The position numbers were made by a program, and so were the translations under genes. From contig CBDCYI010000005.1 of NCBI GenBank assembly GCA_965224085.1, positions 1,376,001-1,440,000 on the forward strand: DNA of 64,000 nucleotides, in the 5' to 3' direction. Origin of the DNA: Candidatus Marinacidobacterales bacterium. GTDB taxonomy: Bacteria; Acidobacteriota; Vicinamibacteria; Marinacidobacterales; SMYC01. Numbering within the stretch: the first letter of the stretch is position 1; every line of letters starts with the position of its first letter. Positions 1 to 64,000 of this stretch are shown piece by piece. Under the pieces are notes generated by a model, which saw only the letters and a program-made list of their open reading frames with translations, ran no database searches and was not told the DNA's origin.

Positions 1-123
1 GACTTCGACACACTCGTCGCAGATGAAGACCGTAGGGCCGGCGATGAGCTTGCGCACGTCGCTCTGGTCCTTGTTGCAAAAGGAGCAGCGAAGTACTTCT
101 GGGTCGCCATTCTTCTTGGACAC
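1..123 (-). CDS. clpX: ATP-dependent Clp protease ATP-binding subunit ClpX, N-terminal part (runs off window)
   Basis: Manual translation from GTG at 123: [41 protein letters not shown], the ClpX C4 zinc-finger; directly downstream of clpP. Confidence 0.95.
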
Positions 124-144
124 GGTTGTAATCCTCAGGCGCTC

Positions 145-726
145 TCAGGCGCGCTTGTCGATGACCTGGTCGATGATCCCATAATCGCGGGCGACCTCGG
201 CCGTCATAATGAAATCCCGCTCGACGTCCTGTTCGATTTTGGAAATGTCCTGGCCGCAGTGATTTGCAAGGATCTCGTTCAGGCGCTGCCGCGTCCGAAG
301 GATCTCTTTGGCCTGGATGTTGATGTCGGTGGCCTGCCCCTGGGTGCCTCCCGACGGTTGGTGGATGACGACTCTGGAATTGGGGAGCGCGAAGCGCTTA
401 GAAGGCGTGCCAGCGGCCAGAAGCACTGCCGCCATGCTCGCGGCTTGGCCCATGCAATAGGTCGTCACGTCGGGTCGGATGAACTGGAACGTATCGTAGA
501 TGGCGAGCCCGGCGGTGACCGAGCCACCAGGGCTGTTGATGTAAATCGAAATCTCCTTCTCAGGATCTTCCGCTTCGAGAAACAAGAGCTGAGCGACGAC
601 GAGGTTGGCAACATAATCGTCGATCGGCGTGCCGATAAAGATTATGTTGTCCTTGAGCAAGCGCGAGTAAATGTCGAAAAACCGCTCACCCCGGTTGGTC
701 TGTTCGACCACCATTGGGACCTGCAT
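145..726 (-). CDS. clpP: ATP-dependent Clp protease proteolytic subunit
   Basis: [22 protein letters not shown] (catalytic Ser) and IHQP motifs; tig-clpP-clpX synteny. Confidence 0.98.
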
Positions 727-740
727 CGTAAGTTCAACTC

Positions 741-2012
741 CTATTTAAGTTTAGCATGTTGCTTGATGAAGTCAAACGCCTTCTCTCGGCGAAGCCTGCC
801 TGTAAGTCGCTCTAGAGAACCATCTTTCATCATTTGAGCCCGCAGAGCTTCCGGGCTTTTCTCGAGGGCCTCCGAAGCTTTTTCGAGCTCCGCGGACACC
901 TCCTCCTCCGCGACTTCGATGGATTCCTGGCTCGCGAGCCGGTCGAGGAGCAGGGTCGCTTTGACGGCGGCCTCGGCGGCGGCTCTTTGCTCTGTGCGCA
1001 CCGCCTTCCAGTCGATCCCAGCCTTGGTGGGGTCGACGCCTCTTTGATAGAGGTCCCGGGCAGCGGCTTCGAGCCGGCTGTCGATCTCGCGCTCGGTGAG
1101 CGTCTGCGGCGGATCGAACGCATTCGCGTCGATGAGCTTCTCGATCAGCTGAGTCCGGAGGTGCTGCTCGTCCTCGCGCGCGGCTCGCTTCTCCGCCTGA
1201 CTGCGAAACTCTGCTTTGACCTCGCCGAGCGTATCGAAACTCCCGATGTCCTTGGCGAGCTCGTCATCGGCGTCGGGAAGGACCTTCTCTTTGAGCTCTT
1301 TGACGTCGAAGGTGATGTCGAAGCTTTTGCCGGCCCGCTCCGAGTCGCCTCCGTCAGCATCGAAGGTGGCAGTGAAAGCGATCAGGGCGCCGGGCTCGGC
1401 GCCCTGAAGGTTCTCGTGGAGAGACTTGTGATAAGCCTCGGTGCCTACCTCGATGGACACGTCCTCGTGACGTTTTTCGGCGCCACCGCCGGAAGGCGTT
1501 TCGACGAGGTCGCCGAGGACGATGTCGTGGTCTTTTGCGCCCCGGCCCTCGATGGGGTCGAAGCGGGCATTTTGTTCGCGCAGATGCTCGATCCCGGCAT
1601 CGATTTGCTCGTCCGTGACCCTGGTCTTTTGCTCGGTGGCTTCGATGCCCTTGTAGTCCCGGACTTCGATCCTGGGGATGACCTCGAAGGTGGCGCGAAA
1701 CCGGAGCGGCTCGCCGAGCTTCGATTCGAGATTGCTGACGCGCGGATCGTCGATCGGATAGAGCTCGCGTTGTTTCAACGCTTCGTTGACGGCTTTGGGC
1801 ACGAGGTCCTGAATGGCTTGCTCGAGTACGTTTTCGCGGAAGCGTTGACGGATGACGTCCTTCGGGATTTTGCCTTTGCGGAAGCCCGGCAGTTTCACCG
1901 AGCGGCTGAGGCGTCGGACGCCTTTTTCGAACTCGTCGTGAAGATCATCCGCCGGAAGCTCGATATCCATGTGACGGAGAGATGAGCCCTCTTCGACGTA
2001 GTCAACTTTCAA
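741..2012 (-). CDS. tig: Trigger factor
   Basis: PGFRKGKIP ribosome-binding signature; TTG start at 2012 with AAGGAG upstream; the longer ORF-track start overlaps the tRNA. Confidence 0.95.
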
Positions 2013-2037
2013 CCTCGACCTACTCCTTGAAGGAACC

Positions 2038-2122
<85 letters not shown>

Positions 2123-2253
2123 GCTTGGGAATTCGATGCGCGAGAAAAAGAGAAGAACCTTCCGAACCGATTCCTATTCTAGACAGCGGACCTGGGCACG
2201 TCAACGGACGCGCGTGGTGTAACATGGGCCGCTCGCTTAGAGGAGGTGGCCGA

Positions 2254-2954
2254 TTGTCCGTTCGGCAATGGTTTGCTGATGCGCTTTTCTACAAATCGGA
2301 CAAGAGTTTGTCCTTTTTGCTCGTCTTTCTGCTACTTCTCGTCTTCGTTATCTATCCTTTCTTTCCACCCCGCGGATTTGGCAAGGTCGTGATCGATGTT
2401 TTCACGTCGCTCGTTTTGATCTCGAGCACGCTCGCCATCGAGCGGCGATCGTGGAGGTGGGGGCCTTCGGGCTTGCCGGCTTGACCCTCGGAACGCGCTG
2501 GGCCGCCTACGCGCGCCCGACATACGAACTCTTCGTGGCCACGATGCTTTTCAGCACGGTGTTCATCACCTTCGCTTGTATCGCCATTCTCTCTCGCGTC
2601 TTCGCCGCGGGTCCAGTAACGCGGCACCGCATCGAGGGGGCGGTTGCGGTCTATCTCCTCACAGGGTTGGCGTTCGGCTCGCTTTTCGCTCTCGTAGCAC
2701 TCGTGGAGCCGGGCTCATTCGATTTGACGGATCTCAAATTAGAAGGCGACGTGCGCACGGTCTTCGATCAGCTCGACGGGCGATTCAGCTATTTCAGCTT
2801 CATCACTTTGACCACAGTAGGTTACGGGGACGTTACCCCGGCCTCTGCCATGGCGAAACAAATCGCGGTGCTCGAAGGGCTCATCGTCCAGCTTTATCCG
2901 GCGATCTTGTTGGCTCGCTTGGTTGCGATGGAGCTCACGAGTCGGGGCAAGTGA
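2254..2954 (+). pseudogene. Potassium-channel family membrane protein with one frameshift (possibly a sequencing error)
   Basis: AGGAGG + TTG start at 2254; hydrophobic N-terminal half in one frame, C-terminal half with YFSFITLTTVGYGD filter motif in another; frames join at the G-run near 2459-2463. Confidence 0.8.
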
Positions 2955-3142
2955 TAGGAATCAAGAAAAGGCATTCATGTAAAATGGGTTTTGTGACATT
3001 CTACTTTTAGCCTTCATCCCTGATCTAGCTCACCTATTTGCACGAAGGTTCCGATGACCCCACAACACGTTCTCGGCTGTCTTGCCCATGCCCGCGTTGG
3101 CGACTCGGTACTAGACGGCCCGCACAGATCGCGGGGAAACTC

Positions 3143-4309
3143 GTGACCCGGCTGGGTCGGACGCTCGAGCTCGTTGTTATCGAGGTGATGCTTCTGCGCG
3201 TCGTTGGCACTCTGGCCGCCGAGCCCCTTACTGCCCAAGCGACGCGGGCTAAAAGTGACGAGCAGCAACCGTCCAAGTTCGACACGACCTGGAAGTTCGC
3301 CGATTGGTATGAGAACGACGACAACTCCGTGATCCAGCGCCTGCAGTTCAGCGGACGCTTCCAGCTCGACTACGCGCTCGTGGATGCGGACCAGGGAGAA
3401 CACACGGAATGGAATATCCGCCGCTTGCGACTCGGCGTCAAGGCGAAGGTGTTCAAGAACTTTACGCTGCACGGCGAGGTCGAGCTGAATCCGCAGGAGG
3501 CGGACCCGGTTTTTACCCGGATTACAGATCTGTACTTGCAATGGAACCGCAGTGAGCGGTTCGAAGCGACCGTCGGCAAACACGGTGCGCCCTTCACGAT
3601 GGACGGCTCAACCTCGTCGAAAGAGCTTCTGGCCATCGATCGGAGCAACCTGACCGCCAATATGTGGTTCACCCAGGAATACGTTCCCGGGCTGAGCGTC
3701 TCCGGAGAATCCGATCGCTTCAGCTACCAGACTGGCGTTTACTCGACGGGTGGAAAGAACCGAGGGTTTGGCGAGTTCAACGGCAGCTTTTTCGGCCTCG
3801 TGGTGGTTGGCTACGACTTTGCGAAGCGCCTCGGTGTGAAGGAGGCCGTACTTGCGGCAAACTACGTTTACCAAGACCCCGACGAAGACAACTCGTTCAC
3901 CCGGAACCTCGATAACATCCTGTCCGTCAACTTCAAGCTCGACGCCGGCAAATGGGGTATCCGTACCGATCTCGCGGCGGCTACCGGCTTCGGCGATCAA
4001 AGCGATCTTTGGGGCATGATGGTCATGCCCTTCTACAACATCATAGACGACCTGCAACTCGTTGGCCGCTACACCTTCGTCGCGAGCAACAACGTCAACG
4101 GAGTGCGGCTCAACAGGTATGAACGCCAGCTCGTTTCGGACAACGGTGATCGATATAACGAGATCTACTTTGGTCTGAACTATTACTTTTACGGGCACAA
4201 GCTCAAGCTGCAAAGCGGCATTCAGTTTGCCGACATGAGGGATCGCGCCAATGACGGCGGCGCCTACTCGGGAGTGGCTTGGACGACCGCGTTTCGAATG
4301 AGCTGGTAA
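3143..4309 (+). CDS. OprO/OprP-like phosphate-selective porin (start uncertain)
   Basis: SGRFQLD, IRRLRLGVK and YFYGHKLKLQ motifs; alternating beta-strand pattern; C-terminal aromatic (FRMSW). Confidence 0.8.
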   Translation: MTRLGRTLELVVIEVMLLRVVGTLAAEPLTAQATRAKSDEQQPSKFDTTWKFADWYENDDNSVIQRLQFSGRFQLDYALVDADQGEHTEWNIRRLRLGVKAKVFKNFTLHGEVELNPQEADPVFTRITDLYLQWNRSERFEATVGKHGAPFTMDGSTSSKELLAIDRSNLTANMWFTQEYVPGLSVSGESDRFSYQTGVYSTGGKNRGFGEFNGSFFGLVVVGYDFAKRLGVKEAVLAANYVYQDPDEDNSFTRNLDNILSVNFKLDAGKWGIRTDLAAATGFGDQSDLWGMMVMPFYNIIDDLQLVGRYTFVASNNVNGVRLNRYERQLVSDNGDRYNEIYFGLNYYFYGHKLKLQSGIQFADMRDRANDGGAYSGVAWTTAFRMSW

Positions 4310-4361
4310 TCCACTTCCGTTCTGTCCCGCCGCCTGAGGCGTTGGACCCCTCTAGGGAGTA

Positions 4362-5220
4362 CTAAGCGAGATCACCCGAGCCACGAGATGAACCTCCGCG
4401 GCCGCCTGTCCAAAAAGGCCCGTGTCGGGTCGCCGAGCCCGCAGTCGAATCTGCTTCGAGAAATAAACGTCTGCGACGAAGTCTCGCTCGAGACGACTTT
4501 CGAGATCTTTGCGCCCCTGCTTCGTAAAGCCTCTCCGATGACGGCAGCTCGACAACGAACGAAGACCCCTTCCCGAGCTCGCTCTCGACGGTGACACGGC
4601 CGCCGTGGAATTCCACGACGCACTTGACGATGGCCAGACCCAAACCGGCGCCCCCGGTGCGGCGCGATCGTGAGCGATCGGCGCGGTAGAAGCGTTCAAA
4701 GATCCGAGGGATATCGGACGCCGAGATGCCTCGACCGTCATCCGCCACGATGAGCCGCAAGATGTCCTCACTTCGGCCGAGCTCGACCGACACCGAGCCT
4801 CCGCGCTCTGTGTGTTCGAGAGCGTTGTCGAGCAGGTTCGACACCAGGCGGCGGAGTTGAGAGCGGTCCCCCGTAATGACGGAGGGCTCGACCTTCGTCA
4901 CATTCAGATCGACACCTTTCGACTCTGCTATCGCACGGAACTGTTCGACACTCTCCAGAACGAGGTCCGCGACATCAACCGAGGCTCGCTCCACGGCGGG
5001 AGACTCGAGCCGGGACAGTGTCAGAAGGTCTTCCACCATCAGAGCCAGGCGATCGATCTCTTCGAGCTGGCTTTTTATGAGTGACGCCGCCTCTGGATCG
5101 AACCCCCCCGAGGCGAGTGCCGACTGGGCTTGCACGTTGAGGACCGAGAGAGGGGTGCGGAGCTCGTGAGACGCGTCGGCGGTGAATTGACGGAGGCGAA
5201 GGACCGCAGCCTCGAGGCAC
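4362..5220 (-). pseudogene. Sensor histidine kinase, HisKA + HATPase_c only; sensor/HAMP part missing
   Basis: FTADASHELRTPL H-box, NLLDNA, DDGRGI, IFERFYR and GAGLGLAIV; recognisable sequence begins abruptly at LEAAVLRLRQF with no TM segment. Confidence 0.75.
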
Positions 5221-5333
5221 CGGAGACGCCATCGTCGTTCGCATCCGGCGCGGGTGGCCCGTGCCGTCATCGGGTCGGACGGGTATATAATCAGCCACTT
5301 TCGCTCTCGTCTCACGCACCCTGGAGGGGCAAC

Positions 5334-6776
5334 ATGCCGCAAATACCTCTTCTTCTCCTCCCACTCTTCCTCGCTCCGGCGCTTCTCGCGGGCCAAGACG
5401 GGCCCACTGATCCAGTCCTAGAACAATCGTCCGCGCGCAATGCGAGCTACACGATCGAGGTCACTCTCGACCCGAAAACGAAGACGATCCAGGGAAAAGA
5501 AACGATCACGTGGACCAACATCCAGCCGATCGCGACCGACGAGCTCCGGCTACATCTTTATTGGAACGCGTGGCGCAACAACCGGAGCACGTGGCTTCTA
5601 GAGTCCCGGCTTCGCGCACGCGGGAGGAACCGGCAAGACCCACAAGAAGGGGATTTCAGCTATTCCGACGTAACGTCCATCAAATTGATTCCGGATGTCG
5701 GCGTTCCGAGCATCGACGTCACGGGTGTGGCGCATTACGACGCACCCGATGACGGGAATCTCGCAGATCGGACCTTGATGGTCGTGCCCCTGCCTGAGCC
5801 TGTCGAGCCTCTAGGCACAGCGCAAGTCGAGCTCGAGTGGAGTGCTGCTATTCCGCGAACCTTTGCCCGTACGGGTTTCCGCGGCGATTTCTTTTTCCTG
5901 GCGCAGTGGTTCCCGAAGCTCGCGGTGCTCGAAGAAGGCGGGTGGAACGCCCATCAGTTTCACGCGGGCACCGAGTTCTACTCGGATTACGGCGAGTACG
6001 ACGTTCGCATCACGGTGCCGAGCGACTACGTCGTCGGGGCGACGGGCCGCGAAGCGGACAAGAGCGTGCACGACGATGGGACGACGACCCATCGTTACCG
6101 TCAAGCCGACGTGCACGATTTCGCGTGGACGACGAGCCCGGACTATCTCGTTCTCGAAAAACAGTTCAACGAGCCGCCGCTCCCTCCTGTGGACATGCGC
6201 CTCTTGCTCCAGCCCGAGCACGAGGAGCAGGCCGAGCGGCACTTCCACGCCACCGCGGCCGCCCTCCGAAACTACGGCACATGGTACGGCGCCTATCCCT
6301 ACGGCCATGTGACGATCGTCGATCCCGCTTACGGGAGCGGTGCGGGGGGAATGGAGTATCCGACTTTCTTTACCGCCGGGACGAGGCTCTTCAATCCTTT
6401 TGGCGGCGGCTCCCCCGAAGGGGTCACGGTGCACGAATGCGGGCATCAGTTCTGGTACGGCCTCGTCGGGAATAACGAGTTCGAGCACGCTTGGCTCGAC
6501 GAAGGCTTCAACACGTTCTCGACCGCCCGCACGATGGATGTCACCTACGGGAATCGCACGCTCGTTAGGCGCTACTTGAATCCACGGGGCACGCGCCGCA
6601 TGGGCGGGTTTCTTCCGGTCTTTTTCGAGGGCGTCGAGAGCGACCGTATGGTCGGCGGCAACCGCCTCGATGGCTATCGGAGTGCGGCGACCTCCGACGC
6701 GCAGTCGACCCCGACTTCCCGAGTGACGCCGAGGCCAGAGCCTAGTGGAGGCACATTCTCCCGGAAAGTCTCGTAG
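5334..6776 (+). pseudogene. M1 family aminopeptidase, probably C-terminally truncated near 6720
   Basis: Signal peptide, GGMEYP exopeptidase motif, HECGH...WLDEG zinc motif; ends soon after the motif, without a recognisable C-terminal helical region. Confidence 0.75.
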
Positions 6777-7008
6777 GCCTCGTCAGGAGTAATCTTGCCC
6801 GATAGCAGATCGATTCCCAGACGTGCCGCCTGGTTACCGATATCAGCGTTCGATTGTACTCCCGGAAGCAAGCCTGTGCGACAGTCCGGCGTTTTGACTC
6901 CGTGAGGCGTTTGCCCGCTTCGCCTCGCCGTTTGACATCCAGCGAGTCGAGGAGGAGTATGGGCGCGTTGTGTTCCGGTGACTTGCCGGCGACACATGGA
7001 GGTCTACC

Positions 7009-8688
7009 ATGTCTTGGTCGCTCCGATGGCAAACGTTTCTCTGTCTGGCCGCAGTGCTCACTCTCGCTGCTGGCTGCGGCCCCGGCGGCGCTCCGAGCGA
7101 AGAGGCGGCGGGTACTACCGCCACGAGTACCAGTTACGATGATCTCGTCGCGCTGTTCGAGGAGTGGAGAGAGTTCGAGAAGCCCGAGTTTGTCGATGGC
7201 GTTCCGGACTACACCGCGGAGGCGATGGCAACCCAGCACCGCGAGTTGGCCGGGTACCAGCAACGGCTCGTCGCGATCGACCCGAGCGGCTGGCCGGTGT
7301 CGCAGCAAGTGGACCACCATCTGGTACGAGCCGAGATGAACGGCCTCGATTTCGATCACCGCGTGCGGAAACCCTGGGTGCAGAATCCGGCTTTCTATAC
7401 GCAGATCTTTTCGGCTCAGAGCGACGTCCCGGCTCACGAGGGTCCGGTCATCCACGGATGGATCGACTTGTGGACCTACGAGTATCCGCTTTCCGAGGCG
7501 GATGCTGCGGAGCTCGCAGCACGGATCGTGACCGTCGCGCCGCTTCTCGAGCAGGCCCGAACCAATCTGGTCGGAAACGCCCGGGATCTCTGGGTGATGG
7601 GGATCCGCTCCATGGAACGACAGAGCGCCGATCTGAAGGATCTTGCCAGTCAGGTGGCCGGCCAGAGCGACGAGCTCGAGGAGGGCATCGTGGCGGCTCG
7701 CGAGGCCACCGACCAGTTCCGTGAATGGCTCGAAAGCGAGGCAGATTCCAAGACCGGTTCTTCGGGCGTCGGGACGGACAATTACACCTGGTACCTGCAA
7801 AACGTCCACCTCGTTCCCTACACCTGGGAACAACAAGAGACGCTGATGCTCCGGGAGCTCGCCCGCTCCCACGCGTCGCTGCGGCTCGAAGAGAACCGCA
7901 ACCGCAAGCTGCCGGAGCAGACCCGCATCGCGAGCGAGGAGGAGTACGACCGCCGCTTCAACGATGCGGTGACCGAATACATGAAGTTTCTCGAGGAAGA
8001 GGAAGTCATTACGGTCCGTGACTACGAAGAGGCAGCGCTCCGAGCCCGAATCGGGCGTTTCAGCTCCGCCGACGGACTGCGAGGGTTCTTCTCCGAGGTC
8101 AGCTATCGTGACCCGCTGACGATGCGGACCCACGGCCACCACTGGTTCGACCTCGCCCGTATGGACCTAGAGCCGCACCCGAGCCCGATCCGGCGGGTGC
8201 CGTCGCTCAGCAACATCTACGACGCACGCTCCGAGGGGATTGCCACCGCGATGGAAGAGATGATGATGCACGCCGGGCTTTTCGACGATCGCCCCCGCTC
8301 GCGTGAGCTCATCTGGATTCTTCTCGCTCAGCGTGCCGCCCGCGCTCTGGGTGGCCTGCGCATGCACAGCAACGAGTACACCATCGACGAAGCGGCGCAG
8401 TTTGCCGCGAAATGGACCCCGCGGGGGTGGATGCCCGAGGACAGCGACACCGTTTATGGCGAGCAGCATCTCTACCTGCAACAGCCCGGCTACGGGACGA
8501 GCTACCTCATCGGCAAGATCCAGATCGATATGCTGATGGCCGAACGGGCCCTCCAGCTCGGCGACGATTTCACTCTCAAGCGCTTCATGGACGAGTTCCA
8601 TGCGACAGGGGTAATTCCCGTGTCGCTCGTTCGCTGGGAGCTGGCCGGCTACGACGATCAGATCACCCGAATGACGGCGGCGCGATAG
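7009..8688 (+). CDS. DUF885-like secreted lipoprotein
   Basis: GGAGG RBS, lipobox LAAGC; THGHH, RSEGIATAMEE and QPGYGTSYLIGK segments resemble DUF885. Confidence 0.7.
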   Translation: MSWSLRWQTFLCLAAVLTLAAGCGPGGAPSEEAAGTTATSTSYDDLVALFEEWREFEKPEFVDGVPDYTAEAMATQHRELAGYQQRLVAIDPSGWPVSQQVDHHLVRAEMNGLDFDHRVRKPWVQNPAFYTQIFSAQSDVPAHEGPVIHGWIDLWTYEYPLSEADAAELAARIVTVAPLLEQARTNLVGNARDLWVMGIRSMERQSADLKDLASQVAGQSDELEEGIVAAREATDQFREWLESEADSKTGSSGVGTDNYTWYLQNVHLVPYTWEQQETLMLRELARSHASLRLEENRNRKLPEQTRIASEEEYDRRFNDAVTEYMKFLEEEEVITVRDYEEAALRARIGRFSSADGLRGFFSEVSYRDPLTMRTHGHHWFDLARMDLEPHPSPIRRVPSLSNIYDARSEGIATAMEEMMMHAGLFDDRPRSRELIWILLAQRAARALGGLRMHSNEYTIDEAAQFAAKWTPRGWMPEDSDTVYGEQHLYLQQPGYGTSYLIGKIQIDMLMAERALQLGDDFTLKRFMDEFHATGVIPVSLVRWELAGYDDQITRMTAAR

Positions 8689-8731
8689 GGCGCCCATTGC
8701 AGCCAGCCGTCACGTGCGCGTCGAGCGGATC

Positions 8732-8935
8732 TCATTGCGCCGCTCCCGGCTTCATTGCATCCTCGTTGTTTTTGCTTTCGAAAACTTCCCTGGAAAGCAA
8801 ACGGACGGCCCAGAGGCCGCTGTAGAGATCGGTGAAAAAGATGGGGGCCTTTGTGCGGTTGGGGTCCCCATGCAAAGAGCGCGTTCGGTATGAACCCCTT
8901 GGAATCGTCGGAGTAGAACTTGGCAATCTCACGCG
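8732..8935 (-). pseudogene. C-terminal remnant of an LVIVD-repeat-type beta-propeller protein
   Basis: With one frameshift reads REIAKFYSDDSKGFIPNALFAWGPQPHKG-IFFTDLYSGLWAVRL; no N-terminus present. Confidence 0.6.
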
Positions 8936-9046
8936 CCGGAGAGCGTCAAAATTTTTTTCGGGTTAGGGCTAGCACGAGGCGGGGTTGCCGCCTTCAACGC
9001 TGCGATGATAGTAGGAGAAGATAGAATAGGTCGACGAGAGGGGACC

Positions 9047-10783
9047 ATGGTAGTGAGCTCCGAGCATTGGCAGAGACGGATCCATCGGGTGGTGCTGGCC
9101 GCGGCAACCGTTTGGGTCTTCGGTTGTGGCGGGGCGGAACGTCCGGAGACGCGCTTCGAGATCGCTTTTCCAGAGTCGGTGAGTGAAAAGCCGGTCACCG
9201 GACGCCTGTTTCTGACGGTGAGCCCAGACGAGGATCCGGAGCCCCGCATCGCCGCCTACAACTCGGCGCGAAGGCGGGAGGCGCGGATGCCCTTTTTCGC
9301 CGTGGACGTGGAGCAGCTCGAGCCGGGTGAGCCGGCCATCCTCGATAACTCCGCCGTTGGCTACCCTCTGTCCAGTCTCAACGAGTTCGCGGCGGGCGAC
9401 TACTACGTGCAGGCGGTGCTGAACGTCTATACCGAGTTCCACCGCTCCGACGGGCACGTCATCTGGGCCCACATCGATCAATGGGAGGGTCAGCGTTGGG
9501 CCTTCTCTCCAGGAAACTTGATCAGCAAGCCGCAGCAGGTTCATCTCGATCCGGAAGCCGGCCGGACGTTCGAGCTCAGCTTGACGGACGTCATTCCTCC
9601 CATCGAGAGGCCGGAGGACACCGAGTGGGTCAAACGTTTCGAGATCCAGAGCAAGCTGCTCACGGAGTTTTGGGGTCATCCGATCGACCTCGGGGCTACC
9701 GTTTTGCTTCCCAAGGGCTACGAGGAGAATCCGGAAATCCGCTACCCGGTGGTCTATCAACAGAACCATTTCAGCCTTGACGCCCCATTCGGTTTCACCA
9801 CCGAGCCGCCGGACGAAGGTGCCAGGGATCTATTCCGGGATATGCGCGAGCGGGCGGGGGGTCAGAGGGAGTCCGGCTACGAGTTCTACCAGTCGTGGAG
9901 CTCGGACGGTTTTCCGCGGACGATCGCCGTGACCTTCCAGCACCCGACGCCGTACTTCGACGACTCCTACGCGGTGAACTCGGCCAACAACGGACCGTAC
10001 GGGGACGCCATCCTCACCGAGCTGATTCCCGAAGTGGAGAGCCGATTCCGTATCATCACCGAGCCCTACGCTCGTGTGCTGACCGGCGGCTCGACCGGAG
10101 GCTGGGAGTCGCTTGCACTACAGGTCTACCATCCGGATTTTTTCGGAGGGACCTGGACGTTCTATCCGGACCCGGTCGACTTCCGCCAATACCAGCTCAT
10201 CAACATCTACGAGGATGACAACGCGTTCGTCGTACCCGGAGCGCCCCGCGGAGCGCCGGAGCGTATGTTCCAGCGCAGGCCGGACGGCCAGCCGGTCGCC
10301 ACCGTGCGGCAGGTGAGCCAGATGGAGCATGCCTCCGGCACCCGGGGGAGATCGGGAGCGCAGGTCGACATCTGGAGTGCCACCTACGGCCCCGTGGGCG
10401 AGGACGGCTATCCGCGGCAGCTATGGGATTTGCAAACGGGCGTGATCGACCGGGAGGTGGCGTACTACATGCGGGACAACGGGTACGACCTCAGGCACTA
10501 CCTCGAGACCCGATGGCCGGAGATTGGACCCAAGCTTGTTGGCAAGATCCGCATCTACAATCCCGAGATGGACGACTTCTATCTTCCCAACGCGGTCTAT
10601 CTACTCGAGGAGTTCCTGGAAAGCAGCACCGACCCTTACTATGGCGGCGAGGTCGTTCACGGGCGGCCGATGAAGGGTCACGGCTGGCAACCGATGACCA
10701 CCGCGGAGCTGATTCGGATGATGGCCGAGCACATCGCCGCGAATGCTCCGGCGGGGGCCGACGCCTCGTGGCGACGCAGGTGA
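9047..10783 (+). CDS. Secreted putative esterase (alpha/beta hydrolase fold)
   Basis: GGSTGG nucleophile elbow, VLLPKGY, DSYAVNSANNGPYGDA; lipoprotein-like VFGC. Confidence 0.8.
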   Translation: MVVSSEHWQRRIHRVVLAAATVWVFGCGGAERPETRFEIAFPESVSEKPVTGRLFLTVSPDEDPEPRIAAYNSARRREARMPFFAVDVEQLEPGEPAILDNSAVGYPLSSLNEFAAGDYYVQAVLNVYTEFHRSDGHVIWAHIDQWEGQRWAFSPGNLISKPQQVHLDPEAGRTFELSLTDVIPPIERPEDTEWVKRFEIQSKLLTEFWGHPIDLGATVLLPKGYEENPEIRYPVVYQQNHFSLDAPFGFTTEPPDEGARDLFRDMRERAGGQRESGYEFYQSWSSDGFPRTIAVTFQHPTPYFDDSYAVNSANNGPYGDAILTELIPEVESRFRIITEPYARVLTGGSTGGWESLALQVYHPDFFGGTWTFYPDPVDFRQYQLINIYEDDNAFVVPGAPRGAPERMFQRRPDGQPVATVRQVSQMEHASGTRGRSGAQVDIWSATYGPVGEDGYPRQLWDLQTGVIDREVAYYMRDNGYDLRHYLETRWPEIGPKLVGKIRIYNPEMDDFYLPNAVYLLEEFLESSTDPYYGGEVVHGRPMKGHGWQPMTTAELIRMMAEHIAANAPAGADASWRRR

Positions 10784-10981
10784 GCGATGACCCGGATTTG
10801 AATCGAAACGGAGTCGGTTGAACGTGGACGCCGAGCTTCACTCGTTGGTCATCGAGGACAGGAAAGTCCAACGCCGTCCGTCGGCACTCATGTCGCGGCC
10901 TCCTGCATCGCGGATGGAGACGGAATCCTAACACGGTACCCAAGTTGTTCCCGCTCGTGCCCCGACGATAGTTAGAACATC

Positions 10982-11932
10982 TTGACCTTGCTGCTCGTGC
11001 CCGACGCCTTGGTGCGCCGATCCATCACCGTGGAGGAGTGTAACGAAGCGGTGGAATCGGGCTTTCGGCTTGCCGCGCGAGGCGATGTCGGCGACGCCTA
11101 CGGAGGGATGAGCTACAAAGGGGACACCTCCAGTATCAAACTCTACGCATCTCATGTCCCTCGAGCAGGCGTTGGGGCCAAGATTCTGGGGCTTTATGCC
11201 GACAACCCCGCGAAAGGGAAGCCCTACATCCGAGCGGTAGTTACTCTTCTGGATCCGGACACGGGTGAGCTCGAAGCCCTGGTCGACGCGACCTACCTGA
11301 CAGCACTGCGGACCGGGGCGGCCACCGCGCTCGCCGCGCGTGAGCTTGGCCGCCGAGACAGTCGAGTGTTGGGAATCCTGGGAACCGGTCTTCACGCCCG
11401 CACGCATCTGCTGTGTCACCTCGCTGCTCATGCCTTTCGGCGAGTCGTCATCTGGGGCCGCCACCCGCGACGGGTCGAGGAATACCTGACAGAAATGCGA
11501 TCGACGGTGGACGTTTCGGTCGAATCGATGCCTGCGGCAGATGCCGTGTGCGCTGAGGCGGATGTGATTGCATGCACGACGAGCGCGCGAACGGCTTTGT
11601 TTCGGGCGGGGGCCGTTCGAGCCGGCACTCACATCGGAGTGGCCGCCCCGATGGGAAGCCGCTATTCGGAGATCCCGCTGGAGCTCCTGGGCAGGAGTCG
11701 CCTGTTCGTCGACACCCGAAAGAAGTTTCGAGAGCACTGGGAGCCCGGAGACCATCCTGCAGTCCAGGCGGAGCTCGGTGAGGTCCTGGTGGGTTCGGCC
11801 GAAGGACGCATCAAAGCTGAGGACGTAACGATTTTCAAGCCGGAAGGGATGGCGTTCGAAGATGTGGTCAGTGCCCGCATTGTCGTCGATCGCGTGCGAC
11901 GCGAGGGAAGTGGCCAGGCGGTCAACTGGTAA
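10982..11932 (+). CDS. Ornithine cyclodeaminase / mu-crystallin family protein
   Basis: LTALRTGAA, GILGTGLHA Rossmann motif, ADVIACTT, TIFKPEGMAFEDV. Confidence 0.88.
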   Translation: MTLLLVPDALVRRSITVEECNEAVESGFRLAARGDVGDAYGGMSYKGDTSSIKLYASHVPRAGVGAKILGLYADNPAKGKPYIRAVVTLLDPDTGELEALVDATYLTALRTGAATALAARELGRRDSRVLGILGTGLHARTHLLCHLAAHAFRRVVIWGRHPRRVEEYLTEMRSTVDVSVESMPAADAVCAEADVIACTTSARTALFRAGAVRAGTHIGVAAPMGSRYSEIPLELLGRSRLFVDTRKKFREHWEPGDHPAVQAELGEVLVGSAEGRIKAEDVTIFKPEGMAFEDVVSARIVVDRVRREGSGQAVNW

Positions 11933-12030
11933 GGTGCGGGACAGAGAATCCTTGCCATGACTTGCCGCGCGTCAACCGCAGATCTGGCCTAGCTTCGTTC
12001 CGGATTCCGGCCTGTGACCCCAATGAGTGA

Positions 12031-13497
12031 TCATTTCGGGACGGACGACAGCGCATCCAGATCCGCCGGCCAGCGCGGATGTCGTGCCTCGCGGATCCGC
12101 TCGATGGGGCCGATGACGACGGTGTCCATGGTCCGCGGGTCGAGATATTTCTTCGCCACCGCTTCCACCTGATCGGCACTCACGGCCTCGACATCCTTCG
12201 GCCAGGAAAGAAGGCGCCCGGTGTCCCCATCGTGGAGCGTCGCCAGAGCATAGGCGGCGGCCGCACGGCGGGCCCCGTCCAGGCTCTCCTGCCATTTCCC
12301 CAGCCGGAGAATACCCTTGGCGAGGGCGAGCTCCTCTTCGGTGACCGGTCGCTCATTACGATGAAGCGCGGCCATCTCTTCGCGGCAATATTTGATGAGA
12401 GGCGCCACCGCCTCCGGTCGCCCGCCGGTGCTGATGTGGAGCAGCCCGGCGCCATTCATCGTCTCGGGCAAGAAGAACGTTGCACGATTTGCGAGACCCC
12501 GTATCTCGCGGACAGAGATGTTCAGCCGCGTGCCGAGAACCTGTCCGAGTACGGCAAGCGGAGCTCGCTCGTCGGCAGGGACAGGACCGAGGCCACGTCC
12601 GATGGCGACCCAGCCTTCCAGCGTGTCGACATCGATGGTCTCCAGAGTTCCCGATCCATCTCTCGAAGCGAGCTCGCGGGGCTCCGCCGCGTCCGGGACG
12701 GGCTCGCCGAGCTCCCATCCGGACGTCAGCTCCTCCAGCAAGGTGACCGCCTCGTCGCGAGGTACATCCCCACCGATGCCGACTACGAAACGGTTCGGTG
12801 CGAGACTCCGCGACGCCAGCGCCCGGACCGCTTCGAGCCTGACCGCAATTCCGGGCTCGGGAGGAGAGAGCGGGTATCCTCCCAGTCGCCGCTCGAGCTC
12901 GACCTTCGGTTGGAAGCCTCGGCCGGTGACACCCGCCGTAGGAGAGGCAAACCCTGGTCCGGTCCGAAAGTCACCGAGCGTCGCTCGTTCCACGCGTCGG
13001 TTCCGCAGAAGGTCGATCATCACGCGGATCGCCTGCTCCCAATCCTCGGAAAGAACTTCCACGGAGAGCGTGAGGCCGTCGACGTCGAGCTCGGCGTCGA
13101 GTTGCGTGCCGAGGGATTCGAGCCGGAGCGACAAGGGCGGTGAGCCCTGCGAGTCGCTGGTCAGAACGCGCGTCAGCGCCTCCGAGCCGCCCGCCTCACC
13201 CTCTCTCTCGTAGAATCGCCCGATCGGAATGGCCGCCGTCACCCGGACTAGTGGGTCGGAGGCATCCGCTATCACGTAGGCCCGAAGACCGCTCGCGGCC
13301 TCCAACCGGGCCGTTTCCGGAGCGGGAGGTCGAAACGAGCTGGGCTCGAAGGTGAAATCCCGCGGATGTGGCCAGTCGTGCTCGAGGAGAGGGCGCGAGT
13401 GACCGGGAAGTATCGTTGCTTCCTGCTCGCAGCTGACCAGCACAAAGGTCGCGACGCAGCAAAGGCCTGCCGAAACGATGAACGTCTTCAGAGTCAT
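12031..13497 (-). CDS. M16 family peptidase-like subunit lacking HxxEH (lipoprotein)
   Basis: Lipobox-like LVSC; LGTRLNISVREIRGLA and VEAVSADQVEAVAKKYL are M16 C-domain patterns; ATGA overlap with upstream M16 gene. Confidence 0.8.
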   Translation of the reverse strand: MTLKTFIVSAGLCCVATFVLVSCEQEATILPGHSRPLLEHDWPHPRDFTFEPSSFRPPAPETARLEAASGLRAYVIADASDPLVRVTAAIPIGRFYEREGEAGGSEALTRVLTSDSQGSPPLSLRLESLGTQLDAELDVDGLTLSVEVLSEDWEQAIRVMIDLLRNRRVERATLGDFRTGPGFASPTAGVTGRGFQPKVELERRLGGYPLSPPEPGIAVRLEAVRALASRSLAPNRFVVGIGGDVPRDEAVTLLEELTSGWELGEPVPDAAEPRELASRDGSGTLETIDVDTLEGWVAIGRGLGPVPADERAPLAVLGQVLGTRLNISVREIRGLANRATFFLPETMNGAGLLHISTGGRPEAVAPLIKYCREEMAALHRNERPVTEEELALAKGILRLGKWQESLDGARRAAAAYALATLHDGDTGRLLSWPKDVEAVSADQVEAVAKKYLDPRTMDTVVIGPIERIREARHPRWPADLDALSSVPK

Positions 13498-15044
13498 GGC
13501 GAACTCGCTTTCCCCGGGTCGCTTCGCGTCGTGGCGATGACCCGATTCGATGAAACGAAGTAGCGGCGGGCCACCCGCGCGATGTCGTCCGCGGACACGT
13601 CCAGGCGGCGCGCCATGTATTCGGAGAGCGTTTTCCACGCGTCCATCGACTGGAAGTGGCCGATGGTGAAGGCGAGCTCCAGTCGATCCGCTCTGGTCTG
13701 CTCCCATTCCAGTCGGAGGGAGCGCCGGGCTCGTTCGAGAAGCGCGGGATCGAGATGGCCAGCTCTCAGCTCTTCGATCGCCTCGAGCATCGCTCGCTCG
13801 GTTGCCGGAAGCGCCTCATCGCTCGTTGCCGCAGCCACGAAGTTGACCGCCGCCGGCGTGCCGAAGCGGTAGATGTGGATCACGCGAAAGTCCGCGCCGA
13901 CGGAGCTCGCCAGCCCCTGTCCGATCAAAGGATTGCTGAGCAGACCGTGACGCCCCTGCGCCAGCGCCGCGATTGTGTCCAGCGCGGGACGGTCGGGGTG
14001 ACCGACTCCGGGAATGCGGTAGCGCACGACGATGCTCGGGTACAAGGGCTCTTCCCAGTCCAGCCGGATGGAGCTTCGCGGCACCGGTTCGGCTTCCAGA
14101 TCGAGCCGCGCCGGAGGCTCCGGCCCCCTCTCGATGATGCCGAAGTACCTTTCGGCAAGCGAGCGGGCGGTTTCCGCATCGATGTCGCCGACGAAGACGA
14201 GCGTGGCGTTGTTGGGAACGAAGTAGTCCTCGTACATTCGAATCATGCTCTCTCGATTGAAGCTCGCAAAGTCCCGCGGATGCCCGCCGTCCGGCGTGTA
14301 CACCGGATGGGCGAGAGCGGTCACGCCGTCGATCGCGTGATTCAGGCGCGTTTCGGGACGACTCAGCCCGTTCAGGATCTGCTCGAGCACGGTGAACCGT
14401 TGCGCTTCCCACCCGCGCAAAACGGCGTTCACCATGCGCTCGGCTTCCTGGCGAAAGAAAAGCCCGATCGCCTCCTTGGGCAGCTCCACCGTTATCTCGA
14501 GGTACTCTTGCTCCGTGCTGGCGGGTACCGGATCCTCGTGTCGTGACAAAGCGCCGTATCGGCGATACCAGTTGTACTCTTCCCAGAACACGCGGTGTGG
14601 CGTCTGGCGGTCTTCCAGCGCGTAGAGCTTTTTTCGCAGCGTTTCGATCGCCGTTGTGCTCGGCCAGTCGAGCTCGTCGTAGAACACCTCGCGGATGCGC
14701 AGCTGGTTGCGCGCGCGACGGCGCTCTTCGAGAAGCTTCTGTTCCGTCTCGTAGATCTCCTGGAGAATCGGCAGCTCCGCGTGGAAGTCGGTCGTTCCCA
14801 CCGTCGTCGTTCCCTGGTGAATCACGTGCTCGAGAAAGTGGGCGGCACCGTGCTCACCGGCGAGCTCCTGCATCGAGCCGAAGCGGTACCACAGGCTCGC
14901 CGCAACCCGGGGCACACGATGGTCCTCGACGACGAGCAGACGGAACCCGTTGTCGAGAACGCTCTCCTGGATGTCGAGCGGGCTCGCGGCGAAGGCGATT
15001 GCAGGAACAAACGCGGCGGCGACGAAAAGTCTGGCTCTTTTCAC
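13494..15044 (-). CDS. M16 family peptidase subunit with HxxEH
   Basis: GTG start after CAGGAG; LDNGFRLLV, GAAHFLEHV, YEDYFVPNNATLVFVGD. Confidence 0.88.
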   Translation of the reverse strand: MKRARLFVAAAFVPAIAFAASPLDIQESVLDNGFRLLVVEDHRVPRVAASLWYRFGSMQELAGEHGAAHFLEHVIHQGTTTVGTTDFHAELPILQEIYETEQKLLEERRRARNQLRIREVFYDELDWPSTTAIETLRKKLYALEDRQTPHRVFWEEYNWYRRYGALSRHEDPVPASTEQEYLEITVELPKEAIGLFFRQEAERMVNAVLRGWEAQRFTVLEQILNGLSRPETRLNHAIDGVTALAHPVYTPDGGHPRDFASFNRESMIRMYEDYFVPNNATLVFVGDIDAETARSLAERYFGIIERGPEPPARLDLEAEPVPRSSIRLDWEEPLYPSIVVRYRIPGVGHPDRPALDTIAALAQGRHGLLSNPLIGQGLASSVGADFRVIHIYRFGTPAAVNFVAAATSDEALPATERAMLEAIEELRAGHLDPALLERARRSLRLEWEQTRADRLELAFTIGHFQSMDAWKTLSEYMARRLDVSADDIARVARRYFVSSNRVIATTRSDPGKASSP

Positions 15045-15118
15045 GGTAGCTCCTGTCGGGAAAATGGACTTGAAGCCGAGCCGGATTGTATCCGTCTCTG
15101 TCGCCGAATGCCAACTTT

Positions 15119-16300
15119 TCAGCGCGAAGAGGCTTCCGGACGAGAAAGCGCCTCGAAACGCGCGAGGGCGGCGGCCGCCGCTGCCTCGTTTCCCAGGAAT
15201 CGATGCGTGAATCCGAGTCGATAGAGCGCTTCCTTGTAGTCCGGCGCGAGCTCGACCGCTTTGTCGAAGAGTTCGACCGCCCGCTCCAGCTCGTCTCGCT
15301 GCAGAGCGATCTTGCCGAGAGTGAAATAGGCTTCCGAGAATGTCGGATCGCGATCGATCGCCTGCCGGAAGTACCCCTCCGCACGTTCGAGCTCGTTGTT
15401 TCTGAGTGCGATGAGCCCCACCACGTGATAGGCGCGCATCAGATCGGGGTCCATTTCGATCGCGCTTTCGAGTAGCCGGAGCGCCTCCTCGTGTTTCGAG
15501 AACCTCCAAGCGATGTAGCCGAGCTGAAGGAGCGCCTCGCCCGAGCCGGGATGAAGCTCGAGAGATCGACGAAAAGATGCCTCGGCGAGAACGAGCTCCT
15601 CTTGACCCAGGTGAGCGCGACCGAGGTCGAAAAAGACGTCGGGAGCCGCGCCGCCTCGATCGATGGCCGCCTGGAGCTCGCTCTCGGCGAGCGGCCACTT
15701 TTCCTGCTTCAGGTACAGACCACCGAGGAATCGTCGGAGCTGTGGATCTCCGGGGACCAGAGAAACCGCCCGCGCGGCCGCCTCGATGGCCTCTTCGGTG
15801 CGACCGAGGAGATCGAGTGCGGCCCCCCGGAAGTACAGGGGCTCGGCTCTCGTCGGTGCCTCGCGTCCTGCTTCCTCGAGCAGTTCGAGGGCGCGATCGT
15901 AGTTGCCGGCCTGTCCCTCGTATTGGGCGAGGGCGAGCATCGCCTCGACGTACTTCGGATTCAGCTCGAGCGCGCGTTCCAGGTGAATACGCGCCTCCGG
16001 GCGGCTACCCCCCATGAGGTAGGCGGAACCGATTTGCAGCGCGACCTCCGGGCTCGCAGGGTAACGACCGAGAACTTTTTCGAAGAGCGCCGCTGCCTCG
16101 ACGAGCCGTTCCAATCGCACGTAGACCGCGCCGAGCTGAAACTGGGCGGGGGTGAAGTTCGGCTGCAACTCGAGTGTCCGCTTGAGCACCGACTCCGCGT
16201 CCAGGAGTTTGCCCTCCTGGTACAAACGCTTTCCGAGCTGGTAGCCTTCCTCCGCGGACTGAAGGGAGAGAAGTGTCGCGAGGAGGAGAAGAGCGCGCAT
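15119..16300 (-). CDS. Tetratricopeptide-repeat protein, exported
   Basis: Signal peptide followed by many 34-aa repeats (ALELNP..A...LG pattern). Confidence 0.9.
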   Translation of the reverse strand: MRALLLLATLLSLQSAEEGYQLGKRLYQEGKLLDAESVLKRTLELQPNFTPAQFQLGAVYVRLERLVEAAALFEKVLGRYPASPEVALQIGSAYLMGGSRPEARIHLERALELNPKYVEAMLALAQYEGQAGNYDRALELLEEAGREAPTRAEPLYFRGAALDLLGRTEEAIEAAARAVSLVPGDPQLRRFLGGLYLKQEKWPLAESELQAAIDRGGAAPDVFFDLGRAHLGQEELVLAEASFRRSLELHPGSGEALLQLGYIAWRFSKHEEALRLLESAIEMDPDLMRAYHVVGLIALRNNELERAEGYFRQAIDRDPTFSEAYFTLGKIALQRDELERAVELFDKAVELAPDYKEALYRLGFTHRFLGNEAAAAAALARFEALSRPEASSR

Positions 16301-16342
16301 GGCCGGACGTGCTCGAAAACTAGCACCCGTTTCGACGAGCTG

Positions 16343-18076
16343 TCAATCGACGCGCGACGGAACGTGACTCGTAGAGGCGCCGCTGTCGACATCCATGGGC
16401 AGGGCTTGCACGATCCCCCCTCCCTCTTTCACGACATAGAGGTGATCCGCGTCGAGTGGCCCCAGATTCTCTATCGTCCCGCTCGGCCATAGAAGCTCCA
16501 CCCGCTCCACCCCCAAAGTGTTTCCCAGGCCGAAGTGAACGCGCAGATCGTTGTGGCTGCAGTAACTGTAGGCACCGTGCACGTCTCGCAGTTGCTGACG
16601 GCCCGCAGCGTGAATCCGCACCCGCGTCCCGATGCCGTCGCGGTTGGCTTCACGCCCGACGGCCCTTATTGCCAGCATGTGATTCTGGTGTACCCCGTCG
16701 TTTCTCAGCAGGTTGGGCGACGCTCGCGAGTTGGTCACGAGGAGGTCCACGTCGCCGTCGTTGTCGTAATCACCGAATGCTGTTCCACGGCTCGAGCGGC
16801 TGAGCTCGAAGTGGCCGTCCGAGATTTCGCTCACGTCTTCGAATCGCCCGCGCCCATCGTTGTTGAATAGGAGGTTCGGCTGCTCAAAGAACACGCCGTC
16901 ATCGACGAAGTCGACGGTCTCCAGTACGTGGCCGTTTGCCACGAAGGCATCCAGATCGCCGTCGTTGTCGTAGTCGACGAAACCGGTCCCGAATCCTACG
17001 TACATCAAGCTCGGCTCGCCCATTCCGGACCGAGTGGTCTCGTCCACGAACCAGGCGCGTCCGGTGTTCCGATAGAGGGTGTTCGTCTCGTCGTAATAGT
17101 TGGTCACGAAGAGGTCCAGCAGACCATCTCCGTCGTAGTCGCCGAAGTCGACGCCCATCCCCGCCTCGGCGAGCCCGTCCTCGCTGAAAGCGACGCCCGA
17201 CAGGAGGCCGACCTCTTCGAAGCTGCCATCACCGCGATTTCGCCAGAGAAAGTTGGGTACCGAGTCGTTCGCGACGTAAATGTCCGTGTCGCTGTCGTTG
17301 TCGTAGTCGACCATCACGACGCCCAGACCTTTGCCCTCGTTGGTGGAGACGCCCGCCGAGCGGGTCACGTCGCTGAAAGACCCGTTCCCCTCGTTCCGGT
17401 ACAGGACATCGGGGAGACCGTGATAGACCCGCGGGTGACAGTAGTCTCGTCCGCCTGTCTCGGGACCCCCACAGACGATGTGATTCTCGAGACTGAAGTC
17501 GACATAGTTGGCGACGTAGAGATCGAGATCCCCGTCGTTGTCGATGTCACCGAACGCGCTACTCGTGCCCCAGAGCTCGCAACCGAGGCCGGCCTCCGCG
17601 GTCACGTCGGCGAACGTTCCGTCACCGTTGTTCCGGTACAGCACGTCGGGCCCGAAGTTGGTCACGTACAGGTCGAGGAACCCATCGTTGTCGTAGTCGG
17701 CGACCGCCGTCCCCATGCCGTAGCCGGGATCCCCCACCCGCGCGTGCGCCGTCACGTCGGTGAACGTGCCGTCCCCGTTGTTGCGATACAAAACGTTCCG
17801 GGGGGTCGTTTGGGTCTGAAAACCGGGGAGCGCCGCGCCGTTGACGAGATACAGATCGAGGAACCCGTCGTCGTCGTAGTCGAGCAGCGCGGCTCCCGCT
17901 CCGACGATCTCCGCCATGTACTTTTCCCCTGAGGAGCCCCGGACGTGGGTGAAGTCGATACCGGCGGCCTCGGTCCGATCGGTGAACGTCACCGGCACCG
18001 CATGGCTCGACTGTAGAAGGGTCGCGGAAGCGGTCCCGAGGCAAAGGATGGTTGCCAGGAGCGCAGGGTGAGGCAT
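16343..18076 (-). CDS. CRTAC1 family protein (FG-GAP/VCBS repeats + ASPIC/UnbV)
   Basis: Multiple DYDNDGxxDLYV repeats, LYRNNGDGTF, C-terminal NRDGIG...SYCSHNDLRVHFGLG. Confidence 0.92.
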   Translation of the reverse strand: MPHPALLATILCLGTASATLLQSSHAVPVTFTDRTEAAGIDFTHVRGSSGEKYMAEIVGAGAALLDYDDDGFLDLYLVNGAALPGFQTQTTPRNVLYRNNGDGTFTDVTAHARVGDPGYGMGTAVADYDNDGFLDLYVTNFGPDVLYRNNGDGTFADVTAEAGLGCELWGTSSAFGDIDNDGDLDLYVANYVDFSLENHIVCGGPETGGRDYCHPRVYHGLPDVLYRNEGNGSFSDVTRSAGVSTNEGKGLGVVMVDYDNDSDTDIYVANDSVPNFLWRNRGDGSFEEVGLLSGVAFSEDGLAEAGMGVDFGDYDGDGLLDLFVTNYYDETNTLYRNTGRAWFVDETTRSGMGEPSLMYVGFGTGFVDYDNDGDLDAFVANGHVLETVDFVDDGVFFEQPNLLFNNDGRGRFEDVSEISDGHFELSRSSRGTAFGDYDNDGDVDLLVTNSRASPNLLRNDGVHQNHMLAIRAVGREANRDGIGTRVRIHAAGRQQLRDVHGAYSYCSHNDLRVHFGLGNTLGVERVELLWPSGTIENLGPLDADHLYVVKEGGGIVQALPMDVDSGASTSHVPSRVD

Positions 18077-18221
18077 CTCTCGGTGTCTCTGTCTCGTCGC
18101 AACGGCGCTGGCCGAGGACGACGGCGCTTCAACGGGCACCGACCGCATGCTAGCATCTGCCGAAAACGGCTGTCAATCTCACGAATCGCTTGATGGTAGG
18201 CGTTATGATGCCGATCTCGGC

Positions 18222-19871
18222 ATGAGCGGATATCGTCTGTCTACGATCGCGCTCCTGGCCGGGCTCGTTCTGCCCGCGGCCGATTCGATGCACTTCGAAG
18301 ACGTCACCAAAGAAGCCGGCCTCACCTCCCCCAACATGTTCGGGGGCATCGACGAGAAGCGCTACATCCTCGAGACCACGGGCACCGGCGCGGTTTTCTT
18401 CGACTACGACGAGGACGGAGACCAGGACCTTTTCCTCGTCAACGGAACCCGACTGGACTACAGCGAGCTCGCGAGTCCTTCCAACACGCTCTACCGAAAC
18501 GACGGTCTCGGTTCGTTTACGGACGTGACCGGTGCCGCGGGCCTCGAGCGCTACGGTTGGGGCCAGGGCGGGGCGGCATCGGATATCGACAACGACGGCG
18601 ATCTGGACCTCTTCGTAAGCTACTACGGTCCGGACCTTCTGTACCGCAATAACGGAGATGGGACCTTCACCGAGGTCGGGGAAGCGGCCGGTGTGGCCGA
18701 TCGCGGTTGGAGCACCAGCGCCGCGCTCGCCGACTACGACCGGGACGGTTACAACGATCTCTTCGTCGCCAGCTACGTGGAGTTCGATCGGGACACGATC
18801 CCGGGGCCCGGGGAGGCTTCGAATTGCTTTTTCGTCGGCATCCCCGTGTTGTGCGGACCCAGAGGACTCCCGCCGGCGCGAAGCCGCTTGTACCGTGGTC
18901 GCGCGGACGGCACGTTCGAAGATCGAAGCGGTGTTTCGGGCGTCGCCGGGGAGGCTTTCTACGGCCTGGGTGCGGTTTGGGGGGATCTCGACAACGACGG
19001 CGACGTCGATCTGTACGTCGCCAACGACCAGACGCCGAACAACCTCTACCGAAACGAGGGTTCGGGGAAATTCACGGAGATCGCACTTTCCGCCGGCGTC
19101 GCGTACAACGCCGACGGGCGGGAGCAGGCCGGCATGGGAGTGGATCTCGGCGACTACGACAACGACGGCTGGCTGGACATTCACGTCACGAACTTCTTCC
19201 ACGATCACAACACGCTGTATCAGAACACCGGAAGGGGATTTTTTCGCGACGTGAGCTTTCCGTCCGGACTCGGCAACGATAGCTTCTTGTACCTCGGTTG
19301 GGGGACGGGCTTTCACGACTTCGACGCGGACGGTCGGCTGGATGTTTTTGTGGTCAACGGCCATATCTACCCGGAGCTCTCCTCGGAGCAGGTCGACAGC
19401 GACTACGCGCAGCGCGACCTGGTGTTCCTTCAGCGAGACGACGGGCGTTTCGAAGAGGTCGGTCGAAGCGCGGGACTCTCGCAGATGCAGGTCGGACGGG
19501 GAGCCGCGTTCGCCGATTACGACAACGACGGCGACGTCGATGTCGTGGTGACCAACATGAACGCCTTGCCGTCTCTGCTGCGAAACGACTCGCCCCCGCA
19601 TCACTGGATCGGACTGCGCCTCGTCGGAAGAGACAGCGCCCGCGATGCCCTGGGAGCGCGGGTCACGCTGGTGGCCGATGAGCGGACCCAGATGCGGGAG
19701 GTCCGGAGCGGCGCCAGCTATCTCTCGCAGAGCGACCTACGGCTGTTCTTCGGGCTCGGCGAGCGCGAGAGCGTCGATCGGGTCGAGATTCGCTGGCCCC
19801 GGGGCCGGTTGCAGGTTCTGGAGCGGCTTCGACTCGACGGCTACACCGTGGTCCTCGAACCACGTCCATGA
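18222..19871 (+). CDS. CRTAC1 family protein (FG-GAP/VCBS repeats + ASPIC/UnbV)
   Basis: DYDxDGxxDL repeats, CGPRGL, C-terminal SYLSQSDLRLFFGLG; divergent from its paralogue. Confidence 0.92.
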   Translation: MSGYRLSTIALLAGLVLPAADSMHFEDVTKEAGLTSPNMFGGIDEKRYILETTGTGAVFFDYDEDGDQDLFLVNGTRLDYSELASPSNTLYRNDGLGSFTDVTGAAGLERYGWGQGGAASDIDNDGDLDLFVSYYGPDLLYRNNGDGTFTEVGEAAGVADRGWSTSAALADYDRDGYNDLFVASYVEFDRDTIPGPGEASNCFFVGIPVLCGPRGLPPARSRLYRGRADGTFEDRSGVSGVAGEAFYGLGAVWGDLDNDGDVDLYVANDQTPNNLYRNEGSGKFTEIALSAGVAYNADGREQAGMGVDLGDYDNDGWLDIHVTNFFHDHNTLYQNTGRGFFRDVSFPSGLGNDSFLYLGWGTGFHDFDADGRLDVFVVNGHIYPELSSEQVDSDYAQRDLVFLQRDDGRFEEVGRSAGLSQMQVGRGAAFADYDNDGDVDVVVTNMNALPSLLRNDSPPHHWIGLRLVGRDSARDALGARVTLVADERTQMREVRSGASYLSQSDLRLFFGLGERESVDRVEIRWPRGRLQVLERLRLDGYTVVLEPRP

Positions 19872-20041
19872 ACACGCCACCGCGCGCTTGCGCCCGCTTC
19901 GACCAGTTAATCCAATTCAGTGGATTGCCATCCAAAGTATTGGAGGAATTCGACATGTTCGCCCTGGAAGCAAAGGCTCAGAGCGTGCATAATTTGTTGC
20001 ACAGAAAGACATTGACATCGTTCCCCCGATTCCCCAGTGGC

Positions 20042-20057
20042 TGGCGCTTTTCTTGCA
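20042..20057 (+). promoter_or_regulatory. Putative sigma-54 (-24/-12) promoter of the TonB receptor gene
   Basis: TGGCGC-TTTTC-TTGCA matches TGGCAC-N5-TTGCA with exact spacing, about 150 bp upstream of the ATG. Confidence 0.65.
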
Positions 20058-20209
20058 GGACATGTGCCGATTGGTAGGTCCACATCGGGCACTTCCATCA
20101 GCTATCGTCCACTTGCTGAACACCTACTGAAACAAGCGTGGTCGTACGAAACGTCGTGGGGCGGTTTCTTCGGCAAGCGTTTGCTACAAGAGAAGGAGGG
20201 TTACCAAAC

Positions 20210-23038
20210 ATGAACCCTAGATGGGTACGCTCAGTCTTGTTCTCGCTGTTGCTCATCGACAGTCTGGCCGGTACCGCGACGGCGCAGTTCGAATCCCGCG
20301 GAAGCGTCTACGGGGTAGTCACGGACCAGGAGGGGTTGGTCCTGCCCGGCGTCACGCTCGCCTTGACCAGTCCTTCGCTCCTCCAGTCCCAGACGACCGT
20401 GAGCAGCAGTCAGGGCAGATACCGCTTCCCCGCTCTCGATCCGGGTGAGTATCGCGTGGAGGCCAGCCTCAGCGGATTCCAGACCGTAACGCGTGAGAAC
20501 CTCCGTGTCACCGGCGGTCTGAACGTCCAGGCAAACATCACGCTGGGGCTCGCCGGGAGGGAGGAAACCGTCACCGTCGTGGGCACCTCGCCGACCATTG
20601 ACTTCAAGCAAAACGACATCCACGCGACCTGGGACGCGACGTTGGTCGAAGAGATCCCGACCGAGCGGAACATCAACTCGCTCATCAACTCGACCCCAGG
20701 AGTCAGCGACAGAACAGCCTACGGCTCGCTCCGCTCCGAGAACACCTGGTTGTTCAACGGCGTGGTGGTGAACGATCCAGCGACCCAGGGCTCGTCCTTC
20801 ATGGCCTATGACGTGGACAGCTTCGAGGAGGTTCAGGTCGTCACCGGCGTCAAATCCGCCGAGATCCGCGGCGCCGGCATCTTCATCGACATCGTGAGCA
20901 AGTCGGGAGGAAACGACTTCAGTGGGGGCGGGTACTTCTACGGCCAGACGGACTCCTTCGCTTCGGACAACGTGAGCGACGAGCAGCGCGCACAGGGCGT
21001 CACCGGAGGCAGCGGGGTGCTGCACGAATACGACGGCGGTGGACAGCTAGGTGGACCCATCCTGCGCGATCGCTTGTGGTTCTTCGCCTCGGTTCGTTTC
21101 CTGGACATAGACCAGAAGGTGATTGGGTTCACGCTTCCCGACGGCTCGGAGGGGAGCCTCCCGAGAACCCGCCAATTTTACACCGTCAAAGCCACCGGGC
21201 AGCTCGGGGACAACCACAAGGCCCAGTTCTTCTGGTCGCGCTCGACGAACCGGACGTGCTGCCGCGGCGCCAACCGGAACACCGCGCCGGAAGCGGTCTG
21301 GAAACAAGACTCCTTCGGAGACGTGCTCCAGGGAACCGTGACTTCCGTTCTCAGCGACAACGTGTTCGCCGACTTTCGCGGCGGCATATTGCTCGGGGAC
21401 TTCCCGCTCGTAGTGAACGAGGAGTTCGCCGGCCCCAACCCGGTGAGACGCATCGAGCTCACCACTGGAAAGATCACCGGAGGACCCCAGCAGATCCGGC
21501 ACCACTTCCGCAGCCGCTACAACCTCAGCGGCGCGCTGACCTGGTTCTTGGAGAACGCCGGTGGAAGCCACGACATTCGCGCCGGCCTCCAGTTCGAGGA
21601 CGGCGGACAGGACGTCTTCCAGGACGTCGTCGGGGATGCCACCCTTCGGTTCGAGGACGGCGTAGCGGCGCAGGCGGAGATCTGGAACAGCCCGACGCAC
21701 TACTACGACAAGCTTCGCGACCTCGCGCTCCATGTCAACGATACCTGGACAATCGGCAACCAGCTGACGCTCAACCTGGGCGTCCGGGTGGCCTTCCAGG
21801 AGTCCTACTGGCCCGCCCAGAGCAACCGGGACGAGTCCCGATCCCCGTTCGTTGATCTCAACCGCACCGGTCTTTTCTTCCCTGATGAGGTCGTGCTGCA
21901 GGAGAACCGGAACATCGTGGATTGGACGAATACCGCTCCGAGATTCGGGGTGACCTTCGACCCGACGGGCGACGGTACGTGGGCGATCCGGGGGAGCTAC
22001 GGGCGCTACTTTGCCGCCCTGGACTCGGACTGGGCCGACGTCGCGAACCCGAACCTCCCGCGACGCTCGAGAGTCGCATGGGAGGACCTCAACGGAGACG
22101 GCTTGGCGACGCCGGATGAGATAGACTCGGAGGGCCTTCTCACGTTCGGTGACTCGTCCGGTTTCGGCGCCTTCGGGGACGAGATCGCGCCCGGCGTGAA
22201 GCAGCCCAACGAAGATCAGTACATGATAGGCGTCGATCGAAAAATCACCGACGATGTGAGCTTCACCGCGACCTTCCAGTACCGGAAGGGTCGGGACGGC
22301 GTGGGGTTCAGCAATCCACTCATTCCCTTCAGCGGCTACACCGAGACGAGCGTCGACAACCCGTTGGGCGCCGGAACCCTGCCGATCTTCAACCTGAACG
22401 ACGAGTTCCGAGGCCAGTTCAAACGAGTGATGGACAACCAGGAACAGGCGACACGCGAGTACAAAGGCATCGAGTTCCGCATCAACAAGCGCTACTCGGA
22501 CAATTGGCAGCTGATGGCGGCACTCACCATCGGTGAGGGGAAAGGCATCGCGACCAACTTCTTCCGGGGATACTGGCAGGACCCGAACCAGCTCACCCAC
22601 CGATTTGGCGCCGACGCCTTCGACTCTAAATATATCGGCCGTGTCGTGGGGACCTATCACTTGCCCGCCGACGTTCGCCTGTCCATGAACTACCGCGGGA
22701 CCTCCGGCCAGCCGAACACCCGTCGGGTGCGCATCAGCGGCCTCACCCAGGGCAGCCAGACGATCAATGCGGAGGTGCCTGGTGAGACCCGATTTCCGGC
22801 GCAGCATCTCCTGGACATCGGGATCGAGAAGTACTTCCGGCTGGGCGAGACCACCCAGATCGGATTCCTCGTCGATTTCTTCAACCTTCTCAACTCTAAC
22901 GCCGTGACCGGCTCCAACACGCTCTTCGGTACGATCCGCTATCCCGCGGCGACGTTCTCACCGAGCAGCTCGTTCGACGAGATCACGGACATCCTCAACC
23001 CGCGGGCCTTGCGATTGGGGGTGCGCGTCCGCTACTGA
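20210..23038 (+). CDS. TonB-dependent receptor with N-terminal carboxypeptidase-regulatory-like domain (Oar-like)
   Basis: AGGAGG RBS; GVVTDQEGLVLPGV...PGEYRVEASLSGF, KSGGNDFSG, GGPILRDRLWFF, C-terminal PRALRLGVRVRY. Confidence 0.92.
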   Translation: MNPRWVRSVLFSLLLIDSLAGTATAQFESRGSVYGVVTDQEGLVLPGVTLALTSPSLLQSQTTVSSSQGRYRFPALDPGEYRVEASLSGFQTVTRENLRVTGGLNVQANITLGLAGREETVTVVGTSPTIDFKQNDIHATWDATLVEEIPTERNINSLINSTPGVSDRTAYGSLRSENTWLFNGVVVNDPATQGSSFMAYDVDSFEEVQVVTGVKSAEIRGAGIFIDIVSKSGGNDFSGGGYFYGQTDSFASDNVSDEQRAQGVTGGSGVLHEYDGGGQLGGPILRDRLWFFASVRFLDIDQKVIGFTLPDGSEGSLPRTRQFYTVKATGQLGDNHKAQFFWSRSTNRTCCRGANRNTAPEAVWKQDSFGDVLQGTVTSVLSDNVFADFRGGILLGDFPLVVNEEFAGPNPVRRIELTTGKITGGPQQIRHHFRSRYNLSGALTWFLENAGGSHDIRAGLQFEDGGQDVFQDVVGDATLRFEDGVAAQAEIWNSPTHYYDKLRDLALHVNDTWTIGNQLTLNLGVRVAFQESYWPAQSNRDESRSPFVDLNRTGLFFPDEVVLQENRNIVDWTNTAPRFGVTFDPTGDGTWAIRGSYGRYFAALDSDWADVANPNLPRRSRVAWEDLNGDGLATPDEIDSEGLLTFGDSSGFGAFGDEIAPGVKQPNEDQYMIGVDRKITDDVSFTATFQYRKGRDGVGFSNPLIPFSGYTETSVDNPLGAGTLPIFNLNDEFRGQFKRVMDNQEQATREYKGIEFRINKRYSDNWQLMAALTIGEGKGIATNFFRGYWQDPNQLTHRFGADAFDSKYIGRVVGTYHLPADVRLSMNYRGTSGQPNTRRVRISGLTQGSQTINAEVPGETRFPAQHLLDIGIEKYFRLGETTQIGFLVDFFNLLNSNAVTGSNTLFGTIRYPAATFSPSSSFDEITDILNPRALRLGVRVRY

Positions 23039-23059
23039 TTCCGTCTGACTGACGTCAAC

Positions 23060-23101
23060 GAAGGGGGTTGGGGCATCTTGGATGTCTCAACCCCCTTCTT
23101 C
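23060..23101 (+). terminator. Intrinsic terminator-like hairpin after the TonB receptor
   Basis: GAAGGGGGTTG...CAACCCCCTTC stem followed by a short T-rich tail. Confidence 0.6.
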
Positions 23102-23171
23102 ACTAGGGGGATAGAATTTCCTTCCCGGCTCGCGAGCCTGGTCGAGCCGGCGATCCGTGGGAGGCGAACCC

Positions 23172-25625
23172 ATGTTGCGGAGATGTCTGCTTTACGTGGT
23201 CGGTTTTGGCCTGGGGCTCGCGTCGGCGAGCGGTCAAACGCTACGTTATCCAACGCTGGGCGGGCAGATCCGCGTGGAGGGTCATCTGCTGCCCGCGGTA
23301 TCGACGGGACCGCTCGACCCCAGCTGGAGCCCCGACGGCGAATGGCTCGCGTTCTCCATGCGCGGTGACATCTGGAAGCTCCCGGCGGAAGGAGGAGAGG
23401 CGGTCGCGCTGACCGAGGCGCCTGGCTATCACTTCGAGCCGGTGTGGAGCCCAGACGGATCCCGCCTGGCCCTCACGGTGGACCTCGACGGCAATCTCGA
23501 TATTGCTCTGGTGCGCGCCGAAGGGGGATCGATCGAACGATTGACGCAGGATCCGCACGTGGATATCCAGCCCGCCTGGAGCCCAGATGGACAGAGCCTT
23601 TACTTCGTCAGCGGCCGGGCAGGGAGCCTGGACATCTACCGTCTCGACCTTGCGAGCGGCGAGAAGATCCCGGTCGTGAGCGGCCAGCGACACGATATTC
23701 AGCCTTCCGTCTCGCCGGACGGGCGGCGCCTCGCCTATATCGCTCCGGTCCAGGGTCGTATGGGAAGCGGCGGCATTTGGGTCAAGCGCTTGCCGGATGG
23801 AGAGCCCGAGCTCTTGCATTACGAGGAGACTAGCTTCCGAGCGAAGCCGACCTGGACACCGAACGGTAGCGCCCTCGTCTACGTTTCGGATGCCGCCGGC
23901 TCGAACGACATTGCCGTCGTTCCCGCGAGCGGTGGCAACTACGTGCGGCTCACGGAGCATCCGATGGATGAGTACGCCCCGGTCGTGAGCCCGGATGGCT
24001 CCCGGATCGCCTTCGTCTCTAACCGAACCGGACCGACACGCCTTCACACGATGGCCGCCGGAGGGGGCGCGGGAGGGGCCTGGAGCCCGGTGCCGATCGA
24101 ATCCCGTCGCCCCCGAGTTGCGCACGGACGGCTGCGGGGCGAGGTGCGCAGAGCGGACGGAGCGGTCACGCCGGGACGGATCCTGCTTCTCGCGAGCGAC
24201 GGGCGGGCCTACGCGCCCGACGAAGGCTTTCATCGGGTGAGCTCGGTGAACGAGATCCACTATTTCCACACGCGGGACGCCTTCGAAGTGGAGCTCCCCG
24301 CCGGCGAGGTGAGCGTCGAGGTCGTGCGCGGCTTCGAGTATCAGCCACGGCCGGTTCGGGTCGACGTCCCCGTGGGAGGCACGGCCGACGTCGTGCTCAC
24401 GCTCGAGCGGCTCGTCGACGCTCCGGCGAGAGGCTGGTTCTCGGGAGACAACCACGTGCACGATCTCCACCAGGGACGATTCGGTCTCACCCAGGAGGAT
24501 TTCTTCTACCAGCTCGTCGCCGACGACCTGCACGTCGCGAATGCTCTCATCCACATGGACGGCACCAAGCTGATGGGACGGTGGAGCGATCTGACCGGGG
24601 AGCCCTTTCGGCTGTCCAATGACGATTACATTCTGTTCTACACCCAGGAGTTCAGGGGCTCCTTCGGCCACGTGGGTCTTCTGGGTGTCCAGCGTTTCAT
24701 CATGCCGCTCATCGGTGGGACGCGGGGGACACCCTACGCCGCGGACGTGTTGAAGGTTCGCTATCTCGACGAGGTGCGCTCTCAGGGTGGTATCGGGGGT
24801 TTTCTCCATCCCTATAACGGCTCGGTGGATACGCCGGAGCAGGCGGCCTCCTCCGACATCCCTCTGCACGTCGCGCTCGGCAAAGGGGATTTCTTCGACG
24901 TCGTCTGTATCGCGTCTGACGAGCTCTCGTCCGCGAAAATGTATTACCGCTTTCTGAACAGCGGCTTCCGCATTCCCGCGACCGGCGGGACGGACAATTT
25001 CAGCAACGTGTGGCGCGACCCGTCCGGCGGAACGGCCCGCACGTACGCGCACCTGGACGGAAAGCTCGGATATCGCGAGTGGCTTTCTGCCGTGAAAGCC
25101 GGGCGCACCTTCGCGACCAACGGCCCACTGCTGTTGTTCGAGGTGGAAGGGAAAGGCCCGGGTGAGGAGATCCGCTTGAAGCCGGGGGATCCCTCTGGTC
25201 TGAGCGTCAAGGCGGAGCTCGTCTCGATTGTACCAATCGACAAGCTCGAGATCCTGGTCAACGGGGAAGTCGTCGAGACCTCGCGACCGAGCGGTGACGG
25301 CACGCGCATGGAGGTTTCCGTCTCGGTCGACGTTCCGGGAAGCGGCTGGGTCGCGGCGCGGGTCATCGGGTCGAAGCACCGCTACGTGGGCGATAACTAT
25401 CCCTTCGCCCAGACCTCTCCGGTCTACGTCGAGCGCGAAGGTGCGCCCTTCGCGTCGGCCGAAGACGCCCGCTTTCTGCTCGAGGTGGTGAACGAGCTGT
25501 GGCGTCGCGTGGAGACCCGGGACGCCTGGCGCAGCGCAACCGAAAAGGAGACTTACCTTCGGGCGGTAGAGGAAGCGCGTTCGGCGTACCAGCGCGCCAT
25601 CGATATTGCAGAGGGTACCCAATAA
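23172..25625 (+). CDS. PD40/TolB-like beta-propeller fused to a CehA/McbA-type (PHP-like) metallohydrolase
   Basis: Repeated PxWSPDG motifs; GWFSGDNHVH, GHVGLLG, ATGGTD, AGRTFATNGP. Confidence 0.88.
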   Translation: MLRRCLLYVVGFGLGLASASGQTLRYPTLGGQIRVEGHLLPAVSTGPLDPSWSPDGEWLAFSMRGDIWKLPAEGGEAVALTEAPGYHFEPVWSPDGSRLALTVDLDGNLDIALVRAEGGSIERLTQDPHVDIQPAWSPDGQSLYFVSGRAGSLDIYRLDLASGEKIPVVSGQRHDIQPSVSPDGRRLAYIAPVQGRMGSGGIWVKRLPDGEPELLHYEETSFRAKPTWTPNGSALVYVSDAAGSNDIAVVPASGGNYVRLTEHPMDEYAPVVSPDGSRIAFVSNRTGPTRLHTMAAGGGAGGAWSPVPIESRRPRVAHGRLRGEVRRADGAVTPGRILLLASDGRAYAPDEGFHRVSSVNEIHYFHTRDAFEVELPAGEVSVEVVRGFEYQPRPVRVDVPVGGTADVVLTLERLVDAPARGWFSGDNHVHDLHQGRFGLTQEDFFYQLVADDLHVANALIHMDGTKLMGRWSDLTGEPFRLSNDDYILFYTQEFRGSFGHVGLLGVQRFIMPLIGGTRGTPYAADVLKVRYLDEVRSQGGIGGFLHPYNGSVDTPEQAASSDIPLHVALGKGDFFDVVCIASDELSSAKMYYRFLNSGFRIPATGGTDNFSNVWRDPSGGTARTYAHLDGKLGYREWLSAVKAGRTFATNGPLLLFEVEGKGPGEEIRLKPGDPSGLSVKAELVSIVPIDKLEILVNGEVVETSRPSGDGTRMEVSVSVDVPGSGWVAARVIGSKHRYVGDNYPFAQTSPVYVEREGAPFASAEDARFLLEVVNELWRRVETRDAWRSATEKETYLRAVEEARSAYQRAIDIAEGTQ

Positions 25626-25674
25626 AGCCTTGTTCGGGGTACTTTCGACTGACACTCCCGGCCGAAGGCATTTT

Positions 25675-27063
25675 TCATGATATGGATTGATCGGGAACGA
25701 GGCTGAAGCCGAGTCGGGTAGCTTTGCGTCGGAGATTACTCAGGAGGCGTTGCTGGTATTGCCTTTCATAGGCGTCCTGACCGAGCTCAATGAACTCCTC
25801 TCCAGTCGCAAGCATGCGGAAGTAGATGGTCGCTATTTTACGGGCGGTAGCTGTGATGGCCTTTGGAGCACCTCGTCGCGATCGGATTCGTCGATAGAAA
25901 GCGCCGAGCGCGGTTTGGGTATTGCGGACAGCGCACGCGGCGAGGCGAAAGAGTTTTGCAGCACGACTGGAGCTCATTGGGGTGGCCCGGCGAAAGATTC
26001 GACCAGCGGACTCCTTATTATTCGGTGCGAGAGCTAGCCATGAGGTGAAGTGCTTGTCACTTTTCCACGGGCTCATGTCGCAACCGGTTTCTCCTACGAG
26101 CTGCAGAACGGCATAGCTACCTAAGCCGGGAACCCTGGTTAGGTCCACCCCCGTGAGTCCCAATAGAGACTCAGCGAGCGGAAAGCGCGGCCCGTTGCCG
26201 CTACGCGCTCGCCGTGTCCGTGGTTTCGGCTTAGGCCGAGCGTCCTGAGGCCGGGTCTCCAATTTGGACAGGCATCTCTCGATCCGCTTGTCACAGTCTT
26301 CCATTTTCTCTTGATAGAAATCGTACAACTCCACCGACTGTTGAAGAGCGAAAACATGCTCGCTCCGATAGTTACCTTCTAAGGCTTTCGCGATCGTGGC
26401 CTCATCGTTGTGGCAACGTTCATGCCTCAGTTTTGCTAGGTCACGAGGATCTCGCTCTCCTCTCAAGATCGCTCGGATGATCGCAAGGCCGGTGACTCCG
26501 GTCACGTCGCGCAGGACGTGTTGTAGCTGGAGCCCCATTTGGTTGAGCGCTTTGTGCATATGCTGAATGTGGCGAGCCGCTGACTCCACCAGCGAGCTTC
26601 GTTGGCGGGTGTATGCCCTTAGCTCGCAAATCGCCGATTCCGGCCGAAAGGTTTTTGGGAGTAGCCCGAATGTATGCAGCTGTTGCAGCCACTCCGCATC
26701 CGACACGTCTGACTTGCGCCCAGATACGTTTTTCACTTTGCGAGCATCGACCAGATAGACTTCAAATCCCTCGTCTTCCAACAACTCGTACAGTGGAATC
26801 CAATAAACTCCGGTCGACTCCATCGCCACCGTGCACACGCCGCACGCCTTCAGCCAATTGGCCAGCTCTCGCAGCGAGCATACAAAGCTCTGAAACGTGC
26901 GGACATGTTCGCCCTCAGGAGTGCGCCCCTTCGGGACTGCCGCCACGATTGACTCCGCTCCAATATCAATCCCTGCAGCATCTAGATTTACCGTGTCGAG
27001 CTCGTGCTCCAATTTTTTCCGTCTTGCTTGACGACTGCTTTTTGTCCTGACGCGACGTGCCAT
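25675..27063 (-). CDS. IS110 DEDD recombinase/transposase
   Basis: AGIDIG (D), AMESTGVYW (E), KSDVSDA (DD), LAPNNKESAG (Ser loop), KAITATARKIA; ATG after AAGGAG. Confidence 0.96.
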   Translation of the reverse strand: MARRVRTKSSRQARRKKLEHELDTVNLDAAGIDIGAESIVAAVPKGRTPEGEHVRTFQSFVCSLRELANWLKACGVCTVAMESTGVYWIPLYELLEDEGFEVYLVDARKVKNVSGRKSDVSDAEWLQQLHTFGLLPKTFRPESAICELRAYTRQRSSLVESAARHIQHMHKALNQMGLQLQHVLRDVTGVTGLAIIRAILRGERDPRDLAKLRHERCHNDEATIAKALEGNYRSEHVFALQQSVELYDFYQEKMEDCDKRIERCLSKLETRPQDARPKPKPRTRRARSGNGPRFPLAESLLGLTGVDLTRVPGLGSYAVLQLVGETGCDMSPWKSDKHFTSWLALAPNNKESAGRIFRRATPMSSSRAAKLFRLAACAVRNTQTALGAFYRRIRSRRGAPKAITATARKIATIYFRMLATGEEFIELGQDAYERQYQQRLLSNLRRKATRLGFSLVPDQSIS

Positions 27064-27087
27064 TTCTCGCTCCTTTCGGCGCAACCA

Positions 27088-27236
27088 GGAGAGAGGGGCG
27101 ATTCAAAACATTCTTTCGAACGGGGTCATGCCTCGCGACATGCCACCACGGATACTCCCGCTAACCCTCCAGACCTTGCTGTCAAACGGGCACTGAGCAC
27201 CATCGTACCTTCGGCCTTGACTCCCGGCTGCACTCG
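27088..27236 (-). ncRNA. Putative IS110 bridge RNA (boundaries approximate)
   Basis: Two stem/internal-loop modules; loops contain GGUAC and UUUGACAG (target halves) and UCGAAAG (element end); TAGACT -10-like box at 27242-27247. Confidence 0.72.
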
Positions 27237-27348
27237 ATCGGAGTCTACTTCCTCCCACAGATCTCAAAGGGTCAGTCTCCGATTACCTTCGCCCGCCCGG
27301 GCGATGCCATTGCTGTCAAATTGAGCTGGTGACTGACAGAATGGTCCA

Positions 27349-28053
27349 ATGAAGACCGATGCGCCAAGCTACCACGGCTATCGATTTCCACCGGAAATCA
27401 TCAGCCACGCCGTCTGGCTCTACCACCGATTCTGCGTGAGCTTTCGAAACGTCGAAGAGCTGCTTGCTCAGCGAGGCATCACGGTTTCCTACGAAGCGAT
27501 CCGACTTTGGTGCATCAAGTTCGGGCCGGAATACGCTCGGCGACTGAAGCGTCGGCAGGGTCGCCTTGGTGACACGTGGCTCCTGGACGAGGTCTTCATA
27601 AAGATACAAGGCGAACGCCAATACCTCTGGCGCGCGGTAGACCAAGATGGTGATGTGATTGATATCCTCGTCCAGCCTCGCCGTGATCAGAAAGCCGCCA
27701 AACGATTCTTCCGCAAGCTGTTGAAAGGGCAAGGCCGTCCGCCCTGGCAGCTGGTCACCGACAAACTGAGAAGCTACAGCGCCGCTCACCGCGAGGTCAT
27801 GCCGTCCGTCGTCCACGACACTGACCAGTACAGAAACAACCTAGCCGAAGTCTCGCACGAACCGACGCGACAACGGGAACGACAGATGCGGAAGTTTAAA
27901 ACTCCTGGGCAGGCGCAACGATTCTTGACCGTGCATGGACTCGTGCAAAACCTCTTTCGCGTCGGACGGCATTTGTTGCAAGCGCATCATCATCGGGAGC
28001 TACGAGACCGCGCTTTCATCGTCTGGCAGGAGGTAACCTGTGCCGTCCGATGA
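27349..28053 (+). CDS. IS6 family DDE transposase
   Basis: YRFPPEII, WLLDEV, YLWRAVDQDG, LVTDKLRSY, NNLAEVSH. Confidence 0.97.
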   Translation: MKTDAPSYHGYRFPPEIISHAVWLYHRFCVSFRNVEELLAQRGITVSYEAIRLWCIKFGPEYARRLKRRQGRLGDTWLLDEVFIKIQGERQYLWRAVDQDGDVIDILVQPRRDQKAAKRFFRKLLKGQGRPPWQLVTDKLRSYSAAHREVMPSVVHDTDQYRNNLAEVSHEPTRQRERQMRKFKTPGQAQRFLTVHGLVQNLFRVGRHLLQAHHHRELRDRAFIVWQEVTCAVR

Positions 28054-28185
28054 GAGCAAAGGAAATCAGCTCGACGCAATAGGTTCGCTCGCTCAACGTC
28101 AACTTGACAATACCTGCGATAGCGCGATTTTCGAACTGCCCGGCGCGCGCCGTGATGAATAAAGGGAAGGGACGGGGAGAACACC

Positions 28186-29538
28186 CTACTCGGCGAGGTC
28201 GCGAAGCGTTTCGCGAACGGTCTCGAGGCCGAAGGTCTTTCCCAACGGCATGTCCGCGATCGTCGTCATCACGGACGCCGCCAAGTCGGCCTGGTCGTAC
28301 GGGGGTGGGTCCACGAGTTTGCCGTCGCGCCGAGCAGCCGCGACCTGTTCGAGAAATGCCAGATAGGCGTCCGCTTCGTCTTCGAGCTTGTATTGGGACT
28401 CGACGTGCTCGCGGGCGAAGCGGCCCATCGCGTGTCGAAGCTGCGGCTTCTCGTAGAACAGCTGGAGCGTCCGCGCGATCGCCTCGACTTCGGGGGGGCC
28501 GAGATCGATGCGAGCCACGGTGTGCTCGGGAAATTCGACGAACGGGCCCGTGTTCGAGACGAGGACGGGCTTTCCCATGCCGAGCGTCCGGATGAGCGTC
28601 CCCGACAGCTCGCCCGTCGACGGAAAGCGGAGGTTCACGACGACGTCGCAGGCCAAGATGTACAGATAGAACTTATCCATGGGCTGGCGGCCCGTGAGGA
28701 CGAGCTTGTCGCGGAAAGCTGCGGTGTCGGCGATCGTTTCTAGGTCGTAGCTGCTTTGCACTTCGCCGACGACGAGAAAACGCGCATCGGCACCCGTCTC
28801 CAAGAATCGCTTGAAGCCTAAGAGAGCGCGGTCGATGCGCTTCGAGCGCGCCGCGAGTCCGAAGGCCGCGACCAGGAACGCGTCGTCTGGAAGGCCGAGC
28901 ATGCGTCGCGCTTCCAAAGGGGTGTTGACCGGAAGTGGCGGTGGCGGGGCGTAGTGATGTGGGGCGCGGCCGATGAACTTTCCCACCGGTACCGAGCCGA
29001 AACGCTCTTCCAGCCAGCGCTGCATGAATCTCGTCAGGACCAAAACTCCGTAGCTGCGCTCGACCATCCGCTCGCAAAGGGGAAACTTCGACGTCAGGAG
29101 GTCGCTCCCGAGCGCGGCGGCGATCTGACGGCCGAGCGCGGCGCCTCGTTCGCCATAGGCGCGCTTCATCTCGGATACATAGAGCGCCGCGTCCCCGCGC
29201 TCGACCGACAAGCCGAGAAACAAGTGCTGGAGCACCAGGTCATGAAGCACGACCACACCCGGAAAGCGCAGCGCGGCGTTCAGCGCGTAGCGATGAAACG
29301 CGCTATTGCCGATTTGATAGAGATTGAGGTCAAACGCCTCGCGCGCGGCCACCTCTTCGTACTCGCGCGCATAGTGCCACTCGAAGCTCTCTAGGATTTC
29401 GGGGTTGTCAGGCTCGTAGTCTTCGACGAACAAGTGAATGTCGGCGCCGCCGTTCTGGAGGTACGGAAGAAGCTCCTCGCTATAGTCGGCGATGCCCGTC
29501 CCTTTCGGAGAGAGCGGACTCCAGAAGGCGAGCTTCAT
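28186..29538 (-). CDS. Glycosyltransferase family 4
   Basis: SPLSPKGTGIADYS, YQIGNS, VVLHD, VNLRFPSTGELSG, GKPVLVS. Confidence 0.9.
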   Translation of the reverse strand: MKLAFWSPLSPKGTGIADYSEELLPYLQNGGADIHLFVEDYEPDNPEILESFEWHYAREYEEVAAREAFDLNLYQIGNSAFHRYALNAALRFPGVVVLHDLVLQHLFLGLSVERGDAALYVSEMKRAYGERGAALGRQIAAALGSDLLTSKFPLCERMVERSYGVLVLTRFMQRWLEERFGSVPVGKFIGRAPHHYAPPPPLPVNTPLEARRMLGLPDDAFLVAAFGLAARSKRIDRALLGFKRFLETGADARFLVVGEVQSSYDLETIADTAAFRDKLVLTGRQPMDKFYLYILACDVVVNLRFPSTGELSGTLIRTLGMGKPVLVSNTGPFVEFPEHTVARIDLGPPEVEAIARTLQLFYEKPQLRHAMGRFAREHVESQYKLEDEADAYLAFLEQVAAARRDGKLVDPPPYDQADLAASVMTTIADMPLGKTFGLETVRETLRDLAE

Positions 29539-30584
29539 CGGAGCGGCTCGGTCAGCTCGTCGAGGACGTGGTCCCAGTTGATGCCGTCGACGCGAGGCCT
29601 GCCCGCTGCCCCCAAATCGCGGGCTCTGTCGCGGTCGGCGAAGAGTCTATTGACCGCAGCACCGAGCTCCTCCGCGTTGGGCGCCACGACGTAGCCCGAC
29701 TGGCCATCCTCGACGAACTCGAGCGTGCCTCCCGAGTCGTGGCACGTCACGACCGGCTTTCCCGACAAGAAAGCTTCCACCGTGACGTAGCCATAGTCCT
29801 CATCCACCGGCGCGTAGAGCACCGCGAAGGCACCGGCGTATAAATCCAAGAGCTCTTCCTCGGGAACGAAGCCAGCGAGATGCACCCGATCCGTCAAACC
29901 GAGGCGGTCGGCTTGGCGCTCTAGATTCTGAAGCTGTGGGCCGCGCCCGGCGATCACGAGCCGTGCGGGCGGGTCGACGTGGCGAAAGGCTTCGATGAGG
30001 AGGTCGCAACGCTTGAGCGGATCGAGTCGGCCAGCATAAAGAGCGTAGTCGCCGAACGCGCCGCTTCGATATTGTCCCGCATAGTGAGGCGGTGGATATA
30101 AAGGCGTCGATTCGATGCCGTTGAATCGCTCGAGTCGTGCCGAAACGTTTTTCGAGATCGTGCAGATCTTCCGCGATTCTCGAAGCGTCTTGTTGTCCAT
30201 CCCGATGATCGTTTGCCGGATCTCCTGCTCTTCGGAATCGTCGGTGAAGCTGCAATAGGGCGTCCCGTAGAGATCGTAGACCTCCCGGTGCTGATGGAAG
30301 AGCCACGTCGTCTTGACGGGATGTTTCACGAGATAAGACGGGAACTTGGTTGGGATGACCATGTCGATGGGCGCGCCGTTCGACTCGGTGACTTCGGCGA
30401 AGCGCCAAATCAAGGCTTGCTTGACGATGTCCGTGACAGGATACCACTTGAAAGGGATATTGATGACATCGACGACAAAGCCGCGCGCCTTGAGCTGCGC
30501 GGTCAGCTCGCTGACGAGAATCTCGGCGCCGCCTGTAATGAAAGGCGCTTGCACCGAGCACACACAAATGCTTTGCCGGGCCAA
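29535..30584 (-). CDS. Glycosyltransferase family 4
   Basis: QAPFITGGAE, GRLDPLKR, EDYGYVTVEAFLSGKPV; TTG start at 30584. Confidence 0.92.
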   Translation of the reverse strand: MARQSICVCSVQAPFITGGAEILVSELTAQLKARGFVVDVINIPFKWYPVTDIVKQALIWRFAEVTESNGAPIDMVIPTKFPSYLVKHPVKTTWLFHQHREVYDLYGTPYCSFTDDSEEQEIRQTIIGMDNKTLRESRKICTISKNVSARLERFNGIESTPLYPPPHYAGQYRSGAFGDYALYAGRLDPLKRCDLLIEAFRHVDPPARLVIAGRGPQLQNLERQADRLGLTDRVHLAGFVPEEELLDLYAGAFAVLYAPVDEDYGYVTVEAFLSGKPVVTCHDSGGTLEFVEDGQSGYVVAPNAEELGAAVNRLFADRDRARDLGAAGRPRVDGINWDHVLDELTEPLR

Positions 30585-30588
30585 AGGC

Positions 30589-31254
30589 TTAGTCCTGTCC
30601 CGGGCGGGATAGGGCGTCGAGTTTCTCGATGAGCGCCGTGAGCTCTTCGCGTGTCTCTCGGAGCACCGCCTCGACGTGGAGATGGTTGGTCTCCGCGGTC
30701 TCGAAAACGAACTCGATGCGCTCGACGAGGTCATGGACGTGACGCACGAGCTCCTGTTGCAGAATCAAGTGTCGCTCGTCGATCTCTTCCATCCGCTTGC
30801 CGTGCTGGCCCAGGATGTCGTCGTAGTGCCGGCTCACGCGATCGAGCCGCTCATCGACGTATTGCACCATTTCATTGTCGAAGCGCACTTGTGCCGAGTT
30901 CACTTGAACTTGGCGTTCGATGACTGGGCCGAGCGCGAAGCGTACGAGCCGCTGGAGCGGTATGCGGATGGGACCCAGAAGACGACCCATGAGCCCGGGT
31001 GGCGTGTCGCGATACGCGGTGGACACGTCCCAAAGCTCGTTGAGCACCTCGCGCCCTGGTGAGCTGTGCGCCGCGTCTGCTTCTCGAGAGGCTGGGCTCT
31101 CGAGCTTAGGAAGAGCCGATCCTGGTCGAGCATCGCTTTCGTAGCGAGGTAGCTTGGGCCGCGCATCCGGTGTTTTCTCCCGGGAGGCCGCCCGAACGGA
31201 ACCCAACCTTTGCTTCAAATCGGATCGCTGCTGGTCGTCCTCGGCGGAGCTCAC
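30589..31254 (-). CDS. Hypothetical coiled-coil protein co-transcribed with the GT4 genes
   Basis: Tightly spaced with the GT operon; PVIERQVQVNSA and heptad-rich C-terminus. Confidence 0.7.
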   Translation of the reverse strand: MSSAEDDQQRSDLKQRLGSVRAASREKTPDARPKLPRYESDARPGSALPKLESPASREADAAHSSPGREVLNELWDVSTAYRDTPPGLMGRLLGPIRIPLQRLVRFALGPVIERQVQVNSAQVRFDNEMVQYVDERLDRVSRHYDDILGQHGKRMEEIDERHLILQQELVRHVHDLVERIEFVFETAETNHLHVEAVLRETREELTALIEKLDALSRPGQD

Positions 31255-31571
31255 GAGGCAAGTTTCTAACGTCGTCTTGGGAGTGTCAATGAATATGCGC
31301 TAGGGATAGGCACCGTCGGAGCGGCGCCATGGTTGACGTAAAGGGGCTTTACATAAACATGACTAATATTGTATAAATTAAAACTAATTTCGGCAGCGGT
31401 AAAAAGTGGACACAAACTGTAAAGTTTGCCAGCGTTTGGATCCAGACATTCAGAGGCAAGTTTTGCTTAACTAATTACCATGAAAGGAGTTGTCCTTTTT
31501 CTTGCTTTTGGCACGAAACGTGAAGATATGAGCGTGCCAGAGGAGCGCAGAGGAAAGGACAGGCAATAATA

Positions 31572-32549
31572 ATGAGAGCACCCACTATCGAAGTCCCAGA
31601 ACAAGAACTCCAGCTCGGCAGGGCCAAGGTCGAAGTCGAGAAGCCCGCCCAGGAAGAAGAGCCAGCTTTTGAGCTTGACGTGCTGGGACAATACCTCAAA
31701 GAGACGCACCGCTATCCTCTTCTCTCTCGCGAGGAAGAGCAAAAAGTTTCTCGCGCGATGCGGCGCTCGGAAGCCGTCCTCGAAGAAAAGAAGTCCGGTA
31801 ACGGCCGCCGGGGGGCCCGCAAGGAGTTCGACGAGACCCGCGCGACGATGATCGAGAGCAATCTCCGCCTCGTGGTTTCGATCGCGAAACGCTACAAGAA
31901 CATGGGGATGGAGCTCAGCGACCTCGTCCAGGAAGGCAATATCGGCCTGATGCAGGCGGTCGAGCGATTCGACCCTCGTCGTAACTTGAAGTTCTCGACG
32001 TACGCGACCTGGTGGATCCGCCAAGCGATTACCCGCGCCCTTTCGCAGAAATCCAGGACCATCAAGGTTCCCATCAACAAGCTCGAGATGGTTCGCGTCG
32101 CGACGCGCGCCAAGAACAAGCTTCAGGAGAAAGAGGGTCGTGAGCCCTCCATGAAGGAAATCGCGAAAGCTGTCGGCGCTCCAGAGCAGCAGGTCGAGAC
32201 CGCGATGAAGTCCATCCCGCACCTCGAGTCGCTCGACGCGCTGGCCGTCGAGGACGGAAGCCCCCGCTGGGAGCTCCAGTCCGACGAGCGCTCAGAGACG
32301 CCTTGGCAGGCGGTTCTGGACCGCGATATGCGCGAGAAAGTGCGCTCGGCGCTCGAGCTTCTTCCGTCGCGGCAGCAGCTCATCGTGCGGATGCGCTTCG
32401 GCATCGGATTCAACTCCGAGTACAACCTGGAAGAGATTGGCAAAGTGTTGAACTTGACCCGTGAGCGCGTGCGGCAGCTCGAAGTCGAGGCTTTGCGTCG
32501 TCTCCGGGCCGCGGGCAACCGCCGTGCCCTGCACGACTACATCCAGTAA
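31572..32549 (+). CDS. RpoD/RpoS-like sigma-70 factor (regions 1.2-4, no region 1.1)
   Basis: YLKE..YPLLSREEE, NLRLVVSIAKRY, DLVQEGNIGL, KFSTYATWWIRQ, TRERVRQLE. Confidence 0.95.
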   Translation: MRAPTIEVPEQELQLGRAKVEVEKPAQEEEPAFELDVLGQYLKETHRYPLLSREEEQKVSRAMRRSEAVLEEKKSGNGRRGARKEFDETRATMIESNLRLVVSIAKRYKNMGMELSDLVQEGNIGLMQAVERFDPRRNLKFSTYATWWIRQAITRALSQKSRTIKVPINKLEMVRVATRAKNKLQEKEGREPSMKEIAKAVGAPEQQVETAMKSIPHLESLDALAVEDGSPRWELQSDERSETPWQAVLDRDMREKVRSALELLPSRQQLIVRMRFGIGFNSEYNLEEIGKVLNLTRERVRQLEVEALRRLRAAGNRRALHDYIQ

Positions 32550-32560
32550 TTAGGTATCTC

Positions 32561-32593
32561 GGGCGTGGATTCAAAGGAATCCACGCCCTTTTT
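32561..32593 (+). terminator. Rho-independent terminator
   Basis: GGGCGTGGATTC-AAAG-GAATCCACGCCC-TTTTT. Confidence 0.9.
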
Positions 32594-32619
32594 GTGTTTG
32601 TGACAATAAATAGGTATAT

Positions 32620-33753
32620 TTACCAATTACTAACGAAATCGACGAGTACGTCTCGGCACAAACAGATTTGGCGCGTATCGCCATACTCTTCCAGCCCGTG
32701 AAGGCCCGCGCCTCCCGGCCCGAAGACGACGGCCGGAATCCCCGCTTCGGCCAGCAGAGCAGAATCCGTCCAGCCGGTCATGCCGACGAAGCTGCATGAA
32801 CCGCGGACCCGCTCGGTCGCCGCTTGCAGCTTCTGCGGTAGGGGCTCGCTTTCCGGGATCTCGAAAGCCGGCCGGAAAAAGCTCAGTTCCATCTCAGCCT
32901 GAAATCGTGGATCGCGTGCAAGAGCCTCGAGGATCGGCTCCAATTCGCGCCGTACCGAGTGCCGCGACTCACCGGGCAAAGTGCGGCGCTCGATGTCCAG
33001 CTCGCAAACATCCGGGTAGCTCGAGAGCTCGCGGCCACCTCGAATCAACGACGCATGGATGGAGGCCTCTCCCAGAAGCGCGTGCGGAGTCTTGCGTGAC
33101 AACTGCACCCCATAGGCCTCGATCGCAGACAGAACGCGGCCCATATGGGCGATAGCGTCGACGCCCTCGCGTGGCCGGCTTCCATGGGCGGCGACCCCTG
33201 AAGTGGTCACGTGGGCCCACGCAAAGCCCTTGTGGGCGACCACGACGTCGAGCTCGCTCGGCTCGAAGACGATGGCCATATCCGCTCGGATACCCCACTC
33301 TACGAGCGCCTCCGTCCCTGCCGAGTAAGCCTCCTCGTCAGCAACGCAGGCGACAATCACGTCGCCCTTGGGAGGTACTTTCGCAAGGGTGACCGCAGCG
33401 GCCAGCATCGCCGCCATGCCTCCTTTGACGTCCTGCGCGCCCCGGCCGTGCAACCGGCCCTCCTCGTCTATCTCTCCTGAAAACGGAGCCTCCATGCCCC
33501 CGACGCTCACGGTGTCGAGGTGGCAGCACAGAAGAAGACTCGGTCCGCCTCCCGTCCCAGGGATGCGACCGACGACGTTGGGGCGGCCCGGCAACGCGTC
33601 GCGCAGCTCCACGTCGACGCCGCGATTCTCGAGGACGCCTGCCACGAAATGAGCGAGCGCTGCTTCTCCTGCCGCCCCCGATACCAGACTCGGGTTCACC
33701 GAGTCGATCCGGACAAGACGCTGGGCGAGCTCCAAGGTCTCTGAATCGTTCAA
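32620..33753 (-). CDS. M20 family ArgE/DapE-like deacylase
   Basis: CHLDTV, GRGAQDVKGG, VADEE, FEPS, GVAAHGS, GWTD, LHGLEE; start uncertain (33753 or 33783). Confidence 0.9.
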   Translation of the reverse strand: MNDSETLELAQRLVRIDSVNPSLVSGAAGEAALAHFVAGVLENRGVDVELRDALPGRPNVVGRIPGTGGGPSLLLCCHLDTVSVGGMEAPFSGEIDEEGRLHGRGAQDVKGGMAAMLAAAVTLAKVPPKGDVIVACVADEEAYSAGTEALVEWGIRADMAIVFEPSELDVVVAHKGFAWAHVTTSGVAAHGSRPREGVDAIAHMGRVLSAIEAYGVQLSRKTPHALLGEASIHASLIRGGRELSSYPDVCELDIERRTLPGESRHSVRRELEPILEALARDPRFQAEMELSFFRPAFEIPESEPLPQKLQAATERVRGSCSFVGMTGWTDSALLAEAGIPAVVFGPGGAGLHGLEEYGDTRQICLCRDVLVDFVSNW

Positions 33754-33772
33754 GGCTGTATGATAAAGCGCT

Positions 33773-34216
33773 ATGGTGTCCATGACTACCGTCCGAAGCT
33801 CCGTCCCATCTCGCGGCCACGGGGATATCCTTGATATCACGCGTAGTGTAGCGGAGGCGGTTGCAGCATCGGGTCTCATCGAGGGTGTCGCGACGGTATT
33901 CGTCACCGGGTCGACGGCCGGATTGACGACGATCGAGTACGAGCCCGGTCTCGTGCATGATCTCACGGCAGCTTTCGAGCGCCTCTATCCGCAAGCTATG
34001 GAATATCGCCACCACGAGACGTGGCACGACGACAACGGCCATAGCCACGTGCGCGCGTCCATGCTTGGGCCGTCTCTCGCGGTTCCTTTTGTCGAGGCGA
34101 CGCTGACGCTCGGCACATGGCAGCAAATAATTCTCGTCGATTTCGACACCCGACCCCGCTCGCGCGAATATGTGGTTCAGATGATGGGAGAGCCCAATGC
34201 AGCCAATCGTGGATAA
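33773..34216 (+). CDS. yjbQ: YjbQ / UPF0047 family protein
   Basis: GSTAGLTTIEYEPGL, DNGHSHVRAS, LGTWQQI. Confidence 0.9.
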   Translation: MVSMTTVRSSVPSRGHGDILDITRSVAEAVAASGLIEGVATVFVTGSTAGLTTIEYEPGLVHDLTAAFERLYPQAMEYRHHETWHDDNGHSHVRASMLGPSLAVPFVEATLTLGTWQQIILVDFDTRPRSREYVVQMMGEPNAANRG

Positions 34217-34835
34217 AGCCGTCGAGAGCTACGCCCGCGAGCACACGCAGGAAGCCCCCGAGCTACTAGAACGGATCGAACGAGAAACGCTCGCGATGCG
34301 CGGCGCCCAAATGCTGACGGGTCGCACGGAAGGGCAGTTTCTGCGGATGCTCGCCACGCTCGTCCGCGCGGAGCGCATCCTCGAGATCGGCATGTTCACC
34401 GGCTACAGCGCTCTCATGATGGCGTCCGCGCTGCCCGACCATGGCGAGCTTCACACTTGCGACGTCGACCCCGAAGCGGAAGCCATCGCTCGCCGCCATT
34501 TCGCGGAGAGCCCCGACGGGCACAAGATCCAAATCCATATGGGGCCGGCTCTCGAGACGCTCGAAGCGTTACCCGGGCCCTTCGACCTCGCATTCATCGA
34601 TGCGGACAAAGAGAACTACCCCAACTATTACGAGCCGGTGCTCGCCCGTTTGCGCCCGGGCGGCCTCATGGTCGTGGACAATACGCTCTGGAGCGGTGAG
34701 GTCGTCGACCCTCAGGACGAGGAGGGACGCGCGATCCATGAGCTCAACGAACGGATCCAGCACGACCCGCGGGTCGACAACGTGCTCGCGACGATCCGTG
34801 ACGGGATCCACATCGCCCGCAAGCTCGAGCCCTGA
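34197..34835 (+). CDS. Class I SAM-dependent O-methyltransferase (CCoAOMT-like)
   Basis: ILEIGMFTGYS, FDLAFIDADKENY, VVDNTLWSG. Confidence 0.93.
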   Translation: MQPIVDKAVESYAREHTQEAPELLERIERETLAMRGAQMLTGRTEGQFLRMLATLVRAERILEIGMFTGYSALMMASALPDHGELHTCDVDPEAEAIARRHFAESPDGHKIQIHMGPALETLEALPGPFDLAFIDADKENYPNYYEPVLARLRPGGLMVVDNTLWSGEVVDPQDEEGRAIHELNERIQHDPRVDNVLATIRDGIHIARKLEP

Positions 34836-34854
34836 TCCGGCCGGGGATGCCGCC

Positions 34855-35022
34855 CTGCCAGAAGGCGATACGCTTCACCGACTCGCGCGGGCCATGGGCT
34901 CGCACCTCGAGGGCGCCCGCCTCACCCGCGTCGAGATGGACCATGTCGAGCTGACCACGCTCCGGGGCGGCGTTGTGGGCTCGGTCCGCGCTGTCGGCAA
35001 ACACTTGCTAGCTGTGCGCTGA
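34855..35022 (+). pseudogene. Fpg/Nei DNA glycosylase, N-terminal remnant
   Basis: (CTG)PEGDTLHRLA catalytic N-terminus and GKHLL motif, stop 3 codons later; H2TH and zinc-finger domains absent. Confidence 0.85.
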
Positions 35023-35395
35023 ATGTGAAGCTTTTAGTGCTGCCAGCCTCCAGCCTGTTGTTACCGAACGCATTGACAAAATGATCCGCGCCATACTCCC
35101 ATATTGGCTCGAAGTTTCGATTCTCGCCTCGGATGAAGTTCAAATTGGCTCCCACGCCCCCCGTGTTCGTCAACGAAAGACTGAACACGGCAGAGTCGCA
35201 GAATTTAGTAGTGCATTCGTATTCACCGGCCAAGCTGATATCGGCTGGGCGTCTGGGTGCTGGCGCTGGCCTTGGCGTTGGTTGACGAGTTGTGGTTGGT
35301 GCCGGCGCTGGGGACGTTGGTGTACTATCGCCCTCATCGCCACAGCCAGCCAATACACCTATAAGTAGAAACAATGCTGATCTCCGCATGAGCAT
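35010..35395 (-). pseudogene. Lipoprotein with Pro/Thr linker, probably truncated where it meets the Fpg remnant
   Basis: MRRSALFLLIGVLAGC lipobox, PTSPAP linker, beta-rich domain; frame then runs into antisense Fpg sequence. Confidence 0.6.
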
Positions 35396-35419
35396 TCTCG
35401 AAGCGTCCTTTCGTGGATT

Positions 35420-35596
35420 ACTGGCCCGGTGAATTGGTCACCGGGCCAGTCGTCACACGAAACGCATGCGGTAGCAAGCAGGATCTCGCCTATTTCCCTA
35501 TGGGGAGGGTATTGTATTCAGCGAGTGACCCGATAGTTGAGCCGCACGCGTTCGTGTGACGGTGGGAAGGGTATTCTAATGGGCAGGCCTTGTCAA
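35420..35596 (-). promoter_or_regulatory. Sigma-70 promoter plus long structured 5' leader
   Basis: TTGACA (35591-35596), 17 bp, TACCCT (35568-35573); imperfect hairpin 35451-35561 and perfect 13-bp hairpin 35420-35450. Confidence 0.5.
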
Positions 35597-35624
35597 GGTT
35601 TACTTATAATTCCCTTGTCTTTGT

Positions 35625-35856
35625 AACTCCGGCCTCTGCGACATTCATGAGTGCACCGGCCGGTTGCGTAAACGCGGGAGCCACGACGACCTGCACCCTC
35701 GGCAACCTAAGCGCCGGAGGCTCGGCGATGTTCACCGTGACGTATCAGGCAGGGTCAACATCCGGGGCAACCCTAGGGGCCGTCGCGGTGTCGGGCAACG
35801 AGACCGATCCGAACCTAGGCAACAACATCATGAACGTGACGACGACGATCAATTGA
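35625..35856 (+). pseudogene. DUF11-like Ig domain, C-terminal fragment
   Basis: TCTLGNLSAGGSAMFTV...SGNETDPNLGNN pattern; no plausible N-terminus. Confidence 0.65.
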
Positions 35857-36563
35857 GGCGTGAGCGTTGAGAGCCCGAATAGGCGCCTAGCACTTGATGA
35901 CCCTTCTGCTTGACAGCGTGAGAGCGCCTTCTCGCTCTCGTAGCCACCATCACACCGCCCGCCGCCAAGAGAAAAAAAGTGTTGGGCTCGGGAACGGTAA
36001 CCCCGAGGGCTGAAAATTGAGAGCCTCGACTGCATCGAGGTCATAAGCCTCGGGAAAAGGAAAGCAGAAACGCCGCCGGCGGTGATGCGGAAATAACTGG
36101 CTGTGCTCGAACCCGAGGCCGCAACGTACGAGTTTCCAAGGTCCATGTCTGTCGCGCATGGAGACAAGGGACTGCAGATTGGCGCAAAAACGCCGACAAA
36201 GGTGCCTACGGAGAAGAAGGAAACGTTGTCAGGACTAGCATCGAGGACAAACCCTTCGGAGAAAAGGTGGGAGTCGTACAGCCGAATATCGGCCCCTGGA
36301 AGGTCCACTACGCTACCCATGCTGAACGAAACAGTGATCTGGCCTGGTGGGCCACTCGCACCGCCTAGGGCAAGCACCGTCCCATCGAGTGCAGTAACAG
36401 CCAGAGAATCAAAGATTCCGACTCTCTCTACACCGCTTCCCTCGAGAACGCCAAACCCGCTGCCGCCGAAAAAAGAGTCCACGATGTCAGCGAAAGGAGT
36501 GGCGTGTGCATTGCCAGCAGTCACGAACAGCAAGCTCACGATGGCAATCTTTGGCAATCGCAT
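35849..36563 (-). pseudogene. PEP-CTERM sorting-domain surface protein with two frameshifts
   Basis: Signal peptide ...NAHA; after shifts near 36060 and 36002 reads YDLDAVEALNF then VPEPNTFFLLAAGGVMVATRARRR. Confidence 0.75.
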
Positions 36564-36757
36564 AGAGCCCTTTCTCTGAAAGTGGCACAAATTTCCCGCT
36601 AAAGATATGCAGACTGTAGGCAGACAGTATGCCAAGCCCAATAACCGCAAGTAAATCAACTGGTTCCGAACTCTCATAAGCGAATGAAAATCTTGGACGA
36701 AACGAGAGGCGAATCGTCAGCAATCCATGGCTATAAACGCAGTAAGAGTAATCATTA

Positions 36758-38122
36758 TTATCGTAATAGGTGCCTTGCCATTACCAACAGGTTGCAGGTG
36801 ATGATGGAACTCCATACGTAGGATTTGAAAGAAGGCAATGAGCGCCATGTGCATCGGTCGAGACCAAAGACTCGTTTCAAGAACGAAATGACGCCTTCGA
36901 TTCCGCAGCGAAATCGCCGTAGGCGTTGATAGACCCAGGAACTCTTGACCATATCGGTCACCGCGAAGTGAGCCTTGGTAAAGGCAACATCTTCAACTCC
37001 CTTGCCTTTGATGGCTTCCAAGTTTGCCTTTGAAGAAAACGCGCCATCGTAGGCAACCTGGCGCGGGGCCCGTTCGTAGAGTTCGACTTGACGGTCGATC
37101 ATGGTTTCCGCGAGAGTTGAATCGGACGGATTCCCATCCAAGATCACGCAATCCAAAATCATCGAGGACGAGCCACCAGTCAAACACACCTTGTGACCGT
37201 AGAGAGTCTCGCGCCGGTCTTTGCGAATAATGTCGGTGTGTTCTTCGAAGATCGAAACGACCTTTTCCTCCGCAGGCACACGCTCTTCATCAATCACTCT
37301 ACGCCGAGTTTGGTTGATGACTTTTTCGGTGAGGACGAGAAAGTGCTTAAAATCCGCGGCGATCTTCTCCGCACTCGCTCGCTTCACCGGCTCGGTCAAG
37401 CCGGACTCGTCCAACTGGTCTGCAACGCGTTGAGCGGAGCGATAGGTTTCTTCCGACACCTTCAGTAGATCTCGATAGACGCGACGCCTTTGTTCCTTAT
37501 CCTTCGCGTTTAGAACTCCCAGTCGACGTCTCTTCGCTCGACGCGTTCGATTGCCGAAGACCACTACTGTACCCAGCAGTTCGCGAGTTCGGCACATGAG
37601 GCGAGTGAGAACTCGGACGCAGTCATAAAGAAGCTCGGAGTCCGTAGGAGAATGAATATTCGACTCCACTACCGTGCAGTCCACTCGTACTTTTCTTCCT
37701 TTTTCGATCGCGGTCTTCTCGGCAACACTCACCAACTCTCGGTTGATTTTCTCCAGCGTTTCGAACTTCACGGCTTTGATGTTTGCTGCTAGGGTCGACT
37801 TCGACGGGCTCGGCTCTATGATGCCGAGCTGGCAAAACGTCCGATAGCTTCGAGAGTCTGCCAAGTGAAACGCCAGCTCCCGATAGGTGAACTGATTCAG
37901 CTGCTTGACCAACAACGCCCGGAGAACCTGCTCCGCGCTCATTCCCCCACGACCAACATCGCTCCCTGCCGATGGGGTGACCGACCTCAGGTCTTGCAGT
38001 ACCAGCTCATTGAGCTTAGGATGGGCATCGAGCAGCGATGATATCGTTTCGAGCTCGCGTGCGTGCTCCAGCTCCAGCCAGGGCTCGCGAAGGCTTGGTT
38101 GTGGGTTGATCGTTTTTCGCAT
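36758..38122 (-). CDS. ISNCY-type (IS5/IS1182-like) DDE transposase
   Basis: YRELAFHLADS, RVDCTVVESNI, VSIFEEH, YDGAF, RCGIEGVISFLKR. Confidence 0.9.
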   Translation of the reverse strand: MRKTINPQPSLREPWLELEHARELETISSLLDAHPKLNELVLQDLRSVTPSAGSDVGRGGMSAEQVLRALLVKQLNQFTYRELAFHLADSRSYRTFCQLGIIEPSPSKSTLAANIKAVKFETLEKINRELVSVAEKTAIEKGRKVRVDCTVVESNIHSPTDSELLYDCVRVLTRLMCRTRELLGTVVVFGNRTRRAKRRRLGVLNAKDKEQRRRVYRDLLKVSEETYRSAQRVADQLDESGLTEPVKRASAEKIAADFKHFLVLTEKVINQTRRRVIDEERVPAEEKVVSIFEEHTDIIRKDRRETLYGHKVCLTGGSSSMILDCVILDGNPSDSTLAETMIDRQVELYERAPRQVAYDGAFSSKANLEAIKGKGVEDVAFTKAHFAVTDMVKSSWVYQRLRRFRCGIEGVISFLKRVFGLDRCTWRSLPSFKSYVWSSIITCNLLVMARHLLR

Positions 38123-38269
38123 TTAGGGCTGGTCTCCTTTGGAGTTAAGTCGTTTAGAATCTGCGTTTTTGTCGACTCGATACTAAACGACACTCCCTCA
38201 GAAGGCTAGCCCTAAATTTGCGATTACCCCTTTTTTCTCAACCTCTTACACCTGTCAGGACGGGTACTA
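36758..38269 (-). mobile_element. ISNCY-type element; only the upstream end recognisable
   Basis: Candidate terminus TAGTACCCGTCC (minus strand, 38269-38258); no matching inverted copy seen downstream of the transposase. Confidence 0.6.
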
Positions 38270-38270
38270 A

Positions 38271-38861
38271 CTAACTGAGCGGGTGCGCTCCATCGCCTAA
38301 AGGCGATGGGTTCGCGGGCGACTAAAGTCGCCTAAAGGCGCACGGCGGAGGATTACTCGCTTACCCTGAACGACTCGTCGTCTTCCGGCAGCTCTCCTTG
38401 CAGCTCGATGTACTTGGCCACAACCTCATCGGTCACGTTTCCGCTCGTCGCTACAAAATAGCCGCGCGCCCACAGGTGCCGACCCCAAAACTTCTTGCGG
38501 ATCGCTCGAAAATCACGCATCAGCTTGTGCGATGTCTTCCCCTTGATCGCCTGCATTACTCGGCTCGGCGACAGCCGTGGCGGCACGCTCAGCAACAGAT
38601 GAACGTGCTCTGGCCGTACATGGCCCTTCAGTATTTCTATGTGGTGCGTCGCACAGATCTCTCTTATCAACTCCCGCAGGCGAAGTGCTACATCTCCTCT
38701 CAATACCGGCTTGCGGTACTTCGGGATGAATACGAAATGGTAGTTTAATTGATACGTCGTGTGCGATGATTTCCGATATCCTTTCATCCGGGGATCGTAC
38801 CGCAAGCCTCCTAAAGGCTTCGCCTGAAGGCGAGGGGTTTCAACCATCCCCGAGTGAGACA
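38271..38861 (-). mobile_element. IS200/IS605-family element, tnpA only
   Basis: Subterminal hairpins at 38290-38309, 38317-38332 and 38804-38835; TTAG (minus strand) at both boundaries. Confidence 0.8.
38353..38787 (-). CDS. tnpA: IS200/IS605 HUH (Y1) transposase
   Basis: YHFVFIPKYRK, HVHLL HUH motif, LWARGYF, KYIELQ catalytic Tyr. Confidence 0.96.
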   Translation of the reverse strand: MKGYRKSSHTTYQLNYHFVFIPKYRKPVLRGDVALRLRELIREICATHHIEILKGHVRPEHVHLLLSVPPRLSPSRVMQAIKGKTSHKLMRDFRAIRKKFWGRHLWARGYFVATSGNVTDEVVAKYIELQGELPEDDESFRVSE

Positions 38862-38863
38862 CT

Positions 38864-39131
38864 AAAACGCTCGAGACCGTTTCGGGCTTGATGAACCTCG
38901 TCATGCTGCCCATGTGGCTTCTCGGCGGCATCTTTTTTTCTTACGAGCGCTTTCCCGAAGTCGCGCAGCCTTTTATCCGGGCTTTGCCGCTCACGCCTTT
39001 GAACGACGCACTGCGAGCACTCATGCTCGAGGGTCTCCCTTTGGCGTCACAGGGGGCCCGAGCTCGCGATCCTGTCAGCCTACGCGATCGTGACTTTCGG
39101 CCTAGCGCTTTGCTGGTTTCGCTGGACCTAA
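38864..39131 (+). pseudogene. ABC-2 type permease, C-terminal remnant
   Basis: KTLETVSGLMNLVMLPMWLLGGIFF...LPLTPLNDALRALM; after a +1 shift in a G-run near 39052 reads PELAILSAYAIVTFGLALCWFRWT; begins at the IS200 boundary. Confidence 0.85.
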
Positions 39132-39142
39132 GGGCCTGAGAG

Positions 39143-40537
39143 TCAGCCCGTACCCGATACGGATTCCTTCTCGTGCGTGTCCCTCTGCTTTCGGGGGTCG
39201 ATGAGGCCGTAATCCTTGATCTTCTTGTCGAGCGTGGGGCGGGTGATGCCGAGGACTTCACTCGTGCGGGATTTGTTCCAGTGCGTTTGCTTGAGAACGT
39301 GGTCGATGTAACGCCGCTCCATCTCTTTGAGCGTCGTGAGCTCTTCGGTCACGAGGCCGGTGCCCGCCGCTTCGGAGCGCAAGAGCGGCAAGTGCTCCGG
39401 AAGCAAGACGTCGCCATGAGCGAGCGTCACGGCGCGGGTGAGCGCGTTCTCGAGCTCGCGAACATTGCCTTTCCAGGCGGAGTTCACGAGCATCGTCAGG
39501 ACGCTGTCGGGCACTTTACGCACGTTGGTGTGCAGCTGGCGGTTGATCTTCTCGAGGAGGTAGGCGACTAGATCGGGGATGTCTTCACGGCGTTCGCGGA
39601 GCGCGGGAAGCTTGATCTCGACGACTTTGAGTCGGTAGTACAGGTCTTCGCGGAAGAGACCTTTGCGCACGAACTCTTCGAGATCGCGGTTCGTGGCGCC
39701 CACGATGCGAGCCTCGGTGTGTTGGAGTCGCTCGCCGCCCACGCGTGAGAACTCGCGATTCTCCACTACGCGCAAGAGCTTCGCCTGGAGACTAGGGGAG
39801 ATGTCGCCGATCTCGTCGAGAAAGAGCGTTCCTTTTCGCGCGATCTCGATCTTCCCTCGGCTGTCGCGCACCGCGCCGGTAAAAGCCCCTCGAACATGGC
39901 CGAAGAGCTCGCTTTCGAGAACGCCTTCGGCGAGCGCTGTGCAATTGACGGGGACGAAGGGCTCTTCTCTGTTGACGGAGTTGTAGTGGATCGCTCGAGC
40001 CACGAGCTCCTTGCCCGTGCCGGATTCGCCACCGATCAAGACGGTCGTCGTGCTTCGCGACAGCATGCCGATCGTCTTGAAGACTTCGCGCATCCCCGGG
40101 GTGCGCCCGACGATATTGTCGATGCTGAAGCCTTGGGACGCCTCGGTAACGAGGTAGTCGAGCTTGGTGTCCATTTCCATCATCCGATGGGCTTTTCGGA
40201 TGCTCAGGAGAAGCTCGTCATAGTCGATGGGCTTGCAGATGTAGTCGAAGGCACCGAGCTTCATCGCTTGGACGGTAGTCTTCATATCGTCGAAGGCTGT
40301 GATCATAATGACGTACGCTTTGTCATCGATCTCGCGGATGCGCTTCAAGACGTCGATGCCGTCCATGACGGGAAGATGGATGTCGAGAATGACGAGGTCC
40401 GGCTCGTTTTGCTGGAATTTCTCGACGCCTTCCCCGCCGTCGGCGGCGAGCGATACGTCGAAGCCTTCACTAGCGAGATGCGTTTTGAACGTTTGTCGTA
40501 TCAGACGGTTGTCGTCGATGACAAGAATCGATTTCAT
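39143..40537 (-). CDS. Sigma-54-dependent response regulator (NtrC/AtoC family)
   Basis: Receiver domain, GESGTGKE, ESELFGHVRGAFTGA, LFLDEI, Fis-type HTH. Confidence 0.96.
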   Translation of the reverse strand: MKSILVIDDNRLIRQTFKTHLASEGFDVSLAADGGEGVEKFQQNEPDLVILDIHLPVMDGIDVLKRIREIDDKAYVIMITAFDDMKTTVQAMKLGAFDYICKPIDYDELLLSIRKAHRMMEMDTKLDYLVTEASQGFSIDNIVGRTPGMREVFKTIGMLSRSTTTVLIGGESGTGKELVARAIHYNSVNREEPFVPVNCTALAEGVLESELFGHVRGAFTGAVRDSRGKIEIARKGTLFLDEIGDISPSLQAKLLRVVENREFSRVGGERLQHTEARIVGATNRDLEEFVRKGLFREDLYYRLKVVEIKLPALRERREDIPDLVAYLLEKINRQLHTNVRKVPDSVLTMLVNSAWKGNVRELENALTRAVTLAHGDVLLPEHLPLLRSEAAGTGLVTEELTTLKEMERRYIDHVLKQTHWNKSRTSEVLGITRPTLDKKIKDYGLIDPRKQRDTHEKESVSGTG

Positions 40538-42042
40538 GCCTCTCCGATGGCGATCTCAGTTTCCTCGGCTCGAGGCGCCGGTCGCGACTCATAAGGAAGC
40601 GTCACGGTAATCGTGGTCCCTTGCTTGGCCACGCTCGCGACTTCGATGCGGCCGCCGTGAAGCTCGATGACTTTGCGGGCGTTGGTGAGTCCTAGTCCGG
40701 TGCCCAGACTCTTGGTCGTAAAAAAGGCTTCGAAGATCGAGCCCATGTCGCTTTCTTCGATACCGGCGCCGTTATCTTCGATCGTCACCACCGCCACCGG
40801 ACCGTCATTGTTCTCCTGCAGCCTTGTGCGCACAAAAATGACGCCCCCTGTCGGTACCGCTTCCGTGGCATTCAAGAGGGTATTCAAGAAGGCGGATCGG
40901 AGCTGGTTCCCGTCCACATCTATGGGCGGGAGATTGTCGAATTCGGTGACGATCTCGATGTGCTTTTCCTCTACCGGTTCCTCGACGAAACGAAGCGCGT
41001 CTTCGAGTAGGTTCTCGAGGCGAAACTCTTCTTTGTAAAGCTGGGGCGCGCGCGCGTAGCTCAAGATGTCCTTGACGAGTTTTTCCACTTGTTGCACGCC
41101 GCTTTCAGCGATCCCAACCTGCTCGCGCTCGATCTCGTTGAGGGCGGGGTGCTTACCGATCTTCTGGATGTTGAGCTTGACCGCCGTCAGAGGATTCCGA
41201 ATCTCGTGCGCGAGCGCCGTCGCGAGGCGGCCGATGGTGGCGAGCTTCTCGGCTTCGCTGAGCTTCTGGGACGCTTCTTCGAGTTTCCCGCGGTCGTCGA
41301 GGATCTGGGCGGTCATCCGATTGAAGTTGGCCGCGAGCTCTCCGATCTCGTCCCCGGGCGGGATGTCGAGGCGATGCCGCAAGTCCCCGCGCGCCACGCG
41401 AATCGTGCCCTCGACGAGACTTTCGAGAGGCCGGCTGATGCGGTTCGCGAGGAACACCGAGCCGAGCGCACCAAAGGTAAGCCCGAGAAAGCCAAGGCTG
41501 ATGAGACCGATCCGCGTTCTCCGGATCTCGGCATTGACCTCCTCGAGGGATAAGCCGAGCTTGATGGCGCCCCAAAGTTCGCCTTCGACGAAGACAGGTG
41601 CGATGACCTCCAGCACTTCCACGATGCGGCCGTCCTTGGTGTCGAAACCGAACTCCCTCTTGACCACCTCGTCGCGCTCCAAACGGCCCATCTCGGCGCT
41701 CATCTCGAAGAGCTCTTCTGAGAAAATCTCCTTGGCTTCCTCGTTTGCGGCGAGGGTGCGCGCCTCACGATTGAAGATGATGGCAAAGACGACATCCTCG
41801 TCCTCCGCGGCGCGCTCGACGTTTTGTTGGAGTGCGACGAGGTCGTAATACATGATGCGGTTCTCCGAGAGGTCCGCCATCATTTGCGCGATCGAGGATG
41901 CATGCTCCCCGGCGCGATCTTTGAGCGCCGCGGTGCGCTCCATCTCAACGAAGAAGATGACGATGCTCATCAGCACGGTGATGAGCGCGGTCGAGCTGAG
42001 AATGAAGCGATCCCTGAGGCTGAGAGGAGCGATGCGCCACAT
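40534..42042 (-). CDS. HAMP-domain sensor histidine kinase
   Basis: Two TM segments, DEIGELAANFN HAMP, AHEIRNPL, FFTTKSLGTGLGL. Confidence 0.95.
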   Translation of the reverse strand: MWRIAPLSLRDRFILSSTALITVLMSIVIFFVEMERTAALKDRAGEHASSIAQMMADLSENRIMYYDLVALQQNVERAAEDEDVVFAIIFNREARTLAANEEAKEIFSEELFEMSAEMGRLERDEVVKREFGFDTKDGRIVEVLEVIAPVFVEGELWGAIKLGLSLEEVNAEIRRTRIGLISLGFLGLTFGALGSVFLANRISRPLESLVEGTIRVARGDLRHRLDIPPGDEIGELAANFNRMTAQILDDRGKLEEASQKLSEAEKLATIGRLATALAHEIRNPLTAVKLNIQKIGKHPALNEIEREQVGIAESGVQQVEKLVKDILSYARAPQLYKEEFRLENLLEDALRFVEEPVEEKHIEIVTEFDNLPPIDVDGNQLRSAFLNTLLNATEAVPTGGVIFVRTRLQENNDGPVAVVTIEDNGAGIEESDMGSIFEAFFTTKSLGTGLGLTNARKVIELHGGRIEVASVAKQGTTITVTLPYESRPAPRAEETEIAIGEA

Positions 42043-42046
42043 CCGC

Positions 42047-43810
42047 CTAGAGCTCGACTTCGGTCTCGCGCCCCTCCTTCGCCAGCCAGATGTCCTTCAT
42101 CTGGATGTAAGGCGTTCCCAGCGGAGTGAGCTTGAAACCGCGCACGTTGGGCCGCAGCAGAAATCGCAGCCGGCCGTAATCGGTGGGGATGATGGGTGAA
42201 TCGAGAAGAACAATCTCCTCGATCTTATGATAGAGTTCGTTCCTTTTTGTGTAGCTCGTCTCTGACCACACTTGATCGAGCAGCTTGTCGACCTGGCGGT
42301 TCTTGTAGCCGAACGTGTTCATGGGGCCTTGCGAGTGGAATAGCGGCCTCAAAAAGTTGTCCGGATCAGGAAAGTCTGCGAACCAGACGCTGTAGCGAAG
42401 GATAGCTTGATCACGAAAACGCGGCGCTTCAAAGTCGACGAGACCGTCCCTCTCGACGAGATTGACTTCCACCCCGACTTCCTTCAAGCAGGAGACGAGA
42501 CAGCTGTCACGAGCGAGAGAGCCGGGATCGGACGAGTACATGTTCTTCGGCAACACGGGAAGCAGGAGTGGCGGGAGGCCTTCTCCTCCGGGATAACCCG
42601 CTTCTGCCATGAGCTCGCGTGCTTTGACCAAGTCCCGGTCGTAGTGCGATTCTTTGGGGATGAAACCGGGAATACCCGGGGGGACGACGCTGCTGGCCGC
42701 GGTCGAACCGGCGGTCACTTTATGGGCGTCGAGAAAGCTTCTTTTGTCGAGTGCGTAATTTATCGCGAGGCGTACCTTGGGGTTGTCAAAGGGCGGCACG
42801 TGGTTCGGGAGATAAAGGTAGCGCAGAGCCAAGAAACGTTCCGCCTCGACGGCGATCCAGTCGGCATAGCTCACGACCCAGTTGGTCTCCAGACAATCGG
42901 CCACTTGGATGAAGGGTCGCGAAACACCTCCGTAGTCGCGCGCGTTCGAGATGGCGCGGAAAACCACCGCGTCTAAATGGGGACGCCCTTCGAAATATTG
43001 CAGGTTCGCTTCGAGCCTAATGCCTTGATAGATACCATTCAGCATCGGAATGCCCGCATCCTCGGAAGGCTCGATCCAGCGCGAGAACTGGAACGCGCCG
43101 GTGCCGATCGGAGCCTTGAAGAAGCCGTCGCCCCGATCGAGAAGCTCCTCCTTGGGGAGGATCTTGGACGAGTACATGCTGAGCACGGAGAGCGCCGGAA
43201 CGAAAGGCGTGACGAAGGTGATGCGGAACTCGCTGTCGCCGAGCGCTTCGAGTCCTTTGACGTGGCGGGCGCGCCCCGCGCGAAAATCCTCGGCGCCTTC
43301 GATACGGCTGAAGTAACTGTAGTTGTGGTCGTTCAGCCCGCGTATCAAAAGTCGCTCGAAACTGAAAACACAATCCTCGGCCGTCACCTTGCGTCCGTTG
43401 TGGAAGCGGGCATCCTCGCGCAGCTCGAACGTGTAGGTCTTGCCATCGGGAGAGATTTCCCAGAACTTGGCGAGTGCGGGAACGACATTCAGGTGCTCGT
43501 CGAAAGCCGTCAGGCCGTCATAAAGCTGCTGAACGAGCATGACATCCGTGCTGAAGATCGCCTTTGCGGGGTCCAGCATCCGCATGTTTTCCAGGAGCGG
43601 ATAGCGAAAAACGCCGCCCTGTACGGGATCTTCGACTAGGTTTTCGGCGCCGCGGATGTTTGCTCTGAGCGTCTCCTTCTTGATGAGGCGCCCGGCGAAA
43701 GCCGTCACCACAAAAAGGCACAAAAGGCCTCCGGGAATGAGCCATGCGCTCTTGCGGCCCATGGCTCCCGATCGGGACAGCGGCTCCTCAGGATCGGATG
43801 CTTGTTTCAT
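42047..43810 (-). CDS. Family-5 (OppA/DppA-like) substrate-binding protein with N-terminal hydrophobic segment
   Basis: LDPA, PALAKFWEISPDGKTYTFELR, PIGTGAF, VRLAINYALD, WFADFPDPDNFL; start uncertain. Confidence 0.92.
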   Translation of the reverse strand: MKQASDPEEPLSRSGAMGRKSAWLIPGGLLCLFVVTAFAGRLIKKETLRANIRGAENLVEDPVQGGVFRYPLLENMRMLDPAKAIFSTDVMLVQQLYDGLTAFDEHLNVVPALAKFWEISPDGKTYTFELREDARFHNGRKVTAEDCVFSFERLLIRGLNDHNYSYFSRIEGAEDFRAGRARHVKGLEALGDSEFRITFVTPFVPALSVLSMYSSKILPKEELLDRGDGFFKAPIGTGAFQFSRWIEPSEDAGIPMLNGIYQGIRLEANLQYFEGRPHLDAVVFRAISNARDYGGVSRPFIQVADCLETNWVVSYADWIAVEAERFLALRYLYLPNHVPPFDNPKVRLAINYALDKRSFLDAHKVTAGSTAASSVVPPGIPGFIPKESHYDRDLVKARELMAEAGYPGGEGLPPLLLPVLPKNMYSSDPGSLARDSCLVSCLKEVGVEVNLVERDGLVDFEAPRFRDQAILRYSVWFADFPDPDNFLRPLFHSQGPMNTFGYKNRQVDKLLDQVWSETSYTKRNELYHKIEEIVLLDSPIIPTDYGRLRFLLRPNVRGFKLTPLGTPYIQMKDIWLAKEGRETEVEL

Positions 43811-43906
43811 AGCGACGTTTCTGACGGCGACCAAGGAGCGTCCGTGGTCGAGTCCCAGCCCTAGATTAGTTTACGGCCGCCGGCCGCGCAACCCGAGATA
43901 AGCCTC

Positions 43907-44818
43907 TCAGAATGAGAGCTTTCCCTCGGCGATCTCGACCGCCTTACCCCCGACGCGGACCTCGAAAGGCCCCTTCTCGCCGCTATCCACGTCGACGTAG
44001 ATAGCACTCGGACGGCCCATTTCGTAACCTTGCTCCACAACAATATGCGCCGTCGGCTCCGCTGTCACGAGCCCTCGGTGGACGAGGTAGGCCCCGAGTG
44101 CGCCCGAGGCGCTCCCGGTCGCCGGGTCCTCCACGACGCCGACGGTCGGGGCGAACATGCGGGCATGCACGGTACTTTCGGGGTGAATGCATTCGCGCGT
44201 GAAGATCATGAAAGAATCGGTCTGGGTCTCCGCAAGAACTTTCCTCATCGCGACGAGGTCGAGCTCGATCTTGTCCAGGTGCCGGAGCGAGCGCGCCGGG
44301 ACCATCAGCTGCGGAACCGCGGTGGAGACGACTTGTGCGGGCAGGTTGTCGGGGAGGAGTTGATCCTCGGAAAGTCCAACCGCGTCTGCGAGAAGTTTGC
44401 GGTCGGTATATTCGTCGAAGAAGCGCGGCGGGGATTGCGTCATCGTGACTTGATCCACGTGGCCATTCTTGACGACGATATTCACCGGAAGCACGCCTGC
44501 TTGACACTCTTGAAAGATACGGTTCGAGCCTTCCTTCACCTCGAGGATCCCGTGCTTGGCGAGCACGAAACACGTCCCCACAACGGGATGGCCCGCTAGC
44601 GGCAGCTCGGATGTCGGGGTAAAGATGCGCAAGCGGAACTGTGCCTTCAAATCCGTCGCCGGAAGAACAAAGGTCGTCTCCGAGAGGTTCATCTCTTTCG
44701 CGATGGATTGCATGTCCTCGGAGCTGAGCCCCTCGGCATCGGGGAAAATGGCGAGTGGATTTCCGGTAAAAGGACGATCCGTGAAGACGTCGGTCTGGAA
44801 GAAGTGATACTCCCTCAT
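43907..44818 (-). CDS. PhzF family isomerase/epimerase
   Basis: DVFTDRPFTGNP, EMNLSETTF, ELPLAGHP, EDPATGSA, EQGYEMGRPS. Confidence 0.95.
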   Translation of the reverse strand: MREYHFFQTDVFTDRPFTGNPLAIFPDAEGLSSEDMQSIAKEMNLSETTFVLPATDLKAQFRLRIFTPTSELPLAGHPVVGTCFVLAKHGILEVKEGSNRIFQECQAGVLPVNIVVKNGHVDQVTMTQSPPRFFDEYTDRKLLADAVGLSEDQLLPDNLPAQVVSTAVPQLMVPARSLRHLDKIELDLVAMRKVLAETQTDSFMIFTRECIHPESTVHARMFAPTVGVVEDPATGSASGALGAYLVHRGLVTAEPTAHIVVEQGYEMGRPSAIYVDVDSGEKGPFEVRVGGKAVEIAEGKLSF

Positions 44819-44890
44819 AGACAGGAAATACTACCCCAAAAGGATGCAAACCTGCTGTGAGTGTCTTGCTTCCCTGCTACGACGCATGCT

Positions 44891-46859
44891 CTAGGGCACC
44901 ACGCGCTCGAAGCGCAGTTTGTCGACCGCGAGAAATGGGTCACCTTCGGTCGGGATCCCCGGCACGAGCTCGAGCAAATTGATGCGTCGCCAATAGCCGG
45001 CATCCGCCATCAGCATATATTCTTCCATCGTCGAGCGCGGAAAGAGGCCACCAACCCGCGCACCGTTCAGCCAGACCTCGACGGGTGCCGGCTCGACCCC
45101 GGGCGGCGCCGCACACTCGATGTACACGCGCAGCGACTCGGATCGATCCGTCGGAACGAAAATCCCCGCTCGCGGCCCCTCGGCATGTCGAACGTCGCGC
45201 TTGAGCTCCTCCCAATCCTTGAGACCACTCCACCCGTTTCCGATGAACGCGGGATCGCTCGGGCCGAGATCGATGACCCCACCCATGTTGAGCATGCTGT
45301 GAAAGAGATATTTGCCGACGAGGATGTCGTATTGCGTCTTCGGTCGATCGTAACGAACGGCGAAGAGCCAGTTCATGGGAAACGAGAATGGATAGCCGAT
45401 GCCGTCGAAGATGTCTTCGAGCCCAGCCTCCGCCGCCGCCTGCCATGAGATCGTGCCGTCCGGCGGGAGGCGTCCCTTGCGATACTGCTCCATGAGCAAA
45501 CCGTTACTGGCGACGACCATCACTAACAAGGCGGCGACGACCGCACGCGGGTACCGCCCAACTCGATCGATCGCAAAGGCCAAGCTCGTCGCGAGCCCGA
45601 GCGCAAAAACCGGAAGCACGGAATCGAAACGTCGGGCTCCGAACGAGCCCCCCGCCCACCAGTCGGAAACCGAGCTGTTCACGTAAGTAAGAAGAAGCAG
45701 CAAGCCTATGAGCGGCAAACCCGTGCGCGGGTTTTGACGCGCGAAACCGGGGAGCCCGAAAACGGCGAGCAGCAGAATGGGACTCCAAGCAAAAAGGCCG
45801 TGCCGCGACGAGAATAGCGTCTCGGTAAAAAACGGATCCTCCCAGCGCATATAGTCGGCGCCCAAAGGGACACCGATATAGAAGCGGTCGAAAATGATCT
45901 TCCAGCTCAGGAATTGCGGCGCGAGCGCCGCGAAAGCCGCCGCACCGAGAACGATGACGGGCAGCCATTTCTTGCGGACGAGCTGAGCGAGGAGGCTCGG
46001 CACAAGCAAGATTCCGAAAACCCCGTTTTGCCACCGTACGCACGCGGCTGCGCCGAGCACGAGGCCGATGACTACATAGTCCCGCAAGCTTTTCGGGTCA
46101 TCGATCCAGAGCTTCAAAAAGAGGGCGACGAGAAGAAAAGTCAACGCATGCGTATAAATGGAATGGTAAGTGAGATACCAGCCGAGAAAACTTCCGACCC
46201 CGATCCCGACCGTCGTCAGATAAGCCACTCCTGGCTCGAACCAATAGCGCACGAAGCGATCGAGCACGAGAAGCCCAAGCCATCCCAAAAAGAGGTTTCC
46301 GAGCGCGACTGTATGTAGATAAGGATCGCTTATTCCATCATAGGCGGTTCTAATCCCGTGAACGTTCGACCACCACGCGCTCACATGGCCGAGCCAAAGC
46401 AACGGTACCCAAGATAGCGGGGCTCCGACGGGAAAGGTAAAGCGCGCACGCCCGGTCTCTCGCACCGATTGCGAGCCTCTCCCGTGATCGATGCCGAGCC
46501 TTTGATACTGGTTGAGAAGATCGATGTCCCCATCGAAAGCGACGGAATGCGCGTAGGAGTAATACCAAAGTCCGTCGCCGCGCAGACGAAAGCCGCGAAA
46601 ATGAAAGAAGCGGAAGGAGGAGGAGGAGCAGACCCACGTAGGCGTAGAACCGTTCGTTCCGGCGAAATCCCTCGAAGGCGACGAGTCCGAGCGCTACGAG
46701 CATGCAGGCCGCGAAACCGATGGGGGTCACAGGACCAATGAGAGATACACCGCCGGTCATCACGACCACGGCTAGATCGAAAAGAGCGAGATACGAGGCT
46801 CCGCGAAGGATCCATTGAGCTTTGGCACTCACAATGTTTTTGTCGCGCGTCGGTGTCAT
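44891..46859 (-). pseudogene. GT-C-like polytopic membrane glycosyltransferase with one frameshift near 46605
   Basis: N-terminal TMs in one frame; RGDGLWYYSYAHSVAFDGDIDLLNQY is in frame with the 524-aa ORF; SRHGLFAWSP, WWAGGSFGARRF. Confidence 0.72.
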
Positions 46860-46972
46860 CTTGCTAGCGGTTTGCTTACATAGTAGTATCTGAAGTGCTG
46901 CATGAGCTTCCGCACACTCTACGAAGTCGTGCTCACGCGATACCACTGAGACAAAGATCGTGTCCATCGCGA

Positions 46973-47848
46973 TCACACGACGACTTCTAGCTCGCCCGGC
47001 AGCACGTCGATCCGCACCGGGGTTTCTTGAAGGAGTTCGCCGTCCGCGAAAAACTCTGCGGGCTCCTGTGTCTCGATCTCGACGAACTTCGTTTTACGGT
47101 ACTCGACGCTCCAGTGCCCGAGATGAGAACCCGAGAACACGGTCGGGAACATGAAGAGAAGCCCCGCTCTCGAGATGTCCCGCACGAGGCACAAATCCAG
47201 AAGCCCGTCCTCTAGCTTCGCTTCCGGCGTGATGTGCATCCCGCCGCCATAGCGCCGGCCATTGCCGATGGCCGCGAAGGTCACGGGACCTTCGTAGACG
47301 CCGCCGTCATAGCGCACCCGAGCTTCGAGATGGCGAAAGTCGAGGAGCGTGCGGAAAACGGCGTAGCCATAGACCAATCTACCTGATAGAAGCGGCGTGT
47401 TCTGGGCGTGGCGCGCGGCTTGGGCGTCGAAGCCAGTGCCGCCGACGCCAAGAAAAACGCCGGCTTCTGTTTTTCCGAGGTCGACGAAACGCCGCTTGTC
47501 TCGAGTAAGTGCGTCGAGCGTGTGCTCCATCGCGTGGATGCCGAGCTCCGCGGCAAAATCGTTACCGCGCCCCGCCGGCAGGATCGCGAGAGCTGGCCGT
47601 TGTGGTTTCGGCGTCTGAACGAGCCCGTTGACGACGACGCTCAAAGTCCCGTCTCCTCCTGCAGCGAGGAGCACGTCGTGCCGCGCGCGCCTTGCACCAG
47701 CGGCGGTAGCTCGCGCGTCGTCAGAGCTCGCCGGCGACGCCAACTCGACGGCAGCGCCACCCGACTCCAGGCGGGTCACGAGCTTGTCGACTTGCGAGCG
47801 ACGGCCGGACGTTCCGGAGCGGGGATTACGAATGACGAGCACGCGCAT
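46973..47848 (-). CDS. Diacylglycerol kinase family lipid kinase (YegS/DgkB-like)
   Basis: NPRSG, AGGDGT, PAGRGNDFA, YGGGM, ADGE. Confidence 0.93.
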   Translation of the reverse strand: MRVLVIRNPRSGTSGRRSQVDKLVTRLESGGAAVELASPASSDDARATAAGARRARHDVLLAAGGDGTLSVVVNGLVQTPKPQRPALAILPAGRGNDFAAELGIHAMEHTLDALTRDKRRFVDLGKTEAGVFLGVGGTGFDAQAARHAQNTPLLSGRLVYGYAVFRTLLDFRHLEARVRYDGGVYEGPVTFAAIGNGRRYGGGMHITPEAKLEDGLLDLCLVRDISRAGLLFMFPTVFSGSHLGHWSVEYRKTKFVEIETQEPAEFFADGELLQETPVRIDVLPGELEVVV

Positions 47849-47938
47849 GCGCAGAGTGTATCCCGGCACTCTGAAGAAAGGTCGCACTCAGCGGCCCTCA
47901 GCGGAGAGCCGCTTTCTGCTATCCTTTCGCTCATCCGA

Positions 47939-49627
47939 ATGCGGACGGTCTCCCATCGAGCTCTCGCTCTCGTCGCCTACCTCTGGCTTTGCTTCAGCTG
48001 GTTCGATCACGACTTCGATTTCTTTCTGGCCGCGACGCCTGCGTGGATCCCCGCGCTGATCCTGCTTCTGGTCACCGTCGCGACGTGGCGGCCGCGCTTC
48101 GACAGCGATGACCGCGTAGCACTCGGCTTCGCGGCGCTTGCGCTCGTTTTGCGTCTTCCTTTTCTCTGGGGCGCTTATGGCCTGTTCAGCTCCGACGCTT
48201 CGGCACAGGGGTTGATGGCGCTCCACATTCTCGAAGGCGAGCACCATCCCATCTTTCTCTACAACTGGTCCTATGTCGGTAGTCTCAAAGCACACTTGAC
48301 GGCGCTCATCGCCGCTGCCTTCGGCGAGCCGGTCGTGAGCTTCGCCGCCGCGGCCGCCCTCATCTACGCGCTCTTTAGCGCAGCGATCTATCGTCTCGCG
48401 CGAACGGTGGTCCCACGCGCCGAGGCGAGCATTGCGGCGATCTACGTCATCGCCGCCCCCGGCTTTCTCACGGCGTGGGGGATGGGAAACGAAGGGAACT
48501 ATGTTGATGTGATGTTTCTCGGGACCATGATGCTTGCCATTGCAGCTCGGTGGATGCGAGGCGACGCGGCGGGCTTCTACGAGGCTTTTTGGATCGGTGT
48601 GCTCGGGGGGCTCGCCTTTTGGACGCACATCCTTGCCACCTACTACCTCTTGACGGTAATCGGGGTCCTGGCACTCCATCGATTCAGGCAATTCAGGCGA
48701 TTTAGGCGCTTTGGGCGGGACGGATTGGTGCGACTCGCGAGCTTCGCGGGCGGCTTCATCGTCGGGGACTTCCCGGGCATTCTATGGAACGCGAAGCACG
48801 AGTGGCTCAGCTTTCGCTGGTGGAGCCTCGACGCCGAGACGGTCGAAGCCGTCGACCGCTTGGGCCGGACGCTGACGCAGCTCGAGCAAGTCGCGGCGAC
48901 GTCTCTCTCCGTGCTGTCCGGCTACGGGCCTCGCGAAGCGCTTCCCTGGCCCGCGCCGTTTTGGCACGTCGCGCTGGGACTTCTCATCCCAGCGGTCTTT
49001 CTGTTCTTCGCCTGGCAGCACCGGCGCGCGCTGACGTCGATCTCACCCGAAAGCATGCTTGTCGGCTTCCCCGTCCTCGTGGTGCTGGTATTCGCGCAAA
49101 GTAGCTTCGGGTGGATGACAGACGAGCCTCGCTACCTCTTGTTCTTGTTCTCCGTCGTCCCGATCTTCCTGGGCTCCGCGGCCATAGCACTTTGGAATCG
49201 ATCGCGCCTGCTCGCGGGCGCAGCCCTTCTGTCTCTGCTATTCGTGAACGTTCGCGGCGATGTCGCGTATCTTCAGGTCGCGCTCGAAAGCGACGGTGTC
49301 AACCGGGAGTTCATAGGAGAGCTCGAAAAGCTCGGCATCCGCTATGTGCGCTCCGACTATCATCTTTCCTACAAATATGTGTTCTTGAGCCACGGCCGGA
49401 TGGTTTGGACCTCCGAGCTGGGCCCGGCGCAGACAGAGTGGTACTTTCCTTTCCGCGATCAAGTGGCGAAGGCCGAAGATGTTGCGATCGTGCCGCGAAG
49501 CTTTCGATTCGCGCGCCGAATCCGCCGCCGGCTCGACGCGAAGGGCATCCACTACCGGCAAGCGAGCTTGCTCTATCCCGTCCTTTACGATTTCAGTGAG
49601 CCCGTTCGTCTCTCATCTCTGCGTTAG
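47939..49627 (+). CDS. ArnT/PMT-like (GT-C) polytopic membrane protein
   Basis: FSSDASAQGLMALHI...YVGSL luminal loop, many TM helices, EPRYL. Confidence 0.7.
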   Translation: MRTVSHRALALVAYLWLCFSWFDHDFDFFLAATPAWIPALILLLVTVATWRPRFDSDDRVALGFAALALVLRLPFLWGAYGLFSSDASAQGLMALHILEGEHHPIFLYNWSYVGSLKAHLTALIAAAFGEPVVSFAAAAALIYALFSAAIYRLARTVVPRAEASIAAIYVIAAPGFLTAWGMGNEGNYVDVMFLGTMMLAIAARWMRGDAAGFYEAFWIGVLGGLAFWTHILATYYLLTVIGVLALHRFRQFRRFRRFGRDGLVRLASFAGGFIVGDFPGILWNAKHEWLSFRWWSLDAETVEAVDRLGRTLTQLEQVAATSLSVLSGYGPREALPWPAPFWHVALGLLIPAVFLFFAWQHRRALTSISPESMLVGFPVLVVLVFAQSSFGWMTDEPRYLLFLFSVVPIFLGSAAIALWNRSRLLAGAALLSLLFVNVRGDVAYLQVALESDGVNREFIGELEKLGIRYVRSDYHLSYKYVFLSHGRMVWTSELGPAQTEWYFPFRDQVAKAEDVAIVPRSFRFARRIRRRLDAKGIHYRQASLLYPVLYDFSEPVRLSSLR

Positions 49628-49783
49628 CAGCTGATGGACCTCCCGCTGAATGCTATGTCTGCGACGAGCCGCACGAGTGGAATCCGATGGTCTATTCATC
49701 GTTCGTCTCATCCAGAATCCGTACTCGACTCCGGAGTTGGAAAGAGTCTTTAGAAGGCTTTCAACCGCGGGCGCGTCTGGCAT
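49613..49783 (-). pseudogene. Possible nucleotidyltransferase N-terminal remnant
   Basis: MPDAPAVESLLKTLSNSGVEY resembles the start of small NTases but diverges before the expected GG motif; overlaps the upstream small ORF. Confidence 0.4.
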
Positions 49784-49958
49784 CGTGGCCGGCTCGGCGC
49801 AGCTCTTTCGCCGCGCGTTCGAGGTTCGCGAGAGCACGAAGGCGCTCTTCGACGGAGAGCTTCAAGTTCTCGCGAAGTATCGTCCGATCCACATCCTTCG
49901 TGTAGGCCTCGATCACAGGACCGCGTTCGATGGGGAAGCAAGCTTTTTTCTCCGTCAT
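49761..49958 (-). CDS. Small conserved-type hypothetical protein (DVDRTILRENLKLSVEERL)
   Basis: PVIEAY.KDVDRT.LRENLKL...ERL resembles small proteins I recall upstream of nucleotidyltransferases. Confidence 0.65.
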   Translation of the reverse strand: MTEKKACFPIERGPVIEAYTKDVDRTILRENLKLSVEERLRALANLERAAKELRRAGHDARRARG

Positions 49959-50054
49959 GAGCTCATTCCAGAGCTCACACGAGGCTTCTGGCTAGCAGAA
50001 TAGAGGACGGGCATCGTTTCTCTCCCGCGCCGGCGGGCTGGGCGAAGGTTCACT

Positions 50055-50489
50055 TTACCCAGACCCTTTGGATTGCGTCGCCCGGCCTTTGAGCGTGCTC
50101 TTTATGTCGGAGAGCGCGTAGAGCCGGCCTTCATCGACCCCGCCACAGAACGTGCGTAGCTCCTTCCAGGCTTCGGGGCTTTCGAGGTTCTCCGACCAGA
50201 ACGGGAACGTGCGGCACTGGCGCGGCCGCGCCGGGTAGACGGTACAGCCGTCCTGCCAAAAGATACAGTCGCCGTTCGGCTTCAGCCGCAGCACGGTGTC
50301 ATTATCCTCGTCTTGGGTCAGATAGCGCTCTTTGAAAGCTCGCGGGCCGAGCTCGACAAGGCGCTCGAGACGCTCGATTTGGGCCGGGCTCACATAGACC
50401 CAACCCGGCTGGGCCGAACGGCAACAGTTGTTGCACTGGTGGCAGGAAAAGCGCAATCCGTCCGAGTACCAAAGCGATTCGCGGGGCAT
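50055..50489 (-). CDS. YkgJ family CxxCxxCC cysteine-cluster protein
   Basis: CHQCNNCC, CIFW, CTVYPARPRQCRTFPFW. Confidence 0.93.
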   Translation of the reverse strand: MPRESLWYSDGLRFSCHQCNNCCRSAQPGWVYVSPAQIERLERLVELGPRAFKERYLTQDEDNDTVLRLKPNGDCIFWQDGCTVYPARPRQCRTFPFWSENLESPEAWKELRTFCGGVDEGRLYALSDIKSTLKGRATQSKGSG

Positions 50490-50511
50490 GTGTGACTATA
50501 ATAGCCGGTTC

Positions 50512-52989
50512 GTGTTTCGGCCCACACTGTTCATTGCAGCGTTTTCCGCTCTTTTCGGTCTCTCTCGTGCGCTCGACGGGTTCTTGCGGTTATTCGTACG
50601 TCAGGATTCCGGAGAACCGTTCCTGCCCGCGCTCGCTCGAAACGCCATCTTCGCCGAGTGGGTCTGGCCTTTTTTGGGGTGGACCACGCTTGGTCTCGCC
50701 GCGGCACTCGGGCTCAGCGCTCTCTTGGCGCGTCGGACCGAACTCGAGCCGGCCGGGATCTTGGCGGTGCTGGCACGCCCCTATTTCACGCTACTCGTTC
50801 CCGTGGGGCTCACCTTCTTGGCCGCGGGCGCGCTCGTGGTGTCGCCGAGCTATCCCTACGGAGCGAATCTCGCGGTGACGCTGGCGCTCGAAGGCGCCTT
50901 CAGAACGCTCCTCACAGCGCTCTTGTTCGTCGGTGTGCTCGTGCATGCGCTCGTCGAGCTGCTCGGTCCTTGGGAGAGACGCCTCGCCACGCTCGGGATA
51001 TTCGGGCTCGCGATGGTCTGCTTTCTCGTGGCAACGCCAGCTCGTTTCTATCAGGCGGGCGTCGGGCAAGGGAACATGCACAAATATGTGCGGATGGCGC
51101 AGAGCGTCGCAGGGTCGGGAACGCTGAATATCGAGCGCGCCGGCGAGAATCCGGACCCGACCATCGCTGGGTTTCTCGGGCATCTTCCCGGGATCGCTTC
51201 GAGCTATGTTCGCGCTTCCACCGATCTTCTCGCCCATCGAGGCGGCGAAGCGAAAGGCACGAAGGTCAACCGCTCGATGTTCCGGAGCATCGAGGGCGGC
51301 ATGTATTACATCAACGCGCCGGGTCCCGGCCTTCTGCTCGTCCCAGCCTATATCGCGGATCGGTATTTGAACCGGTGGTTGGGCGGAGACCGCCAGATCT
51401 TCATCATCGTGTTCTGGCAGCTACTCGGGGCCTTACTCGTTTGCGAAATCGTCGCGTCGGTCGCGACGATGGGCGCTCGACCACCAGGTGTCGTAACGGC
51501 TCTTGCGATGGCACTCGCGGTCCCGTTTCTGTTCTACACTTTTCAAATCTATCCGGAACTTCCCGGCGGGCTGTTTCTTTTGTTCGCCTTTCGCAAGCTG
51601 GTGCTCGACCCGGCGCCCACGGGAGGCGCGGTCTTCGCCGGCGCGTTAGCGCTCGCGTTGCTACCGTGGCTCCATCAAAAGTACTCGGTCGCGTCAGCCG
51701 TGCTCGGGATCCTCGCCGGGTTGAGACTTCTTCGATCGTCGCCCGGCGGTCGGTCGCGTCCTCATCTTTACAAATTCGTTTTGTTGGGGCTTCCTCTCGC
51801 GATCTCGGCCTATTCCATTTTCCTCTACAATCACGCGCTCACCGGGAGCTTGTCGCCGACAGCGACTTTCAGCGCCGCGGAGCGCTCTTCGTTCGAGCCG
51901 TGGAACTTTTTCAAAGGTCTTTCGGGTCTTCTGCTCGATCGCGAGAACGGATTTCTCATCTTCGCGCCGATTTACGTCTTTGCTCTCGTCGGCTTGCAGG
52001 CGTTTTTCTTACGACACCGTCGGATTTTCACTCCGTTCCTCCTCGTCGTCGCCTCCTACATCGTAGTCATCGCTTCCTTTCCTCACTGGCCGGGCGCCGT
52101 GAGCACGATGGGACGCTACATACTCAGTATCCTCCCGCTGCTCGCGCTTCCCATAGCCCTCGTCGTTGGCCGAGGCTTCACCGACGGCGTGCTCGCGGGG
52201 GTGGGCGCGACGCTGCTCGCGGGAACACTGTCTTATAGCGCGAGCTTCATTCGAGATCTCATCCCGAGCTACCAACCGCCAATGTTCTGGGGTCGGGTTC
52301 TTTATAGCGATCCGAACCAATACTTGCCGTCATTTCTCAGCGATGGGTTCCTTGGCTCGGGCCCGGCGCATTTTCCCAAGTTTCTCATACTCGTCGTGGC
52401 CATCGGTGCGCTCGTCTACTGTCTTCGCGACCGTGTTTATGAAGAACCTTTCTCCGTCGAAGCGGAAGCTGCGGCGTACCACCGGCGCGCGTGCTTGGGT
52501 GCGGGTGCCGTCTTGATCGCGCTGATCGCAGCCGGCATCCTTCTAGAACACTGGCCCGGAAACGCGTCGGAGAAAACCGAGCCTCTGTTTCGGGAAACGC
52601 GCGTGCTTCGAGGCGGAGAAAGGCTGTCGGTGTTTGGCGAACATGGCTTCGAAAGCGGTGGCGTGTGGGTCCCGGGAGGCGGAAAAACGAACTTTCTCTT
52701 GCTCGCGGACAAGCAGCTTTCAGAAATCACGCTGCGTTTGAAGAACGGACCCGTGCCCAATACGGTCACGTTTCGCGAGCGCCGCGAGGCGAAGCAGAGC
52801 CTGGTGCTTCCGTCCGAAGGACCGCACAGCCGGCCAGTGCTCTTGAGAAAACCCTACCGCTTCGACGGCAAAAATGGGGAGCGATTTCTGTACCGGTTCC
52901 AGGTGCACTCGTCGGGAAGCTTCGTCCCACGAGAACAAGGCACATCCGACGATGGGAGGAATCTCGGTACATTCGTGAGGCTAAGATGA
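50512..52989 (+). CDS. Large polytopic membrane protein, GT-C-like (start uncertain)
   Basis: Many TMs; [31 protein letters not shown] motifs; soluble C-terminal domain; ATGA overlap with rnhA. Confidence 0.7.
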
Positions 52990-53414
52990 AACGCGTAACG
53001 ATTTATACGGATGGGGCCTGCGAAGGGAACCCAGGGCCCGGTGGCTTCGCCGCCATCATCGAAGCAGAGGGCGAAACGAGAGATGTCACTGGCGGCGAGC
53101 CCCGTACGACGAACAACCGTATGGAGCTCAAAGCGGTGATCGCCGGGCTAGAGGCGCTCGACGAAACGTCTCGAGTGCGTATTGTGACGGATTCTCAATA
53201 CGTCGCGAAGGGCATGACGAGCTGGATCCATGGCTGGCGCCGCAAGGGGTGGAAAACCGCTTCCGGCACCCCAGTCAAAAACCGCGAGCTCTGGGAAGCG
53301 CTCGACGCGCTCGCCAAACGCCACCGAGTCGAATGGGAGTGGGTGCGCGGTCATGATGGCCACCCCGGCAATGAGCGCGCCGACACCCTAGCCAAAGAAG
53401 CCGTCCCGCGCTGA
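52986..53414 (+). CDS. rnhA: Ribonuclease HI
   Basis: [45 protein letters not shown]. Confidence 0.98.
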
Positions 53415-53419
53415 CGCTT

Positions 53420-53944
53420 CTATGGGAGATTCGCCATCGCGCGGGCCGCGAGATCCACGACTTGCGCTTCTTCCGCGGACGGAGAACTCACTTCCAGGAC
53501 GTCCCCGCCGCGAAAGGCGCGCACCATGTGATCCTCAGCGACATACATAGCCCAATCGCCCGGAACGCCTTCGACGGTATGGTACTCCTCGCGCGGCGGA
53601 TCCTCTCCGCCAAACTCCTCGCCAAAATCGGCCACGAACTCGTCGAACGAGTCGAGCCCCGCGCGCTCGAGCGTCATTACGACCAAGCTTCCCGAGCCAT
53701 CCGCTGCGCCCCACGTACATTGGCCTTTACCCTCGTCGCCACTTGCGGGCTCGCCCGCGGCTGTGCCTAGCGCCGCTTCGATGTCGGCACTCGTTAGGAG
53801 CGCACACATGTCGGCACGCGGCGGCGCACTCGGAGCGGCCGGCTCTGCGCCGCCCGTGGACTCACCACCGCCGCTGCAACCCAGACTGACGATGGAGACT
53901 ACGACCAGGATGTAGATCGGTTTCGGTAATATCGAGAATCTCAT
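53420..53944 (-). CDS. Lipoprotein of unknown function
   Basis: SLGC lipobox; DMCALLT...QCTW cysteine pair reminiscent of DUF3558. Confidence 0.7.
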   Translation of the reverse strand: MRFSILPKPIYILVVVSIVSLGCSGGGESTGGAEPAAPSAPPRADMCALLTSADIEAALGTAAGEPASGDEGKGQCTWGAADGSGSLVVMTLERAGLDSFDEFVADFGEEFGGEDPPREEYHTVEGVPGDWAMYVAEDHMVRAFRGGDVLEVSSPSAEEAQVVDLAARAMANLP

Positions 53945-54027
53945 AGCCCCGCTAGCTTAGCCCGAGTCCGGCCGAAGGGATAGCCATTTACCTGGCGGCG
54001 TCGTGCGCCACTCCAGAGGAGCGGCAA

Positions 54028-55962
54028 CTAGCAGAATGCCGCGGCTTTTTGGGCCAGCTCTTCCCACTCCTCGTAGAGAGCTTTGAGTTCGGCTTTCAGG
54101 TCTTCGCGTGTCTTGACGACCTGGGCGGCCGCCTCGTCATCGTCGTAGAAACCCGGCACCGACATGCGGCCTTCTAGACTGTCGATGCCAATCTCGGTTT
54201 CGGAGATCGTCATCTCGATCTCTTCGAGCCTGTCTTGGATCTCTCTCGCTTTGTTCTTGGAGACTGTTTTTCTCGTGGCCTCGGGCGCTTTTGACGGGAC
54301 GGGCTCCTCGATCTTCTCTTTCTTTACTCGAGTCGGGGGCTCGAGCTTCTTCGGCTCGAGCTGGGCTTGTTTCGCGCGCAGGAAATCCGGATAGCCTCCC
54401 CAGTGCACTTGTATGTGGCCGTCGGCAATCTCCGCGACTTTGGTCGAGAGTTGATCGAGGAGGTAACGATCGTGCGAGACGAAAACGAGCGTTCCTCGAT
54501 AAGCCCGGAGCGCATCGAGAAGGATTTCTTTCGAATCGAGGTCGAGATGGTTTGAAGGCTCGTCGAGGAGTAGAACGTTCGCAGGACGAAGCAGCATGCG
54601 CGCGAGCGCGAGACGGCTCTTCTCGCCACCGGAGAGCACTTGGACTTTCTTGTCGACGTCATCGCCGTGGAAGAGAAAAGCACCCAAAAGACTTCGCAGT
54701 CTCGGGATCATTTCGGTGGGAGCGCCGTCTGTCATGTTCTCGAGCACGGTGCGCTCTTCGTCGAGGTCGTAGCGATCTTGGCTGAAGTACCCCGTCTTGA
54801 CGTTATGTCCGAGACGAAGCTTTCCAGAGTCGACCGGTTCGGTCTCCGAGAGCAAGCGCATGAGCGTGGACTTTCCGACACCGTTCGGTCCGACGAGAGC
54901 CATGCGCTCTCCACGCTCGATGAGAAGGCTTGCTCCGGTGAAGACATGATTATCGCCGTAGCTCTTGTTCATGTTCTCGAGCTCGATCACGACGCGACCC
55001 GAGCGCTCGACTTCCGGTAGCCGAAGCCGCATCAGCTTGCGTTCCGGAGGGATGTCGATCTTCTCTATCTTCTCGAGCATCTTGACACGGCTTTGAACTT
55101 GCTTTGCCTTCGTCGCCTTGTAGCGAAATTTGTTGATGAAGCGCTCGGTCTTCTCGATTTCTTCTTGCTGGCGCGCGGCTTTCGCGCGAAGCTCCGCGAG
55201 TGTGTTTGCCCGCGTCTTGATGAACGTGCTGTAGTTACCGGTGTAGTCGACGAGTCGCCGGCGCTCGATGTCGGTAATTCGCGTGACGACCTGGTCGATG
55301 AAATAGCGGTCATGGGAGACGAGCACGATCGCGTGCGGGTAGTTGGCCAGGTAGCCCTCGAGCCAATTGCGGGCTTCGAGGTCGAGATGATTGGTGGGCT
55401 CGTCGAGAAGGAGAAGATTCGGCTGCGACAAAAGAAGCTTGGCGAGCGCGATGCGCATTTGCCATCCGCCGCTGAACGTTTCCGTGGGGGTGTCGAGTTC
55501 TTCTGTCTTGAAACCGAGGCCGAGAAGAACTTCTTCCGACCGGCTTTCGATGCTGAAGCCGCCGCGCCGATCCCACTCCTCGCGGCACTCGCCGTAGCGC
55601 TCGAGAACCCGCCTGTGCTCAGCGCTCTCGACATCGGTAGCACCCATCTGCTCTTCGAGCGCCTTCATCTCTTCGCCGATGGCGAGAAGTTTTTCAAACG
55701 CGGTGAGCGTTTCTGCTCGAAGAGTGTTGCCGCTATGGACGAGCCCTTCCTGCGGGAGATAGCCCACTGTCGTGCCGCGTGGGGTCGTGACTTTCCCGCT
55801 ATCGGCCGATTCGCTGCGCACGAGCATGCGCAAGAGCGTCGTCTTACCCGATCCGTTCGGGCCGGCAAGGCCGACGCGCTCGCCGTGGGACACTTTCCAC
55901 GTGACGTCCTCGAACAGAACGCGGCCGGCGTAAGCTTTGGTAAGGCTTTGGATTTGAAGCAT
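54028..55962 (-). CDS. ABC-F family ATPase
   Basis: Two ABC domains (GPNGSGKT/FSGGW/DEPTNHLD; GPNGVGKS/LSGGE), linker, coiled-coil tail, no TMs. Confidence 0.96.
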   Translation of the reverse strand: MLQIQSLTKAYAGRVLFEDVTWKVSHGERVGLAGPNGSGKTTLLRMLVRSESADSGKVTTPRGTTVGYLPQEGLVHSGNTLRAETLTAFEKLLAIGEEMKALEEQMGATDVESAEHRRVLERYGECREEWDRRGGFSIESRSEEVLLGLGFKTEELDTPTETFSGGWQMRIALAKLLLSQPNLLLLDEPTNHLDLEARNWLEGYLANYPHAIVLVSHDRYFIDQVVTRITDIERRRLVDYTGNYSTFIKTRANTLAELRAKAARQQEEIEKTERFINKFRYKATKAKQVQSRVKMLEKIEKIDIPPERKLMRLRLPEVERSGRVVIELENMNKSYGDNHVFTGASLLIERGERMALVGPNGVGKSTLMRLLSETEPVDSGKLRLGHNVKTGYFSQDRYDLDEERTVLENMTDGAPTEMIPRLRSLLGAFLFHGDDVDKKVQVLSGGEKSRLALARMLLRPANVLLLDEPSNHLDLDSKEILLDALRAYRGTLVFVSHDRYLLDQLSTKVAEIADGHIQVHWGGYPDFLRAKQAQLEPKKLEPPTRVKKEKIEEPVPSKAPEATRKTVSKNKAREIQDRLEEIEMTISETEIGIDSLEGRMSVPGFYDDDEAAAQVVKTREDLKAELKALYEEWEELAQKAAAFC

Positions 55963-55969
55963 TTCTCAC

Positions 55970-55999
55970 AAAAAAAAGGCCCGGCCCTCGCGAGCCGGG
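55970..55999 (-). terminator. Terminator-like hairpin + U8 immediately upstream of the ABC-F start codon
   Basis: Minus strand CCCGGCT-CGCGAG-GGCCGGG-CC-TTTTTTTT, 7 nt before the ATG. Confidence 0.5.
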
Positions 56000-56047
56000 A
56001 CGTTCCTAAAATATAATAGCGTGAAAACGGAGAAGCGAAGGCCAGAT

Positions 56048-59000
56048 ATGAGACAATCTCTGCAAGTCGTTGCCCTGACGCTGTTTACAGTGGGCGCTGG
56101 GCTCCCTATCGCGCCCCCAGCAACACGGACCGCCCAGCGCGCCGAAGCTTCCGCCCAGGCTAATCGCGGCGTCGCCCTGCTCGAACAATTTCGCTTTACC
56201 GAAGCCATCGATGCGTTCGAAGCTGTCGTGGCGCTCGAGCCGAATGAGGCGGCCGGACACATCAACCTCGGGATCGCCTATTTCAACGAACGCGACTTCG
56301 ACAAAGCCCTCGAGTCGTTCGAGCGGGCCCGCGAGCTCGATGCCTCGAGTCCCTACGTTCACTACAACCTCGGGCTCGTTTACAAGCTGCAGGGTGAAAC
56401 AGAGGAGGCGGTGGCGGCGTTTACGCGCGTGCTCCCGATCGATCCGGTCGACTCGATGACGCATTACTATCTCGGTACGCTCTACGCCAATCTTGGTCGC
56501 CTCGAGGACGCAGAGACCACTTTGCGGCGCACGATCGAGCTCCAGCCGAACAACGAGTCCGCCCATTTCAGCCTCGGGAATATTCTCATCCGACAAGGAC
56601 GGCGTGACGAGGGGCGCGCCGAGCTTCGTGTTTTTCAAGATCTGAAGAAAAATTTTCCGGGAGAGGGGACGTCGGCGGGCCTCCAATATACTGAGCTCGG
56701 AAAATATGCCGAAGCCGTGGAAGTAGTCCAGGATCAGCTTCAACCCATGACTCCGGAACGCACCACCGAGACTTCACTTCGTTTCACCGAAACGACCTCC
56801 GACGCCGGTCTTTCCCTCCCAGCGCTCGAAGCTCACAGTGCACTTCCCGAACGCCTCGACGTTTCCGAGTACACACTCGAGTGGATACGGGGTAAAGCGC
56901 TCCCCCGGCTCGGGACCGGTCTTGCCTTTCGGGATCTCGATGGCGATGACGATCCCGATATGCTGTTCGTCAAAAGCGGAGCTCCGGTTTTTTTGAGAAA
57001 CACGAATGGTCGTTTCGAAGCGCTCGACGCGACCGGGCTTCCCCAGGAAGGCCATTTCGTCGGCGTCGTCGTGGGCGACGTGGACAACGATCTCGACGGA
57101 GACGTCTACCTCACGGGCGCAGGGCCGAACGCGCTCTTCCTCAATGACGGCAGAGGACGTTTCACGCCATCCGAAGACGAAACCGTTCAAAGCGACGACG
57201 TGTCGGTGAGCGCTACTTTTGCCGATGTCGATCACGACGGCGACCTCGATCTCTACGTCGCGAACTACCTTTCTCAGAAAGCGCCGCCAAACGTCGACGT
57301 GCTCGTACTGCCGGACGATCTTCCTGGAGCGCCCAATCGTATGTATCAGAATAACGGCGACGGATCGTTTACCGAGATTTCAGCGGAGACCCGTACCGAT
57401 GGTGGCGCGCGCCGAAGCCTCGGGACGGTCTTTTCCGATCTCGACAACGATCGCGACATCGATTTCGTCGTCGTCAATGATGGAGCGCCCGCGCTCGCAT
57501 TCTCGAACGATCGTGTCGGGACTTTTACGGAGAGCTCTCGGGTTTGGGGACTCGAGACGAGCTCGCGGATGCGCGGGCTGGATGCGGCGGATTTCGATCG
57601 GGATGGCAGCTTCGATCTGTTCCTGACATCCGAAGGCGCTGCGTTGAACAGTCTCTTGCGAGGACCGGCCCAGGGCGGGTTCCGACCCGACGTGCTCTCA
57701 CCCGGACTTCTCGCCGCGGGTTCGCCGGGGGCGCGCTATGGAGTGAGCTTCGTCGATGCAGACAACGACGGCGATTTGGATCTGCTCGTTGTCGTCAACG
57801 AAGCGGAGGCGCTTGCTATTTATTATGAGAACACGCCGAACGGCTACGTCCGTGCTCTATCACTTCAAGCAGCGGTGGAGGGAGAAGGGCGCGCTTTGGC
57901 ACTTGCCGATGTGGACGCCGACGGTGATGTGGACGTGGTCGTCGCCACGGACCTCGGAGAGCTCGTCTATTTTCGCAACGACGGCGGCAACGAAAAGGGC
58001 TTCCTCCGCATCCGGGCGCGCGGACTGCGCAGCAATCTCGATGGACTCGGAGCAAAAGTCGAGGTCAAAGCGGGCGCGGCCGGTACCAAGCGCGAGGTGC
58101 GCTCCTCGAGCGGCTATTTCTCGCAGAACGAGCTCCCGCTTCATTTCGGTCTCGGAGACAGCCCGCGCGCGGACTACGTACGTTTTCTCTGGCCGGGAGG
58201 CGTCAAGCAAATCGAGATGGAGCTCGAGAGCGGTCAAACGGCTTCAATCGAGGAGCTCAACCGCAAGGGCACGTCGTGCCCGATTCTCTATGCTTGGGAT
58301 GGCGAGAAAATCCGATTCGTTACGGACTTTCTCGGAGGGAGCGCGCTCGGATATCTCCACGCTCGGAACAAGTACAACTATCCCGATACGGCCGAGACCG
58401 TCAAGATGGAGTCCTTCCCTCTCGTCGCTCGCGACGGGCGCTTCGAGATGCGCTGGGTCAATCAGCTCGAAGAAGTCCTCATCTACGATCGGGCTTCCCT
58501 TGTCGTCGTCGACCATCCCAAGGAGTTCGAAGTGTTCCCGAACGAGCGCCTCATGCCGGGGCCCCCTTTTCCCGATGACCGTCTTTACGCCGTGGCGGAG
58601 ATGCGCGTGCCGGAGGGCGCCGTCGACCATCGAGGCAAAGATGTCAGTGCCCTCATCGCGGAGAAGGATCGCCTCTATCCCGACGGCTTCGATCTTCTCG
58701 AGCTCAAAGGCTACGCGGAACAGCATGCGTTGGTGCTGGACCTAGGTGCTCTCGAGCCCGACGAGAGCTACGTGCTGCTCTTATATGGCTGGGTCGACTA
58801 TGCCGATTCGAGCTCGAACCTCGCTGCATCCCAAGCGGGCGTCACTTTGGTGACGCCTTATCTCGAAGTCGGCGACGCTGCGGGAAATTTCGAATTGGGT
58901 CTTCCACAAATGGGCTTTCCCGCGGGGCTGCCAAAGACCATGCTCGTCGACCTCTCAGGTCTCGTGACGCCCGAGAAGAATCGCGTGCGTATCACCACGA

Positions 59001-59590
59001 GCATGCGCCTTTATTGGGATCAGATCCTCGTGGCCAGGCGCGTCGCGACTGAGACTGCGACTGAGACAGAGAATGCCCGGTGGCGGGTGACGGAGCTCGA
59101 CCCCGCGAGCGCGGATTTGAGATTCACCGGCTACCCGGCGCCCTTCAACCCGGACGGCCGGGCCCCATCCCTCTATACCTATGATCGAATTCTGGAGACG
59201 GAGCTCTGGGGCGCCCACGAAGGCTACTACACGCGCTACGGTGACGTGCGTCCTCTCGTCGCCGCCATCGATGATCAATACGTCATCACCCATCACGGTG
59301 ACGAGCTTCGTTTGACGTTCGAGGCGTCAGAGCTTCCAGAGCTTCCCGATGGCTGGACGAGAAGCTTTCTCGCCTTCGCAGACGGCTTCGGAAAGGACAT
59401 GGATCTCAACTCGGCGCGGCCCAATCGCATCGAGCCTCTGCCGTTTCACGGTATGACGTCTTATCCGTATCCCGAAAACGAGTCGTTCCCGGATTCCGAG
59501 CTTCATCGCCAGTACAACATGCGCTATGTTGGTCCGGATGCGGCCAACCCGTTTGCAACGCGCCCAAAGTCAGGGACGTCTGTTCAGTAG
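56048..59590 (+). CDS. TPR + FG-GAP/VCBS + ASPIC/UnbV protein with extra C-terminal domain
   Basis: N-terminal TPRs, DxDxDGDxD repeats, LHFGLG, then KGTSCPILYAWDG domain of about 440 aa. Confidence 0.9.
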   Translation: MRQSLQVVALTLFTVGAGLPIAPPATRTAQRAEASAQANRGVALLEQFRFTEAIDAFEAVVALEPNEAAGHINLGIAYFNERDFDKALESFERARELDASSPYVHYNLGLVYKLQGETEEAVAAFTRVLPIDPVDSMTHYYLGTLYANLGRLEDAETTLRRTIELQPNNESAHFSLGNILIRQGRRDEGRAELRVFQDLKKNFPGEGTSAGLQYTELGKYAEAVEVVQDQLQPMTPERTTETSLRFTETTSDAGLSLPALEAHSALPERLDVSEYTLEWIRGKALPRLGTGLAFRDLDGDDDPDMLFVKSGAPVFLRNTNGRFEALDATGLPQEGHFVGVVVGDVDNDLDGDVYLTGAGPNALFLNDGRGRFTPSEDETVQSDDVSVSATFADVDHDGDLDLYVANYLSQKAPPNVDVLVLPDDLPGAPNRMYQNNGDGSFTEISAETRTDGGARRSLGTVFSDLDNDRDIDFVVVNDGAPALAFSNDRVGTFTESSRVWGLETSSRMRGLDAADFDRDGSFDLFLTSEGAALNSLLRGPAQGGFRPDVLSPGLLAAGSPGARYGVSFVDADNDGDLDLLVVVNEAEALAIYYENTPNGYVRALSLQAAVEGEGRALALADVDADGDVDVVVATDLGELVYFRNDGGNEKGFLRIRARGLRSNLDGLGAKVEVKAGAAGTKREVRSSSGYFSQNELPLHFGLGDSPRADYVRFLWPGGVKQIEMELESGQTASIEELNRKGTSCPILYAWDGEKIRFVTDFLGGSALGYLHARNKYNYPDTAETVKMESFPLVARDGRFEMRWVNQLEEVLIYDRASLVVVDHPKEFEVFPNERLMPGPPFPDDRLYAVAEMRVPEGAVDHRGKDVSALIAEKDRLYPDGFDLLELKGYAEQHALVLDLGALEPDESYVLLLYGWVDYADSSSNLAASQAGVTLVTPYLEVGDAAGNFELGLPQMGFPAGLPKTMLVDLSGLVTPEKNRVRITTSMRLYWDQILVARRVATETATETENARWRVTELDPASADLRFTGYPAPFNPDGRAPSLYTYDRILETELWGAHEGYYTRYGDVRPLVAAIDDQYVITHHGDELRLTFEASELPELPDGWTRSFLAFADGFGKDMDLNSARPNRIEPLPFHGMTSYPYPENESFPDSELHRQYNMRYVGPDAANPFATRPKSGTSVQ

Positions 59591-59594
59591 CCGG

Positions 59595-61430
59595 ATGCGA
59601 AGACACGTTGTCGCGACACTGCTACTGTCCATGATTGTTGCATCGGAGGCCTGCCGCGACTCGACGCCCGCCGCACCGCCCCAGGACTTGATGGACGAAA
59701 CCTACCTCGTGTTGTCTCCCGGCGGTGACGAAGATTGGGTGTCGCCGGTAGCACTGGGTGGCGAAAGCCGCCCCGCGCTCATCGCAAGAACGCCGGCAGA
59801 GTTTCGTTACCGCGTGCACGTCCCTGAGCGGGCGACGCTGACCTTCGCTCTCGGAATTCTGCAAGCGCCGGGAACGACCAGTGAGGAAGACGTGCCGCTT
59901 CCGGGCAACCGCATGCGCTTCGAAGTGCGGGCCGGCGAGGACGGTGCAAACGAGCTTCTCTTCGAGCGCCAGATCCACGTGGCGCGACGTGGACAATGGA
60001 TCGAGCAGGAAGTAGATTTGCGCAGGCTATCGGGGCGCGAAGTGTGGCTCGTGTTCCAGTCGTCTTTTCCCGGCGCGGAAGATCGAGAGGAGCCGCTCCC
60101 GCTCATCGGTGTTTTCGGCGACCCGGTCCTTCATGACCGCGCGCGATTTCGTGAGGGCCGCGGGGTCGTGCTCGTGTCCATCGACACGCTGCGGCGCGAC
60201 CATATGAGCATCTACGGTTATCCCCGCAAGACGACGCCCGGGCTCGAGGCCTTTGCGACGGAAGCGATCGTGTTCGACGACGCGGTTAGCACGTCCTCGT
60301 GGACACTCCCGGCTCATGCGTCGCTGTTCACGTCGACCTATCCGAGCGTTCACGGCGCCGTGAACTTGAACGTCGGGCTCTCACGATCCTGGCCCAACCT
60401 CGCGACGCTCTTTCGGGAGCGCGGTTTTACCACGCAGGCGATGGTGACCCACATCTATCTCGCCCCCGAATACGGCCTAGATGAAGGCTTCGATCGCCAT
60501 CAATACTTGCCGGAGACGCGTGCGGAACAGCTCACCGATCGCGCCGTGCGTTTCTTGTCGGCCATGGGCGACCGGGACTTCTTTCTCTTCGTTCATTACT
60601 ACGATCCACATTGGCATTACGACCCACCACCGCCCTACGACACAGAGTTCGACCCATCCTATGAGGGCAAAATGTCAGGTCTGTGGTGGGAATTCAAAGA
60701 GCTCGAAGCGGACGAAGTCGACGCGCGCGACCTCCATCACGTCAAAGCGCTCTATGACGGTGAGATTCTCTATACCGACCGGCATGTCGAGCGCCTCTTT
60801 CGCGAGATGAAGTCGCTAGGGATTTTCGACAAGAGTGTCATCGTCGTGACCTCGGATCACGGGGAAGAGTTTCTCGAGCACGGCCATTGGGAGCACCAGA
60901 AGACACTCTATGAAGAGCTGCTTCGCATCCCGCTACTCGTGAAGCTCCCGAACGGTAAAGGGCGTGGCCGACGTGTTTCCGAGCAAGTGTCGCTCGTCGA
61001 CGTCGCGCCCACGGTTGTCGAAGCGCTCGCAGTGCCGCGGCCACCCTCATTCCAAGGCCGAAACTTGTTCGAGCTTTTGGGCGGGTCAGAAAAACGCGAG
61101 CCTCGGGAAGCGTGGTCCGAGACCGAGCACACCATCGACCATTCTCGCAAGCTGTCACTGCGACTCGGCGCGGAAGGCCGAAAGGCGATTTTCAGCCTGC
61201 GGGATGCAAGCATCGATGTCGAGCTTTTCGATCTCGCCCGCGACCCCAGTGAGCTCCAAGCGCTCGGCCCCACTCTACTCTACGACAAGACGCGCAAAGC
61301 TTTCGAAAAACGCCTCGAGGAATATCTGCGTGACATGGCGGCGGCGCGCGAAGGCAATCACGATATTCCGGCCGTGGAGCTCGATCCCGAACAGCAGGAA
61401 CGACTTCGCGCTTTAGGCTACATCCGATAG
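59595..61430 (+). CDS. Sulfatase-like / alkaline-phosphatase superfamily enzyme
   Basis: LVSIDTLRRD, SWTLPAHAS, HYYDPH, YDGEI, TSDHGEEF, EHQKTLY, RLRALGY. Confidence 0.9.
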   Translation: MRRHVVATLLLSMIVASEACRDSTPAAPPQDLMDETYLVLSPGGDEDWVSPVALGGESRPALIARTPAEFRYRVHVPERATLTFALGILQAPGTTSEEDVPLPGNRMRFEVRAGEDGANELLFERQIHVARRGQWIEQEVDLRRLSGREVWLVFQSSFPGAEDREEPLPLIGVFGDPVLHDRARFREGRGVVLVSIDTLRRDHMSIYGYPRKTTPGLEAFATEAIVFDDAVSTSSWTLPAHASLFTSTYPSVHGAVNLNVGLSRSWPNLATLFRERGFTTQAMVTHIYLAPEYGLDEGFDRHQYLPETRAEQLTDRAVRFLSAMGDRDFFLFVHYYDPHWHYDPPPPYDTEFDPSYEGKMSGLWWEFKELEADEVDARDLHHVKALYDGEILYTDRHVERLFREMKSLGIFDKSVIVVTSDHGEEFLEHGHWEHQKTLYEELLRIPLLVKLPNGKGRGRRVSEQVSLVDVAPTVVEALAVPRPPSFQGRNLFELLGGSEKREPREAWSETEHTIDHSRKLSLRLGAEGRKAIFSLRDASIDVELFDLARDPSELQALGPTLLYDKTRKAFEKRLEEYLRDMAAAREGNHDIPAVELDPEQQERLRALGYIR

Positions 61431-61557
61431 TCGCGCAAGAATTAAGATAGAAGGAAATTTTTCCTTGTTTTTGCCGCGGGTTTGATATTCTGTACGTGGG
61501 TGGTGTCATTGGACACCGTCGGGAATACGCGTTGAACGACTCTTACTGGTTGCCTGA

Positions 61558-62067
61558 ATGGACGACGAAAGATTTCGCGTACGTAGCGAGCTTTATCGTT
61601 TGCTTCTCGATGAAGAAGCAGGTGCTGCGTCGACGCTCGTCCCTCGCATGCTCGCGGATCCCGATTCACTAACCCCCGAGATTCGCTGGTGCCTCCTGTA
61701 CTTGATTCGGGGCGTCGGCTACCTCGCAGGGCGTAATCGTCTTTTCGGTCAAGACGGCCTTCTCGACACACTCTCCGAAGAGTTCGAGGTTGCGCGGCTG
61801 AGGACTCGGCGTCTGGACAATCTATGGTCTGAGATCGTTCAGGAAGATCCCAATCACTGGATGCAGCGCTACGAATCCACGGAAGTCCATTACTCACTTG
61901 AGGAGCTCGATTGGCTCAACGAGCTGCTCGGCCGTCTTTGGGAAGTGGAGCGTCAGCGCCTCGCTCTCGAAGAGCCGCCCTTGCAGCCCCTCGTGCTCCG
62001 CAAGCGCCTCGTCGCTGCGGGACAGCGCCAGGACCTCCTGGCCAATTTGTTGCTACGACAGAGCTGA
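61558..62067 (+). CDS. Hypothetical protein
   Basis: 169-aa ORF with protein-like helical composition filling the gap; no motif recognised. Confidence 0.5.
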   Translation: MDDERFRVRSELYRLLLDEEAGAASTLVPRMLADPDSLTPEIRWCLLYLIRGVGYLAGRNRLFGQDGLLDTLSEEFEVARLRTRRLDNLWSEIVQEDPNHWMQRYESTEVHYSLEELDWLNELLGRLWEVERQRLALEEPPLQPLVLRKRLVAAGQRQDLLANLLLRQS

Positions 62068-62117
62068 GCCCCTCGGTCACTCCCGGACATAGTCCGGGAC
62101 TTCGTTTGCAACTTGCC

Positions 62118-62923
62118 GGTACTGTCAAATTGAGCTGGTGACTGACAGAATGGTCCAATGAAGACCGATGCGCCAAGCTACCACGGCTATCGATTTCCAC
62201 CGGAAATCATCAGCCACGCCGTCTGGCTCTACCACCGATTCTGCGTGAGCTTTCGAAACGTCGAAGAGCTGCTTGCTCAGCGAGGCATCACGGTTTCCTA
62301 CGAAGCGATCCGACTTTGGTGCATCAAGTTCGGGCCGGAATACGCTCGGCGACTGAAGCGTCGGCAGGGTCGCCTTGGTGACACGTGGCTCCTGGACGAG
62401 GTCCTCATAAAGATACAAGGCGAACGCCAATACCTCTGGCGCGCGGTAGACCAAGATGGTGATGTGATTGATATCCTCGTCCAGCCTCGCCGTGATCAGA
62501 AAGCCGCCAAACGATTCTTCCGCAAGCTGTTGAAAGGGCAAGGCCGTCCGCCCTGGCAGCTGGTCACCGACAAACTGAGAAGCTACAGCGCCGCTCACCG
62601 CGAGGTCATGCCGTCCGTCGTCCACGACACTGACCAGTACAGAAACAACCTAGCCGAAGTCTCGCACGAACCGACGCGACAACGGGAACGACAGATGCGG
62701 AAGTTTAAAGCTCCTGGGCAGGCGCAACGATTCTTGACCGTGCATGGACTCGTGCAAAACCTCTTTCGCGTCGGACGGCATTTGTTGCAAGCGCATCATC
62801 ATCGGGAGCTACGAGACCGCGCTTTCATCGTCTGGCAGGAGGTAACCTGTGCCGTCCGATGAGAGCAAAGGAAATCAGCTCGACGCAATAGGTTCGCTCG
62901 CTCAACGTCAACTTGACAATACC
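62118..62923 (+). mobile_element. IS6-family element copy 2, intact (806 bp)
   Basis: Left IR GGTACTGTCAAATTGA, right IR TCAACTTGACAATACC; near-identical to copy 1. Confidence 0.97.
62158..62862 (+). CDS. IS6 family DDE transposase
   Basis: Same protein as 27349-28053 except F/L and T/A substitutions. Confidence 0.97.
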   Translation: MKTDAPSYHGYRFPPEIISHAVWLYHRFCVSFRNVEELLAQRGITVSYEAIRLWCIKFGPEYARRLKRRQGRLGDTWLLDEVLIKIQGERQYLWRAVDQDGDVIDILVQPRRDQKAAKRFFRKLLKGQGRPPWQLVTDKLRSYSAAHREVMPSVVHDTDQYRNNLAEVSHEPTRQRERQMRKFKAPGQAQRFLTVHGLVQNLFRVGRHLLQAHHHRELRDRAFIVWQEVTCAVR

Positions 62924-63306
62924 CGTCACGACCACGACCGTATCTTTGATGATCACGGCGAACTCACAGTCGGAACAGTCTGCGAAGCCGAAGAACAGAC
63001 CTCGAACGTCGACACCGCCGCCCCGTCCGCTATTGCCGTCATCATCACCGTCGCTGTTGTCGCTGCTGTCGTCGCTGCTGTTGTCGTCCTTGCTGCTGTT
63101 CTCGCTAGGATCGTCGCTTGGGTCGTCATGACTGCTGATGCCTGCCCTCTGACTCGACGCTCCTGTCGTTTCCAAAGTCCCCAATGCCGACCAGGCGGGG
63201 AGGGTGACGTCATCGTTTCCCCATCATGGTCACCGCAGGCAACGAGTGCGCCTGCACATAGAAGCCACAGAATACCGAGCGCGATCCACGTCATTCGTCT
63301 TGTCAT
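62924..63306 (-). pseudogene. Lipoprotein with Asp/Ser-rich linker, frameshifted and truncated by IS6
   Basis: LVAC lipobox; shift near 63190; SHDDPSDD...DDDGNSG linker; reading runs into the IS6 right IR. Confidence 0.65.
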
Positions 63307-63507
63307 CGAAGTCTCCTCGGGGGACCCAAACGAGCCGGCGTGCGAACTCAGGCACGACGACCAACGGGCGCGCTATTCGGTTTTCCTCAGTGCAGGTGCA
63401 TTGTCCCTGAAGAATGCTTCAGCGTCTGTGATATCGAGCACCACGGCGTGGTCTGAGACTCACGATGAGACCGTGACGGACGCGACGATCGCAGCTGGAC
63501 CGTAGAC

Positions 63508-64000
63508 CTAGTGAATCCGACTGGTCTTCCGCTTAACGTAGTCCATCAGCACGTATTGCCCCAGTTGAGCGGGGGTCGTGAAATAAGCCTTGCCTTGGAC
63601 GATCTCAGTGACTTTCTTCACAAAGCCCACAAGGGAGTAGTCGCGGGCGAGCATGAACGTGTTGATCATGATCCCTTTGCGGCGGCACTCGACGACTTGT
63701 TTGAGCGTCTGGTCGAGGATGAGCGGGTCGAGGCCGAAGGGGTTTTTGTAAATGCGGCCGTCTTCGAGCGTGAGCGCCGACGGTTTGCCATCCGTAATCA
63801 TGATGATTTGCCGCATGTCGGAGCGTTGGCGCATGAGGATCTCTTGTGCGAGCCGGAGCCCCTCGGCCGTGTTCGTATGGAACGGGCCGACTTGAACTCT
63901 GGCGAGACGGGACAAGGGCACTTCCTCGGCGCTATCGTGAAACAGCACCAAGTGCAGCTTGTCTCCTGGAAATTGAGTGCGGATGAGATGCGACAGCGCG
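63508..64000 (-). CDS. VWA-domain protein, C-terminal part (starts beyond window)
   Basis: [28 protein letters not shown]; frame open to the window edge. Confidence 0.88.

Follow-up and report, generated by a model that had tools for sequence, protein, structure and literature searches.

What directs an IS110-family element into the terminal inverted repeat of another insertion sequence is the question raised by a 64,000-nt stretch of DNA (the window), in which a 1669-bp element, here termed IS110a (25644–27312, minus strand), splits a copy of an IS6-family element. At the left junction, GGTA and a first copy of the CT core (25638–25643, plus strand) form the outer 6 bp of the left inverted repeat of IS6 and are followed by TTCGAC. 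At the right junction, GCCATTG extends up to 27312 and CTGTCAAATTGAG occupies 27313 to 27325; the rest of this IS6 copy (27313–28114, plus strand) begins with the second CT, followed by GTCAAATTGAG, and continues up to the right repeat. CT is the sole overlap of both junctions, the preceding bases being A and G and the following bases T and G, and the IS6 site would read GGTACTGTCAAATTG if precisely restored. These data confirmed that IS110a splits the left repeat after GGTACT with duplication of CT alone, an arrangement far above chance. The original prediction of a precise insertion within an IS6 inverted repeat therefore held, in its coordinates as in its insert length of 1.67 kb.

The host element was compared with an intact, unoccupied copy of 806 bp at 62118–62923 (plus strand), to which it is 99.75% identical. 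This second copy starts with GGTACTGTCAAATTGAG and its right repeat is GGTATTGTCAAGTTGAC; the left and right repeats agree at 14 of 17 positions. A scan of the window for the 17-mer of the repeat, with up to three mismatches allowed, gave four occurrences where 0.07 would be expected. The transposase gene beside the insert (27349–28053, plus strand) is intact, encodes 234 amino acids and matches the Pfam family DDE_Tnp_IS240 (PF13610, 8.4e-37). A length of about 0.8 kb, a single IS240/IS26-type DDE transposase and short terminal inverted repeats place the host in the IS6 family. None of 25 IS6 copies had flanks agreeing at seven or more of 8 positions, as an 8-bp target duplication would require. 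Missing target duplications fit cointegrate-type movement followed by recombination between copies.

The gene of IS110a encodes a DEDD recombinase of 462 amino acids plus stop (25675–27063, minus strand), with AAGGAG 7 nt 5' of its ATG. The open reading frame matches DEDD_Tnp_IS110 (PF01548, 5.8e-25) and Transposase_20 (PF02371, 2.4e-08), and a PDB search returned the IS621 transposase as its sole relative (E 1.2e-05). When the two proteins are aligned, residues in GID (D), ESTG/EATG (E) and an MS motif (S) coincide; these are presumably the catalytic residues. The gene is flanked by a right non-coding end of 31 nt (25644–25674, minus strand), ending in GTCAGTCGAA on the recombinase strand, and by a left non-coding end of 249 nt (27064–27312, minus strand). 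A 7-bp subterminal inverted repeat is present as GACTGAC on the plus strand at 25647–25653, 3 nt from the right end, and as GACUGAC on the recombinase strand at 27271–27277, 35 nt from the left end. The same arrangement was found in all nine relatives with both ends defined, 2–4 nt from the right and 31–39 nt from the left end. Thus, IS110a has the RuvC-like DEDD domain and C-terminal Tnp domain of the IS110 family, and it inserts as these elements do: it lacks terminal inverted repeats, is oriented and site-specific, and carries a 2-nt core at both boundaries. The source genome (G000) harbors seven full-length copies that differ by 0–2 bases and all retain intact open reading frames, and identical copies are carried by a genome of another family (G004). 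Judged from sequence, IS110a is best explained as an active IS110-family element.

Insertion sites were collected from the source genome and from loci of eight other genomes with 17–18-nt patterns built from the element ends, the flanks being excluded from the pattern definition. Without exception, the 61 unique left junctions fitted (G/T)(G/A)TACT (GGTACT in 59, TGTACT and GATACT in one each), and the 37 unique right junctions all conformed to CTGT(C/T)AA (CTGTCAAGTT in 26, CTGTCAAATT in eight, single-base variants in three). The outer flanks beyond the junctions were all different. No copy in an unrelated site was found among these 61 left and 37 right junctions; in the genome and its relatives, the tabulated flanks placed every copy at a GGTA-CT-GTCAA-type site. 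Since all examined copies occupy one spot of IS6, we concluded that IS110a is programmed for that site. An effective target length of approximately 12 bp can be read from the census, with mismatches tolerated at left positions -4 and -3 and right positions +5 and +8.

The source genome contained 33 occupied junctions and 10 empty GGTACTGTCAA sites. Three full-length IS6 copies whose left repeat reads GGTATT, and thus has a TT core, were all empty, as were the IS6 right repeats among those listed, which read GGTATT too. Because TT-core repeats were never hit by IS110a, the core is needed. Of the IS6 copies with a CT-core site, 16 of 22 were occupied, and five of the 11 empty IS6 copies were altered within the 12-bp site. 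Two right-hand contexts of this genome, 'type 4' and 'type 10', were considered as whole insertion sequences and rejected; both consist of a short fragment resembling an IS6 end and, beyond it, ordinary genes, encoding an NrtR-like regulator and an M19 peptidase.

These counts also bear on the possibility that a frequent 12-bp word simply serves as a neutral landing pad, with IS6 activity and fitness unaffected and no parasitism involved. The intact IS6 open reading frame beside the insert is consistent with it, and the pseudo-repeat made by the insert keeps 9–12 of 17 positions. However, the insert parts the terminal GGTACT from the remaining repeat, and both the high occupancy of CT-core copies and the alterations in empty copies are suggestive of an effect on the host element. 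We regard a neutral pad as rather unlikely. If occupation disables IS6 ends, these IS110 elements would hold the expansion of IS6 in check.

A 64-bp derivative lacking the recombinase occupies the site of IS110a in 10 of 55 genomes of the order. It consists of two end pieces, 21 nt from the right and 43 nt from the left, keeps both copies of the subterminal repeat and the donor core, and defines a natural minimal donor. It is most likely mobilized in trans. A search with the 64-nt query found no full-length parent with its exact ends in the 55 genomes. In genome G040, the derivative has 13 matches and the recombinase none at E ≤ 1e-40; at least 16 matches were counted in G053, where the recombinase is present only as a truncated copy; and G049 has at least 16, with only relatives of about 50% whose donor guide is different. 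Given this abundance in genomes without IS110a, many copies of the derivative may have spread with their host elements. The same IS6 repeat is entered, 8 bp further in, by another IS110 lineage, which has a recombinase-less derivative of its own (135 bp); the recombinases of the two lineages are only 33% identical.

Such spread could be extended to most copies: IS6 would have been entered only a few times, and occupied IS6 elements or larger units would then have transposed, duplicated and been transferred. The 64-bp element is 100% identical across the 10 genomes, some of which lack IS110a; one 20-nt left flank occurs twice in G049 and again in G005, and another is shared by G005, G040 and G042. 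Moreover, with the 64-bp element inserted, the outer end shares 12 of 17 positions with the IS6 right repeat, so that the IS6 transposase might still use it. Yet the identical 64-bp sequence adjoins about 10 different right-hand sequences, is present in both IS6 clades (99.5% and 97%) and has variants that do not track IS6 haplotypes, and full-length IS110a adjoins at least eight right-hand sequences in the source genome and four in G004. Spread with the host accounts for copy number, but not for site specificity or guide covariation, and we consider it doubtful as the main explanation.

The signal that may specify the site was examined in the left non-coding end. A two-loop RNA core of the bridge or seek type is conserved at 27088–27224 (minus strand), as shown by pairing and compensatory changes: the consensus from 16 relatives has 19 pairs, nine of them with compensatory changes, and 95.4% of cells are paired, compared with 84.7% after shuffling and 31–45% when the partners were slid. 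Pairs 13-54 and 24-43 are G-U when the recombinase strand is used, whereas the opposite strand would have A-C there, so the RNA is read from the recombinase strand. In a variant contig from a metagenome, the loop-2 hairpin is kept through paired changes at 27131/27132 and 27137. The fold of the single non-coding end (z = -2.05) is not decisive alone. Rfam contained no family for the element; the sole match was Atu_C7 at E 4.6, far below threshold.

Loop 1 separates helix 9-13/54-58 from helix 24-29/39-43 in the alignment and takes up columns 14-23 and 44-53; the two guide words noticed earlier do lie on its opposite strands, at the minus-strand positions first given (27209–27205 and 27186–27179). 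Its 5' strand carries GGUAC (27205–27209), complementary to G+TACC on the recombinase-sense strand, right of the core. Its 3' strand carries UUUGACAG (27179–27186), which equals the sense-strand left flank TTTGAC plus the core AG. The 3' strand of loop 2 (27113–27119, minus strand), the donor guide, is UCGAAAG, equal to the right end TCGAA plus the core AG. The loop strands of the relatives were taken from the alignment. The 3' 7-mer of loop 1, UUGACAG in IS110a, equals left flank plus core exactly in 10 of 16 relatives, and that of loop 2 equals right end plus core exactly in 14 of 16, compared with 0–1 and 0–2, respectively, in 20 permutations. A structured RNA with internal loops in the long non-coding end, whose loop strands covary with the flanks and ends of the element, is what characterizes a bridge RNA or seekRNA. 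The predicted programming for IS6 left ends thus agrees with the junction census and with loop 1, whose 3' strand tracks flank plus core. The two halves of the proposed guide fared differently: the rule for the 3' strand stood, whereas the GGUAC rule for the 5' strand was exact in only three of the 12 relatives examined, with a 4/5 match in one more. No RNA segment recognizing the left-end side of the donor (CAATGG...) was found: a comparison of the start of the left end with loop 2 (5' strand) and neighboring segments, in IS110a, G049, G045, L036 and L037, yielded no consistent rule.

If the recombinase read GGTACTGTCAA directly, the matches between RNA and target would be coincidental. When the non-coding end was shuffled 2000 times, an 8-letter match arose in 97 cases (approximately 5%), and the match alone is therefore weak evidence; the failure of the 5' guide rule in most relatives points the same way. 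Our case rests on the insertion sites and on covariation in relatives, not on the 8-letter match. Recognition by protein only does not explain why loop strands covary with flanks and ends at 10/16 and 14/16 against control values of 0–2, nor why the core dinucleotide covaries too: the G005 relative has an AA core and two guides that each end in AA. In addition, dependence on RNA has been demonstrated experimentally for IS621 and ISEc21, according to the portions of PMC11208160 and PMC11187229 that describe these systems. We therefore consider recognition by protein only very improbable.

Very probably, IS110a carries a two-loop guide RNA set for the IS6 left repeat and recombines through its DEDD enzyme at the CT core. 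In this model, the upstream non-coding end would encode a guide of the bridge RNA or seekRNA type, loop 1 of which would be set for the 12-bp repeat terminus GGTA-CT-GTCAAR. The 3' strand of loop 1, UUUGACAG, would pair with CTGTCAAA and its 5' strand, GGUAC, with the other strand of GGTAC, while UCGAAAG in loop 2 would match the right end and core of the element itself. The recombinase would then join the abutted ends of the excised element (...CCATTG-CT-TTCGA...) to the target at the CT core. Recombination at this core would place the element 6 bp into the IS6 repeat, in a single orientation, and duplicate CT alone.

Formation of a circle and dependence on the RNA in the present host are steps that we infer. 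The joined-end junction CCATTGCTTTCGA occurred nowhere in the assembly, and no such joint was present among the public-run contigs aligned to the region. A promoter scan found no sigma-70-like promoter in the integrated element, and no sigma-70-like hexamer pair spanned the computed junction, even at 8/12 matches. These negatives weigh little, because contigs miss rare circles and the promoters of the host may differ. The public-run data consist of contigs, which are silent on RNA ends, strand and rare circles and uninformative for uncovered parts. One study provided two RNA libraries whose contigs span 27051–27246 and 26939–27227; such libraries can contain DNA, and transcription is therefore not proven by them.

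Comparison with IS621 revealed likenesses in the recombinase, with its DEDD and Tnp domains, and in the long upstream non-coding end with a two-loop RNA (PMC11208160, in part). As far as that account describes, each loop has pairing to both of the strands flanking a 2-nt core, one loop serving the target and the other the element's own joined ends. CT as the core, which had been likened to that of IS621, is indeed what is duplicated, when read opposite the recombinase gene; on the recombinase strand, however, it is AG, and the loop order is reversed. In IS621, the core is CT in the LE-recombinase-RE orientation and the guide for left flank plus core lies on the 5' strand of the loop (PMC11208160 and PMC13626964, in part), whereas that guide lies on the 3' strand in IS110a. 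The recombinase of IS621 has 326 amino acids in the part of 10.64898/2026.08.14.744561 that gives its length, compared with 462 here, and IS110a further differs in having no Rfam family match and no junction promoter found. A 22-bp donor suffices for IS621 (PMC11208160, in part).

ISEc21 likewise takes its guide RNA from the upstream non-coding region and has its natural target within another insertion sequence, a conserved stretch of IS3-family transposase genes (PMC11187229, in part). That target is a coding segment, whereas IS110a targets a terminal inverted repeat. According to the same excerpts, ends of 29 bp and 16 bp suffice for a mini IS to move once it is given RNA and transposase, and the bottom-strand match comes first in the ISEc21 RNA; in IS110a, the top-strand complement comes first. 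That is the order given for IS1111-type elements, not ISEc21 (PMC11187229, in part). IS1111-type elements have the RNA region downstream of the gene for the transposase, and long right ends (PMC11208160 and PMC11187229, in part). IS110a shares the guide order and the subterminal inverted repeats with them, but its RNA region is upstream and its right end is only 31 nt. Tested against the IS110 group, the position of the RNA agreed (249 nt upstream versus 31 nt) and the guide order was reversed; tested against the IS1111 group, the guide order and subterminal repeat agreed and the position did not.

A broader reading that joins these observations is possible, though we hold it to be short of probable. 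In these acidobacteria, the IS6 repeat would be a shared pad on which two lineages converged, each with a mini-element (64 bp and 135 bp) that guide RNA and recombinase mobilize in trans; together they would occupy about three quarters of the cognate sites. The enrichment of empty IS6 copies in changes of the 12-bp site, such as CT to TT in the core, would reflect an arms race. The clade of IS110a would represent a third IS110 architecture, in which the RNA is upstream as in the IS110 type and the guide order and the subterminal repeats follow the IS1111 type. Independently of that reading, the locus offers a clean natural case of one mobile element targeting another by RNA, and one genome alone supplies independent insertions and empty sites by the dozen.

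IS4321 and IS5075 reportedly target Tn21-family repeats; the target family of IS110a is IS6, not Tn3/Tn21. Together with ISEc21 in IS3 genes and the miniature MITEPpu9, they are precedents, and the principle of RNA-guided landing of an IS110 element in another insertion sequence is already known. MITEPpu9 resembles the 64-bp derivative in being short and without recombinase; it has IS-end-like flanks, is linked to the IS110-family ISPpu9 and is thought to be moved by the transposase in trans (PMC12288879, in part). It differs in carrying the sRNA gene ssr9 and targeting REP sequences, as that source partly describes, whereas the 64-bp element consists of two ends only and lies in IS6 repeats. 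As a target, the IS6 end repeat appears to be new. Our literature search found no IS110 element with IS6-repeat specificity, its scope leaving aside ISfinder and supplementary target tables, which could list one; the novelty originally supposed thus holds for the repeat, but not for targeting of insertion sequences as such.

The clade to which IS110a belongs has hosts in Acidobacteriota, Dehalococcoidia and others, judging by record titles, and its bridge-type RNA has a loop-strand order opposite to that of IS621. The reversed order bears on the engineering of such systems and on the relationship of the IS110 and IS1111 groups. The element was also observed in sequencing runs, some of them labelled sponge metagenome.

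The intact IS6-family element of the window spans 806 bp (62118-62923). Its left repeat, GGTACTGTCAAATTGAG, and right repeat, GGTATTGTCAAGTTGAC, are equal at 14 of 17 positions, and the IS6 ORF matched the Pfam domain DDE_Tnp_IS240. IS6 copy 1 is 99.75% identical to the intact copy, but split: GGTACT runs to 25643, an insert of 1669 bp (IS110a) occupies 25644-27312, and the IS6 then continues as CTGTCAAATTGAG up to 28114. CT alone is doubled at the insert boundaries. The window coordinates and the comparison of split and intact copies thus confirmed the original prediction that an IS110 element sits precisely in the IS6 terminal repeat with only CT duplicated. The sole ORF of the insert (27063 to 25675, minus strand; 462 aa) contains two Pfam domains of IS110-family transposases, and the IS621 transposase was the only relative of this recombinase among solved structures. 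The gene is flanked by non-coding ends of 249 nt upstream and 31 nt downstream. The window corresponds to G000:C5:1376001-1440000, and the genome, G000, carries seven full-length copies of IS110a with 0-2 differences and intact ORFs, besides truncated copies. The copy at G000:C5:945300-948200 (L118), also located in an IS6 left repeat, is internally rearranged: between query positions 1-355 and 356-1669 it has some 62 nt, among them a second copy of positions 397-439.

Throughout G000, each readable IS110a end adjoins either GGTACT or CTGTCAA, depending on the side; the outer flanks, by contrast, all differ. An identical IS110a, with a 100% identical recombinase, was present in six copies in G004, a genome of a different family within the order; the four copies read showed the same junctions, one of them with TGTACT. 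The 100% identity between the families (L001, L013, L020, and L027 of G004 against window 25644-27312), like that of a 64-bp recombinase-less derivative (the miniature) across several genera, points to recent horizontal spread. A census of junctions was performed with search patterns set on the element ends alone. It covered all of G000 and loci from eight other genomes: the four G004 copies out of six, one G053 locus, one G054 locus, and 23 of 30 loci from the miniature search (four of the 30 lie in G000, which was scanned whole anyway, and three partial matches were omitted). Among 61 unique left junctions, 59 read GGTACT, one TGTACT, and one GATACT; the 37 unique right junctions read CTGTCAAGTT (26), CTGTCAAATT (8), CTGTCAACTT, CTGTCAAATG, and CTGTTAAGTT (one each). 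All 61 and 37 are of the IS6-repeat type; copies at unrelated sites, which would have counted against the prediction, were not found. Right-flank positions +9 to +11 (TTG) are conserved as well; because they lie beyond the pairing reach of the RNA described below, this conservation indicates that the elements occupy complete or remnant termini of IS6-type repeats rather than chance 12-mers. G000 contains 33 occupied junctions versus 10 free GGTACTGTCAA words, all 10 in IS6-repeat-like contexts.

Of 27 full-length copies of the main IS6 in G000, 16 were occupied (13 by the miniature, one by a truncated miniature, and two by IS110a), six were empty with a cognate site, and five were empty with an altered site (GGTATT in three, GTAAAA and TTCGAA in one each). 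The latter, at G000:C4:1695373, C4:1577081, C5:679831, C5:1926799, and C9:495963, are altered inside the 12-bp target and read GGTACTTTCGAATTG, GGTACTGTAAAATTG, and, three times, GGTATTGTCAAATTG. At two positions, the site GGTACTTTCGAATTG reproduces the IS110 end TTCGA. This site was also seen as a loose end in the public sequencing run X1 and may represent either an escape variant or the footprint of a recombination event. Repeats with a TT core, namely all IS6 right repeats listed and the three GGTATT left repeats, were never occupied by IS110a. Flanking 8-bp direct repeats were found at none of 25 IS6 copies in G000, occupied or empty (best 6 of 8 positions).

The miniature occupies exactly the IS110a site (GGTACT / 64 bp / CTGTCAA), 19 times in G000. 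Its left-end part of 43 nt is identical to IS110a at 36 positions, including the terminal hairpin and GCCATTG, and its right-end part of 21 nt at nine, including the terminal TTCGA. The computed joined ends, TGCCATTG-CT-TTCGA, equal those of IS110a across the stretch that the donor guide matches. At 97-100% identity the miniature was found in 10 of 55 genomes of the order, with at least 16 matches each in G053 and G049, 13 in G040, 12 in G054, six in G042, and two each in G004, G005, and G007; G052 gave a partial match only, and a weak partial match in G045 would make 11 genomes. IS110a is missing from several of these genomes: G040 and G007 yielded no recombinase match at E <= 1e-40, G053 holds nothing but a truncated copy, and in G042, G049, and G005 the only relatives are about 50% identical. 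In the relatives read in G049 and G005, the donor guide differs from that of IS110a. The 23 miniature loci read outside G000 always had a left flank of GGTACT or GATACT and a right flank of CTGT(C/T)AA, and adjoined about ten different right-hand sequences; independent insertions into different host elements were thereby shown. Nevertheless, some of the copies may stem from hitchhiking with host elements or larger repeated units, since the same outer flanks reappear in different genomes. With the miniature inserted, the outer end still shares 12 of 17 positions with the IS6 right repeat.

The non-coding ends of 16 relatives from Acidobacteriota, Dehalococcoidia, and other groups, with recombinases 40-53% identical to that of IS110a, were aligned. 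The conserved RNA consists of two similar modules, each comprising a stem, a 5' loop strand, a hairpin UGGUG...CCCGU, a 3' loop strand, and a stem. Compensatory changes occurred in nine of 19 consensus pairs, and 95.4% of cells were paired, compared with 84.7% in shuffles and 31-45% when partners were slid. The recombinase strand is the one that reads as the RNA, since taking the opposite strand would turn two near-invariant G-U pairs into A-C. For 10 of the 16 relatives, the 7 nt following CCCGN in module 1 are identical to left flank plus core (0-1 in twenty permutations of guides among relatives); for 14 of the 16, the 7 nt following CCCGU in module 2 are identical to the right end of the element plus core (0-2 in twenty permutations). 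The guides themselves were left out of the search windows. Almost all guides end in AG, the core on the recombinase strand, and a G005 relative with core AA has both guides ending in AA. In IS110a, on the minus strand, the 3' guides are UUGACAG for module 1 (27186-27179; UUUGACAG including the preceding U) and UCGAAAG for module 2 (27119-27113), and the module 1 5' strand GGUAC (27209-27205) is the complement of G+TACC right of the core. The register of the 5' guide, read by eye in 12 relatives with a defined right flank, followed this rule exactly in three (IS110a, L036, and L032) and at four of five positions in G005; it failed in the remaining ones, including six copies of one family. No RNA segment recognising the left-end side of the donor was found. 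Together, the site census and the guide/flank covariation in relatives support the prediction that IS110a, a member of the IS110 family, is guided by RNA and has the terminus of IS6-family inverted repeats as its programmed target.

All nine relatives with both ends defined have an inverted repeat of 6-10 bp, at a distance of 2-4 nt to the right end and of 31-39 nt to the left end. Its sequence varies between relatives (GACTGAC in IS110a). The miniature retains both copies, and as both carry the same change (GAGTGA versus GACTGA), this again points to a paired feature. In the RNA region (27105-27137), an IS110a variant on a metagenome contig of run X14 differs by five substitutions and a deletion; the changes at 27131, 27132, and 27137 leave the loop-2 hairpin paired. 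Several relatives from Acidobacteriaceae and Dehalococcoidia (L040, L043, L045, L036, L064, and L047) are programmed for ...(TGTCA)TCCTGAG, a word belonging to a widespread short repeat, which is a further case of repeat targeting.

A second lineage comprises a 1479-bp IS110-family element, with a recombinase 33% identical to that of IS110a, and its own 135-bp derivative. Both sizes are inserted as ...GTCAAGTT / element / GTTGA... (GTCAAG-TT-GA), and all 21 left flanks, at sites on contigs C4, C5, C9, and C11 of G000, end in GTCAAGTT. IS6-type repeats (GGTATTGTCAAGTT or GGTACTGTCAAGTT) account for many of these sites, so this lineage enters the same repeat as IS110a, but 8 bp further in. The non-coding end of this lineage contains the same RNA module, with UGUCAAGUU following CCCGU. 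One IS6 (L116, G000:C4:168800-171400) carries the miniature in its left repeat and a second-lineage element in its right.

IS4321 and IS5075 reportedly provide a precedent for the targeting of other mobile elements. ISEc21 provides another (PMC11187229), the mechanism has precedents in IS621 (PMC11208160) and ISEc21 (PMC11187229), and a miniature partner has one in MITEPpu9 (PMC12288879). The principle is thus not new, each part having a precedent. ISEc21, of the IS110 type with the RNA upstream, places the bottom-strand match first, whereas IS1111-type elements have the RNA downstream, subterminal repeats, and the top-strand complement first (PMC11187229). By these descriptions, the IS110a clade resembles ISEc21 in its upstream RNA but differs in placing the top-strand complement first and in having subterminal repeats; it shares guide order and subterminal repeats with the IS1111 type, but not the position of the RNA. 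IS621 is described with a CT core in the LE-recombinase-RE orientation and a left junction LT-RD (PMC11208160, PMC13626964), whereas the core of the IS110a clade is AG on the recombinase strand. Going by the text descriptions, we infer that the RNA-DNA geometry of this clade would equal that of IS621 with its CT core once the DNA is turned round, the gene then lying on the other strand. Literature searches, with ISfinder and supplementary target tables outside their scope, yielded no IS110 element with IS6-repeat specificity. The IS6-repeat target, the convergence of two lineages on it, the bare 64-bp and 135-bp derivatives, and the mixed IS110/IS1111 architecture of the clade appear to be new.

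Two sponge-labelled metatranscriptome runs from one study gave contigs over 27051-27246, 26939-27227, and parts of the recombinase gene, a coverage that agrees with, but does not prove, transcription of the RNA region. No sigma-70-like promoter was detected in IS110a or across its computed junction, although host promoters may differ, and the joined-end junction was absent from the assembly and from the public-run contigs aligned to the region. Head-to-tail tandem relatives preserving joined ends were observed in G005 (L004 and L015, TTAGG-AA-ACCTTCG) and G045 (L006 and L024, TTAGG-AG-CGGCCC). Elsewhere in the window, 16697-19589 and 57204-57798 hold arrays of repeats of about 57-64 nt, on both strands, coding for D-x-D-x-D-G-type motifs (families D1 and D3), which we take to be probable FG-GAP/VCBS-like repeat proteins.

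Follow-up and report, generated by a model that had tools for sequence, protein, structure and literature searches.

Our analysis covered a stretch of 64,000 nucleotides from a Candidatus Marinacidobacterales bacterium, referred to here as the window. At the locus of interest an insertion sequence of the IS110 family sits in the end of an IS6-family element. The genes and DNA features are as follows.

25642-27314, minus strand: IS110-family insertion sequence, both 2-bp core copies included (1,671 bp with one core counted)
25675-27063, minus strand: gene for the transposase (recombinase) of 462 aa; AAGGAG lies 8 nt upstream of its ATG
27313-27314: core dinucleotide of the left junction, AG on the transposase strand and CT on the plus strand; second copy at 25642-25643
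27291-27302, minus strand: GC-rich hairpin GCCCGGGCGGGC, located 10 nt in from the left end
27278-27290, minus strand: left-end segment X, GAAGGTAATCGGA, with the GC hairpin on one side and the inverted-repeat arm on the other
27271-27277, minus strand: subterminal inverted repeat, arm at the left end, reading GACTGAC on the transposase strand; partner at 25647-25653
27315-27340, plus strand: outer part of the IS6-family element's terminal inverted repeat, which is the left half of the target
27349-28053, plus strand: IS6-family transposase gene (Pfam DDE_Tnp_IS240, NCBIfam transpos_IS6)

The 462-aa transposase matched the Pfam families DEDD_Tnp_IS110 (PF01548; E 5.7e-25, 88.3 bits against a cut-off of 29) and Transposase_20 (PF02371; E 2.3e-08, 34.7 bits against a cut-off of 21.3) as well as the NCBIfam model NF033542, ‘IS110 family RNA-guided transposase’ (259.4 bits against a cut-off of 140). 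Its match to the IS621 structure (8wt6 chain A) was weak, with an E of 1.2e-05. This weak alignment brings GID, the E of MESTG and ES-G/ESAG into register and does not reach the third and fourth acidic residues. The element belongs to a widespread clade with soil, marine and plasmid-borne relatives, and the only database name carried by the plasmid relatives is ‘IS110 family transposase’.

The boundaries of the element were mapped by comparing seven full copies and 18 miniature copies with 10 empty sites, i.e. uninterrupted IS6 ends, in the same genome. The seven copies share an identical span at 99.8-100% identity, with flanks that diverge outside it, and the whole genome has 7 full elements of 1,671 bp, 4 truncated copies and a 66-bp miniature derivative that is present 18 times. 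Written in the sense of the transposase, the empty site is ...CAGCTCAATTTGACAG|TACC (...TTTGACAG|TACC where it is set beside the element), the left junction ...TTTGACAG-CAATGGCATC... and the right junction ...GTCAGTCGAAAG-TACC. The crossover is AG on the transposase strand because these are the sole 2 bp common to the empty site and both junctions. The copies and empty sites also assign TTG (27310-27312) to the element and GTCAAA (27315-27320) to the target. Two claims of an earlier note, made from the sequence alone, are thereby borne out: that the 3 nt beyond the core at this hybrid junction are of the donor side and not of the target side, and that the strand carrying the CT core is the one opposite the recombinase. 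AG is the core in all parsed orthologues except for one subclade with AA.

At all 25 of 25 complete insertions the left neighbour is TTGACAG and the right one TACC; farther out the bases vary. The target thus spans 11 bp, TTGAC-AG-TACC; the target sequence of the element is TTGACAGTACC. At this locus the IS6-family element was hit within its terminal inverted repeat, 4 bp in (GGTA|CT|GTCAAATTGAGC...), and the tip of that repeat, GGTA, has been displaced to 25638-25641; empty IS6 ends elsewhere in the genome read GGTACTGTCAAATTGAGCTGG... The element is intact and recently active. It lives as a parasite in the terminal repeat of an IS6-family element, and together with its miniature form it occupies at least 25 sites in the genome.

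The two noncoding ends are of very different length, 249 nt from the left end (27312) to the ATG (27063) versus 31 nt after the stop codon. Each end carries one arm of a subterminal inverted repeat, which is 7 bp long here and 6-10 bp long at equivalent places in 18/18 distinct orthologues, where its sequence differs. The two arms are not symmetric in position: at the right end 2-5 nt separate the arm from the core, and at the left end it lies at +31 to +40. By eye, most left ends of orthologues have a GC hairpin at the same position, as does the 66-bp miniature element, which retains the hairpin, segment X and both repeat arms.

The leader of ~250 nt upstream of the transposase has a two-loop layout that is conserved in 23 aligned orthologues. 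We consider it very probable that the stretch encodes the bridge (seek) RNA of this intact IS110-family insertion sequence. Loop 1 would read the target, and the 3’ strand of loop 2 would read the right end plus the core. The parts of the RNA gene are:

27242-27247, minus strand: possible -10 box TAGACT, which would put the RNA start near 27235
27088-27235, minus strand: predicted bridge RNA, extent approximate
27171-27217, minus strand: loop 1, the predicted target-binding loop, with outer stem AGGCC/GGUCU and inner hairpin at 27187-27203
27217-27213 and 27175-27171, minus strand: AGGCC and GGUCU, the two sides of the loop 1 outer stem
27204-27212, minus strand: loop 1 5’ strand, GAAGGUACG
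27176-27186, minus strand: loop 1 3’ strand, UUUGAC-AG-CAA (UUUGACAGCAA), corresponding to left flank (6), core (2) and putative handshake guide (3)
27149-27158, minus strand: loop 2 5’ strand, GGAGUAUCCG, the ‘guide that does not fit’
27113-27120, minus strand: loop 2 (donor loop) 3’ strand, UUCGAA-AG, corresponding to the last 5 nt of the right end plus the core

Bridge-RNA architecture had been proposed in the earlier note, and the strings of its modules were all recovered on the minus strand by direct reading. The architecture now finds support in the IS110-family transposase directly downstream, in covarying stems and in the covariation of guides with DNA. For the donor-loop hairpin, CAUGUC-GCGA-GGCAUG, the hairpin itself and the strings on either side (GAGUAUCC before, UCGAAAGAAUG after) are indeed present, but to call the hairpin ‘flanked’ by them was loose, as conserved GUGGUGG and ACCCCGU intervene.

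RNAalifold returned a consensus of 17 pairs for the 23 orthologues, 9/17 with compensatory changes. Paired alignment cells amounted to 95%, compared to 82% in shuffles (0/500 reached 95%) and 28-50% when the partners were slid. The loop 1 consensus consists of GRCCG, a 5’ strand of 7-9 nt, an NN-UGGUGC...GCCCG hairpin, 6 nt + AG + 3 nt, and GGUCY. That of loop 2 consists of a 5’ strand of ~10 nt, an NN-UGGUGAC...GAUCCCG hairpin, and UU + 4 nt + AG + A-N-U-G/A; a reliable alignment of its outer stem was not achieved. Folds of a single sequence are not informative alone: for 27088-27250 (163 nt) the stability was not above that of shuffles (z -0.48), and a fold of 249 nt gave a z of -2.05. An Rfam scan of 25000-28500 with E up to 10 returned two chance-level hits and no bridge-RNA family.

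Metatranscriptome contigs (four runs, one study) span 26939-27227, 27051-27246 and 27077-27235, and a fourth extends from 27157 through the left junction into the flank of another copy. Contigs of this kind cannot define RNA ends, and RNA libraries may contain DNA, which makes DNA carry-over possible. We took them to show presence in such libraries and no more, and regions that no contig covers carry no information. The contigs are compatible with a start near 27235, downstream of the TAGACT box, and a motif like TGTATGCT, GGTATAAT or GTAGACT is seen by eye at the same place in orthologue leaders. A scan of 25500-27500 for sigma-70 promoters and terminators found none. Taken together, expression of the bridge RNA is weakly indicated.

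For covariation analysis we gathered 53 related loci from genomes, with protein identities of 39-59%, and then a further 80 from metagenomes. The automatic parser handled 71/136 loci; the remaining 65, which comprised short contigs, loci with divergent loop 1 hairpins (Bacteroidota-type, L048-L052) and loci where junctions were not found, were excluded from the 13-group and guide-sense permutation tests. Outside the set of 18 orthologues are L015, L021, L023, L029 and L049, where the junction or loop 2 was not resolved, and L016, L017 and L019 (tandem copy or contig end) were omitted from right-flank tests. The search windows of each orthologue were probed with its own guides, the guides of other clades serving as control. 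With the junctions of orthologues found using the guides themselves, and independent boundaries coming only from this genome and two multi-copy families, three of the four guide strands covary as expected with flanks and ends, which is the check among homologues that the earlier note had named.

The loop 1 3’ strand would pair with TTG-CT-GTCAAA on the plus strand, and the same sequence is present across the left junction at 27310-27320. The identity of 27176-27186 and 27310-27320 had been noticed before, and we found that the 11-mer, TTGCTGTCAAA, occurs exactly twice in the 64-kb window, compared to 0.02 occurrences expected. When the 10-mer made up of left flank (6), core and 2 further nt was searched with up to two mismatches, own guides found a match ~100 nt upstream in 21/22 cases and guides of other clades in 20/432.

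The part of this strand beyond the core was of particular interest, as it had been suggested to form a ‘handshake’ with the donor after strand exchange. This match extends to relatives of the element: in 16/19 orthologues, but in only 56/306 cross-clade pairs, the dinucleotide that follows the core is the one with which the element begins, and six different dinucleotides are matched among the orthologues. The third nt matches in 2/19 and also in the closest relatives L068 and L075 (CGA/CGA), so that the handshake match is 3 nt long in this element and its two nearest relatives. Opposite the target’s own bases (GTA on the opposite strand) CAA pairs at the middle position only, whereas pairing to the donor is full. 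Post-exchange handshake pairing is described for IS621 as promoting insertion and hindering excision (PMC11208158, PMC13626964). By this analogy CAA would pair only after strand exchange, favouring insertion and disfavouring excision. The analogy is sound, and the principle is not new because an insertion-favouring handshake has already been published for IS621.

The sequence of the loop 2 3’ strand recurs at 25642-25648 on the other strand, and CTTTCGA at 27113-27119 is identical to this other element end as reported earlier. The match alone proves nothing because the 7-mer is common (24 in the window vs 17.2 expected); it is position and orthologue covariation that give it meaning. Indeed, when the 7-mer of U, 4 nt and the core was searched, exact matches after the stop codon were obtained in 16/21 own cases and in 5/412 with guides of other clades, and 13 different tetranucleotides are represented. 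The nt after the core in loop 2 did not match the target (1/16 own vs 5/222 cross-clade), which means that only one of the two handshake guides of IS621 is seen. A reading of the loop 2 3’ extension AAUG as matching the start of the left end, (C)AATG, fits only this element, L017 and L013 by eye, and we judged it to be chance because the A-N-U-G/A motif is conserved whatever the left end.

We wondered what the 5’ strand of loop 2 might read. The earlier note had remarked that the position-equivalent left donor guide, GAGUAUC, does not match the donor flank CCATTGC and that donor recognition may therefore differ from IS621. Direct reading agrees with the first point, and the orthologues agree with the second. 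In the equivalent register, the loop 2 5’ strand of the 18 orthologues was no more complementary to the core plus the start of the own left end than to that of others (3.67 vs 3.64 of 7), and core-adjacent pairing gave no signal in all three registers with G-U allowed. The misfit is a property of the clade and not of this copy because core-adjacent complementarity is absent in all 18 orthologues. In this clade, the strand is no core-adjacent left donor guide.

Other partners of the loop 2 5’ strand were sought in LE 1-16, in the 16 nt after the left repeat arm, in RE -30..-15 and at the circle junction. In either sense the outcome was null or weak, the best of these weak pairings being a same-sense one with right end, core and right flank (p ~0.03). 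A complementary partner was sought anywhere inside nine elements and none was consistent, and a column-by-column scan was dominated by conserved columns. In contrast to these segments, segment X, which comprises the 12-15 nt core-proximal of the left repeat arm and lies ~20-33 nt inside the left end, resembled the loop 2 5’ strand in the same sense. Under a best-local-match statistic that is permissive, the own score across 13 groups (65 loci) was 6.39 compared to 5.59 of 8 (0/50,000 permutations), and with identity only it was 5.56 compared to 4.50 (0/50,000 permutations). The segment beside the left-end repeat arm is our leading candidate for a partner of the loop 2 5’ strand.

Two readings of the donor loop have to be weighed. 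According to the first, the loop 2 5’ strand is merely structural or protein-binding, and the recombinase reads the left donor side through the subterminal inverted repeats and the hairpin, complemented by the post-exchange handshake. This agrees with the lack of core-adjacent pairing in any of the 18 orthologues and with the presence of long repeats in 18/18 of them, and for ISEc11 a short seekRNA with target matches only was reported to suffice for movement (PMC11187229). Yet the strand varies freely between clades, unlike a protein-binding motif, and its covariation with segment X is left unexplained. We regard protein recognition of this kind as a serious possibility, if somewhat short of probable.

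According to the second reading, the loop 2 5’ strand is a real donor guide. It would pair with segment X on the same strand as the loop 2 3’ strand does, i.e. the one opposite the transposase, so that the contacts lie just inside the repeat arms and the first ~20 nt of the left end (8 nt plus the GC hairpin) form a looped-out tether. The covariation has a single peak, at offset -10 relative to the repeat arm (own 5.83 vs 4.39; the next best difference is 0.8), and was reached by 0/20,000 clade-level permutations in two tests, by 0/50,000 with 13 groups and by 1/20,000 in a further test. LE 1-16, the 16 nt after the arm, RE -30..-15 and the loop 1 5’ strand were null as controls, and over six control segments or senses the outcome was null or weak. 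The 66-bp miniature element, moreover, keeps the hairpin, X and both repeat arms. On the other hand, the likeness is imperfect, with a mean of 5.6/8 identical, while the loop 2 3’ strand is mostly exact. It reaches 9/9 in L044, but in the present element 5/8 nt are identical (7/8 with G-U pairs), and one large clade (L014-L019 and the soil set) shows only 5-6 of 8. Pairing with X would also bind the strand opposite to that bound by the left donor guide of IS621, and it has no structural precedent. We therefore hold this reading as a tentative one that is possible and open to considerable doubt.

If segment X is indeed read by the loop 2 5’ strand, the donor would be held by two contacts on one and the same strand, just inside the repeat arms, and the left-end tether would deliver the cut strand to the handshake guide. 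This full picture strikes us as rather unlikely as it stands. Such a donor geometry, possibly with a folded or cruciform-like donor, has no described counterpart in IS621 or in IS1111 elements. Bridge RNAs of this subgroup may already be included in the work of Durrant et al. (Supplementary Table 5, Extended Data Fig. 10c).

Within the loop 1 5’ strand, GGUAC at 27205-27209 complements the core G and the right flank TACC on the transposase strand. Among orthologues, complementarity of this strand to right end, core and right flank was 6.14 for own and 5.48 of 8 for other sites (0/20,000 permutations), and complementarity of at least 6 of 7 was reached in 5/15 own compared to 6/192 cross-clade comparisons. 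Both senses fit in this element because GTAC is a palindrome. Accordingly, the strand (CGAAGGUAC) could also be thought to pair in the same sense with the right junction CGAAAGTAC, which would place both loop 1 strands on the strand opposite the transposase. Here 8/9 nt are identical and 9/9 pair with one G-T, and the left end also has CGAAGGTA (27284-27294 vs 27206-27216). Across orthologues, however, this sense is null (own 5.45 vs 5.40; 7,518/20,000 permutations, against 0/20,000 for the complementary one), and GCATCAC vs G|CATCAG in L014 fits only the complementary sense. We rejected the same-sense reading on the strength of these permutations and consider it very unlikely.

Finally, it is extremely unlikely that there is no guide RNA at all and that the transposase mRNA has an ordinary structured 5’ UTR in this leader, with repeats arising from target duplication or chance: RNA-library contigs do connect the region with the first part of the coding sequence (26939-27227) and the single-sequence fold is unexceptional, but the guides differ between clades and track each clade’s own flanks and ends, the 11-mer is not a target duplication because only 2 bp are duplicated, and the IS110 family has been described as RNA-guided on experimental grounds (PMC11208158, PMC11208160, PMC11187229).

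With the stretch very probably encoding a bridge RNA, the interesting point of this element is the 5’ strand of the donor loop, the handshake being ordinary and the strand order of the IS1111 type. Bridge recombinases are under engineering as programmable tools for genome rearrangement, and mechanistic knowledge of them comes nearly all from IS621. The donor-loop 5’ strand breaks the rule of IS621, and if the alternative pairing is true, the design rules for donor loops differ for such orthologues. The element also offers a natural system with a 3-nt handshake, and its 66-bp mobilisable mini-donor defines the requirements in cis: hairpin, segment X, repeat arms and 5-nt ends.

We compared the element with known systems, starting with IS621 (Durrant et al., 2024; Hiraizumi et al., 2024; Hiraizumi et al., 2026; PMC11208158, PMC11208160, PMC13626964). 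The likeness is extensive. In both, the RNA gene lies in a long noncoding end upstream of a recombinase (DEDD/serine in IS621, predicted to be so here) and forms two internal loops that are each closed by a hairpin. Loop 1 reads the core and both target flanks, the loop 2 3’ strand reads one element end plus the core, and a handshake guide of 2-3 nt follows the core in the loop 1 3’ strand and matches the donor, not the target. The core is of the CT type with an invariant T (A on the transposase strand here) and a variable other base. A long left end and a short right end (249 nt vs 31 nt) are likewise a feature of the IS110 group.

The differences from IS621 concern mainly orientation. In IS621, each loop is described as pairing by its 5’ strand to the bottom strand and by its 3’ strand to the top one, where ‘top’ means the transposase strand, which reads right end - CT - left end (PMC11208160, PMC11208158). 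The element studied here departs from this rule of CT on the transposase strand: the order of guides is reversed and the core on the transposase strand is AG. Both 3’ loop strands have the sense of the transposase strand and hence pair with the opposite strand. The suggestion that orientation may differ from IS621 is thus supported, in a form that is known from IS1111-type seekRNAs (PMC11187229). Read on the opposite strand, the element would give the IS621 scheme, with target GGTA-CT-GTCAAA and donor ...CCATTG-CT-TTCGA. By analogy, GGUAC would act as left target guide, UUUGAC-AG as right target guide and UCGAA-AG as right donor guide, and the handshake would be CAA paired with donor TTG. The whole recognition frame is therefore flipped relative to the genes. 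In addition, the loop 2 3’ strand reads the right end here and the left end in IS621, the loop 1 3’ guide is the longer one here (8 nt vs 5), and a core-adjacent left donor guide and a loop 2 handshake were not found in this element. Its inverted repeats are 6-10 bp and asymmetric compared to 2-3 bp in IS621, and its protein has 462 aa compared to 326-328 aa (E 1.2e-05 to the solved chain).

IS1111-type seekRNAs are described as carrying the top-strand complement 5’ of the bottom-strand match (PMC11187229; PMC13604230 Table 1). Taking published targets as drawn in IS orientation, the same strand order is found here. This likeness to ISEc11, ISPa11 and ISKpn4 (Siddiquee et al., 2024), where the complement of the transposase-sense strand lies 5’ of that of the bottom strand, is accompanied by subterminal inverted repeats (7-17 bp in IS1111 elements, 7 bp here), by a short extension beyond the right arm (~3 nt plus core) and by a conserved target in other mobile elements or repeats. 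The RNA gene, in contrast, lies upstream of the transposase here and downstream in IS1111, where a few upstream exceptions such as ISMtsp17 are mentioned (PMC11187229). Neither the extensions of 7 bp on the left and 3 bp on the right nor a transposase of 330-350 aa, both typical of IS1111, are found in this element: its left extension is ~35 nt with a GC hairpin compared to 7 bp, and its transposase has 462 aa. The repeats also differ in length, 6-10 bp here compared to 11-13.

Elements of the IS1111 family, IS4321 and IS5075, reportedly target the terminal repeats of Tn21-family transposons. The present element resembles them in having a fixed natural target position within the terminal inverted repeat of another transposable element, and differs in the host element, which is of the IS6 family here, and in the target sequence. 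The clade shows that the upstream position of the RNA gene and the IS1111-like strand order of the guides are separable traits, which bears on the relationship between the IS110 and IS1111 groups. Judged by the described features, the element is a hybrid of IS110 and IS1111 organisations.

The 11-bp target of the IS110-family element (TTGAC-AG-TACC) is also occupied by a miniature derivative of that element, only 66 bp long, which we found at 18 loci in the genome of the window (e.g. C5:1299417 and C4:1656096). The derivative is composed of the left end (positions 1 to about 45, comprising the GC hairpin, segment X and the repeat arm) joined to the right repeat arm and TCGAAAG. It resembles a non-autonomous element that depends on the IS110-family element for its mobility. 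None of the 18 loci lies within positions 25000-28500 of the window; 13 of them reside in IS6 terminal repeats. This repeat, GGTACTGTCAAATTGAGC, is the preferred target of the IS110-family element, and the genome contains numerous copies of the IS6-family element that carries it. The following features of the window are concerned:

27315-28053, IS6-family element
about 62122-62269 (G000:C5:1438122-1438269), further IS6 end, unoccupied
23157-25625, plus strand, ORF of 822 aa, 3' end 12 bp short of the displaced tip of the IS6 repeat

The gap of 12 bp between ORF and repeat tip thus places the IS6 element a short distance downstream of an intact gene.

Elsewhere in the genome, one IS6 end (C4:1695222-1695363) reads ...CTCAATTCGAAAGTACC. 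The IS6 repeat is followed here by TCGAAAG, the last 7 nt of the IS110-family element, and then by TACC, as if an inserted IS110-family element had undergone near-total deletion.

Within the window's IS110-family element, four look-alikes of CGRRRGUA occur in the same sense:

right end, core and flank
5' strand of loop 1, the bridge RNA's target-binding loop
segment X, between the GC hairpin and the repeat arm
5' strand of loop 2, the donor loop

The repeat pairs behind them are 25639-25662 with 27205-27228 (family D2) and 27284-27294 with 27206-27216 (family D3). TACTTTCG, which lies at the right junction, could pair with the loop-2 5' strand at 8 of 8 positions, two of these pairs being G-T. 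On comparison, the look-alike pattern did not recur in the orthologues.

In two related genomes (L016 and L017) the right end plus AG runs directly into a same-family left end (GTGGGG-AG-CAGAGTTATGCCCG), which indicates tandem copies arranged head to tail, or else a circle junction that has integrated. Proteobacterial relatives with 48-55% identity (L066 on a Citrobacter plasmid, L067 on a Bradyrhizobium plasmid, L020 and L021) have the core AA and are inserted immediately past an A-run (..TTAAAAAAC or ..CCTAAAAAAC), within a sequence that resembles another transposase gene; 61 Citrobacter plasmid records were matched. Two multi-copy relatives from acidobacterial genomes (L022-L039) are inserted after TGTCATCC(T/C/A)GAG, a repeated motif of extragenic type. 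Their handshake dinucleotides, the 2 nt after the core in the loop-1 3' strand, differ (CA versus TC), and each matches its own left end.
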